From positions 1-48,962 of the forward strand of contig JAPKBD010000003.1 in the NCBI GenBank assembly GCA_028824965.1: 48,962 nucleotides of DNA. The letters are read 5' to 3'. The translations under genes were made by a program, and so were the position numbers. Positions 1 through 48,962 of the stretch are shown here, one piece after another; position 1 is the stretch's first letter, and each line of letters starts with the position of its first letter. This DNA comes from Alphaproteobacteria bacterium (lineage in GTDB: Bacteria > Pseudomonadota > Alphaproteobacteria > GCA-2731375). The notes beneath the pieces are model-generated. The model saw nothing but the letters and a program-made list of their open reading frames with translations. It was not told the DNA's origin and did no database searches.

Positions 1-678
1 GCGAATTTGCTTTTCAACAATACCTTCAATATTACCCGATGGCAGATCCTGGCTGCGGCTGCGGATACGTTCAGCAATATCATCCAGGCTCAAATCCAGG
101 CGGCGCAGGGTCTGGGGCGTCATATCGATCCAGATTTCCTCGTCCCTGGCACCAAAAAACAGCACTTGATCAATGCCGCGGGCCAGTAAATCCTCCCTAA
201 TGCGCTTGGCGATAGCCTTTAGGGCGGTTTCGCTGAATGGACCAGACAAGGCAATCCGCGAGATGGTGTCAAAGCGGGCAACCCGGCGAATGATCGGCGT
301 CTCGCTGCCCATCGGCAGCGTGGTCACTTGGGCGACGGCGGATACCACGTCCGAGCGCCCGGCCTGCATATCGCTATCAGCATCGAAGCGGACCAATATT
401 GTTGCCGATCCTTCGATCGAGAAGGATTCAATGTGGTCGACATTGTTCAGATAACGGACTTCCGGTTCGATGGCCGTGACGATATTGGCTTCAATATCTT
501 CAGCGCTGGCACCGGGCCAGACCACATTGATAGACACCACGTCGATGCCGAAGTCGGGAAAGAACTGCGTGTTCATCCGGGACAGGGCGACCCCGCCCAG
601 AACCATCATGATGATCATCAGCAAATTCGCGGCATTGCGATGACGTACAAACAGACGGACCAGATCAGCAGGGGACAT
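1..678 (-). CDS. RND efflux permease (AcrB/AcrD/AcrF family), N-terminal part; runs off the window's left edge
   Basis: Not in the ORF track. Manual translation from the ATG at 678 gives MSPADLVRLFVRHRNAANLLMIIMMVLAGVALSRMNTQFFPDFGIDVVSINVVWPGASAEDIE, a typical RND N-terminus. It directly follows the adaptor gene's stop (TAAATG). Confidence 0.9.
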   Translation of the reverse strand, partial: MSPADLVRLFVRHRNAANLLMIIMMVLGGVALSRMNTQFFPDFGIDVVSINVVWPGASAEDIEANIVTAIEPEVRYLNNVDHIESFSIEGSATILVRFDADSDMQAGRSDVVSAVAQVTTLPMGSETPIIRRVARFDTISRIALSGPFSETALKAIAKRIREDLLARGIDQVLFFGARDEEIWIDMTPQTLRRLDLSLDDIAERIRSRSQDLPSGNIEGIVEKQIR

Positions 679-1920
679 TTAGCGTACTTCTACCTTTTGT
701 CCGGGACTGATCTCTGCAAATCGGGTGACCACAACCTGATCACCATCCTTAATCTCGCCACGCAATAGAACATCGTTGCCAACCCGCGCCACCAATTCGA
801 CCGTACGCTTCTCCAGACGCTCCCCGGCGATCACATAGACTGTGTCGCTGTGGTACAGAGCACTTTCAGGTAACTGTGCCACCTTGCGAAACGTACGGTC
901 AGGCATGGCGATGGTGACAAACGCACCGGGCCGCAAAGGTTTGTTCAGACCCACATCATTCAGGCGGATATAGACCTGCACGCCGCCACTGGCACTGTTG
1001 ATACGTGCACCGACCCGGTCCAGACGCCCGGCATAGACAAAAATTTTCGGACCGACCTGCCAGGTAATTTCCACCATGCGCCCAATCACTGATCCAACGG
1101 ATACCAGGCGACCATACTGGCGGTCAGACAATGTTACCCGTGCTTCCAGACGGCCTGCATCGATCAACCGGGCGACCCGATCATTGGCGCTTAACCGCAT
1201 TCCCACCTGGGCCTGCACGTCCGCCAAAAAACCATCGAACGGCGCGATAAGGCGCACCCGTTGCAAATCCCGCTCAGCCCGGCGCAGGCCCACGGCAAGA
1301 CGATTGATCACTGCGCGCTGCTGTTTAACATGGGCGGCCTCAGCTGCCAGATCACTTTGCCGCATCTCGGTCGCTTTTTGCTGGCGGGTCAGATCCATCC
1401 GTGCGGTATCGAGCCGTTTTTCGGAAACCGAGCCCCGGCCCGAAAGATCGCTCATGCGCTTCACGTCCCGTTGATGCAGGGAAATCATTTCCTGATCCCG
1501 TCGCAAGGCCACAGAATAGGAATTTCGGCGCGCCTGGATCTCCTCCAAACGGGCCTTGGCTTCGTTCACTTGCGCCGTCAATTCATCCAATTTTGCCCGG
1601 TAGTCGAATTCATCAATGGCAACGATCAAATCGCCTTTGCGCAGGCTGCCGCCGTCAACGAATTTATCTGCAACTGCGACCACTTCACCTGCGACAAGGG
1701 CGCGCAACTCAACCTCGCGCCCAGGGACGATTTCACCATACAGATGCATCTTGGGCTGAACATCGGTTAAACCAACCTGGCTTGCCGAGACCAGCCAGGG
1801 TTCTTCCACCTTGTCCAATGGCTCGACAACCGGTTTGGTCCGCACCAAATAGACGGCGCCCATCACTGCGGCCAGAACCAGAATCCCGGGAATTACTGCT
1901 TTACGTACCTGCCATGCCAT
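679..1920 (-). CDS. RND efflux periplasmic adaptor (membrane fusion protein)
   Basis: 413 aa with an N-terminal TM, lipoyl-like halves (VAGEVVAV / IAPFDG), a coiled-coil hairpin and an LRPGAFV motif; directly upstream of the RND permease. Confidence 0.9.
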   Translation of the reverse strand: MAWQVRKAVIPGILVLAAVMGAVYLVRTKPVVEPLDKVEEPWLVSASQVGLTDVQPKMHLYGEIVPGREVELRALVAGEVVAVADKFVDGGSLRKGDLIVAIDEFDYRAKLDELTAQVNEAKARLEEIQARRNSYSVALRRDQEMISLHQRDVKRMSDLSGRGSVSEKRLDTARMDLTRQQKATEMRQSDLAAEAAHVKQQRAVINRLAVGLRRAERDLQRVRLIAPFDGFLADVQAQVGMRLSANDRVARLIDAGRLEARVTLSDRQYGRLVSVGSVIGRMVEITWQVGPKIFVYAGRLDRVGARINSASGGVQVYIRLNDVGLNKPLRPGAFVTIAMPDRTFRKVAQLPESALYHSDTVYVIAGERLEKRTVELVARVGNDVLLRGEIKDGDQVVVTRFAEISPGQKVEVR

Positions 1921-2040
1921 GGCGCATAACTATTGAGATTGGTCTAAACAATCAAGTATTGATAAATGGATGCGCTCGACTGCTAGACCAACGTCGACAT
2001 GGCGGTTATCCTGCGTGAAATTATTCATTGGGGAAAAGGC

Positions 2041-3198
2041 ATGTCCGCTCAAATCTACACGCCGCGTGAAATGATCGACCGTCTGATCGCCTTCGATACG
2101 ACCAGCCGCTTTTCGAATTTGGAGTTGATCCACTTTGTGCGGGATTATCTGGCGGACCACGGTGTGGAATCAACCTTGATCCATGACAAAACCGGTACCA
2201 AGGCAAACTTGTTTGCCACTGTGGGCCCGATGATCGATGGCGGCGTGGTGCTGTCCGGCCACACAGACGTGGTACCCGTGGACGGCCAGGATTGGTCATC
2301 TGATCCATTTCAGGTCGATGAACGGGATGGCAGGCTATATGGCCGGGGCACCTCGGACATGAAAAGTTTCTGCGCCATTGCCTTGGCCCTGGTCCCGGAC
2401 ATGGTTGCAAAAGGCCTGACCCTGCCGATCCATTTCGCCCTGTCATATGATGAGGAGATTGGCTGCCTGGGCGCGCCGGACCTGTCGCGCCATATCCAGG
2501 GTCTGCCCGTCAAGCCACAAGCCCTGATCGTTGGCGAACCGACCGAGATGAAGGTGGTCAACGCACATAAAGGTTGTTGCGCCATCAGAACGACAATTAC
2601 GGGACGTGAAGGCCATTCATCGGAAACCCACAAAGGGGTCAATTCAATTTTCGCAGCTGCAAAATTGATCGGTTACCTGGATGATCTGGCAGAGGGTTTA
2701 AAAACCTCGAACATTAATGAGCGTTTTGATCCACCCTACACAACGGTACAGGTTGGCACTATCACGGGCGGCACCGCCGGTAATATCATTCCCAAAGAAA
2801 CAACATTCTGGTGGGAATATCGTGCCCTGCCGGAAGTTGATGGCGCTGCCATCGTCGCTGACTTCAGGGCCTTTGCCGAGGAACAGGTCCTGCCAAGAAT
2901 GCGCGCGGTCCATCCAGAAGCCGATATCCGCGTCGATGTTCGGGGTGAGGTGATACCGCTGTTGCCGGAGGACGGATCACCTGCGGAAACCCTGGTCCTC
3001 GCCCTGATGGGCAGCAACCAAGCCTATGCGGTGTCCTACGGCACCGAAGCGGGCATTTTTCAGAAAGACGGCGTCGCATCCGTGATTTGCGGGCCGGGCA
3101 GTATTTCCGTCGCCCATCGCCCTGATGAGTTTATTGAAATTTCCCAAGTGGAAGAATGCATAGCCCTCATGCGCCGTCTGATCGATCACTTGGGCTAG
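2041..3198 (+). CDS. argE: Acetylornithine deacetylase (M20 family)
   Basis: Motifs SGHTDVVP, GRGTSDMK, YDEEIGC, GEPT, GTEAG and AHRPDE. Start taken at ATG 2041 (MSAQIY). Confidence 0.88.
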   Translation: MSAQIYTPREMIDRLIAFDTTSRFSNLELIHFVRDYLADHGVESTLIHDKTGTKANLFATVGPMIDGGVVLSGHTDVVPVDGQDWSSDPFQVDERDGRLYGRGTSDMKSFCAIALALVPDMVAKGLTLPIHFALSYDEEIGCLGAPDLSRHIQGLPVKPQALIVGEPTEMKVVNAHKGCCAIRTTITGREGHSSETHKGVNSIFAAAKLIGYLDDLAEGLKTSNINERFDPPYTTVQVGTITGGTAGNIIPKETTFWWEYRALPEVDGAAIVADFRAFAEEQVLPRMRAVHPEADIRVDVRGEVIPLLPEDGSPAETLVLALMGSNQAYAVSYGTEAGIFQKDGVASVICGPGSISVAHRPDEFIEISQVEECIALMRRLIDHLG

Positions 3199-3213
3199 AA
3201 TATTTCCAATCAA

Positions 3214-3828
3214 TCAGGGCGCCGATTTGAATGAACTTAGATGACGGTCGATATTTGCTGTCATTGTTTTGTCAAAGTCATTTGATGCAGCCTCTACAAA
3301 GCGGTAGAGGATATCGTCACGATCATTCAGGCTGATCCTCTCCGGCAGGGTGCGGGTGCGTGTTGCCGTTGCGGTTGCGAAGCCTTTTGACAGACCACCG
3401 GTGTTCTCCACCTCTAACTTCGCCTCTAGGCGTGCGTCATAGCGGGCTGCCTGATCCAAGGTAAAGGCCGCTTTCAGGCCTTTCTTTTTGACCAAAGCCT
3501 CAGCCTTCACGGAGGCATCCATAATTATAAACCTAGCGATGCCGGTATTTCCCACCGCACGCAATCGGTCTTGGGCCCAGGTCCGCATTGCCTTGGCCGG
3601 TGCCAGGGGCAGTTCATGCTCCACGTTCGGGGCCCGCAGGGGGGAGCGGAATTGCTCAACCACCTCTATCCGGGCCACATTCAGCTCTATCACCGGCAAA
3701 TGATTAAAACGCAAATCGGGATAATTGACGACAGGCAGGGGGCTTTCGCATGCTGTCAGCAGATAAAAAAGACACAGGGCCGGAACAGACGCCGGAACTA
3801 TGGACAGGAAGCGGGGGAGTTTCATCAC
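3214..3828 (-). CDS. Conserved hypothetical lipoprotein
   Basis: 204 aa with a signal peptide and lipobox LTAC; co-oriented after hslO. Confidence 0.75.
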   Translation of the reverse strand: MMKLPRFLSIVPASVPALCLFYLLTACESPLPVVNYPDLRFNHLPVIELNVARIEVVEQFRSPLRAPNVEHELPLAPAKAMRTWAQDRLRAVGNTGIARFIIMDASVKAEALVKKKGLKAAFTLDQAARYDARLEAKLEVENTGGLSKGFATATATRTRTLPERISLNDRDDILYRFVEAASNDFDKTMTANIDRHLSSFKSAP

Positions 3829-3836
3829 CAGAACCT

Positions 3837-4769
3837 TTAATTGGATGGGCTGAATTGATCTAATGTGAAAGTGTAAGACGCATTGCAGAATTCACAAGTG
3901 ACGATCAACTGACCATCGACGGCCAAATCCGGCAATTCAGTTGCAGGCAGCTGCTGCAATATCCGCTCCGCCCGCTCGTGGGAGCATCGACAACCAGGTT
4001 GCAGCGCTGTCGGGTCGAAAATCCGAACACCATCTTCGTGGAACAGACGAAACAGCAGATCGTCAGCGGACAAAGTCGGATCCGTTAATTCTGCGTCCTT
4101 GGTACTGGCCAGCATCGTCACGACGCGACGCCAATCATCCTCGGAAATCTCGTCCCGCTCCACCTCAACCCCACGGGCCAGTAAACTTGGGTCACCTTCG
4201 GGCAGACGTTGCAGCATAATTGCGCCACCGCGCCAGGGCCCATTGTCCGCGGTCTTCACACAAGTCAGTGCAATCGCTGTCTCAATCTGTTCCGATTCCC
4301 GGAAATAGTTGTGGGCGCAATCTGCCAGGCTGTGACCTTCCAATGCAACAATGCCTTGATAACGTTCCGTGTCCGCACCCTGATCAACGGTAAAGGCAAT
4401 ATGGCCCGCACCCTGGAGACGGGGAATTGAGGGTTTGATGGTAGTATCGATACTTTCCACGGCCTTAGCATCAAACTGCGCATAGCCGCGCAAATCGCCA
4501 GGTGACCGATAGTCGGCAACCAGCGTCGAAATTGGTCCGTCACCTTTGGTTTGCAGGGTGAATATGCCATCGAACTTTAAGGCACTGGCCAACACACACG
4601 ACAGTGCCACGGCCTCTCCCAGCAATTGGGCCACGGGGTCGGGATAGTCATGACGGCCTAATATTTCGTCCAACGCAGGGCCCAGGCGAACCAAGCGGCC
4701 GCGCACGCCAACGCCTTCAATTTGAAAGGGGCGGATCAGATCGTCAGGCACCGATGTCATGGAACTCAA
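3837..4769 (-). CDS. hslO: Hsp33 redox-regulated chaperone
   Basis: C-terminal zinc motif CRCS...CEFC, plus YF..SEQ and YQGIV motifs. Confidence 0.95.
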   Translation of the reverse strand: MSSMTSVPDDLIRPFQIEGVGVRGRLVRLGPALDEILGRHDYPDPVAQLLGEAVALSCVLASALKFDGIFTLQTKGDGPISTLVADYRSPGDLRGYAQFDAKAVESIDTTIKPSIPRLQGAGHIAFTVDQGADTERYQGIVALEGHSLADCAHNYFRESEQIETAIALTCVKTADNGPWRGGAIMLQRLPEGDPSLLARGVEVERDEISEDDWRRVVTMLASTKDAELTDPTLSADDLLFRLFHEDGVRIFDPTALQPGCRCSHERAERILQQLPATELPDLAVDGQLIVTCEFCNASYTFTLDQFSPSN

Positions 4770-4773
4770 TCTG

Positions 4774-5706
4774 CTAACCCAGACACCAGGTCAGGATGCC
4801 TTTCTGCGCATGCAAACGGTTCTCGGCCTCATCCCAGACCAGAGACCGTGGTCCGTCAATAACCTCCGCCGTGACTTCTTCGCCACGATGGGCGGGTAGA
4901 CAGTGCATGAAGACAGCGTCTGCTTTCGCATGGGCGATCAATTGGTCGTTCACTTGATATGGTGCGAGCAGGTTATGGCGCTGACGGCCGGTTTCTTCAT
5001 CATCATGCATGGAGACCCAAGCGTCCGAGACGATGCAATCGCTACCGCGTACAGCGTCTTCAGCCGATTCCGTAACCGTGATTGTGGCGCCATTCTCCCG
5101 GGCCCACTGCACCGCACTGGCTGATGGACTTAAGCCTTCCGGGCAGGCCAGGCGCATCTCGTAGCCGAATTGAGCGGCCCCATGGATCCACGAAGTGGCA
5201 ACATTGTTACCATCGCCGGCCCAGGTAACGATCTGTCCACTGGCATCGCCACGGTGTTCTTCCAAGGTCATCACATCGGCCATCAATTGGCAGGGATGGC
5301 TGGTATCCGTCAAGCCGTTGATCACGGGCACAGTCGCGTGTTGCACCAATTCTTCCAGCATCTCGTGGGATTTGGTGCGCAACATGATGGCATCCACATA
5401 CCGGGATAGAACCCGCGCCGTGTCGGCCATGGACTCACCCCGATCAATTTGCAGATCGTCCGAGTTCAAAACGATGGTCTCGCCGCCCAGCTGGCGCATC
5501 CCAACATCAAAAGATACCCGAGTGCGGGTCGATGGCTGAATGAACACCATGGCCAGGATTTTACCCGCCAAGGGCTTGTCATCGTCAAGCGTGCCTTTCG
5601 GTCGGCCGGCACGGGCATCTTTACGGGCCTTGCCGCTGTCCAGGATGCCGCGCAGCGCAGTGCCGTCAATCTGGTCAATATCCAGAAAATGACGCAGTTG
5701 GCTCAT
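4774..5706 (-). CDS. argF: Ornithine carbamoyltransferase
   Basis: [19 protein letters not shown] and AENRLH motifs. ATG 5706 overlaps the argD stop (ATGA). Confidence 0.96.
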
Positions 5707-6875
5707 TGTCCCAAATCCCGGCAAACATCTTCCAACGCCGCGATGGCTTCATCTATATTCGCTTCTTCAATATTCAATGGCGGCAGCATACGCAGCACAT
5801 TGTCACCTGCGGGCGGTACCAGAACACCCTTGCCGCGCATGGCCGTGACCAGGTCCATATTGGGGAATTTGCATTTGATACCTAACAGCAACCCCCTGCC
5901 GCGCACTTCTTCAACGACCGAGTCGTTGCGCTTACAAACATCTTCCATACGCGCCCGCAACAGATCACCTAGACGTTCGACATTCTCGATAAAGCCATCC
6001 GCTAGAATAATATCCAGCACCGCGTTACCGGCAGCTGCCGCCAGCGGGTTGCCGCCGTAAGTGGAACCATGGGTTCCTGCGACCATGCCTTTCGCAGCGT
6101 CTGCCGTGGCCATACAGGCGCCGATGGGGAAACCACCGCCAATGCCTTTGCCCAAGGTTGCGATATCCGGCTTGATGCCGGACCATTCATGAGCCAGCAA
6201 TTTGCCCGTCCGACCCATACCTGTCTGAACTTCATCAACAATCAACAACAAGCCGTTGTCGTCACAAACCTGGCGCAATTGTACCATCACTGCATCATCA
6301 ACAACCATCACGCCGCCTTCAGCCTGGATAGGTTCAATCATAATAGCAGCCGTGTTCGGGCCAATGGCCGCATCCAGTGCCGCCCAATCACCCACAGGCA
6401 CATGGTCGAAACCGTCCATTTTTGGACCAAAACCGTCGAGGATTTTTTCCGTACCTGTTGCAGCGATGGTCGCAAATGTGCGGCCATGGAAACAATCATT
6501 GAAGGTAATGACCCGATAGCGTTCGGGATTTCCGTTGGTGTGATGATAGCGCCGCACCATTTTCAGCGCGCATTCATTGGCCTCAGCCCCTGAATTACAG
6601 AAGAAAACCGTATCGGCAAAACTGTTGGCGACCAGACGTTCGGCCAGGCGCTCCTGCCCCGGAATATTGTACAGGTTCGATGTATGCATCAACGTGGCGG
6701 CCTGCTTTTGGATTTCGGCCACCACATGGGGGTGGCTGTGGCCCACGCACAACACGGCTAATCCGGTGGCAAAATCAAGATACTTCGCCCCCTTGGTGTC
6801 ATACATGTAGGCACCTTCGCCCCGTTCGAATGCGATATCAATTCTGCCATAGGTCGACATGACTGCTGCGGTCAC
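5703..6875 (-). CDS. argD: Acetylornithine aminotransferase (class III PLP enzyme)
   Basis: [24 protein letters not shown] and [10 protein letters not shown] motifs. GTG start at 6875 with an AGGAGG SD. Confidence 0.94.
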
Positions 6876-6934
6876 GGCAGTACCCTCCTGCACTAATTTA
6901 AGCGGCGGACACAACCGCCTGGGAAAGGGGCCGG

Positions 6935-6962
6935 ATTATCAATGCAATCGCGCCGGTGTCAA
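6935..6962 (-). promoter_or_regulatory. Putative sigma70 promoter of the argD-argF-hslO operon
   Basis: Minus strand reads TTGACA (6962-6957), 16 nt, GATAAT (6940-6935), about 60 nt upstream of the argD start. Confidence 0.6.
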
Positions 6963-7013
6963 GCGGCTCTCGCTGCCGACTTCAATACAGACAGCCGTGT
7001 GGACTGCCAGGTA

Positions 7014-9134
7014 CTATTCAGACTCGGGCGGAATTCCAAAATGCGCCCACCTTTGACGCCCGCCTTCAATATCAAGATAGTGCAGCAGGGCGGAGACGGG
7101 GCGGGTGTCATAGGCGGTGCCCGTACCGGTCATCAAGGCCTTGGACGCCTCACCAAACGACATGCCAGGGCGGTATGCGCGGGCGCTGACCATGCCGACA
7201 AAGGCGTTGGCCACGGCGACAATCCGGGCGGTCGGCAATATTTCTTCCGATGCCAGATTGGCCGGCTGACCTTTACCATCCCAGCGTTCCTGAATTTGCC
7301 GAATAGTGTCGGCGACAGGGCCGTCGAATTCCACACCTTCGATTAAATCAGCACTGGTCAGAATGGATTCTCTGATCAAGGCAAGTTCTGCATCGGTCAG
7401 CTTTTCAGTCTTGGTTAAAACGCCGCTTGGCACCGTGACCTTACCCAAATTCATCAAGGCACCGGCAATGTCGCAAGTTTCAACCGCGGCTTCATCCATA
7501 TGCATGGCCTCTGCAATGGCGCGGGATACTTCGGCGACGCGGGCGGAATGATGGGCCGAGAACGGGTCGCGCCGATCAACCACGGCAACGCAGGTCTGGA
7601 CCAGCTCACGCAATATACGGGCACGACGCTCCCGCTCATCCACAAGGTCGGTGATATCCTCCATTATCATCAAGACACCGGAAGGATCTTGACCCTCAGA
7701 TCGCAGCGGAATGTGGTCGGTCTTTATAACCCGGCGACCTGTGGGCCTGGCTTCTGCACGCCATTCCGTCAGGGGTGTGCCCTTGTCTATGACCTGGGCG
7801 TTGGCACGCTGAAAATGCGCGGCCTTATCTGCGCCCATGAAGTTAAGCAAAGATTTACCGATCAATTCATTCGCGGCCATGCCGGTTTCTTCGCCGCTTT
7901 TCGAATTGGCGAACATCACCTGGCCCGCACGGTCCACGGCGACGATGGCCGTTGGCTGGCTGTCGGTGACAACACGGAGAAAGTCGCTGACGGTCTGCAA
8001 TTGAGCGTTCGATTGGCGCAAGCCTTCTGCCGCTGCGGCCACCCGGACAGAGGAACCATGACGCCACACAGCGAAAATAGCCGCCGTCACCACAGCGATG
8101 ACCAACCATAATCCGATCAACAGGGTCAATTGGCGGCGATCAGACACGGCCAATGCCTCCGCCCGATCAACACTTCGGATCAGAACCCAAGGTAAACCCT
8201 GGATGCTTCTGCTGGTCGCCAGCACCTCCCGACCCTAGTAGTTATTGAAGATGCCGAAACCACCGGCCCGGGACATCAATTCAGCGCCTGCCAGGTTTTT
8301 CGTATCAAGGGCCAGGGATTGCTTCAAAGGCGGTGTGCCATCCGCCAGGGGCGAGATATATTCCACCGTCGAGCCATTTTTCCGCACCATATATGTATGA
8401 CCGCTGCGCAAAGTTTCGCCTGGCTGCGCCAGACGCCCAAACAGACCACTGCCAACCGTGCGAATACCAATGATCGCGCCGACCTGGTCAGCCGGTCGGT
8501 TTTCGCCCTGAACCGCAAAAATGGGTTGCAGGAATGCCATCGTCGCCTCCCCCGTGGGGCCGGCATAAAGGTCCAGCGCGCCGCGTGTACCTAATTTCGT
8601 CCCCCGCACGAAGTCATGCAATCGAGCGTCTAATGCCGGCGTACCCGGGGTGGTGACCAAAATTTCGCCCTTTTTGTCCAACAGAGCCAAACCGGCAATC
8701 CCGACCCGTTTTACATTCGCCTGAACGTCGGCGCCCTGTATAGGTTCGCTGAAACCAGACTGATCCGCCGTCACAATTAGTAGATTTGCCAGATATTCCG
8801 CCTGTGCGGATTGGTCAGTAACCGCCCCGGATTGACCGCCCGAAAGTGACAGTTCCGTCAGATAAAGTTGGAGCGACAAATTGTCGGCAAGGCCGGACAG
8901 CGTATTAAATTGCTGATCGCGCCATTGCCGCACAGCCTGGGCCCGGCTGGCGGCGACTATACCAAGGCGCACCTGCCATTGCTGCAGATCGCGCTCCCCC
9001 TCGGCCCTAACAAAAGTGTGCACCGCAAACATGCCCAAGACCGCGCATAGCAACAGCAAAGCGCCTGCTGCAACGACATTCCTGTTAATTTTGCTCACTG
9101 CTTCGCCTCTATCATTTTTGATTTTGCCAGCCAA
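7014..9134 (-). pseudogene. Membrane sensor TM-Cache-like-TM-PAS-HD-GYP (degenerate), interrupted by an in-frame TAG at 8235-8237
   Basis: ORFs 8235..9134 and 7014..8225 share a frame; the junction reads FNNY*GREVLATSR. The C-terminus has HD-GYP-like segments RRDPFSAHHSARV, LMNLGK, QERWDGKGQP and SARAYR. Confidence 0.8.
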
Positions 9135-9241
9135 AAACGGCCTTTTGCCATAAATCCAACGCTATAGCACTCGAATATAGTAAAAAAATCGGTATACATT
9201 AGGCTGAAATTCGACATTTCCTACGCTTTTAGGGCACAATT

Positions 9242-10135
9242 ATGCAAATTCCGCTGCTGGCCATTGCCACAGCCATAGGGATCAACATCCTTTGGGGTGC
9301 CAATCCTGTCGCAGTAAAGATAGGTCTGGTCGCATTTCCCCCATTTTGGAGCGCCTTTCTACGCTTTGCCATCGGGGCCCTATGCATCATCATCTGGGCG
9401 CGTCTGAACAAAATTCGAATTTGGCCTACGGCGCCCGAATGGCCCGGTTTGTTGCTCCTCGCGCTGCTGTTCATAACACAGATCGGCCTGATGAATTCAG
9501 GCATCAACATGACCTCAGGCGCATCAGCCTCTGTGATGACGGCGACCCACCCCTTATTCGCAGGCCTATTCGCCCATTTCCTGATTGCCGGCGACCGGAT
9601 GACCCTTGGGAAGACTGCGGGTCTGCTTGTTGCCTTCCTCGGTGTTGGTCTGATCCTTACGGGTGGCGTCGTTCCGGAGCAATTTTCCCGCGCCAACTTT
9701 GGTGATCTTGTCATATTGGCAAGCACATTTTTGTTAGGCGGACGCATGATCTGGACCGCGCGGCTGGTCAGCAACATGGATCCCGCGCGTGTCATGTTGT
9801 GGCAGATGTTATTGTCCCTCGGTGTGTTCGCTGCGGGTGCCGTCCTGTGGGAAGAGGTGAATTGGGACGCAATAGGTTGGCAACCGATCATGGCATTGGC
9901 CTATCAAGGGATTGTCATTGCCGGCCTTGTTTTCGTGGTCAACGCCTGGCTGATTAAGCACTATAGTCCAACCGTGATTGTCGGATTTGGGTTCGTCTCC
10001 CCCTTGTCCGGCGTGTTATTAAGCGCATTATTGTTAGGCGATTCCCTGACCTGGGATCTTGCTGCAGGCACGGCACTGGTTGGTATAGGTTTGGTCATAT
10101 TGGCGCGACAGGCCCAACTGCGTCCAAAAAACTAG
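9242..10135 (+). CDS. DMT/EamA family transporter
   Basis: 297 aa, about 10 hydrophobic segments, ILWG and LRF motifs, two EamA-like halves. Confidence 0.9.
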   Translation: MQIPLLAIATAIGINILWGANPVAVKIGLVAFPPFWSAFLRFAIGALCIIIWARLNKIRIWPTAPEWPGLLLLALLFITQIGLMNSGINMTSGASASVMTATHPLFAGLFAHFLIAGDRMTLGKTAGLLVAFLGVGLILTGGVVPEQFSRANFGDLVILASTFLLGGRMIWTARLVSNMDPARVMLWQMLLSLGVFAAGAVLWEEVNWDAIGWQPIMALAYQGIVIAGLVFVVNAWLIKHYSPTVIVGFGFVSPLSGVLLSALLLGDSLTWDLAAGTALVGIGLVILARQAQLRPKN

Positions 10136-10182
10136 TGTCGAAGGATTAGTCGCGACAAACCCGTCGCATGGAGTTTTTGAGA

Positions 10183-12261
10183 ATGAATATTAAACCAGAC
10201 ATACATTTCAGCGCCTGCCCACATGACTGTCCTTCGACCTGTGCCCTCGAGATAGAGAAGCTGGATGACAGAACCATCGGCAAGGTGCGCGGTGCGAAGG
10301 ACAACGATTACACTGCCGGCGTCATCTGCGGCAAAGTCGCCCGCTATGCAGAACGTATCCATCATCCGGACCGACTAACCCAGCCGTTGCGTCGTAAGGG
10401 CGCTAAAGGTTCCGGCGAATTCCTGCCCGTTAGTTGGGACGACGCCCTTGATGACGTGGCGGAGGCGTTGTTGCAGGCCGAGCAGAAACATGGTTCCGAA
10501 ACTGTCTGGCCGTATTTTTATGCGGGCACCATGGGGCTGGTCATGCGCGACAGCATTCATCGCCTGCGCCATGCCAAAAATTATTCCGGCATGTATGCAA
10601 CCATTTGCGTCACCTCCGCCTGGAACGGCTTCATCGCCGGCACGGGACGCCTGGCAGGCGCCGACCCGCGGGAAATGGCAAAGGCTGATTGTCTGGTGAT
10701 TTGGGGCACTAACCCGGTTAACACCCAGGTCAATGTCATGACCCACGCCGCAAAGGCGCGCAAAGGCGGTGCCAAGATCGTGCACATCGATACCTACCGC
10801 AATGACACGGCAAAACAGGCAGATCTGTTCCTGTGCGTGCGCCCTGGTACAGACGGTGCCCTGGCCTGTGCCGTCATGCACATTCTGTTTCGCGATGGCC
10901 TGGCAAATCGCGCCTATCTGGAGAAATACACGGACTGCCCTGCCGAGCTTGAGGCCCATTTGAAAGATAAGACGCCTGCCTGGGCGGAAGCAATTTCCGG
11001 CGTGCCGATCGCGGATATTGAGACATTCGCAAAGATGGTAGGTGAGACGCCAAAGACATTTTTTCGCCTGGGCTATGGCTTTTCCCGGCAACGCAACGGC
11101 GTCGTCAATATGCACGCCGCATCCTGCATTGCTGCTGTGACCGGGTCATGGCTGGAGGAAGGCGGCGGTGCCTTCCATAATAACGGCGCGATCTATCACT
11201 GGAACAAAAGCATGATCGAGGGCACGGATCTGCTGGACCCAAAAATTCGTGTGCTGGATCAATCCCGTATCGGCCCGGTGCTGACGGGCGACAGTGAAGC
11301 ATTGGCCGGCGGACCACCTGTAACCGCACTGTTTATTCAAAACACCAATCCCATGCGTGTGGCCCCGGATCACAATCTCGTTCGTGAAGGCTTTGCCCGG
11401 GACGATTTGTTCACCTGTGTCCATGAACAGTTCATGACGGAGACAGCCAAGGTGGCCGATATCGTGTTGCCGGCAACCATGTTCATGGAGCATGACGATG
11501 TCTATCAGGGCGGCGGTCATCAGTTTATTACCCTGGGGCCCAAAATAATTGAAGCGCCAGACGAATGCCGGTCTAACTTGGATGTCATCAATGCCTTGGC
11601 CAAACGGTTGGGGGCCGAGCATCCGGGTTTCGATATGAGCGCGTTGGAGTTGATCGACTGGACCTTGCAAAAATCCGGCTGGGGCGATGTAGAAAACCTT
11701 CGCAAAGAGCGCTGGATAGACTGTCAGCCCGAATTTAACGAAGCCCACTATATTGATGGGTTTGCCCACGCGGATAAAAAATTCCACTTTGCGCCGAAAT
11801 GGACGGAGGTTTTGCCTCATGGGTTCACCTCCAATAGCCTGACCAGCCAAATGCCGGCCCTGCCCGATCATTGGGCGGTAATCGAAGACGCAACTGAGGA
11901 GATGCCCTATCGCCTGGTCACCGCACCGGCGCGCAGCTATCTGAATTCCACATTCTCTGAGACACCCTCATCCATTGCCCGCGAAGGCAAACCTACTGTC
12001 ATGATTCACCCCGATGATGCTGCTGATCTGGGCGTTGGCAACGACGACGTGGTTAAATTAGGCAATAATCGGGGCGTCGTGCCAATTGCAGTGGAAATCT
12101 TTGACGGGCTGCAACGGGGTGTGGTCGTAGTCGAAAGCATTTGGCCCAATGCGGCCTTTGAAGGTGGGAAGGGTATCAATGCTTTGACCGGCGCAGATGC
12201 GGTGGCACCTGTCGGCGGGGCTGCCTTTCACGATAATCGCATTTGGATCAAACCAGCCTGA
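10183..12261 (+). CDS. Molybdopterin (bis-MGD) oxidoreductase, uncharacterised subfamily
   Basis: N-terminal CPHDCPSTC...C Fe-S motif, RLTQPLRR, WGTNP, ADIVLPAT and a C-terminal IHPDDA domain. No Tat signal seen. Confidence 0.9.
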   Translation: MNIKPDIHFSACPHDCPSTCALEIEKLDDRTIGKVRGAKDNDYTAGVICGKVARYAERIHHPDRLTQPLRRKGAKGSGEFLPVSWDDALDDVAEALLQAEQKHGSETVWPYFYAGTMGLVMRDSIHRLRHAKNYSGMYATICVTSAWNGFIAGTGRLAGADPREMAKADCLVIWGTNPVNTQVNVMTHAAKARKGGAKIVHIDTYRNDTAKQADLFLCVRPGTDGALACAVMHILFRDGLANRAYLEKYTDCPAELEAHLKDKTPAWAEAISGVPIADIETFAKMVGETPKTFFRLGYGFSRQRNGVVNMHAASCIAAVTGSWLEEGGGAFHNNGAIYHWNKSMIEGTDLLDPKIRVLDQSRIGPVLTGDSEALAGGPPVTALFIQNTNPMRVAPDHNLVREGFARDDLFTCVHEQFMTETAKVADIVLPATMFMEHDDVYQGGGHQFITLGPKIIEAPDECRSNLDVINALAKRLGAEHPGFDMSALELIDWTLQKSGWGDVENLRKERWIDCQPEFNEAHYIDGFAHADKKFHFAPKWTEVLPHGFTSNSLTSQMPALPDHWAVIEDATEEMPYRLVTAPARSYLNSTFSETPSSIAREGKPTVMIHPDDAADLGVGNDDVVKLGNNRGVVPIAVEIFDGLQRGVVVVESIWPNAAFEGGKGINALTGADAVAPVGGAAFHDNRIWIKPA

Positions 12262-12284
12262 ATGCACGAGTGGGCGCGAGGGAT

Positions 12285-13178
12285 ATGAGCCAATCTGACG
12301 GCATCGCATTTATCGAGGGCGCTTTAGTGCCTATCGCCGAGGCGCGAATACCAATAACGGATTGGGGCTTTCTGCGATCAGATGTGACCTACGATGTGGT
12401 GGCTGTCTGGCAAGGCGGGTTCTTTCGTTTGGACGACCACCTGGATCGTTTTTTTCGCAGCATCGAGAAACTTCACATGCATTCACCCCATGATCGGGAC
12501 GAAGTTACCGCCATATTGACCGAATGCGTCAAGCAATCCGGTTTGCAGGAATCCTATGTGGAAATGATCCTGACCAGGGGGACGCCGCCTATGGGTAGCC
12601 GTGACCCAAGGGAGTGTGAGAACCGCTTTTATGCATTGGCCATCCCCTATGTTTGGATCGCACCATGGGAGAAACAGGAACAAGGCACCCATCTAACCAT
12701 CAGCAGCGTGCCTCGCATTGCACCGGCCTCTGTTGATCCCACCGTGAAGAATTTCCACTGGGGCGACATGGTGCAGGGTTTGTTTGAAGCCTTTGATCGC
12801 GGCGCGGAGACAGCTGTTCTGACCGATGGCAACGGTAACATTACGGAAGGCCCCGGCTTTAACCTGTTTGCCAGTATCGGCGGGCGCTTGGTCACGCCGG
12901 CAAGTGGTGTGCTACAGGGCATCACGCGAAAGACGGTGATCGAGCTGGCGAAAACACTGAACGCGAAAGTCGACGTCGGTGTCTTGACTGAGCACGAATT
13001 GCGTCAGGCGGACGAAATATTTATCTCCAGCACCGCAGGGGGCGTAATGCCCGTATCCCGCCTGGACGGCACACCGGTGGGTGATGGCAGTCCCGGCCCG
13101 CTGACGCTGCGACTGCGTCAAATGTATTGGGATGCGCACAAAAGCGGAAAATACGTCACGCCGATTGACTATCCATAG
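12285..13178 (+). CDS. Fold-type IV PLP aminotransferase, (R)-selective amine transaminase-like
   Basis: Motifs GFLRSDVTYDVVAVW, FRLDDHLDR, YVEMILTRG, DPTVKNFHWGD, EGPGFN, LQGITR and STAGG. Confidence 0.85.
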   Translation: MSQSDGIAFIEGALVPIAEARIPITDWGFLRSDVTYDVVAVWQGGFFRLDDHLDRFFRSIEKLHMHSPHDRDEVTAILTECVKQSGLQESYVEMILTRGTPPMGSRDPRECENRFYALAIPYVWIAPWEKQEQGTHLTISSVPRIAPASVDPTVKNFHWGDMVQGLFEAFDRGAETAVLTDGNGNITEGPGFNLFASIGGRLVTPASGVLQGITRKTVIELAKTLNAKVDVGVLTEHELRQADEIFISSTAGGVMPVSRLDGTPVGDGSPGPLTLRLRQMYWDAHKSGKYVTPIDYP

Positions 13179-14409
13179 ACCCAGCAGTTGCAGCAAGCGG
13201 ACCGCGCAAGGCCAGAGCCAGAGGCACCGTTGTCAGGGCTAATAGGCCGACGATGGCCAGTGTCGGGGACACACCATTGATATCACTAAGAAAGCCAAAG
13301 AATAATGGTGAAGCGGCCCAGGCAGCGGTGGAAATGGTCATAAACAAACCAAAGCCGCGGCCTTACCGTTCGGGTGCGACAAACTCCGCCACCGTGGCGT
13401 AAAGTACCGATGACGTTCCGTTCAGGGCGAGACCAACAACGGGCAACAGGACCATAGCGGCCTCCAAAGGCAGTGCCAACAACAACAATATACTGCCTCC
13501 TGTCGCCAGCTCGGTCAGAACAGCAGTACGGACGATGCCCAGACGCTCCGCCATTAAGCCGCACACCAGCTTACCGGCGGCACCACCGGCAAAGACCAGA
13601 ACCAAAGCAAAGCCGATGGTTCCGATAGCCGCCCCTTTTCCCATCAACAAGAACGGCAAAAATGTCATAAAAGTGGCGCGTACGGCCCCATCGATCATCG
13701 ACGTCGCAGATAACAACGCAAAACCACGTCGTTGCCGAATACCCCAATCACCAAATTTTCCAGACTTAACAATCTTGGCCTGGGGCGGTGCCGCGCTTGC
13801 GGGTAGGACAGTGGGACGACCACCGAAATTCAACCCTCTGAGCAGGAACAAAATTCCAAAGGCCGCGAAGGTCCCGATCACACCATACGAGGTTGTGATC
13901 GTGCGCCAATCCATCGTGACCAGGGCCAGCGCTGCCAGCCCCGGCACCGCCATTTTCCCCAAGTCGCCAGAAAAATTGTAGACCCCCAAAGCAGCCCGAC
14001 GGGGACCACCTTCATAGGCGCGCGCGACCAGGGTCGAATTCAAGGGATGTTGAGTGCTGTTGCCAATGCCGCCAATTGCTAAGGCAAAGGCCAAGCCCAA
14101 AACACCGCCAGCAAACTGCAACAGACAAAAGCCCAGGCCCACCAATATGGTGCCAAGGACCAGGATACGCCGCTCTCCCCACCGTTCCGAGGCGAGGCCG
14201 GCGGGTAGTTGCCCAATGGTCATGGCACCGTGATGGGTTGAGGAAATGGCACCGACCTGGGCCAGGCTCAAGGCGAACTCCGCCTGCCAAAGGGGCAACA
14301 ACAGTACTATAAGATCCGTGAATCCGTCGTGCACAAAATGCGTTGAGCAGGATACGCCCAAAATTCGACGTCGGCGTCGAACCCCGGTCCCTGCAGCCGT
14401 CGCTACCAT
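13156..14409 (-). pseudogene. MFS transporter interrupted by an in-frame TAA at 13363-13365
   Basis: ORFs 13363..14409 and 13156..13347 share a frame; the junction reads VAPER*GRGFGLFMTIS. Joined, they give about 417 aa with MFS motif A (GLASERWGERR) and the final two TMs. Confidence 0.8.
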
Positions 14410-15209
14410 GTAGCGCCGGGTGGCCGTTCTATGGTTTCCAGGAATTCCAGAATATGGGCATGCAGGGCCGGCCCCGCGCTGATCACGGATTTATGCCGGG
14501 TATCGGGCCGATTATATTTGAAGCCTTCACCGCTGGAGTTGGTGTTGACACCACCGGCTTCCGCCAAAATCAATTCCGCCGCCGCGATATCCCAATCACA
14601 CTTCCCGGACAGAGATATGCAAGCATCGTAGCGGCCCTCGGCCGCCAGGCACATTCTGTAGGCAATGGAGTTGACCATATGAATGGTCACGTCCTTTGGT
14701 TTTTCGCCGGCGGGGGCATTTTTGAAAATATGCCGTCCCGTTAACAGGCGCGATCCTTCAAAATCCGAAGCCGTGCTGACATGAATGCTTTTGCCGTTCA
14801 GGCGTGCACCACCGCCCAATACCGCCTCGTAAAACTCTTCCGTCGCAGGGTTGTAAACCGCGCCCGCCAAAGGCCTGCCGTCGCGCACCAAAGCGGCACA
14901 AACTGTAAATTCTTCACGTTGTTGGATAAAGGCGCGGGTGCCATCAATGGGATCGACGACCCAAACATCGCGGCAATCAAGGCGCTTTGCATCGTCCTCT
15001 GTCTCTTCAGACAGCCAGCCATAGTTTGGCCGCGCGGCTAACAGCTTGTTCCGCAGCAGGTCATCGACCGCATGGTCGGCTTCCGAAACAGGATCGTCCG
15101 GACCCTTTTGCCAATGTTTCACGCCGTCATGAAAATAACTCAACGCCAGGGCACCACCTTCGCGGACAGTTTCCAGCAACAAAGCGTAATCTTGATCCAG
15201 CTGGCTCAC
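14403..15209 (-). CDS. Inositol monophosphatase family protein (CysQ-like 3',5'-bisphosphate nucleotidase)
   Basis: LSEE, WVVDPIDGT and WDIAAA motifs; follows pmbA. Confidence 0.88.
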   Translation of the reverse strand: MSQLDQDYALLLETVREGGALALSYFHDGVKHWQKGPDDPVSEADHAVDDLLRNKLLAARPNYGWLSEETEDDAKRLDCRDVWVVDPIDGTRAFIQQREEFTVCAALVRDGRPLAGAVYNPATEEFYEAVLGGGARLNGKSIHVSTASDFEGSRLLTGRHIFKNAPAGEKPKDVTIHMVNSIAYRMCLAAEGRYDACISLSGKCDWDIAAAELILAEAGGVNTNSSGEGFKYNRPDTRHKSVISAGPALHAHILEFLETIERPPGATW

Positions 15210-16561
15210 GTCCCGGCCACCATCAACCCGTCAATGCGCAGGGTTGGTGCGTTGGAGCCATATCGGAAGTTCAAATCATCTGCCGGCGTCATATTCAGAA
15301 ACATATCTTTCAAATTACCGGCGATGGTAAGTTCGGATACGGGGTGTGTCAGAACGCCATTTTCAATCCAGAAGCCGGAGGCACCGCGACTGTAGTCGCC
15401 GGTCACGCCGTTGACGCCAAAGCCAATCAGCTCGGTTATATAAAGGCCCGCGGTAACACCTGCCAGCAGGTCATCGCGGCTACAGGTACCGGGCTGCATA
15501 TACAAATTCGTGGTGCTGGGTGATGGTGGCCCTGATGTGCCGCGGCTGGCATGACCGGTCGTTTCCAGGCCAAGCTGACGGGCGGATGCGCTATCCATGA
15601 TCCAAGTTGCCAGCTCTCCCTTATCAGCCAGCAGCCATTTTTTGTTGACCACACCTTCGCCATCAAAGGGTTTGGATCCGAGACCCCGTTTTCGGTGAGG
15701 CTCATCAACAATTGTGATGCCGGGCGCAAACACCACTTTGCCCAGGCTGTCCTTTAAAAACGATGTGCCCCGGGAAACCCCTGCGCCGTTGATGGCACCA
15801 ACAAAATGCCCCAGTATGGAATTGGAAACACGTGGATCAAAAATCACTGGCACTTGCTGGCTTTCAACCTTGCTGGGATTAAGGCGGCGAACCGCCTTTT
15901 CACCGGCAGCCTTGCCGATACCAACCGCATCGGACAAATCCGCCCCGTGATGAGCGGATGTGAAATCGTAGTCCCGCTCCATACCCGTGCCCTCGCCCGC
16001 AATAACGGATGCGAACAATGAATGGGATGAGGTGGCATAGCCGCCTGCGAAGCCGGATGACGTCACCAAAGCAATTCGATTTTGGCCCCACCCGGCACCC
16101 GCACTTTCGGAATTGCTGACGCCTTCAACGGCAAGGGCAGCTGTTTCAGCCGCCGCCGCCATGTCGTATAGCGCTTCCGGCGTCGGTTCCACCGCATCAT
16201 AAAGGTCTAAATCTGGGATGTCTTTGCACAGACGATCAGGGTCGGCCAAACCGCAATAGGGATCCTCGGGCATAGCCGTTGCCATGGCCAAACCACGTTC
16301 CAGCAACTCTTCCAGACTGTTGGCTGACATATCCGTGGATGAAACGATGGCCTGCTTCTTTCCCTTAAAGACGCGCAGGCCAAGGTCTCTACTCTCGGAT
16401 CGCTCCAAATCTTCGCGTTTGCCCAGGCGATAGCTCACCTCCAGAGAGGCGCTTTCAAACATCACCGCATCGGCAGCATCGGCGCCGGCCTTCTTCGCCT
16501 TGGCGACAAGGTCCGACAATATGTCCAGGTCGTTGGCCGTCTCGGCCGATAGTTGGCTCAT
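15206..16561 (-). CDS. pmbA: TldD/PmbA family protein (PmbA/TldE type)
   Basis: FDGEG, TTGHASR, GVNGVTGDYSRGASGFWIENG and TIAGNL motifs. Start taken at ATG 16561. Confidence 0.9.
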   Translation of the reverse strand: MSQLSAETANDLDILSDLVAKAKKAGADAADAVMFESASLEVSYRLGKREDLERSESRDLGLRVFKGKKQAIVSSTDMSANSLEELLERGLAMATAMPEDPYCGLADPDRLCKDIPDLDLYDAVEPTPEALYDMAAAAETAALAVEGVSNSESAGAGWGQNRIALVTSSGFAGGYATSSHSLFASVIAGEGTGMERDYDFTSAHHGADLSDAVGIGKAAGEKAVRRLNPSKVESQQVPVIFDPRVSNSILGHFVGAINGAGVSRGTSFLKDSLGKVVFAPGITIVDEPHRKRGLGSKPFDGEGVVNKKWLLADKGELATWIMDSASARQLGLETTGHASRGTSGPPSPSTTNLYMQPGTCSRDDLLAGVTAGLYITELIGFGVNGVTGDYSRGASGFWIENGVLTHPVSELTIAGNLKDMFLNMTPADDLNFRYGSNAPTLRIDGLMVAGT

Positions 16562-16764
16562 ACGGTATCTCCGCCTTTGCAAGAAAATTTGATGTCCCAA
16601 TAGATGACCCTATATAGGGCTTCCGGGCCGTCAATGCGACTGCCGCACCCCAAAATGCGGAAAAATTGCTAAAGAAGAATGTAGGAGATGCAATTCATGA
16701 CGTCGTAGTAGATGCCATAGGGCTAAGATATGGGTCGAGAGTTATTGAGTTATGGGAGGACGGC

Positions 16765-17553
16765 ATGGAAATCAACATGAAGGGGCGGATTGCGCTCATC
16801 ACCGGTGGTAGTGAGGGCTTGGGCAAGGCCATGGTACTGGGGTTTGCCCAGGCCGGTGCGGATATTGCCATCGCGGCCCGGCGTACGGACCTACTGGAAG
16901 AAACCAGGGATGAAATAGCCCATGCAACAGGGCAGCGTATTATAGCCTATTCAGCAGATGTCAGCGACGCCCAGCAGATTTCTGACTTGTTTGGTAAAGT
17001 TGTGGCTGATTTCGGCCAAGTCGATGTTTTGGTTAACAACGCGGGCACATCACAAAGAGGTACGTTTGAAGAGATTACTGACGAGATTTGGCAGTTCGAT
17101 ATCGATCTCAAATTGATGGCGGCGGTACGCCTGTGCCGTCTCGCACTGCCCGGTATGAAGGCGCGGAAATGGGGCCGGATTATCAACGTCCTCAACACCG
17201 CTGCGAAGGCACCCCGTGGCGGCAGTGCACCAACTGCCGTAACCAGAGCCGCCGGCATGGCCTTGACCAAGGTTCTGGCGGGCGAAGGTGCGCCCCATAA
17301 TGTATTGGTCAACGCCTTGTGCACAGGGATCATCGAAAGCGGGCAATGGGAGCGCCGTCACAAGGCGCTGTCACCGGATATGCCTATGGATGATTTCCTC
17401 TCGGGCATGGCAAAAGACCGTGGTGTGCCAATGGGCCGTTTGGGCACAGCGGAAGAATTCGCCAACATGGCCTGCTTCCTGGCCTCCGATGCGGGGTCAT
17501 ACATCACTGGAACGGCAATCAATGTGGATGGGGGACTATCCCCGGTCGTTTGA
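16765..17553 (+). CDS. Short-chain dehydrogenase/reductase (SDR)
   Basis: TGGSEGLG, LVNNAG and ITGTAINVDGG motifs; GGAGG SD before ATG 16765. Confidence 0.9.
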   Translation: MEINMKGRIALITGGSEGLGKAMVLGFAQAGADIAIAARRTDLLEETRDEIAHATGQRIIAYSADVSDAQQISDLFGKVVADFGQVDVLVNNAGTSQRGTFEEITDEIWQFDIDLKLMAAVRLCRLALPGMKARKWGRIINVLNTAAKAPRGGSAPTAVTRAAGMALTKVLAGEGAPHNVLVNALCTGIIESGQWERRHKALSPDMPMDDFLSGMAKDRGVPMGRLGTAEEFANMACFLASDAGSYITGTAINVDGGLSPVV

Positions 17554-17564
17554 TCGCGGAGCCC

Positions 17565-17741
17565 TTAGAAATCGGAAACGATACCCTTGCGCTCCCAATC
17601 GCCATAGCGGGTGGGCTCAAGCCCTTTTGGGCCGCCGATTTCCTTGACACGTTTAGGGATTTTTTCTAACGCGTCTTTGTCCAAGGCCTGCTCGACGGTG
17701 TCTTTTTTTGATCGCGCTGAATCTGGTGTTTCTGTCGGCAT
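17565..17741 (-). CDS. DUF1674 / SDHAF4-like small protein (58 aa)
   Basis: Below the ORF-track cut-off. Manual translation [58 protein letters not shown] carries the family signature [14 protein letters not shown]; AGGAG SD. Confidence 0.92.
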
Positions 17742-17860
17742 CAAATCTGTCTCCTACACAGGTTCCATTACTGTGCTACATGTCCGCTGAGCCTGAACGT
17801 ACCAGTGTCGGGCGATAGACGCCAGCTGACAGAAAGACCTTTGGATGAGCGATAATAGCT

Positions 17861-19159
17861 ATGAATGATACTGGGCATCGATCGCGGGCTGCCGCAGCGC
17901 GCTTGTTGGGGCAGATACTGGACCGCGGTCAAATGCTGGATCAGGCCCTGGCTGATGAATTGGAGACGGGCGGTCGCCTGGCATCCCTGGAACCACGGGA
18001 TCGGGCCTTTGCGCGATTGCTGACCATGACCGTGCTGCGACGCCTTGGCCAAATTGACGATGCGATAAACCGTTGCTTGGATAAGCCGTTGAACCGGGCG
18101 GCAAAACCTGCCCTGAATTCCCTGCGTCTTGCGGCCGCACAGGCGATGTTTCTAGGCACCCCTGCGCACGCCATAGCGGACGGCGCCGTCCGCCTGATGG
18201 GACCGCACCGACGCCATTTGACCGGCCTGGTTAATGCGGTGGCCCGGCGTTTGATACGCGAAGCGCCAGCCATATTGGCAGATCAGGATGCCGCGCGGCT
18301 GAATTGCCCAAAATGGCTGTGGCAGACATGGAAAAAAACCTATGGCGTGGAAACAACAACAAAAATGATGGACATTATGTTGTCAGAACCTCCCCTAGAT
18401 CTGACGTTTAAAAATGAGCCGGAAAAATGGCGGGAAGCTTTACAGGGGGAAATGCTGCCAACGGGCAGTATGCGCCGTACGGCGGGTGGGGCGATCCAGA
18501 CATTGCCTGGATTTTCAGAGGGGGAATGGTGGGTCCAGGATGCGGCTGCGGCGCTGCCTATGGCTTTGCTGGGCAAAGACATAAAGGGCCGGGCGGTGTT
18601 GGACCTATGTGCGGCACCGGGGGGCAAGACCGCGCAAATGGCGGCGGCGGGTGCGCAGGTAACGGCTGTTGATAATGAGCAGAATAGAATGGCGCTGGTG
18701 GAAGCCAATTTGGAGCGTCTGAATTTACAAGCGGAGACAATTGTCGCCGACATTATAACCTGGCGACCGGAAAAACCGTTTGATTTCATACTGCTGGATG
18801 CACCGTGTAGTGCCACGGGCACCATACGCAGGCATCCAGATATCTGGCATTTGCGGACCGCTAAGGTGCCAAAGGAAATGGCCTTGGTGCAGGATGGTAT
18901 GTTGGCGGCTGCGGTGGATATGCTGGCGCCAGGTGGCATATTAATTTTTTGCACCTGTTCCCTGCAGCCAGAGGAAGGCGAAGCGCGCATCGAAGCGTTA
19001 TTTGCGACTGATGCCCCGGTCTCCAGACAGCCAATTACAGCTGATGAACTATTTGGCCTGGAACAGCTGATAACACCCCTTGGGGATATGCGGACCCTAC
19101 CTCATTACCTAGGCGGAATGGATGGATTTTATGCCTGTCGCCTTGTACGGGACGCTTAG
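17861..19159 (+). CDS. rsmB: RsmB/NOP family RNA m5C methyltransferase with an N-terminal NusB-like domain
   Basis: VQDAAA, DLCAAPGGKT, LLDAPCSATG, FCTCS and DGFY motifs. Confidence 0.9.
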   Translation: MNDTGHRSRAAAARLLGQILDRGQMLDQALADELETGGRLASLEPRDRAFARLLTMTVLRRLGQIDDAINRCLDKPLNRAAKPALNSLRLAAAQAMFLGTPAHAIADGAVRLMGPHRRHLTGLVNAVARRLIREAPAILADQDAARLNCPKWLWQTWKKTYGVETTTKMMDIMLSEPPLDLTFKNEPEKWREALQGEMLPTGSMRRTAGGAIQTLPGFSEGEWWVQDAAAALPMALLGKDIKGRAVLDLCAAPGGKTAQMAAAGAQVTAVDNEQNRMALVEANLERLNLQAETIVADIITWRPEKPFDFILLDAPCSATGTIRRHPDIWHLRTAKVPKEMALVQDGMLAAAVDMLAPGGILIFCTCSLQPEEGEARIEALFATDAPVSRQPITADELFGLEQLITPLGDMRTLPHYLGGMDGFYACRLVRDA

Positions 19160-19206
19160 GTCTTCCCCGCTTGCGGCCAACAATGCAAACTGCTACCTAA
19201 CCGACC

Positions 19207-19875
19207 ATGCAACAGAAAACCCGTATCGCGCCTTCTATTCTATCAGCTGATTTTGCCGCCCTGGGCGAAGAGGTCCGCGCGGTAAGTGCTGCTGGTGCCG
19301 ACTATATTCATATCGATGTGATGGACGGCCATTTCGTGCCCAATCTGACCATTGGGCCGGCTGTCGTCGCGGCCCTGCGCCCGCACAGCGATTTACCGTT
19401 TGATGTGCATCTGATGATCAGTCCCGTTGACCCCTATATTCCGGATTTTATCTCTGCCGGGGCAGACATCATTACGGTTCATGCAGAAGCCGGGGCCCAT
19501 TTGCACCGCACAATCCAATTAATCAAAGACCAAGGGGCAAAAACAGGCCTGGCGATAAATCCAGGCACTTCCACCTCCGCCATAACGCCTTTGCTGGATG
19601 ATTTGGACCTTGTCCTGGTGATGAGCGTCAATCCAGGCTTTGGTGGGCAATCATTCATTGAGGGGCAGTTACAAAAAATTGCTGAATTGAGAGCCCTCAT
19701 TGATGCGACGGGACGGACGATCGACTTGCAGGTTGATGGCGGCGTGAACGCTGAAAACGCAGCAACGGTTGTCGCAGCAGGTGCCGATGTCTTGGTTGCC
19801 GGTTCCGCCACATTCAAGGGTGGCGCGGAGCATTATGCCACCAATATAAAGGCTTTACGGGCGACGGCAGCCTAA
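19207..19875 (+). CDS. rpe: Ribulose-phosphate 3-epimerase
   Basis: [31 protein letters not shown] and VDGG motifs. Confidence 0.97.
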
Positions 19876-19899
19876 CAACAAAAAGTGGGTCACGGTGAT

Positions 19900-21519
19900 A
19901 TGAACGAAGGCTGGGTCAAGCTGAAGAACGCCGGTTATCGGACCCGCCTTTATCGCCTGACCCTGGAACGCCGGTCGGTTGAGCAATTGGCATTTCTGCC
20001 CCATCATCCGTGGCCAGGCGATCAGAGCCGGGCGGATGAGCTGTTTCGCGGGCGCTATCGGTTTGCCGGCCGGGAAGCCAACGCACCGAACCAGCCACCG
20101 TGGCGCTTACGTCCTGACGATCATGAATGGTTGGCGGAATTACACGGTTTTGAATGGCTTTGCCATTTCGAAGCATCGGGCGGCGAGACCGCTCTTGCGC
20201 TCGCCCGCCGGATGGTTCGGTCCTGGATAGATCTGTGTAGCGAGATTGATGCGATCACCTGGTCGCCGGGCGTACTGGGCCAGCGTGTGATATCCTGGTT
20301 AGGTCATGGCCGGTTTTTACTGCAGGATGCGGATGCTGAATTTGCCGAAGCATATTTGACCTCCCTGTCCCTACAATGGAAACATCTGCAACGCACTGTT
20401 GGCGATGCGCAATTTGGTGCGGATCAATTGGTGGCGATGCTGGGACAAATCTATGGTGCCATTGCGTTGCCTGACGAAGACACCGCGCTAAAAAAAGCGT
20501 TGCGGCAAATCGAAGCGCTTATTGAAAATCAGGTCATGCCAGATGGTGGCTATGCCAGTCGCGCACCATCAGATTTGATGTTGATGTTACGGCAATTGAT
20601 CGCACTGCGGGACGCTATTGCGGCATCAGGGCGGTTGGTGCCCGATTGGCTGCACAGTGCAATCCGCCGCACCGCCCCAATGCTGGCAGGACTACGTCAT
20701 GGCGACGGCGGCCTGGCGCTGTTCAACGGCGGCGTCGAGGAAAGCAACGACCGTGTTGAAGCGACCTTGGCCCGCGCTGAGGTGACGATTAAGCCGGTGT
20801 TGAGTGCGACCCAATCCGGGTTCCAGCGACTTGTCGCAGGGGACGCGGTTCTTTTGGCGGACACAAGCGCCCCACCGCCGGGAAAATGGGGCCGTCTTGC
20901 CCATGCGGGCGGTGCCGGGTTTGAGCTGTCCATCGGCAAACGGCGTCTGATAGTCAATTGCGGCAGTGGTCGACAGCGCAATGGGGAATGGCACGAAGCA
21001 GCGCGGGGCACCGCGGCCCATTCAACATTGCATCTGGGGAATGCCAACGCCTGGCCGATCAAGGACAGTGGTGAATTTGGCCCCAAACCAGAACGACTTC
21101 ACTGCCGCCGTCACGAAGATGAGCAGGGCAATAGCTGGCTGAACCTGCATCATGACGGTTATAGCGGACGCTTTGGCCTTATTCATCGACGGCGACTGTA
21201 TCTTGGAGCATCCGGTGAGGACATTCGAGGCGAAGACAGTTTGGAAGGTGTAGGTGTATCGAGCGGACATGACGTTGCTGTGCGTTTTCATTTACACCCC
21301 GATGTCCAAGCTTCTGCCCTGCACGGCGGTTCAGCCGTCTTGTTGCGGATGGCTGATGGCCAGGGTTGGCGTTTTCGGGCCAGCGGTGCCGAAATCTCCA
21401 TAGCGGATAGCGTCTATTTGGGACAAAAGGATCGCATTCGTCGCAGCCAACAGATTGTCCTATCCACAACCACGCAAGAGGCGGGCTGTATTATCAAATG
21501 GGCCTTTCGGCGAGTCTAG
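19900..21519 (+). CDS. Heparinase II/III family protein
   Basis: LHGFEWL, RHGDGGLALFNG, IVNCG, TAAHST and RFHLHP motifs; usual position after rpe. The start may be 19885 or 19900. Confidence 0.85.
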   Translation: MNEGWVKLKNAGYRTRLYRLTLERRSVEQLAFLPHHPWPGDQSRADELFRGRYRFAGREANAPNQPPWRLRPDDHEWLAELHGFEWLCHFEASGGETALALARRMVRSWIDLCSEIDAITWSPGVLGQRVISWLGHGRFLLQDADAEFAEAYLTSLSLQWKHLQRTVGDAQFGADQLVAMLGQIYGAIALPDEDTALKKALRQIEALIENQVMPDGGYASRAPSDLMLMLRQLIALRDAIAASGRLVPDWLHSAIRRTAPMLAGLRHGDGGLALFNGGVEESNDRVEATLARAEVTIKPVLSATQSGFQRLVAGDAVLLADTSAPPPGKWGRLAHAGGAGFELSIGKRRLIVNCGSGRQRNGEWHEAARGTAAHSTLHLGNANAWPIKDSGEFGPKPERLHCRRHEDEQGNSWLNLHHDGYSGRFGLIHRRRLYLGASGEDIRGEDSLEGVGVSSGHDVAVRFHLHPDVQASALHGGSAVLLRMADGQGWRFRASGAEISIADSVYLGQKDRIRRSQQIVLSTTTQEAGCIIKWAFRRV

Positions 21520-22193
21520 TTCACAATCGTTCGAACGCCATCGTCACTGCCAAGTAAAATACACTCTGTCATGCCACAAAACAGGCCGTGCTCTACAACG
21601 CCAGGCCACAAAGATATTGTTCGGGCCAGGTCAGCCGGTTTCGAAATTGTGGCACCAAACGCGCAATCCAAGATCCAGTGATTTTCATCCGTGCGAAACG
21701 CCGTGCCGTCCGCAGCTTGGCGCAACGTCACCTTGGCGCCCATATTGGACAAACGTTGGCTCAACGGCTGGCGGGCCATGGGAATAATTTCCACAGGTAA
21801 GGGAAACTGCCCCAATGCTGCCACTTCCTTGCTGGCATCGGCAATGACGACGAAGCGTTTTGCGGCCCCTGCGACAATTTTCTCCCGCAGTAACGCACCG
21901 CCACCGCCCTTTATCAGATTGAGGGCGCCGTCAAACTCATCTGCCCCATCGACTGCTAGATCCAAGATTGGCGTATCGTCGAGATTGGTCAATGTAATGC
22001 TAAATTCACGACATAAGTCAGCGCTGCGGTCCGACGTTGGGACGCCGGAGACAGACAATCCATCGGCCACCCGAGCACCAAGCAAACGGATAAAATGTTC
22101 CGCCGTTGACCCCGTGCCAATGCCAAGAAGCATGCCATCCTGCACCAATTCCACAGCTGCCGCAGCGGCCAAACGTTTTGCCTCATCACTCAT
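21516..22193 (-). CDS. rpiA: Ribose-5-phosphate isomerase A
   Basis: [24 protein letters not shown] and GVVEHGLF motifs. Confidence 0.96.
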
Positions 22194-22265
22194 GCGTGGA
22201 ACCTTTTTTCTATGGTCATCGTATGTAGCGTTTCCGTTCACTTCGATCCAGGCTATATGTTCGCC

Positions 22266-22874
22266 ATGTCAAAATCTGTAAGTAATACCTCCTCCATAAA
22301 TCCAATTCTCAAACTGGCTTTGGAAGTCGGGCCTTTGGCGCTGTTTTTTGTGTCCAATGCGCGCCTCGGAATTTTTTGGGCGACGGGCGTTTTCATGGCC
22401 GCGATCTTTGTCTCGCTATCCATAACCTGGATGCTGGAACGTCGATTGCCGACCCTGCCACTGGTCACGGGTGTATTTGTCCTGGTTTTCGGCGGCCTGA
22501 CCCTAATTCTGCAGGACGAGCTGTTCATCAAGCTGAAGCCCACCATCGTCAATACCTTGTTCGCCGTAATCCTTTTAGGCGGATTGTTCTGGGGTAAATC
22601 GTTTTTGAAAACCGTGATGGGCTCAATGTTCCCCATGACGGATCAAGGCTGGCGCATACTGACATTTCGCTGGGCCTTGTTCTTTGTCTTTTTGGCAATC
22701 GTGAATGAGATTGTATGGCGCAATACATCGACGGATGATTGGGTCAGTTTTAAGGTTTTTGGCATTATGCCGATGACCATTCTGTTTTCTCTTGCGCAAC
22801 TGCCGACAATGAATCGCCACAAACTGCCCGAAGATGTGCCCGAAGATGTGCATTTTGATGGAAATGGAACCTGA
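22266..22874 (+). CDS. yciB: Inner membrane protein YciB (septation protein A/IspZ)
   Basis: [19 protein letters not shown] and WVSFKVFG motifs. Confidence 0.92.
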
Positions 22875-23482
22875 TGTTTCAGGGCCGGGATATCGCATGT
22901 GAGCGAGGCGAACGGCGGATATTTACGGGTCTGAATTTTGTGATCACGCCCGGTCAGGCGCTGGTTCTGCGCGGGCCCAACGGTTGCGGCAAGACAAGTT
23001 TACTGCGCATCTCCGCAACCCTGCTGACGGCAGCCGATGGGGCATTAACCTGGAATGGCAGCGATATTGCAGAAAACCCCGAAGGCCATCGGGCCAATCT
23101 GCACTACATCGGTCACCAAGACGCTGTAAAGGGCGCCCTGACAGTCCGTGAGAACATCGCTATGTGGGCCAAAATCAGGGCGACAGCCACTGATCATACA
23201 GAGGCAGCTATGGCGGCATTCGATATCACGCATCTGGCAGATACGCCGGCACAGTATTTATCAGCAGGCCAGCACCGACGCACCGCATTGGCGCGCCTGG
23301 TTGCCAGCCCGGCGAAACTTTGGCTGCTTGATGAACCTACCGTGTCCTTGGACCAGGCAGGCACTGAATGTTTGCAGCAAGCCATTGCGACCCATCAAGC
23401 CAAGAACGGCATGGTTATGGCCGCAACCCATATTGAACTGGGTTTGGATGACGCGGAAATATTGCAGTTGAAACCACAATGA
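22874..23482 (+). CDS. ccmA: Heme ABC exporter ATP-binding protein
   Basis: Walker A GPNGCGKT, LSAGQ signature, WLLDEP. Confidence 0.95.
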   Translation: MFQGRDIACERGERRIFTGLNFVITPGQALVLRGPNGCGKTSLLRISATLLTAADGALTWNGSDIAENPEGHRANLHYIGHQDAVKGALTVRENIAMWAKIRATATDHTEAAMAAFDITHLADTPAQYLSAGQHRRTALARLVASPAKLWLLDEPTVSLDQAGTECLQQAIATHQAKNGMVMAATHIELGLDDAEILQLKPQ

Positions 23483-24144
23483 AGATATTTCTGGCGATCA
23501 TCTCCCGCGATATGCTTCTTGCCGTCCGCCAGGGAGGCGCTACATTTCTTGCGCTTATCTTCTTTCTTTTGACTGTTACCTTATTCCCATTAGGCATTGG
23601 CCCGGAACCAGCCATTCTGGCGCGGGTTGCGCCGGGCGTTCTTTGGGTTGCCGCACTTTTGGCTGCAATGTTGTCCCTTGACCGGCTTTTCCAGGCGGAT
23701 TTCGAAGACGGCAGCCTGGAACAATTGACCCTTTCGGGCCTGCCGCTCAGCCTGATCGTTCTGGCAAAAATCATCACACATTGGCTGACTACTGGTTTAC
23801 CATTGCTGTTGGCGGCACCTGTATTGGCTGTATTATTGAACATGAACGATGAAGGCTTTGAAGCGTTGCTGCTGACCATGTTGATCGGCACGCCGGCATT
23901 GAGCCTGATCGGTGCCATTGGCGCAGCCTTAACCTTGACCGTACGGAGAGGCGGTGTCTTGCTATCACTGTTGGTTCTGCCGCTCTATATTCCTGTGTTG
24001 ATTTTTGGTGTTTCCGCTATCGATGCCGCCGTTCATGGCTTGAATGCCAAGCCTCATTTACTGCTTTTGGCCGCCCTGACCGTGGCTGCTATACCGCTTT
24101 GCCCGTGGGCTGCCGCCGCAGCTGTAAAATTGTCGTTGGAATAG
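23479..24144 (+). CDS. ccmB: Heme exporter permease
   Basis: DFEDGSLEQL and LPLYIPVLIFG motifs. Confidence 0.95.
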   Translation: MKIFLAIISRDMLLAVRQGGATFLALIFFLLTVTLFPLGIGPEPAILARVAPGVLWVAALLAAMLSLDRLFQADFEDGSLEQLTLSGLPLSLIVLAKIITHWLTTGLPLLLAAPVLAVLLNMNDEGFEALLLTMLIGTPALSLIGAIGAALTLTVRRGGVLLSLLVLPLYIPVLIFGVSAIDAAVHGLNAKPHLLLLAALTVAAIPLCPWAAAAAVKLSLE

Positions 24145-24228
24145 TGCATTTACACCTCACCAAACCGCGACAATTTGTTACCCTTCCGGTGCTTGCACCT
24201 AACGGAAGAGGGGTCTAAACCTCGAACC

Positions 24229-24954
24229 ATGTCGATACATTATTTTGCAAATCCCACACGATTTACACGGCTGGCTGGACGCGTCCAACCTTGGGCCGCT
24301 GGTTTAACTGTCGTCTTGCTGTTGATTGGCCTTTATCTGGCGTTGATTGAGGCGCCGGCGGACTATCAACAGGGCGATACGGTTCGGATCATGTTTGTAC
24401 ATGTGCCCGCCGCATGGATGGCAATGTTCTGCTATTCGTTCCTGGCTGTGGCAAGCGCTATCGCGTTGATCTGGCGGCACCCATTGGCGGATTTAGCCGC
24501 CAAGGCATCAGCTCCCATTGGTGCCAGCTTTACATTTCTGGCTCTGGTTACAGGCTCCATCTGGGGCAAGCCTATGTGGGGTACGTGGTGGGTATGGGAT
24601 GCCCGGCTAACGTCCGTGTTGATCTTGTTCTTTCTATACCTGGGCTATATGGCCCTATGGGAGGCTATAGAGGATGGGCAAAAGGCGGGCAAAGCGGCAG
24701 CCGTACTGGCACTGGTTGGTGCAGTAAATGTACCGATTATCAAGTTTTCGGTGGATTGGTGGAACACCCTGCATCAACCCGCCAGTGTTATGCGCATGGA
24801 TGGGCCTGCGATCCATCCTTCAATGCTGTGGCCGCTATTGATTATGGCTCTGGCGTTCCAGACCTATTTCGTCACGTTGTTGCTGGCCCGCATGCGCATG
24901 GAATTGAATTTGCGGCGTATTCGCGCCCTGCGCCTGGCAGAACGAACGAGCTAG
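24229..24954 (+). CDS. ccmC: Heme exporter protein CcmC
   Basis: HVP, WGKPMWGTWWVWDARLT (WWD motif) and WWNTLHQ. Confidence 0.96.
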   Translation: MSIHYFANPTRFTRLAGRVQPWAAGLTVVLLLIGLYLALIEAPADYQQGDTVRIMFVHVPAAWMAMFCYSFLAVASAIALIWRHPLADLAAKASAPIGASFTFLALVTGSIWGKPMWGTWWVWDARLTSVLILFFLYLGYMALWEAIEDGQKAGKAAAVLALVGAVNVPIIKFSVDWWNTLHQPASVMRMDGPAIHPSMLWPLLIMALAFQTYFVTLLLARMRMELNLRRIRALRLAERTS

Positions 24955-24963
24955 GGCGAGGAA

Positions 24964-25155
24964 ATGGAAAGCATGGAACAATTTTTCGCGATGGGGGGAT
25001 ATGGCGGCTTTGTCTGGTCCTCATTTGGCATCGCCCTGATAGTCATGGCATTTTTATGGTTTGTATCCATGCGCGGCTGGCGTAAATCTGAAGAAGCGTT
25101 GTTGGTCCTGCGGCAGCATCGGCGGCAGCGGAGGGATATTGAAAATGACGCGTAA
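24964..25155 (+). CDS. ccmD: Heme exporter protein CcmD
   Basis: [15 protein letters not shown], a single TM and a basic tail; lies between ccmC and ccmE. Confidence 0.9.
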
Positions 25156-25600
25156 ACGACGGCGGCTATATATCGTCGGCGGTTTCATGCTGTTATTTGC
25201 AACTGCGGCTGCCTTGGTGTTGGCGGCGTTTGAGGAGAATATCGTATTCTTCTATTCGCCAACAGAACTCGCCCGCATAATGGAACAACAACCTATCCCA
25301 CCTGAACGCCGCTTGCGTATCGGTGGCTTGGTTGTAGAAGGCTCCGTTGGCCGCGATACGGATGGCGTCACAATAACTTTTCGCGTAACAGATACAGTCG
25401 AAGTCGTGCCAGTGAAATTTCGCGGCTTGCTGCCGGATCTGTTTCGAGAAGGTCAAGGTATCGTTGCGGAGGGGAACATGGCCAGGGACGGCACATTTGT
25501 TGCGTCAGAAGTCCTCGCCAAGCATGATGAAACTTATATGCCAAAAGAAGTTGCGGAGGCTTTGAAAGCAGCCGGGCAATGGCAGGGGGATCAAGAATGA
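25145..25600 (+). CDS. ccmE: Heme chaperone CcmE
   Basis: [16 protein letters not shown] and LAKHDETY (heme-binding His). Confidence 0.96.
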
Positions 25601-26559
25601 ACGAAACGCCGAATGGGGAAAAGCCATGTGTTCTGTTGATCGAACCAATGCCAAGTTGGACCATCGAGCGGGCCCGGGATGAGTTTGACCTGATAGTACT
25701 GCCGCACGAAAGCAAAAGACCTCAAAAATTTCTGGACAATGTGGATCGCATCCGCGGCATCGCCATGCCCGGCTTTGCCACAGTTGACGCGTCCTTAATG
25801 TCTCTATTGCCGAACCTGGAAATTGTCGCCTGTTTTGGTGTTGGTTATGATGGGGCTGATGTGTCCTACGCACAGGCAAATGGCGTTGCCGTAACCAACA
25901 CACCTGATGTGTTGACTGACTGCGTCGCTGATTTAGGCATGGCACTGATCCTGGCATGCCTGCGTAGAATTGTCGTAGGCGACCGCTATGTACGTGCGGG
26001 ACGATGGAAAAGCGAAGGCATCATGGCATTAAATGATGCACCCCGAGGCCGCTGTCTTGGCATTGTCGGTATGGGCCGTATTGGGTTGGAGCTCGCCAAA
26101 CGGGCGGAAGTTTTTGGCATGTCTATCGCCTACTATAATCGCAGCGAACGGGGCGACGTTCCCTACCCCTACTACGCATCCACCAAGGCTTTGGCAGAGG
26201 CTTGCGACGTCCTGGCCCTGACCTGCCCTGGCGGCGAAGCGACCCAGAATATGATCGATGGCGATGTATTGCAGGCCTTGGGGCCGAAAGGATATCTCGT
26301 CAATATCGCCCGTGGCACTGTCGTTGATGAAGCTGCATTGGTACAGGCCTTGTCAGAGCAAACGATCGCTGGTGCCGGCATTGATGTTTTTGTTGATGAA
26401 CCAAATGTACCTGAAGCACTGTTTGGGATGGAGAATGTCGTTTTGCAGCCGCATCAGGCCAGCGCAACTATAGAAACCAGAACAGCTATGGGAAATCTGA
26501 CTATCGATAATTTGCTGGCGCAATTTGGCAGCCGGCCTTTACCAAATCAGGTGGCCTGA
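25597..26559 (+). CDS. D-isomer-specific 2-hydroxyacid dehydrogenase
   Basis: [32 protein letters not shown] and PHQAS motifs. The ATG overlaps the ccmE stop. Confidence 0.92.
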
Positions 26560-26563
26560 ACTG

Positions 26564-27652
26564 ATGACAGAATTACATCGCGTCCCGGCGGAGACATTGC
26601 GCCAACAATTGCGCAGCATATTTGTTGCATGGGGCATGTCCGAAGATCTGATCGAACCAACGGTCGATGTCATGGCGGAGACGGATTTACGGGGCATCGA
26701 TTCCCATGGCATAGGAATGATGCCACTTTATGCGGAATTGCGCAGCCAAGGCCGTATTACAATGCAGCCCGACATCAAGGTGGTGCGTGAGACACCGGTA
26801 ACCGCATTAATCGATGGCGGCAACAGTCTCGGCCACGGACCATCCACTATAGCCATGAAGCTGGCAATCAAGAAAGCCAAAGCGGCCGGCTTGGCCGCCG
26901 TCACCGTGCGTCGTTCCCGGCATTATGGTGCTGCGGGTGCCTATGCCTTGATGGCAGCGCGTGAAGGCCTGATCGGTTTGGCCAGTACGAATGCGGGCAG
27001 CAAGGCGATTGTCCCCACACGGGCGAAGGAACCGGTATTTGGCACCAACCCAATTGCCTTTGCCGCACCTGCCAAAAACAACAAACCGTTCGTAATCGAT
27101 ATGGCGACGAGCACGGTCGCCGTCGGCAAGGTCAAACTGGCTGTCTACAATGACAAGCCACTACCAGATGGCTGGGTCGTAGATCCCAATGGTGCAGGTG
27201 TTGGCAATGCTGCGGATGCCTTCGATGGCTTTGGCCGTCTGGCGGAAGGCTATGGCGTTACGCCCTTAGGCGGATTAGCATCGTTAAGCAGCCACAAAGG
27301 CTATGGCTTGGCAGGAATGGTGGAAATCTTGTGTAGTATGTTGCCTGGCGCGCCATTTATTGGCGCGATGGATGATAAGAGCAAACATCATACGGGGCAT
27401 TTTTTCCTTGTTATCGATCCTAGCGCCTTTCGGGATGAAGGTGAGTTTGAGGGAGAGGTTGATGATATGATCAATCATCTGCGTGGGCTGGCGCCTGCCG
27501 ATCCGAACCTGCCCGTCCTGGTGCCGGGCGATCCGGAAGATTTGGCCTATGCAGACCGGATGGAGAATGGCGTGCCAGTCCCCGAAATGTTGATGCAAGC
27601 CATGGCGGGTGTCTGCCGGGACGCCAATGTTGAATTCCTATTACGCGGATAA
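26564..27652 (+). CDS. Ldh_2 (type 2 malate/L-lactate/sulfolactate dehydrogenase) family oxidoreductase
   Basis: DLRGIDSHG, HYG, GTNPIAFAAP, DMATS, HKGYGL and VPGD motifs. Confidence 0.9.
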   Translation: MTELHRVPAETLRQQLRSIFVAWGMSEDLIEPTVDVMAETDLRGIDSHGIGMMPLYAELRSQGRITMQPDIKVVRETPVTALIDGGNSLGHGPSTIAMKLAIKKAKAAGLAAVTVRRSRHYGAAGAYALMAAREGLIGLASTNAGSKAIVPTRAKEPVFGTNPIAFAAPAKNNKPFVIDMATSTVAVGKVKLAVYNDKPLPDGWVVDPNGAGVGNAADAFDGFGRLAEGYGVTPLGGLASLSSHKGYGLAGMVEILCSMLPGAPFIGAMDDKSKHHTGHFFLVIDPSAFRDEGEFEGEVDDMINHLRGLAPADPNLPVLVPGDPEDLAYADRMENGVPVPEMLMQAMAGVCRDANVEFLLRG

Positions 27653-27690
27653 TTCAAAATAGTGATGTTGGATAGACAGGGGATACGCAG

Positions 27691-29700
27691 ATGATCGCAG
27701 AATTAGGGCACTACGCACTTGTACTGGCGCTATCGGTTGCGATCATACAAGCAACCGTCCCCTTGATTGGTGCCTGGCGCGGCGATCCCGGATGGATCGG
27801 TCTGGCAAAACCGTCGGCAATTATACAATGTCTGCTGGTCACGGTCGCCTTTGCCGCATTGATGCATGCCTATATTACCTCTGATTTCTCAGTTCTGAAT
27901 GTTGCAACCAATTCCCATTCCGCAAAGCCATTGCTTTATAAGATCTCCGGCGTTTGGGGCAATCATGAAGGCTCGCTGCTGTTATGGTTGCTGATCCTGG
28001 TGTTGTTTGGTGCAGCCGTGGCGGTATTTGGCGGCAATCTTCCCGCACCATTCCGGGCGCGGGTACTATCCGTGCAGGCGATGATCGGTGTTGGGTTTCT
28101 GTGTTTTGTGCTTTTCACCTCGAACCCGTTCGAAAGACTTTTGCCCGCGCCTATCGATGGCAGTGGACTGAACCCGTTATTGCAGGATCCCGGATTGGCA
28201 TTCCATCCACCGTTCCTGTACCTCGGCTATGTAGGTTTCTCCATGGCATTTTCATTCGCTGTTGCGGCCTTGATCGAGGGCCGGGTGGATGCAGCCTGGG
28301 CCCGCTGGGTCCGGCCTTGGACCCTGGCCGCATGGTGCTTCCTGACGACCGGCATCGCAATGGGGTCCTGGTGGGCCTATTACGAATTGGGTTGGGGCGG
28401 CTGGTGGTTCTGGGATCCCGTCGAAAATGCGTCATTCATGCCTTGGTTGGCGGGCACCGCACTGCTGCATTCATCCATCGTTGTGGAAAAGCGGGACAGC
28501 CTGAAAAACTGGACGGTGCTGTTGGCCATTTTGACATTTTCGTTGAGCCTACTGGGAACATTTTTGGTTCGTTCCGGCGTACTGACATCGGTTCATGCCT
28601 TCGCCACTGATCCAGCCCGGGGTATATTTATTCTGGCCTTCCTTATTGCAGTCATCGCTGGCTCATTGACCCTGTATGCTTTCCGGGCACCCGCCATAAA
28701 GGGCGGCGGCCTGTTCGCGCCTATCAGCCGAGAAGGCGGACTGGTGTTGAATAACCTGCTTCTTTCGACAGCCTGCGCCACTGTTTTGCTGGGAACATTG
28801 TATCCATTATTCTTGGACGCCCTGACGGGAGAAAAAATTACCGTCGGACCGCCTTATTTCAACGCAACGTTCGGGCCCCTTATGGTTCCGGTGTTTCTGG
28901 CTATGGCTTTTGGGCCTATGCTGCATTGGAAGCGCGGCGATCTACAAGGTGCGATGCAAAGATTGAAGTTTGCCGTTTCTGCATCCGTCGTCGCCCTTTT
29001 CGCAACCCTGATTTTTGCGTATGACGGCCCTTGGCTTGCTATCCCTGGCATCGCCATAGGTGTGTGGATGATCGCCGCCGCATTGGAGGAAGCCGCCTAT
29101 CGCATACGATTGTTCCGGGTGCCGGTTACCGAAAGTCTGCGCAGGCTTTGGCGCTCCCCCCGCTCTGCCTGGGGCACTACTTTTGCCCATGCTGGTGCTG
29201 GCATGGTGATTATTGGCATCGTTGCATCCTCCGCCTGGCAGGTGGAAAAGCTACAAATCATGAAGCCGGGGGAAAGTGTTTCTGTCGGTGGCTATGATTT
29301 TACCTTTGAAGGCGCCGCACCTATACCAGGCCCGAACTATTCTGCCGTACGGGGTGTCTTTCAAATCAGTCGCGATGGCGTTGATATTGCGGTGCTACAG
29401 CCCGAATCCCGCACCTATCAGGACCCGCCCATGGACACTACAGAGGCGGCGATCCGCACCAGCTGGGGTGGCGATCTGTATGCGGTAATCGGCGACCCAA
29501 CGGGCGATGGTTCGTGGTCCACACGATTTTACAACAAACCCATGATCCACTGGATCTGGATGGGTGCGTTGATCATGGTCTTTGGTGGCTTGGTCTCGTT
29601 AAGTGATCGCCGCCATCGCGTCGGTGCACCCGTGCGCGGCAAGGCAGCCAAGGTGGCGGCGCAATCAAAATCACCCTCAACACCGGTGGTGGCGAAATAA
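27691..29700 (+). CDS. ccmF: Cytochrome c heme lyase subunit
   Basis: WGNHEGS, HPPFLYLGY, WAYYELGWGGWWFWDPVENAS and SVHAF motifs. Confidence 0.97.
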   Translation: MIAELGHYALVLALSVAIIQATVPLIGAWRGDPGWIGLAKPSAIIQCLLVTVAFAALMHAYITSDFSVLNVATNSHSAKPLLYKISGVWGNHEGSLLLWLLILVLFGAAVAVFGGNLPAPFRARVLSVQAMIGVGFLCFVLFTSNPFERLLPAPIDGSGLNPLLQDPGLAFHPPFLYLGYVGFSMAFSFAVAALIEGRVDAAWARWVRPWTLAAWCFLTTGIAMGSWWAYYELGWGGWWFWDPVENASFMPWLAGTALLHSSIVVEKRDSLKNWTVLLAILTFSLSLLGTFLVRSGVLTSVHAFATDPARGIFILAFLIAVIAGSLTLYAFRAPAIKGGGLFAPISREGGLVLNNLLLSTACATVLLGTLYPLFLDALTGEKITVGPPYFNATFGPLMVPVFLAMAFGPMLHWKRGDLQGAMQRLKFAVSASVVALFATLIFAYDGPWLAIPGIAIGVWMIAAALEEAAYRIRLFRVPVTESLRRLWRSPRSAWGTTFAHAGAGMVIIGIVASSAWQVEKLQIMKPGESVSVGGYDFTFEGAAPIPGPNYSAVRGVFQISRDGVDIAVLQPESRTYQDPPMDTTEAAIRTSWGGDLYAVIGDPTGDGSWSTRFYNKPMIHWIWMGALIMVFGGLVSLSDRRHRVGAPVRGKAAKVAAQSKSPSTPVVAK

Positions 29701-30290
29701 TGTCAGTCGAACCAAATCAGCCTCTGCCAGAGGAAACGCCGCGGCGAATTTGGTTTCGGCTGGTGCCTCTTGCCATCGCCTTGATTATCGGCGGTTTCCT
29801 ATTTGCGGGTTTAAGCTTACGACCCAAAGAAATCCCGTCTGTCCTGATTGGCAAAGACGTACCGATATTTGACCTTCCCGCCCTGCCAGGACGCCCGAAC
29901 GGCCTGAAATCAGCGGATTTGAAGGGCCAGGTATCTTTGATCAATGTCTTTGCGTCCTGGTGCGTTTCATGCCGGGCGGAACATCCGCTTTTCATGAAGC
30001 TGAAGGCCCAGAATATCGTGCCGGTGCATGGCCTCAGCTACAAGGACGAGGGCCCCGCCGCCATGGGTTGGCTGCAACGATATGGCGATCCCTATGATCG
30101 GGTCGGTGCGGATTTGACGGGCCGGGTTGGCATTGACTGGGGCGTTTATGGCGTGCCGGAGACTTTTTTGATCAACGCGGAAGGGCGCATCGTTTGCAAA
30201 CACATTGGCCCTGTCATGGATCGCGACCTGCAGGAAAAGCTATTGCCGGCAATTGCCGCTTTGAAACAAGGTGGCACAGCGAAATGTTGA
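29700..30290 (+). CDS. ccmG: Thiol:disulfide interchange protein DsbE/CcmG
   Basis: N-terminal TM, ASWCVSC and GVYGVPETF. Confidence 0.94.
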   Translation: MSVEPNQPLPEETPRRIWFRLVPLAIALIIGGFLFAGLSLRPKEIPSVLIGKDVPIFDLPALPGRPNGLKSADLKGQVSLINVFASWCVSCRAEHPLFMKLKAQNIVPVHGLSYKDEGPAAMGWLQRYGDPYDRVGADLTGRVGIDWGVYGVPETFLINAEGRIVCKHIGPVMDRDLQEKLLPAIAALKQGGTAKC

Positions 30291-30778
30291 TCCCCTTTCT
30301 GCGCCATCTAATCACAGTCTTTTTTGTTCTTGGTTTGGCGGGGTCTGCAGGATCCGCGGGGGCCGTCGCTGTCGACAGACCGATGGACGACCCGGCTCTT
30401 GAGGCCCGGGCGCGCGCCATTCACAAACAGCTGCGCTGTCTGGTTTGTCAAAACCAGTCCATCGAGGATTCCAATGCATCGCTGGCCCGGGATCTACGTA
30501 TTTTGGTGCGCGACCGCATTGCGATGGGTGATAGCGACGATGCTACCATTCGCTACATCGTAGAACGTTATGGTGATTGGGTACTTCTGCGACCACCTGT
30601 AAAAGCCGGAACCATTCTACTTTGGCTTGGTCCAGTGCTTTTTTTGGCGCTGGCGGTCATGTTGATCATCGTTTGGTATCGACGGCAAAAAGCGCCCATT
30701 GCGGCGATTAACACGCCGCTTGACGAGGTGGAACAAGCACGCCTGAAAGCCATTATGGGAAATGAGGACCGAGTATGA
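30284..30778 (+). CDS. ccmH: Cytochrome c biogenesis protein CcmH/CycL
   Basis: LRCLVCQNQSI and RYGDWVL motifs, C-terminal TM. Confidence 0.94.
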   Translation: MLIPFLRHLITVFFVLGLAGSAGSAGAVAVDRPMDDPALEARARAIHKQLRCLVCQNQSIEDSNASLARDLRILVRDRIAMGDSDDATIRYIVERYGDWVLLRPPVKAGTILLWLGPVLFLALAVMLIIVWYRRQKAPIAAINTPLDEVEQARLKAIMGNEDRV

Positions 30779-32220
30779 GCGTTTGGTTGGGGATTGGCGG
30801 CCTTACGCTCGTTGCTATGTTGCCAATATTGTGGCCGCTATTGCGTCCTTCACAAACGGTGAATGATCGCCTGGACCATGACTTAGAGGTCTACCGCGAT
30901 CAAATTCGGGAAGTAGAGGCCGAACTTGCCGCTAATGCGTTGACCGTGCAGGAGGCGGATGAAACGAAGCGGGAAATCGAACGGCGCATATTGCGTGCCG
31001 CAGACCATGGTCAAAGCCCAAAAGAGCCTGCGGCACCTGCAGCAATAACGGCCGTTGTGATCGCCTTATTGCTGCCGGCGCTTACCTTTTTGCTGTACAC
31101 CCAGCTTGGCCAACCGACAGAAAAAGATCAGCCACTGGCTGAACGAGATATTACGGCACCGGCGCCGGCACCACAGAATTTATCCAAAGACCAAAATCAG
31201 CAAATCAATGAAATGGTGGCACGCCTGGCTACGCGGCTTGAAAACCAACCAGATGACCGGGATGGCTGGATTTTACTGGGCCGGTCCTACGCTTCAATGG
31301 ATCGATTTGAGGATGCCGCTAACGTACTGCGCAAGGCGCTGGCGCTGTCCAACGATGATGCTGAATTGCAGGTGGCGTTCGGCGATATCCTTACCAAAGC
31401 TGCAGGCGGCACAATCACACCGGAAGCCTTGCGCGCGTTTAAGACTGCACTGACCCTGGCACCACAGCAATTGGCTGCGCGCTATTTCCTGGCCTTGGCA
31501 GACTTACAGGCCGGCCAGCCAAAAAGTGCCTATGATGCGTGGCTGGCACTTTATAAGGAGCTGCCGGCTGACAGCGATAATAGAGTCGCCCTTGCCGAAC
31601 AGATCCGTCGGGTCGCACAACAAATCGGCGTGGACCCGGCAAGTGATCTAGCGGATGCCGGACCGGCCAATCGCCCTGCAACATCCTCTGCGACATCCTC
31701 TGCGCCAAAGTCTGATGCGGCACCTGGACCTGACCGCGCTGCCATGGCCGCCGCAGCTGAATTATCACCTGCTGAGCGCCAGGAATTCATCCAATCCATG
31801 GTCCAGCGCTTAGCAGATCGCCTGAAAGATGACCCGGATGACTTTTCGGGCTGGATGCGTTTGGGCAAAGCCTATGGCGTGCTAGGTAAAACACCGCAAT
31901 CAGCAGATGCGTATGGCCATGCGGCCTCCTTGCGGCCAAATGATCCCGGTCCATTGAACGCCCAGGTGATGGCTCTGATACAAGACGCCTCGTCGGAGCA
32001 AATTTTACCAATTGCGACCCTGGACATATTTCGAAAACTGGAGAAATTGCAGCCGCGCAACCCGCGCGCCCTGTGGTTCTTAGGCATGGCAGATGCAGAT
32101 GCGGGCCGTTCGAAGGCCGCCCTGGAACGCTGGCAACGTTTGCACGACCAACTGCCTAAGGGCAGCAAGGAACGTGAAAACATTCGAACTGCAATCGATG
32201 GTTTGGGAGCCGCCAAATAG
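30775..32220 (+). CDS. ccmI: Cytochrome c biogenesis protein CcmI/CycH (TPR)
   Basis: VYRDQ motif, two TMs, and TPR blocks with a repeated MV.RLA.RL...PDD..GW..LG..Y unit. Confidence 0.9.
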   Translation: MSVWLGIGGLTLVAMLPILWPLLRPSQTVNDRLDHDLEVYRDQIREVEAELAANALTVQEADETKREIERRILRAADHGQSPKEPAAPAAITAVVIALLLPALTFLLYTQLGQPTEKDQPLAERDITAPAPAPQNLSKDQNQQINEMVARLATRLENQPDDRDGWILLGRSYASMDRFEDAANVLRKALALSNDDAELQVAFGDILTKAAGGTITPEALRAFKTALTLAPQQLAARYFLALADLQAGQPKSAYDAWLALYKELPADSDNRVALAEQIRRVAQQIGVDPASDLADAGPANRPATSSATSSAPKSDAAPGPDRAAMAAAAELSPAERQEFIQSMVQRLADRLKDDPDDFSGWMRLGKAYGVLGKTPQSADAYGHAASLRPNDPGPLNAQVMALIQDASSEQILPIATLDIFRKLEKLQPRNPRALWFLGMADADAGRSKAALERWQRLHDQLPKGSKERENIRTAIDGLGAAK

Positions 32221-32318
32221 GCTGTTTGGATAACAGTTTACAATTCCTTAAATGAATCGATGCTAGGCTAATACTTCAATACGATGTGGTGGCCCAAAAG
32301 GCACATCACCAGGAGGGA

Positions 32319-32397
32319 AATCGAAAAGGCATACCGTCGGCGACGGCGGGACGCAAAGTCACCGGTCTGAGTATTTCAGATAGCGGGGCCGCCGAAG
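32319..32397 (+). ncRNA. c-di-GMP-I (GEMM) riboswitch aptamer
   Basis: Sequence TCGAAAAGGCATA-CCGTCG-GCGA-CGGCGG-GACGCAAAG-TCACCGG-TCTGA-GTATT-TCAGA-TAGCGGGGCCGCCGA. It shows a GNRA-capped P2, the conserved GACGCAAAG junction, a P3 with internal loop and a short P1 (TCG/CGA), and it ends at the SD of the next gene. Confidence 0.88.
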
Positions 32398-32409
32398 GGA
32401 AATACGCTA

Positions 32410-32820
32410 ATGTCGACGGAAATGCCTGTATCGCTGCGCGCGATGATTGTTGATGATCAGCGCACAATGCGCTCAATTGTTCGTACACTATTGTCCCAAG
32501 TGGGAATTACCGATGTCATCGAAGCCGCTGATGGCGCGGAAGCGTATGCGAAGCTCGAGATGCCAGGCGAAACACCCCCCGATATTGTGATCTGCGATTT
32601 GCATATGAAGGATGGCGACGGGATGGCATTTTGCAACAAGCTGCGCCGTCACAAAAATGCTGACTTGGCACAGATCCCCGTTCTCATTCTAACCGGTGAT
32701 AGCGACGGCCTATTGCACGAGGTCGCGATGCAGATTGGCGCTGCTAAAGTATTGACCAAGCCTATATCCGCCCCTGATCTGGGGCGAGAGATCAGCCAGG
32801 CAGTGGGTTTCGCTGCCTAA
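32410..32820 (+). CDS. Single-domain response regulator (CheY-like receiver)
   Basis: VDD, phospho-acceptor Asp in ICDLHM, LTG and KP motifs; no output domain. Confidence 0.92.
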   Translation: MSTEMPVSLRAMIVDDQRTMRSIVRTLLSQVGITDVIEAADGAEAYAKLEMPGETPPDIVICDLHMKDGDGMAFCNKLRRHKNADLAQIPVLILTGDSDGLLHEVAMQIGAAKVLTKPISAPDLGREISQAVGFAA

Positions 32821-32832
32821 ATAAAACTCCGT

Positions 32833-33999
32833 TTAGTGGAACGCCCCACCGATCAGATCCCGGGCGATGATAAGCCGCTGGATCTCATTCGGCCCTTCGC
32901 CAATCCGACGTATTCTCATTTCACGGAACCAGCGTTCAAAGGGAAAATCCTTTGTTACGCCATAGCCGCCGTGAATTTGCATGGCGCGGTCGACCACCCT
33001 GCCGCCCGCTTCCGTCGCCGCTATTTTTGCCATTGCCGCTTCAGTACGAAACGCCTCTCCCTTATCTGCTTTGTGAGCTGCCGCCAATGTTAGCCAGCGC
33101 GCCGTGCGAATATCCAATTCATTGTCGATCAACATATTCTGGACCGTCTGGCGCGTTGCCAGAAGATCGCCAAACGTCTCTCTGACCTTTACGTACGCGA
33201 CGGCCATATCCTGGGCCCGCATGGCCACGCCAAGGCAGGCTGCTGCATAAGGTATGCGGTTACGGGTCAAACGCTCGTTCGCGATTGCGAAACCGCCATC
33301 TACACGACCAAGAATATTCTCCGCCGGGACCCGAAGATCTTCAAACTGCAGCTCCGTCGCGTAATGGGTAGAACGCAGGGTATGGACGATGCGCCGCACA
33401 TGAAAGCCCGGCATATCCGTATCAACGATAAAACAGGTGACCCCGGCACGGCCCTTATCCGGGCTGGTCCGGGCAAAGACCAGGCCGAAATCCGCCCGGT
33501 CTGCGCCGGATATGAATATTTTTTGGCCATTAATAACCCATTCATCACCGTCTTTTACCGCACGGGTTTGAATGGCACGGGCCGGATCACTGCCGCCCGA
33601 CGGCTCCGTCAGGCCAAAAAAGCCACGCTTTTCCCCCCGCAACGTGGGCAGCAAATAGCGCTCCTTCTGATCATCATTGGCATCATAAAGCTGCGCCAAC
33701 CCCATGCTACCAAAAGTGCCGTAGCAGGGTGCATATAGGCCGGCACGATGTTGGGACATTTCCATGGCCAGCAAAGTCCGGGTCATCACATCCAGGCCCG
33801 CACCGCCGAATTCTTCCGGCACATCCATTTGATAGAGGCCCATGCCAGTCGTGATACCGACCAGTCGTTCATGGTCCTCAGCCGTCAGTTCGCTCGCATC
33901 CGGGTCCAAATCGGCCTCAAGTGGGTCGATTTCCTGTCGGACGAAGCGCCGCACCTGTTCGACCAACATCCGTTGTTCATCGGAAAGATCCAAATCCAT
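32833..33999 (-). CDS. Acyl-CoA dehydrogenase
   Basis: GLTEPSGGSD, NGQKIFI, QIHGGYG and IGEGPNEIQR motifs. Confidence 0.94.
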   Translation of the reverse strand: MDLDLSDEQRMLVEQVRRFVRQEIDPLEADLDPDASELTAEDHERLVGITTGMGLYQMDVPEEFGGAGLDVMTRTLLAMEMSQHRAGLYAPCYGTFGSMGLAQLYDANDDQKERYLLPTLRGEKRGFFGLTEPSGGSDPARAIQTRAVKDGDEWVINGQKIFISGADRADFGLVFARTSPDKGRAGVTCFIVDTDMPGFHVRRIVHTLRSTHYATELQFEDLRVPAENILGRVDGGFAIANERLTRNRIPYAAACLGVAMRAQDMAVAYVKVRETFGDLLATRQTVQNMLIDNELDIRTARWLTLAAAHKADKGEAFRTEAAMAKIAATEAGGRVVDRAMQIHGGYGVTKDFPFERWFREMRIRRIGEGPNEIQRLIIARDLIGGAFH

Positions 34000-34010
34000 C
34001 TGTCTATCTC

Positions 34011-34346
34011 CTAACTCAAACTCAGTTGGCCGATCCGTCGCGGTCGGTGATCATTATTCTCAGGCGGCAGGGCATTATGATCAGCCTTATGAACCTTCAA
34101 TAATTCCTCCCATCGGCTAAGGTATTGTTGGTTTATTTCGACCCTGAAACGAAAACCTTCGCCGCGCTTTGCTAATTCATCCTGCAATATACCGCGCAAC
34201 CCAAAAAGACTGCGTCCGCCAGCAAAGCCGATATAGAGGATTTCATCTGCATCGTTGGAAATCTGATAGACTCCAAGTTGGCCCAGCAGCTTTTTTGCAT
34301 TAGTAGCATCTAGCGATTGCCACGGCTTTTCCATTCGTATGGACAT
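34011..34346 (-). CDS. Small hypothetical protein with a GIY-YIG-like motif
   Basis: 111 aa containing GVYQI...ILYIGFAG; tightly packed between the crotonase and acyl-CoA dehydrogenase genes. Confidence 0.7.
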   Translation of the reverse strand: MSIRMEKPWQSLDATNAKKLLGQLGVYQISNDADEILYIGFAGGRSLFGLRGILQDELAKRGEGFRFRVEINQQYLSRWEELLKVHKADHNALPPENNDHRPRRIGQLSLS

Positions 34347-34362
34347 TGTATCGACCTAATCC

Positions 34363-35118
34363 TTACTCACCACGAAAATTGGGCTTGCGTCGCTCCAACC
34401 TGGCTTTGACGCCTTCCAAGGCGTCCGCCGATGCCGCCACTTTGGCCACATCCGCGTTCAGGTCGTCATACGAGGTTGCCTCTCGGAAAGCCATTTGCCG
34501 AACCATCATAGCCTTCATACTACGAAGCGACATGGGCGCATTGGCGGACAATCGATCTATGATTTTCTGCGCCTCGGCATCAAGAGCATCGGGTGCTGCT
34601 ACCCGCGCAATGAGGCCCAGTTCGTACATCCGGGTCGCCGGCAGTGGGTCACCCAACAAAAGGAATTCGCGCATGGCCACGGGCCCTGCGACTTCCATCA
34701 ATTTTTTGGCCAGAAACCAGGTCGGTGCCAGGCCGATCTGGGCCAGGGACATGCCAAATATGGCGGTATCGGCCGCGACAACGAAATCACAATGGAGGGC
34801 CAGCTCGTTACCACCTGCGATGGCCGGGCCATGCACCACGGCGACTACGGGAAGGGGATAAACCTCAATCCGGCGCAACATAATTTCAATCGCACCGGGT
34901 TTGCCCAGGCCGGCGGCCTTTTGGCTCAAATCCATACCGGAACAAAATGATGGCCCGTTGGCGCGGATCACGGCGACCCGTTCATTGGGCCCAGGTTCAT
35001 CGGGGAAAGCAGCGCTCAAACCATCCAAAGTTTCCGGATCCAAAGCATTTCGTTTCTCCGGCCGGTTCAAGGTGATGGTCCGTACGGGGCCATCAATTTC
35101 CACAATAACCTTGCTCAT
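34363..35118 (-). CDS. Enoyl-CoA hydratase/isomerase (crotonase) family protein
   Basis: LNRPEKRNAL, FCSGMDL and AGGNELALHCD motifs; AGGAG SD. Confidence 0.92.
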   Translation of the reverse strand: MSKVIVEIDGPVRTITLNRPEKRNALDPETLDGLSAAFPDEPGPNERVAVIRANGPSFCSGMDLSQKAAGLGKPGAIEIMLRRIEVYPLPVVAVVHGPAIAGGNELALHCDFVVAADTAIFGMSLAQIGLAPTWFLAKKLMEVAGPVAMREFLLLGDPLPATRMYELGLIARVAAPDALDAEAQKIIDRLSANAPMSLRSMKAMMVRQMAFREATSYDDLNADVAKVAASADALEGVKARLERRKPNFRGE

Positions 35119-35190
35119 GGGGTCGCTCCTACCTGTCGTTTTTTCTAGACTAATTATAGCGACTATAGCAAAGCTGACGCATAGGGCACC

Positions 35191-36015
35191 CTACCGCTGA
35201 CATTTTGAACAAAAGAATGTGGAGCGCCCCGCCTGCACCAAGCGCTTAATCGGCTGGCTGCACTGAGTGCACGGCTCCCCCTCCCGCCCATAAACCGTGA
35301 ATTCGTGCTGGAAATAGCCCAATTCCCCTGACGCCTGGACGTAGTCCCGCAGGGTGGAACCGCCCTTGGCAATCGCTTTGTTAAGGACATCGCGAATAAC
35401 AGGCACCAAACGTTCGGCCCTGCGGCCGGCAACCGACGCGGCAAGGCGTCGCGGTGAAATACCGGCGTGAAACAACGCCTCACAAACATAGATATTACCC
35501 AAACCGGCAACAATTTTTTGATCCAGCAAGGCGGATTTGATAGGCGTACGCCGGCCCCGCAGGGCATCAGACAGGACCACACTGTTAAATTCATTGCCCA
35601 AAGGCTCAGGCCCAATATCCCGTAACAGGCGGTGGAGGTTCAGGTCTTTTGCCAAGACCAAATCCATCATGCCAAAACGGCGATGATCCTGATAGACGAC
35701 CGTGTGCCCACCATCTGTTTCCAACAATACATGATCATGTTTCGCAGGCTCAGGGGCCAGACCATCGTGGATAAACATCCGCCCCGACATGCCCAGGTGG
35801 GTCATCCAAATCCAACCATCATCCAGATCGGCCAGGATGAACTTCGCCCGACGGTAAAGGCGCACAACAGTACGCCCTTCTAATCGAGCGGCAAAATTAT
35901 CAGGCAACGGCCAGCGCAATGTATCACGGCGTTGGGTGACCTTGGTCAAACGCTGCCCCACAAGGGGTGCTTCAAGGCCACGGCAAACAGTTTCAACTTC
36001 AGGGAGTTCAGGCAT
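35191..36015 (-). CDS. mutM: Formamidopyrimidine-DNA glycosylase
   Basis: N-terminal MPELPEV, HLGMSG, GLGNIY and a C-terminal CTQC...CSKCQ zinc finger. Confidence 0.97.
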
Positions 36016-36124
36016 AGTCAATTAGTAGCCGATCTTTCCCAGATATGCCAAGCGCCACTGCCAAGCGTTCAACGAAATATGCTATAAAGTATTCAAAATG
36101 ATTGAACTGTGGAGAGACCCTGTC

Positions 36125-36868
36125 ATGGCACCAGGCGCCAACACCGATTTCGGGTACGAGTCCGTTCCCTGGGGCGAAAAAGCATCCCGTGTGCGCGACG
36201 TGTTTGATTCTGTTGCCGGACGGTACGATGTGATGAATGACCTGATGTCAGGTGGCATGCATCGCCTGTGGAAGGCTGCGTACATCACATGGCTGCGGCC
36301 TAGAGCGGATATGCATTTGTTGGATCTAGCGGGGGGTACCGGGGACATTGCCTTTCGGTTTCTGGATGCAGGCGGCGGCAGGGTCACTGTGGCGGACATC
36401 AATCAAGAAATGTTGTTGGTTGGCAAGAAACGCGCACAGGGCCGTCGCATCGACAGTGCCATTGAATGGCTCTGCGCGAATGGGGAGGACCTGCCTATTC
36501 CCGATGCATCAATTGATGCGGTCACCTGTGCCTTTGGCATTCGGAATATGACCGATAAACCAAAAGCGCTGGCAGAGATGCGACGTGTCCTAAAGCCAGG
36601 CGGTCGGTTCCTCTGCCTGGAGTTCTCACGTCTTGCTTTGCCGGGTTTAGAAGGTTTGTACGATAAATATTCGCTTGAGATTGTACCGCGTATCGGCCGC
36701 TTGGTAGCAGATGATGAGGCATCTTATCGATATCTGGCGGAAAGCATTCGCACATTTCCGGATCAGGATAAATTTGCCGCCATGATCGCGGATGCAGGCC
36801 TGGGCAACGTGGCCTATCGCAATCTATCTGGTGGCATCGCCGCCATGCACTCTGCCTGGCGGATTTGA
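36125..36868 (+). CDS. ubiE: Ubiquinone/menaquinone C-methyltransferase
   Basis: YDVMNDLMS.G.HRLWK, DLAGGTGD, FGIRN and RVLKPGG motifs. Confidence 0.95.
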   Translation: MAPGANTDFGYESVPWGEKASRVRDVFDSVAGRYDVMNDLMSGGMHRLWKAAYITWLRPRADMHLLDLAGGTGDIAFRFLDAGGGRVTVADINQEMLLVGKKRAQGRRIDSAIEWLCANGEDLPIPDASIDAVTCAFGIRNMTDKPKALAEMRRVLKPGGRFLCLEFSRLALPGLEGLYDKYSLEIVPRIGRLVADDEASYRYLAESIRTFPDQDKFAAMIADAGLGNVAYRNLSGGIAAMHSAWRI

Positions 36869-36892
36869 GCGAAGCCTTCCGGAGGCAAAGTC

Positions 36893-37336
36893 TTAGCTCA
36901 GCCACAGCCTCTGTTCTGCTGCCCGCCGGCGTACCAGGCCAGGCAGGATACGACCACCGGCCCGTCGCCATTTTGGGAATTCAGCTGCGGCCCCGGTCAT
37001 GTCGCCACGATTGGCCTTCATGCGCAGGGTTGAACGCTGCAAATTGCCAGCCCCCAGATTGTAGGTGAAGGATATCAGAGCGGAGAATTCATTTGATGTC
37101 AGGGGCTCGATAATCAATCGACGCACCGCGCGCTCGGTGTGCAGCAAAATTCTGAACAGCATAGCCTCGCCCTCAACCTGGGTAATTTTCCTATGCGCCA
37201 TTGTAAGTCGATTTCGATCCAGGCCCCAGATGGAGCCGTAGCCTATTGTTGGGATGCCGATAGGATCCCAATAGGGCCGCGGGGACCAGCCCTCAAAACG
37301 CTTGATAATCGACAAACCTTCTTTGCTGGTATTCAT
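36893..37336 (-). CDS. Phage lysozyme/endolysin (GH24)
   Basis: Intact E-x8-D-x5-T triad (FEGWSPRPYWDPIGIPTIGYG), plus FTYNLG and LPGLVRRR. No SAR helix. Confidence 0.93.
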   Translation of the reverse strand: MNTSKEGLSIIKRFEGWSPRPYWDPIGIPTIGYGSIWGLDRNRLTMAHRKITQVEGEAMLFRILLHTERAVRRLIIEPLTSNEFSALISFTYNLGAGNLQRSTLRMKANRGDMTGAAAEFPKWRRAGGRILPGLVRRRAAEQRLWLS

Positions 37337-37580
37337 ATTCTTTGGAAACTTTTAAGGGCCCGGTGGCCGAACCAGAAACTCAAGATTGCCGCAAACAAAG
37401 CCCGGGTCTCGTCATCCCAGACCATGTCCAGGGTCTCTATCGTCACACCGTCAGAGCCGAAAATCAGATACATTGCAGTGGACTTAATAAAGACAAATTC
37501 CAGTACCAAGATATAGGTCACTACAGGGCGGACAGAGCCGCGTAGACCATCAACCCAAACGATGCCGACCTTTGGCTGGG
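37333..37580 (-). pseudogene. Holin-like membrane protein, 5'-truncated (possible 62-aa restart at GTG 37521)
   Basis: The frame reads QPKVGIVWVDGLRGSVRPVVTYILVLEF...WDDETRALFAAILSFWFGHR. It has two hydrophobic segments, a stop overlapping the endolysin ATG, and an upstream TGA that closes the frame. Confidence 0.6.
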
Positions 37581-37847
37581 CAGGTCATCCGGTTGGTCCA
37601 GGGGTAGAGCGCGTTTGCAGGTGATCGTCACTGCAGCAGCCCCTACTGCCCTGGGTGCTGTCGAATAAGTGACGTTGCCACCCGTATCAGAGCCGACGCC
37701 CGAAACTGAAAATCCCGTCGTAACCTCCGTTTCGTTCTCATAGATTTTTAGATGCGTCGCATCCAAAATTTTGAATGTATAGGGAAACAAAATTTGTCCC
37801 TCAGCCGCCGCATAGCGATCGACTGCCGTTGAAGCAGATAGCGTCAT
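37521..37847 (-). pseudogene. Phage tail-fibre N-terminal (T7 gp17-like attachment) domain, truncated
   Basis: MTLSASTAVDRY...FPYTFKILD...GFSVSGVGSDTGGNVTYSTAP...ITCKRALPLDQ matches the podovirus tail-fibre N-terminal pattern; AAGGAG SD. The last ~17 codons are holin DNA read out of frame. Confidence 0.7.
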
Positions 37848-37972
37848 CTGCATCTCCTTTGCGCTCGTGTGCCCAACAGGCACGGTTATCCACACCCCAA
37901 CCCAGGCTGGGACGCGGCTCCATAAACCAACCGAACGCCCTTAACGGACGCTGGGTCGGCAAATTCAATTTT

Positions 37973-38294
37973 TCAGATTTCGTTCGGGCTCTCAGCGTCG
38001 GCGCAACCCACCGCCACAAGCGGTGTGGCGGCAGCGTAGAGGTAGGCGGCGCCTTTGTTTTGTTCGGCCAGGGTCACCGCCATGATCAAGCAGTGCGTCC
38101 ATATGGGTGAACAGCCTCGGCGCGCGGCTCTTTTTGCGGCGTCGGCCTTCAGGTCCGGCGAAGGGGTCGATAACGTGATCCCTGCCAACCATTTCAAACT
38201 TGTTGTCTGCTTGCATCAAATAGTCGGTGGCGAAGGGATCATCTTCCCAATCCATGCCTTCGTCCGGTTTGCCGTTGGCAAATATGTCGATCAT
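37973..38294 (-). pseudogene. Hypothetical phage protein, possibly frameshifted near 38081
   Basis: ATG 38294 has an AGGA SD (MIDIFANGKPDEGMDWEDDPF...). The frame ends at 37992, and an overlapping frame (AVTLAEQNKGAAYLY...) ends at 37973. Confidence 0.4.
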
Positions 38295-38447
38295 TTTTGT
38301 GGTTCCTGTCTGTGTTAAGTATGGGGAATGCCGTGTGTCGCCGAAGGCGAAAGGACCCAAAACAACGCCCAAACGAAATGGGGCCCAGCGCGATTGCTCG
38401 CGCGGGCCCTGTTCTGAGGCATTCGATTATTTGCAGAAATTTGACAC

Positions 38448-38478
38448 AAAAAAAGCGCCCAAAATAGCGGGGGCGCTT
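38448..38478 (-). terminator. Intrinsic terminator-like hairpin
   Basis: AAGCGCCC/GGGCGCTT stem with a T7 run on the minus strand (A run at 38448-38454). Confidence 0.55.
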
Positions 38479-38568
38479 GATTGTGAAGCGGTGCCGAATT
38501 TGAACGGCACGATTTCAGTTTGGAAATACTACACTATACAAATTGAAATTGCAATTAAAATCTGCATT

Positions 38569-38593
38569 AAACGCCTGAAACACAGGCGTTTTT
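38569..38593. terminator. Terminator-like hairpin downstream of the DUF1013 gene
   Basis: AAACGCCTG-AAACA-CAGGCGTTT(TT), a perfect 9-bp stem ending about 17 nt past the DUF1013 stop. Confidence 0.55.
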
Positions 38594-38609
38594 AGTGCGC
38601 CTTAGGCTA

Positions 38610-39437
38610 TCAGTTGCCGAATACGTCCTCGGCGCTGGGGGCTGCTTCCTCTGTCTCGGCGTCAGGCTCCGGCGTTTCGCCGAAGATATTGTCGGCAGAG
38701 GGTTCTACTGCTGGCTCCGGGGCAGGTTCCGGTGCTGGCTCAAGAACAGAGGCCGGCTCAAGAACCGCCGCTGGTGCCATTTCGGCCGCGGTGGCTTCCA
38801 GTTCGGCGTCCGCATCATCCGCTTGGGCTGAGGGCTGGCCGGCGGCTTCTGCCGCACTTAAGTTCGCAGCACGTTTTTTGGCCAGTTCCTTGTCTATCTT
38901 GGCTTGTTGTTTTTCCAACTTGGCCTGAGCCTTTTGCACGGCACCATCGAGATCAACCTGAGAGCTTAACCCCAGGGTCACCGGATCCTGCGGCGTGATG
39001 TTGGAGATATTCCAATGGGTCCGATCCCGCACAGCGGCGATGGTCTGCTTGGTGGTGCCCACCAGCTTGGAGACCTGGGCATCCGTCAATTCGGGATGAT
39101 ACCGCACCAACCATGCAATGGCGTTGGGGCGGTCCTGACGTCGGGATAGCGGCGTGTAACGAGGGCCCTTGCTGCGCCGTTGGGTCTCCCGCAGGCGGGC
39201 GTCAGAGCGGCGTAAACGTTGGGCGGCGTCAGAGGCACAACGATCGATTTCATCCTGGGTCAACTGGCCGGTCGCAATGGGATCCACAGCCTTGATCCCC
39301 ATAGCGACTTCGCCATCGGCTATGCCCTGTACTTCGAGGGCATGCAAATTACAAAATGTCGCGATCTGATCAAAGGTCAGCATGGTGTTGTCAACCAACC
39401 ACACGGCCGTTGCTTTGGGCATCAATACTTCGGTCAT
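38610..39437 (-). CDS. DUF1013 family protein with an acidic Pro/Glu/Ala-rich tail
   Basis: LMPKATAVWLVDNT, EVQGIADGEVA, RYTPLSRRQDRP, GTTK and DPVTLGL motifs; AGGAG SD before ATG 39437. Confidence 0.92.
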   Translation of the reverse strand: MTEVLMPKATAVWLVDNTMLTFDQIATFCNLHALEVQGIADGEVAMGIKAVDPIATGQLTQDEIDRCASDAAQRLRRSDARLRETQRRSKGPRYTPLSRRQDRPNAIAWLVRYHPELTDAQVSKLVGTTKQTIAAVRDRTHWNISNITPQDPVTLGLSSQVDLDGAVQKAQAKLEKQQAKIDKELAKKRAANLSAAEAAGQPSAQADDADAELEATAAEMAPAAVLEPASVLEPAPEPAPEPAVEPSADNIFGETPEPDAETEEAAPSAEDVFGN

Positions 39438-39702
39438 ACCTATGACTCCTGAATGCGGCGACCCGAATTCCTGCCACGCCATATAGCTGCGTTATTGTGG
39501 CGTTATTTTGGCGTTCTGTGGACCGGTCGCGCTCTTCGTAATAATTCAATTAACCTCTATATAACGTGCTGGCGCTATAGCGCAAATAACCAGTGCGAAA
39601 TACTGGCATAATTTGCGCTGCAGCTAGAACATTAAAATAGACGGAACAATCCTGGATCGGGCCTGGATCAGGCCAATAGGGCAGCCAATACGGCACCGGG
39701 GC

Positions 39703-40716
39703 CTAAACCGTCAAGACAATCTTGCCAATATGTTCGCTGCCTTCCATGCGGGTGTGGGCACCAGCGGCATCCGTTAAGGCAAATGACTGATCCATAACAG
39801 GGCGAACCGTGCCCTGTTCAAGCAAGGGCCAGACCTGTTCCCGCAGCTCATCCGCAATCACGGCCTTTTGTGCCACGGTACGCGGCCGCAGGGTCGAACC
39901 CGTGACCGTCAGGCGCTTCATCATGATCGGCAGGATGTTAAAGTCAGGCACTTTCGGGCCGTGCAAGGTGGCGATCTGCACCAAACGGCCTTCAACAGCC
40001 AAAGACGCAATGTTGGGAATAAAATAATCCCCGCCCACCATGTCCAGGATCAGGTCGACGCCTTCACCCCCCGTGACCTCCGCTATGACAGCGGCGAAAT
40101 CCTCATCACGATAATTGATCCCGCGTTCAGCCCCCAATTCCTCACAGGCCCGGCATTTTGCATCACTGCCAGCCGTCGCGAAAACCCGGGCGCCAAAGGC
40201 GCGAGCCAGCTGGATCGCCGTTGTGCCGATACCGGAGGAACCGCCATGGATCAGAATGCTTTCGCCACCCTGCAGGCCGCCCCGTTGAAAGACATTGGTC
40301 CAGACGGTAAAGAACGTCTCTGGCAGTGCTGCGGCCTCTGCCATGGAAAGGTTACCCGGCACCGGCAGACACAGAACCGATGGGGCGACGCAATATTCCG
40401 CATAGCCGCCACCCGCGACCAAGGCGCAAACTTTATCACCAACCGCAATGACATCGACACCGGGGCCAATAGCGACCACCTCACCCGCGACCTCCAGTCC
40501 CGGAATATCCGATGCACCGGGGGGCGGTGGATAATTCCCAGTCCGCTGCATAATGTCGGGACGATTGATCCCGGCTGCGGCAACCTTGATCAAAACCTCA
40601 CCATGGCCCGGCGTGGGCATCGGCCTGGTGCCAGGTTGCAGCCCTTCAGGCGGGCCAAAGGTCGCAATTTCAATAGCTGTCATAGATTTAGGCAAGGAGG
40701 CAGGCTGGGTGGTCAT
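39703..40716 (-). CDS. NAD(P)H-quinone oxidoreductase (PIG3/zeta-crystallin MDR family)
   Basis: [39 protein letters not shown] and HIGKIVL motifs. Confidence 0.94.
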
Positions 40717-40794
40717 ATGTGTTCTCATTTGTTTGCAGATAGATCAAACTATTGGTCTAATATCATATCTGATACTTGGCAATGGCGCGAGGCT

Positions 40795-40980
40795 ATGATG
40801 GATACGGATGATCTGGAACCGCCAAAAATTTCGGCTGATAAGCCTGACCTGGAATTGATGTCCCTTGAACAGCTGGAAGACCGCATCCTGGCATTGGAGG
40901 GGGAAATCGCCCGAATGCACGTAGCCATCGCCGGCAAGCAGACCGCGCGCGGCGCTGCCGACGCGGTCTTCAAGGTTTAG
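40795..40980 (+). CDS. DUF1192 family small protein
   Basis: MMDTDDLEPP...DLELMSLEQLEDRILALEGEIAR...ARGAADAVFK with a GAGG SD. It is the 3' end of the spurious long ORF 39868..40980. Confidence 0.88.
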   Translation: MMDTDDLEPPKISADKPDLELMSLEQLEDRILALEGEIARMHVAIAGKQTARGAADAVFKV

Positions 40981-41004
40981 AGCGGAAAACCCCCTTCAGG
41001 CTTC

Positions 41005-42435
41005 CTAAGGCTTCTTTGTTGGACGGGGCGGCTTTGACCGCGGGACAGGCGGCGAATTGGGCTTCGCATCTACGGGTGTGACATCGATCGCAGGCCGTTC
41101 CTCGGGATCCGCCATTTCCGGCTGATCTTCCATTGATGCGGGCGTGGCCGATTGTTGTTCGTCACCAGTTTCCGCCCCAAGTTCGTCTTCATCCAAGTCG
41201 GGCTGCCCATTGGCATCCGGTTTCGCGGCTGGTTCCGCTTTCGGTTCCGGTTCGGGATTAGGCTCGGGTTTAGGCTCGGGCTCGGACTTTGGCGCAGCTT
41301 TTGGTTCCGGTGCCGGCGCTGCATCATCCAACGCTTTTCTCGACGGCTTTGCGGCCTCGGCCTTCTCCGTCCCCGGCTCCGGCTTTTGCCATTTCTTGCG
41401 CAAGGCAGCACAATGATCCTTGGCATCGGCGCGGGGCGTGAACCAAACATAATCGAACGGCATAACGGGAGCGGAAAAATTCTCCGCATAGTCGTCGGGG
41501 TCCAGAACGCCATCCTGGACTTCCACGAAGGCCACCGTCGTAACTTTAACATTCGGTTGATGGCGGATCAGAAACAGGGGCACACCGATGTCTTTGCGCA
41601 CATGGCCATCACCGGCGATAAGCAGTGCCCCATCATCAAGGCCGCCGGTCAGCATATGCTCGGCAAAGACGGCGTCTCTGGCGCGCTGAACATTAAACAA
41701 CGGCCCCAGGGCGGATTGGGGCATCAATTCGCAATGGCCGATATACAATTGGTCAATACTGCGCTGGCGAAGTTTTTTCGGGAAGGGTGCCAACAGCCCC
41801 AGGCGACGTCGGCGTCGGGCAAATTCAAATGAAGGCTTGCCCCGCGCTATCGAGCGAATAGCTGATTTTGACAAACTGGCCGCATACATGGGCAAATGCG
41901 CAGCCATTGCCTCGTGTGCGACCGGTTTGTATATGCTCCAGGCCGGCCAACCGCTGATATCCCAACCAAGAACAGCGCCCAAAGCGTCCGCATCCTTTGC
42001 GTAGCGCGCCCAGGACTCGTCCAGAATATACTGTTTGGATTCGGGGATCATCTCCCAAACGATCGAGGGCCGGCGACCAAGGGTTGCCAGCATTTTGATA
42101 AGGCGCGCCTGCAGAATGTGATGATCCGGGTTATCGTGCTTTTCCCCCAGCAGGATAAAGGCCGATCTGATCAAGACTTCCGCTAGCTCATCCTGCTCAA
42201 TAAATTGACCGCTGGAGGGGTGCCAGATACGGCCCACGAGGTGATGTTTTTGAAACAACGGTGATTGCCACACCGGCTTCTTGTCGGATAGCGCCGTCAG
42301 CGCCGCCACACTGGACAATGATAATGAGGTTGGTAATTTTTCTTCTACCCAGCCGCAACCGGCCAGCATTAGCAAAAACAGGATGCAGAGTACGCGAATG
42401 GGAACGAGAGTGGCAACGCGTGCAGAGGTTTTCAT
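41005..42435 (-). CDS. ChaN family (heme/iron uptake-type) lipoprotein with a long low-complexity tail
   Basis: Lipobox LAGC, LLGEKHDNPDHH, WEM, QRARD and IAGDGHVR motifs; Pro/Glu-rich C-terminus of about 125 aa. Confidence 0.82.
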   Translation of the reverse strand: MKTSARVATLVPIRVLCILFLLMLAGCGWVEEKLPTSLSLSSVAALTALSDKKPVWQSPLFQKHHLVGRIWHPSSGQFIEQDELAEVLIRSAFILLGEKHDNPDHHILQARLIKMLATLGRRPSIVWEMIPESKQYILDESWARYAKDADALGAVLGWDISGWPAWSIYKPVAHEAMAAHLPMYAASLSKSAIRSIARGKPSFEFARRRRRLGLLAPFPKKLRQRSIDQLYIGHCELMPQSALGPLFNVQRARDAVFAEHMLTGGLDDGALLIAGDGHVRKDIGVPLFLIRHQPNVKVTTVAFVEVQDGVLDPDDYAENFSAPVMPFDYVWFTPRADAKDHCAALRKKWQKPEPGTEKAEAAKPSRKALDDAAPAPEPKAAPKSEPEPKPEPNPEPEPKAEPAAKPDANGQPDLDEDELGAETGDEQQSATPASMEDQPEMADPEERPAIDVTPVDAKPNSPPVPRSKPPRPTKKP

Positions 42436-42587
42436 AGGCAGGGACACGCCCCAACAATTTTGGTTGCAGTCTTGTCTGGACGCAAGAATATGGGTGCGAA
42501 GCATTGCATGCGGACATTATCCCTCATCTGTCAAAATTCTCCAATCAATTGCCTTGCACATTTCCGCATAAAAAAATTAGCCATAAC

Positions 42588-42596
42588 TGCACGGCA
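42588..42596. promoter_or_regulatory. Possible PhaR/AniA-type operator (TGC-N3-GCA)
   Basis: TGCACGGCA, flanked by ATAA and TTAT, just upstream of the candidate sRNA. Confidence 0.35.
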
Positions 42597-42631
42597 TTAT
42601 CTTTTTATTAATACATCGTGGTTAATGTACA

Positions 42632-42737
42632 CGGTGATGACACACACACCCTGTCATCCATCGGATTGGATTATTCCAGTCTGTTGACGCCTCCCTGTTG
42701 ACTCGGAGCCGCCCCACATATGGGCGGCTCTTTTTTT
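42632..42737 (+). ncRNA. Candidate sRNA resembling the suhB/MmgR (alpha-r8) family
   Basis: Two hairpins (GATGACA/TGTCATC and GGATTGGA/TCCAGTCT), an unpaired CCTCCC anti-SD motif followed by TGTTGACT, then the terminator GAGCCGCCC/GGGCGGCTC-T7. Confidence 0.6.
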
Positions 42738-42855
42738 GTCTTGAGCCGGGCAAATATGCGATGGGCCATTGGCTATCGGCCCTGAAATCCGGGCCGTTTA
42801 AGTTTGGGGGCGGAATTTCCCGTTCCGAATTTATCATAACATATAGATTTCCCGC

Positions 42856-42869
42856 TTGACCTAGGTCAG
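42856..42869. promoter_or_regulatory. FNR/FixK-like palindromic box, or a -35 element
   Basis: TTGACCTAGGTCAG has a perfect inner palindrome (TGACCTAGGTCA) and one mismatch to TTGAY-N4-RTCAA. Confidence 0.45.
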
Positions 42870-42884
42870 TCAGGGAACATAGAG

Positions 42885-42971
42885 TCCCCTTCCTACAGAC
42901 GCGAGTCTGACAGGTTGAGGCAAAAAATAAAAAAAGCCCGGGGGGTCGTCGATAAGACGATCCCCCTTTTT
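42885..42971 (+). ncRNA. Candidate sRNA of unrecognised family
   Basis: CAGAC-GCGA-GTCTG hairpin, an A-rich linker AAAAAATAAAAAAA, and an 11-bp terminator GGGGGGTCGTC/GACGATCCCCC-T5. Confidence 0.5.
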
Positions 42972-43152
42972 GTGCGCCCCACAAAATATTCGAAAAGCAT
43001 TCGAAAAACATTCTGGCAAATTTCGGTTCAATATTCAGCTCTGCGTTCGCCCTCATGGAAAGCCTTTGGCGATCCGGGTGATCTGTTTCATTCTACGGCC
43101 AACCTGTGCCCTTGTTTGGGGACGACCAAAAACTTTGAAATTGGAGGACGGC

Positions 43153-44058
43153 ATGAAAGTTGGATTTGTTGGATTGGGTATTATGGGCGCACCCATGGCG
43201 GGGCATCTGCAAAAGGGCGGTCATGATCTTTTCCTCCACGATCTTGCGCCAGATTTACCCAAGTCTCTGCTCGATGCCGGTGCCATAGTCTGTGATAGCG
43301 GCAAGGCGGTGGCTGAGGCCGCCGATGTTGTCATCCTGATGGTACCTGATACGCCTGACGTGGAAGCCGCCCTTTTCGGCCCCAATGGTGTCGCGGAAGG
43401 TTTGCAGTCGGGGCAATTACTGATCGATATGAGCTCCATTTCCCCCACCGCCACGACGAAATTTGCCGCCCGGATCAATGACCTGGGCTGCCTCTACCTT
43501 GATGCCCCTGTATCGGGCGGTAGCATAGGGGCGATAAATGCCAAGCTGACGATCATGGTTGGTGGGCCGGAAACAGCATTTGAGCGCGCCATGCCGCTGT
43601 TTGAACTTATGGGCGGCACGGTGACCTTGATCGGCACCCGCAATGGCGACGGGCAGGTTTGCAAGGCCGCCAATCAAATCATCGTTGGCGTCACCGTTCA
43701 GGCGGTGGCAGAGGCATTGGTACTGGCGACCAAGGCCGGTGCCGACCCGGCCAAGGTACGTCAGGCATTGATGGGGGGTGCTGCGTCTTCGATAATCCTG
43801 GAAAATCATGGCGGCCGCATGTTGGATGGTAATTTTGAGCCGGGCTTCCGCGCCGAATTACAGCAAAAGGATCTAAATGTCGCACTCTCCGCCGCACGGG
43901 ATCTGGGCGTTGTCCTGCCTCTTGCTGCGACGGCGGAGAGCCTTTACAACGCCCTGAACGCACGCGGTAAGGCAAAAGCCGATCACAGCGCCGTGGTCAC
44001 GGTGTTGGAAGACCTCGCCAACGTCTCGGTCGGTCCACGGGACGGGAGTGCATCATGA
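43153..44058 (+). CDS. 2-hydroxy-3-oxopropionate (tartronate semialdehyde) reductase, GlxR/GarR-like
   Basis: GFVGLGIMG, MVPDTPDVE, DMSSISP, DAPVSGG, CKAANQ and QKDL motifs; GGAGG SD. Confidence 0.85.
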   Translation: MKVGFVGLGIMGAPMAGHLQKGGHDLFLHDLAPDLPKSLLDAGAIVCDSGKAVAEAADVVILMVPDTPDVEAALFGPNGVAEGLQSGQLLIDMSSISPTATTKFAARINDLGCLYLDAPVSGGSIGAINAKLTIMVGGPETAFERAMPLFELMGGTVTLIGTRNGDGQVCKAANQIIVGVTVQAVAEALVLATKAGADPAKVRQALMGGAASSIILENHGGRMLDGNFEPGFRAELQQKDLNVALSAARDLGVVLPLAATAESLYNALNARGKAKADHSAVVTVLEDLANVSVGPRDGSAS

Positions 44059-45755
44059 GCGAGGGGACAAAAAGCAATTCCATTCCCAATTCCATCACCG
44101 GTCGCAGTGCCTTTCTGGCCCTGTTAAAGGACGAAGGCGTCACCAAGCTGTTTGGCAATCCCGGCACCACGGAACTGCCCATCATGCACGCGATGACGGA
44201 ACAAACGGATATCGGCTATGTTCTTGGCCTACAGGAATCCATCGTTGTCGGCATGGCCGATGGCTATGCCAGGGCATCGGGCAAGATTGCCGCCGTCAAT
44301 GTGCATGTGGCACCGGGCCTGGGCAATGCCATGGGCGCCCTTTACACGGCGAATTTTTCCGGCTCCCCCCTGATCATCACCGCAGGTCAGCAGGAACAGG
44401 GCCACGGCTTGATGGAACCATTGCTGTATGCGCCCCTGGTGCCGATCGCAGCGCCAATGGTGAAGTGGGCGGTGGAGGTCACCCGGATAGAGGACCTGCC
44501 CCGCATCATGCGCCGTGCCGCCAAAGTGGCGCTGACACCGCCGACGGGCCCGGTATTTATTTCCCTGCCCGGCGATATCCTGAATATGGAAGCCGCCATT
44601 GATATGGGTGAGAGCACCCGCGTGAATACCGCCATGCGGCCATCCGATGCCGGGCTTGAACAACTAGCGGCCCGGTTGTTACAGGCGCAAAATCCGGTGA
44701 TCATCGCTGGGCATGAGATCATTGCCTCCGATGCGTTTGAGGAAGCCGACCAATTTGCTGAAATGCTGGGCGCGCCGGTCTATCAGCAAACGGTCAATGA
44801 CGGGGCGCATTTCCCATCAGAACATCCCGCCTTTATGGGCAGCCTGAACAGAGACCAGGAATATGTCCGTGGCAAACTGGCACCCCATGATCTGGTGATT
44901 TGCCTGGGCGCTGATTTGTTACGTATGTCGGTCTACAGCCCGGTCGATCCCTTGCCGAACGATCTGGCGGTTATCCAAATCGGCCAGCGGGATTGGGAGA
45001 TGGGCAAGAACCATCCGGTCGAGATGGCCTTGCGCGCTGACGTTAAGGAGACTGTAGCTGCGCTGCTGCCAGTTCTGGCAGCCCGTGGCGGCCAGAATTT
45101 GAAAGACCGCGCCCAAGCATCCATGGACGATCTGTCGACGCGGAACTGGACCGTGCAGCGGGCGCAAGCCAAGGCGGATGTCGCAAAAATGGCCGATGCC
45201 AGCCCGATAGACCGGGACTGGTTGATGTCGTCCTTGGTGGATTTACTGCCCCGTGATGGCATCGTTGTTGATGAGGGCCTCACCTCTGCCCGCAGCCTGT
45301 TGAAATTCCTGGCCATCCGGGACCGCTATAGCTATTTCGGCAACGCATCGGGCGGCATTGGTTGGGGCATCGCGGCCGCCCTGGGCATTCAAATCGCCCA
45401 TCCTGACCGCCGGGTTGTCGCCATCCTTGGGGATGGCAGTTCCATGTATTCCATTCAGGCATTGTGGACGGCGGCACATCTCAAATTGCCGATTACATTC
45501 GTGATCGCCAATAACGGCGGCTATCGCATCATCAAAGAGAGGCTGTTGGCCTTCCACGGCAACGATACGTTTATTGCTATGGACTTCAAAGATCCCAGCA
45601 TCGAATTTGCCGACTTGGCCCGTTCCCTCGGCGTGAAGGCGGAGCGTATTGAGACCGCCGGCGCGTTCGAGACAGCTTTTCAGGCCGCAGACAAAAGGGA
45701 TGGCCCGGTGTTGTTGGAAGTTATGGTTGATGGCGGCGAAACGAAACGGGACTAG
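44055..45755 (+). CDS. ThDP-dependent enzyme, benzoylformate decarboxylase (MdlC)-like
   Basis: FGNPGTTELP, LQE....MADGYA, HVAPGLGN and the GDGS...NN ThDP motif; ATGA overlap with the upstream gene. Confidence 0.88.
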   Translation: MSEGTKSNSIPNSITGRSAFLALLKDEGVTKLFGNPGTTELPIMHAMTEQTDIGYVLGLQESIVVGMADGYARASGKIAAVNVHVAPGLGNAMGALYTANFSGSPLIITAGQQEQGHGLMEPLLYAPLVPIAAPMVKWAVEVTRIEDLPRIMRRAAKVALTPPTGPVFISLPGDILNMEAAIDMGESTRVNTAMRPSDAGLEQLAARLLQAQNPVIIAGHEIIASDAFEEADQFAEMLGAPVYQQTVNDGAHFPSEHPAFMGSLNRDQEYVRGKLAPHDLVICLGADLLRMSVYSPVDPLPNDLAVIQIGQRDWEMGKNHPVEMALRADVKETVAALLPVLAARGGQNLKDRAQASMDDLSTRNWTVQRAQAKADVAKMADASPIDRDWLMSSLVDLLPRDGIVVDEGLTSARSLLKFLAIRDRYSYFGNASGGIGWGIAAALGIQIAHPDRRVVAILGDGSSMYSIQALWTAAHLKLPITFVIANNGGYRIIKERLLAFHGNDTFIAMDFKDPSIEFADLARSLGVKAERIETAGAFETAFQAADKRDGPVLLEVMVDGGETKRD

Positions 45756-46438
45756 CGGCCACCTTGTGCGCTGCTTTGATAGTCACGTGCGAAGCGCCGC
45801 GCCTTGGCGATTTCTGCGCGGGTTGGCTCAGCCGCTTTTGGTGTTTCGATCCGTCTGACGATGGATTTTTGCGGTTTGGGTACAAATGCGGGGCCGGTTC
45901 GGCCACTGGCCATGAAGAACCAGGCCCGCGAGCGGCGTAGATCACGGGGTATCATTCGGCCATCCCGGAAAGCTGCACCAAGGGCGTACTGGGCATCGAT
46001 ATTGCCTTGCACGGCTGCCCTGCGCCACCAATTCATCATATGATCTGTGTTTTGCTCCACGCCCACGCCGCGCATATACAAATTGCCAATCCAGAATTGC
46101 GCGATGCTGTGGCCTTGTTGGGCTGCCCGCTCGAACCAAGCGGCGGCCTCAACCGAATCCTGCCGCATCCCTCTACCAGTGGCTAAATAGGCAGCCAGTT
46201 GATGCTGTGCGCCCGAGGAACCTTGTTCGGCGCGAATACGTAAAATCGCCAAACGGTCGAATTCAGCTTGGCCTTGGCCCCGCCCCCGACCTTCTAGGGA
46301 CGCCAAAACGTCTATCGCCGGTTCAACCGCACCCGAAGGCCGATCAGCTAAACTCACACTGGGTCTGCTGACAGCTAAAACGGCTGTCATTACGATAGCG
46401 AATTGTATCGCCATACCTATACGCTTCAGCATAAACAT
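45752..46438 (-). CDS. Secreted SEL1-like repeat protein
   Basis: Signal-peptide-like N-terminus and three SEL1-type repeats (AQ..L...Y..G.G...D....W...AA.QG). Confidence 0.85.
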   Translation of the reverse strand: MFMLKRIGMAIQFAIVMTAVLAVSRPSVSLADRPSGAVEPAIDVLASLEGRGRGQGQAEFDRLAILRIRAEQGSSGAQHQLAAYLATGRGMRQDSVEAAAWFERAAQQGHSIAQFWIGNLYMRGVGVEQNTDHMMNWWRRAAVQGNIDAQYALGAAFRDGRMIPRDLRRSRAWFFMASGRTGPAFVPKPQKSIVRRIETPKAAEPTRAEIAKARRFARDYQSSAQGGR

Positions 46439-46568
46439 GCTGCGTACTTACCCTCGTGCCCTACTACTTCTCTCTATGAATGAGTTAAGGGCAAATTCAT
46501 TAAAAAAGGCTTATTTCTGCGCTGAATTCGTTTACGACCACGCGACCAACGCCCATCCCAGGCAATGA

Positions 46569-47987
46569 TCACCAGCCTGGTGGGTGCAATTTGTGCCAAT
46601 CGCTGGCCCGTTCATAGGCCGTGCCGGCTTGCACCAGCAAAGGTTCGCTGAGGGCGTGGCCAACAAATTGCAAAGACAACGGCAGGCCATCGTCAGACAA
46701 GCCACAGGGCAGAGAAATCGTTGGTAAACCAGCATAATCCATGGGTACGGTAAAGCGGGTTTGCCAGGGATCTCGGTCTTTGGGTACGGGGCCATAGGCC
46801 ACTTCAGGCGTCATTGGATAAGCTGCGCGCGCCGTTGAAGGGCAGGCCAGAACATCTACCTCTGCCATAGTTTGGCGCAAAGCACCCACGCAGGCAGCGC
46901 GCAGATTGTTCGCCTGGGCGTAATCGGCAGCGCTATGCCGGTGCCCCTGCTCCAGCCAGCCGCGGAACCAAGGGCCGTATTCGTCCGACCGGGCGGGATA
47001 GGTGGCCCGATGGGCGTCTGCCGCCTCCGCCGTGCACAATATGGTCCAGGCGGGCAGATATTCGCGCAAACGTTCCGGCATCGAAACTTCGATGATCTCG
47101 GCCCCTAAGCCAGCCATAACCTCGATCGCCGCAACAACTGCTGCAGCATAGTCAGGTGCCATGTCCTGGGTGGCATAGGCTTCATCCCAGCCGATGCGTA
47201 GACCTTTAACTTTTGCGTCCCGGGCGGCATCCAGGCCTGCCAGCATATCCGGCACCGGGGCAACAAGGGAGGTGGGATCCTCCGGGTCATGGCCCGCCAT
47301 GGCCTGCAATACAATGCCCGCATCCGCGCAGGAGCGTGTGAGAGGCCCCACATGATCAAGGGATTGCGCCAAATCCAACACACCATGGCGGCTGACCCGC
47401 CCCCAGGTTGGTTTCAGCCCCACAGTGCCGCAAACAGCCGCAGGATGCCGGATGGAGCCGCCGGTATCACTACCCAATGTGGCAAAGGCCAAACCAGCTG
47501 CCGTCGCAGCACCTGAGCCTGAGGAAGAAGCGCCGGACCAATGGCTTTCCTTCCAAGGGTTTTCCGGCACATCAAAGGCGGGATTATAGCCAGCCATGGC
47601 ACCCTCGGTCAGATTCAGCTTACCCAACAAAACAGCGCCCGCATCCCGCAATCGCTGCACCACAGTGGCATCATAGTCGGGGATATGATCGGCCAGCACC
47701 GCCAACCCACCCATGGTTCGGGTCCCTTTTGTAAAACAAAGGTCTTTCACCGCAATGGGAATACCATGCAGCGGGCCGCGATAGTTACCGACTGCAATCT
47801 CCGCCTCCGCCGCCTTTGCCTCCGCCAGGGCCTGGTCCGCCATCACCGTCGCATAGGATTTTAAACGTCCATCCAGCGCCTCTATCCGCGCCAACATCAC
47901 CTCCGTCAGCGCGACGGGCGACAGATCACCGGATTTGATCCGTACGGAGAGTTCAAGAATGGTCTGATAATGCAATTCGTCGCTCAT
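46569..47987 (-). CDS. Amidase signature family protein
   Basis: LHGIPIAVKD, GASSSGS, GSDTGGSIR and GLKPT motifs (Ser-cisSer-Lys triad). Start taken at ATG 47987. Confidence 0.93.
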   Translation of the reverse strand: MSDELHYQTILELSVRIKSGDLSPVALTEVMLARIEALDGRLKSYATVMADQALAEAKAAEAEIAVGNYRGPLHGIPIAVKDLCFTKGTRTMGGLAVLADHIPDYDATVVQRLRDAGAVLLGKLNLTEGAMAGYNPAFDVPENPWKESHWSGASSSGSGAATAAGLAFATLGSDTGGSIRHPAAVCGTVGLKPTWGRVSRHGVLDLAQSLDHVGPLTRSCADAGIVLQAMAGHDPEDPTSLVAPVPDMLAGLDAARDAKVKGLRIGWDEAYATQDMAPDYAAAVVAAIEVMAGLGAEIIEVSMPERLREYLPAWTILCTAEAADAHRATYPARSDEYGPWFRGWLEQGHRHSAADYAQANNLRAACVGALRQTMAEVDVLACPSTARAAYPMTPEVAYGPVPKDRDPWQTRFTVPMDYAGLPTISLPCGLSDDGLPLSLQFVGHALSEPLLVQAGTAYERASDWHKLHPPGW

Positions 47988-48046
47988 GGCTTGGCGCCTC
48001 ATTTTTTGTTGTTTGTTGCAAAGTCTCGATTTAGCAACGCACGCAT

Positions 48047-48916
48047 TTACTCCAGCAAAGTAGAGACCTCTCCGCGCACGCGTGTTTGCCGCATGTAGCG
48101 GCGATATTTGTCCGCATCGTAGCCGGAACCACGATGGAGCAGGCAGCGATTGTCCCAGATAACCAGGTCCTCTGGCTGCCATTGGTGGCTATAGGCGTGT
48201 GCGGGCTGCGTTGCCCGGGCTTGAAGATCGTCCAGCAAGGCGCGGGCCTCGGCCTCCGCCATATCCTGGATTGTCTTGGCGTGGGAGCCGAGATAGTAGT
48301 TCTTGGCCCCCGTTCTGGGGTTTAAGCGCACCAATTTTTGCGCCACGGGCGGCAGGGAGGCGGAGAGCGAGGGACTGACCGCGTCAGGGGCCACTTTGGA
48401 GCGGGAATAGGTATAGTCGTGGATGGCCCGTAAGGGTTCGATACGGGCCTGGGTTTCGGCATCAAGGCGACCATGCGCCGCACGCAGGCTAACAAATTCC
48501 GTGGCCCCGCCTTCATCGGGCACTTCGTAGACGCACATAATGGACAGGCGTGACGGCACCTCGCGGAATGAGCTGTCGGAATGCCACATATTGTTACCGG
48601 TGAGGAAAACCGTTTTTTTATTCTGATTGCCCAATTTCGTGCCATCGGGCTGTACATTGCCGATCGTCCCGAAATAGACAATTTTGCCGCTTTCGCCTTT
48701 CGCCACGTGGCCTTCCTCTGCCTCGCCCAACGCCTTGGTAAAGGCCAGCTGTCGACCATCATCGAAGGGCTGATGGGGGAAATGCAGCAATGAATAGTCG
48801 TCAATGGCCGCCTGAATTTCCTCAACCGCCGCAGCTGACAAAGGTGCAGCCAAATCGATGCCGGTGATCCGGGCACCAAAATCTTCATGGAGCGGTTCAA
48901 TATCGAATAAGGCCAT
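48047..48916 (-). CDS. TauD/TfdA family Fe(II)/2-oxoglutarate dioxygenase (TfdA-like)
   Basis: GNNMWHSDSSF (HxD), GGATEF and WDNRCLLHRG motifs; GGAG SD. Confidence 0.92.
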   Translation of the reverse strand: MALFDIEPLHEDFGARITGIDLAAPLSAAAVEEIQAAIDDYSLLHFPHQPFDDGRQLAFTKALGEAEEGHVAKGESGKIVYFGTIGNVQPDGTKLGNQNKKTVFLTGNNMWHSDSSFREVPSRLSIMCVYEVPDEGGATEFVSLRAAHGRLDAETQARIEPLRAIHDYTYSRSKVAPDAVSPSLSASLPPVAQKLVRLNPRTGAKNYYLGSHAKTIQDMAEAEARALLDDLQARATQPAHAYSHQWQPEDLVIWDNRCLLHRGSGYDADKYRRYMRQTRVRGEVSTLLE

Positions 48917-48962
48917 AAGGCTCCCTCACATCCGGTTTTGGGTCTTTGCGCCATCATATGAG

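Follow-up and report, generated by a model that had tools for sequence, protein, structure and literature searches.

The window analysed here is a 48,962-nucleotide stretch of DNA from an uncultured marine alphaproteobacterium (contig JAPKBD010000003.1). On its plus strand, the ORF at 32410-32820, with stops on both sides, encodes a stand-alone receiver of 136 amino acids. Response_reg (PF00072, E 4.3e-23) is the only Pfam domain of the product, which is without an output domain. The neighbouring genes are ccmF, ccmG, ccmH and ccmI, the last of which ends with a stop codon at 32220, and an acyl-CoA dehydrogenase gene, not che genes. Further along, a small gene of the DUF7508 family (PF24348, E 2e-13) occupies 34011-34346 on the minus strand, between the acyl-CoA dehydrogenase gene and an enoyl-CoA hydratase-like gene. 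The leader of the receiver gene carries the subject of this analysis, a c-di-GMP-I (GEMM-I) aptamer at 32318-32396 on the plus strand. An earlier note on this DNA had placed such an aptamer directly upstream of a stand-alone receiver, and this arrangement was borne out, with the ORF beginning 13 nt beyond the aptamer.

When the window was searched with cmscan against 4227 Rfam families, RF01051 (c-di-GMP-I) gave the sole match above a gathering threshold. The match covers the full model (positions 1-87 of 87) and scores 59.9 bits against a cut-off of 35 (E 2.5e-9), which answers the check proposed in the earlier note; the same match was recovered by a search of the whole genome. The aptamer is enclosed by an outer helix (P1) of three pairs, TCG/CGA, formed by 32321-32323 with 32393-32395. 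The Rfam alignment places GC/GC pairs at 32329-32330 with 32353-32354, and the first hairpin, CCGTCG-GCGA-CGGCGG, follows at 32334-32349. The junction GACGCAAAG (32350-32358) contains the AAA linker (32355-32357), and the second hairpin (32357-32390) carries TCTGA at 32366-32370 and TCAGA at 32376-32380. Thus the two hairpins are linked by AAA and the first is capped by a GNRA-type tetraloop (GCGA), and all helices and motifs that had been named for a full GEMM architecture lie where the earlier note put them. Close to its base, the second hairpin has A32361 as a bulge. The weak points of the aptamer are the outer helix, with only three pairs, and an A.C mismatch between 32357 and 32390. A metagenome contig encoding an identical receiver protein (L102) has G at 32357, which turns this mismatch into a G-C pair at the foot of the second hairpin. 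The first A of the Shine-Dalgarno sequence AAGGGA (32395-32400) is also the final nucleotide of P1, and 9 nt separate the sequence from the ATG at 32410. Together with the pair counts on 12 orthologues described below, the full-model match identifies 32318-32396 as a genuine canonical c-di-GMP-I riboswitch aptamer in the leader of the receiver gene.

The residues of the ligand pocket were located through the Rfam alignment. The columns that we take, by our own mapping, to correspond to G20, A47 and C92 of Vc2 hold G32328, A32355 and C32392 in the window, and all three are canonical. G32328 lies just 5' of the GC pair, A32355 is the first A after GACGC, and C32392 immediately precedes the 3' strand of P1. 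The interhelical pair is formed by C32352 and G32383. All five nucleotides are invariant across the 12 orthologues. Passages of PMC5888326 and PMC4744006 describe G20, A47 and C92 as ligand contacts and the interhelical C-G pair as universally conserved. The canonical G32328, A32355 and C32392 therefore predict c-di-GMP as the ligand, over cGAMP or the ligand of the "GGC" variant, in line with what the earlier note had read from the G at 32328.

A specificity variant, either c-di-GMP-I-GGC (RF03167) or the 3',3'-cGAMP-sensing GEMM-Ib, is very improbable, even though RF03167, with 60.5-69.8 bits against its cut-off of 59, is the best-scoring model for seven of nine orthologous aptamers. With this model the window aptamer reaches 57.8 bits, short of the cut-off. 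Moreover, the RF03167 consensus reads ACGCGAA, with a G after GACGC, whereas the window and every orthologue read ACGCAAA. We take the label "GGC" to refer to a G in the Vc2-A47 column, judging by the RF03167 consensus. With A in this defining column and a score below the cut-off, the "GGC" assignment was ruled out for the window. The higher scores of the variant model reflect overall sequence similarity, the RNAs themselves being canonical G/A/C aptamers. To our knowledge, the ligand of the c-di-GMP-I-GGC class has not been established, and our literature search for this class found only papers that list the model by name. An A at the Vc2-G20 position is reportedly the determinant of GEMM-Ib; the G found in this column in the window and in all 12 orthologues speaks against a 3',3'-cGAMP riboswitch of that kind. 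Ten aptamers (L007-L012, L016, L060, L081 and L085) are canonical, with A in the Vc2-A47 column, and nevertheless have RF03167 as their best-scoring model. Pipelines that keep the best-scoring member of the clan would mislabel such canonical aptamers as "GGC", which calls for caution in annotation.

The closest solved structure to the receiver is CheY (2chy, E 1.1e-14). Residues D15, D16, D63, T95 and K117 align with D12, D13, D57, T87 and K109 of CheY, indicating that the active site is conserved, and V114 stands where the alignment to 2chy has the switch residue Y106. The receiver scores 63.8 bits with the NCBIfam CheY equivalog model NF007901, against a cut-off of 189. This score and the lack of a che neighbourhood rule out a chemotaxis CheY proper. 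Of 194 candidates in the databases, 126 are relatives at E <=1e-10, and the sources of these call them only "response regulator" or "CheY-like". Judged by its sequence, the product of 32410-32820 is a generic orphan single-domain receiver.

To follow the aptamer-receiver unit, relatives of the receiver were collected from named public genomes, with one genome per species, giving 42 loci. Upstream regions of 20 loci (L007-L013 and L015-L027) were scanned with Rfam; L014 is without upstream DNA. In nine of these 20 (L007-L013, L015 and L016), a match of the c-di-GMP-I clan ends 13 nt before the ATG; the receivers of these nine are 68-90% identical. The spacing is 13 nt in the other aptamer-linked orthologues as well, except for 12 nt in L058, and the receivers of aptamer-linked orthologues are 68-91% identical. 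In the scan of 20 loci, no aptamer was found upstream of L018 (53% identity), L019 (52%) or eight remote receivers, and the upstream region of L101, from a second genus (60% identity), also lacks it. Four loci, L014, L017 (84 nt upstream), L098 and L100, end at contig edges and are uninformative on the aptamer. Of 33 genomes of the family, 14 hold the receiver at E <=1e-20, namely the window's own, 12 of the 20 other genomes of the genus and one of three of the second genus. After removal of duplicates there are 12 distinct receiver-linked leaders, to which metagenome contigs add four distinct ones and the single-base variant L102. The survey of orthologous upstream regions that the earlier note had called for thus finds the unit of aptamer and receiver in 16 distinct related sequences.

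Pairing in the aptamer is well preserved. Standard pairs fill 95.1% of the 287 pair cells counted on the 12 leaders, compared with 29-50% when the partners are slid by 1-3 columns. Compensatory (two-sided) changes occur in three of 24 pairs, as many as are reached by 54 of 500 shuffles; this modest covariation follows from the close relationship of the leaders. The ATG is invariant in the 12 orthologues, and a purine tract (AAGGGA, AAAGGAG or GAAGGA) lies 0-1 nt past the CG of the outer helix in all 12 receiver-linked leaders. The unit follows ccmI in ten orthologues of the genus, as it does in the window. The orthologous loci come from MAGs labelled Rhodospirillaceae or Alphaproteobacteria bacterium, and the sequencing runs that contain the window DNA are seawater or marine metagenomes.

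Further upstream, an alignment of ten orthologous leaders revealed a conserved block, GTTTAC ... TTAA ... TGnTA, at 32236-32269 on the plus strand. T32248, T32249 and A32250 are invariant in the ten leaders, and T32237, T32238, A32240 and A32251 are conserved in at least 90%. A scan with the sigma-70 consensus called no promoter at 32236-32269. This block may be a promoter for the riboswitch-receiver transcript. Between the block and the aptamer, folding predicts a 5' hairpin of nine pairs with a CAAAA loop at 32286-32309. The earlier note had drawn this hairpin at 32283-32307; the arms GATGTG (32283-32288) and CACATC (32302-32307) are indeed present, and ViennaRNA prefers the register that pairs 32286-32294 with 32300-32309. 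Folds read by eye show a stable hairpin of differing sequence at this 5' position in each of the 12 orthologous leaders. As an intrinsic terminator it was rejected, because no T-run follows the hairpin. Contigs from four RNA libraries cover only 32152-32364 and 32657-32900 of this region; they are contigs rather than reads, and DNA carry-over is possible. Those of two libraries from one study both end at 32364, inside the aptamer, and a third contig, from another study, spans 32169-32318. Since the RNA-library data are contigs, they demonstrate neither transcription nor an RNA end, and the gaps in their coverage are no evidence of missing expression.

No intrinsic terminator was found between the end of the aptamer (32396) and the ATG (32410). 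The lone terminator-like site on the plus strand falls inside the ORF, and such sites occur at the frequency expected from shuffles. The absence of a terminator, together with a Shine-Dalgarno sequence that starts in the last pair of P1, makes control of translation initiation the most likely mode, and the translational coupling put forward in the earlier note is a reasonable reading on the same grounds. It is very likely that the canonical c-di-GMP-I riboswitch controls the receiver gene at 32410-32820, and we predict with fair confidence that it acts at translation. The account that we propose as probable is that the aptamer sets the amount of receiver according to cellular c-di-GMP through translation initiation, with a leaning towards an ON switch.

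It is rather improbable that the RNA binds its ligand and acts at another level, such as Rho-dependent termination or mRNA decay, or that it persists as a conserved relic and hardly regulates this gene. RNAalifold on the 12 leaders returned the aptamer with weak extras only, namely a five-pair helix (columns 23-27/172-176) and a four-pair hairpin over the AUG, with a covariation contribution of -0.61 kcal/mol; we did not rely on these weak extras as a conserved consensus switching helix. That no conserved switching helix is demonstrated statistically would suit control at another level or a relic, and so would the shared stop of the two RNA-library contigs at 32364, although contigs cannot reveal RNA ends and may derive from carried-over DNA. 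Against this stands the retention of a near-invariant aptamer at a fixed spacing of 13 nt (12 in L058) among receivers that are 68-91% identical. The kept spacing and aptamer sequence speak for selection that ties the aptamer to the start site.

As for the sign of the translational switch, we lean slightly and tentatively towards ON on the basis of modelled folds. In the ligand-free RNA, initiation would be blocked by pairing of 32327-32341, the 5' half of the aptamer, with 32412-32427, which takes in the start codon and codons 2-6; binding of c-di-GMP would lock the aptamer and free the start region. The candidate anti-aptamer segment, 32412-32427 on the plus strand, runs from the G of the AUG through codon 6 and is complementary to 32327-32341 over 8 + 6 pairs in the MFE folds. 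In the window, the predicted MFE structure is this alternative fold with its 14 pairs (z = -3.3; none of 200 shuffles is as stable). When the aptamer is enforced, the modelled unpaired probability of the AUG in the window rises from 0.53 to 0.83 and that of positions +4 to +16 from 0.16 to 0.61. The anti-aptamer duplex has -22.2 kcal/mol, compared with -14.5 +/- 3.1 kcal/mol for synonymous recodings; of 1000 such recodings it surpasses 95.5%, a fraction of 0.045 being as strong. Across orthologues, the pairing exceeds the synonymous mean in 11 of 16. However, several results speak against an ON switch. In five of the 16 orthologues the pairing is weaker than this mean, and the fractions span 0.045-0.95. 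Only the window and L011 show the alternative fold strongly, and it is not conserved among the orthologues. In the other ten leaders, the accessibility of +4 to +16 shifts by no more than 0.02, except in L063, where it falls. For the window, adopting the aptamer fold carries a modelled penalty of 15.6 kcal/mol, so large that the ligand could win only kinetically. In addition, the enforced aptamer reduces accessibility of the Shine-Dalgarno sequence in 10 of 12 leaders (of the two exceptions, L058 is artefactual, its constraint having been mis-registered).

This last result is what would be expected if the same aptamer and gene formed a translational OFF switch, a slightly less probable reading in which the ligand closes the outer helix, the Shine-Dalgarno sequence is trapped in or beside an extended helix and the receiver level falls. 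The decreases are small, however, at 0.04-0.28. L016, L108 and L109, which diverge most among the receiver-linked leaders, have a 5' flank, GGCUUUCCG, that extends the outer helix without a break; it pairs with CGAAGGGAGCC, so that the Shine-Dalgarno sequence is covered. Most non-receiver aptamers of the family likewise carry, as judged by eye, a UCC-A-CG tract on the 5' side, opposite CG-AA-GGA. Yet these outer pairings drawn by eye vary between sequences and are absent in the window, L012 and L106; the window is without a pyrimidine tract that could pair with AAGGGA, its 5' flank being purine-rich (GGAGGGAAAU). Nor do flank-to-flank duplexes of the receiver class exceed those of shuffled sequences (z -1.2 to +1.4 with a crude mononucleotide shuffle). 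A precedent for OFF is the Cd1 riboswitch before a flagellar operon, which a passage of PMC4744006 describes as an off switch, and flagellin belongs to the same riboswitch regulon as the receiver studied here.

In the window's genome, five RF01051 matches (57.6-71.1 bits) were detected. The four riboswitches besides that of the receiver precede genes for a flagellin (Flagellin_N and Flagellin_C), a Sel1-repeat protein, a 56-residue membrane protein and a 76-residue protein. GGDEF gives 12 matches in this genome, 11 of which are over the Pfam cut-off. Two of the aptamers, G000:C397:15264-15394 and 17771-17867 (L006 2265-2395 and 4772-4868), lie 2.4 kb apart, before the genes for the flagellin and the Sel1-repeat secreted protein, and paired aptamers about 1-2.7 kb apart on one contig are also found in G007, G008, G011, G013 and G015. 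The proteins encoded behind the remaining two, the 56-residue membrane protein (MLSS...; aptamer G000:C398:4597-4680, L002) and the 76-residue protein (MELNLSPS...; aptamer G000:C101:1542-1630, L001), have no Pfam match and recur behind aptamers in several genomes of the genus. The companion riboswitch-controlled genes suggest a role of the receiver in motility or in the motile-sessile decision. The designation "motility receiver" in the earlier note is not supported by the protein itself, given its score of 63.8 against 189 for the CheY equivalog and its ccm neighbours, and is suggested only by the genes behind the other riboswitches.

Besides the window's genome, 21 of 24 genomes of its family carry the riboswitch, with two to five matches each; a set of 16 genomes, each from a different alphaproteobacterial family outside this one, gave none. 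In a wider sample with one genome per family, 12 of 151 alphaproteobacterial genomes were positive, the window's included; outside the window's own family the count was 10 of 149 families. The view of the earlier note that this class is uncommon in Alphaproteobacteria therefore stands for the group as a whole, where it is found in a minority, and fails for the window's own family, where it is the rule. By these counts, one uncultured marine alphaproteobacterial family uses c-di-GMP-I RNA routinely. In other families, aptamers precede genes for ParA/MinD-like ATPases (three families; L080, L083 and L086), a gene for a LapG-like transglutaminase-like cysteine protease (L082) and, at a distance of 236 nt, a flagellar rod gene (L084). 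No receiver gene was found behind the aptamers of these other alphaproteobacterial families.

We also considered a lineage-specific c-di-GMP-I regulon of opposed logic, in which the receiver leader would be ON through masking of the start codon and the structural-gene leaders OFF through masking of the Shine-Dalgarno sequence. If this unlikely arrangement were true, high c-di-GMP would at once shut off flagellin and increase the amount of a receiver through which phosphoryl groups are diverted or relayed, providing an RNA-level bridge from c-di-GMP to a phosphorelay.

Comparison with known systems places the window riboswitch within an established class. It resembles Vc2 of Vibrio cholerae (before tfoY; RF01051) in the two hairpins and AAA linker, the equivalents of G20, A47 and C92, the interhelical C-G pair and its location in a sense 5' leader. 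It differs from Vc2 and RF01051 in the outer helix of three pairs, the lack of a terminator, the overlap of the Shine-Dalgarno sequence with the last pair of that helix and its uncultured marine alphaproteobacterial host. According to a passage of Weinberg et al. 2007, the tetraloop receptor is usually absent from GEMM RNAs with a GYRA loop, and in these an A is often bulged out close to where the second hairpin begins; the window matches this subtype in its GCGA loop, bulged A and absent tetraloop receptor. RF03167 is alike in overall sequence and differs in the column that gives the variant its name, which holds A, not G, in the window. The receiver shares with CheY of E. coli and Salmonella (2chy, 1udr) the DD acid pocket, the phospho-acceptor D, the T and the K, and differs in V114 for Y106, in the missing che neighbourhood and in its score below the equivalog cut-off.

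The pairing of aptamer and gene also has a precedent. Table 2 of Weinberg et al. 2007 lists GEMM before cheY, in addition to flgB, flgC and a gene for a transglutaminase-like cysteine protease. The cheY cases in that table are alike in having the aptamer directly before a single-domain receiver gene, whereas the receiver of the window is neither part of a che cluster nor a CheY equivalog. A passage of the same paper names Deltaproteobacteria, Gammaproteobacteria, Firmicutes and Planctomycetes, and no Alphaproteobacteria, as taxa with GEMM; its supplement, which gives taxa and genes for each GEMM instance, may hold alphaproteobacterial or cheY cases. Our literature search found no title or abstract treating c-di-GMP riboswitches in Alphaproteobacteria. 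The "undescribed regulatory circuit" of the earlier note is thus contradicted by the 2007 table, and the aptamer itself is over the standard Rfam threshold. The locus is a new example of a known RNA class, with a gene pairing tabulated in 2007, in an under-represented lineage, and is not a new type of circuit. Whatever the receiver does in the cell, and whether the switch is ON or OFF, the understanding of this riboswitch class would not change. What the window adds is a clean, conserved c-di-GMP riboswitch in the Alphaproteobacteria, where the study of c-di-GMP is mostly protein-based.
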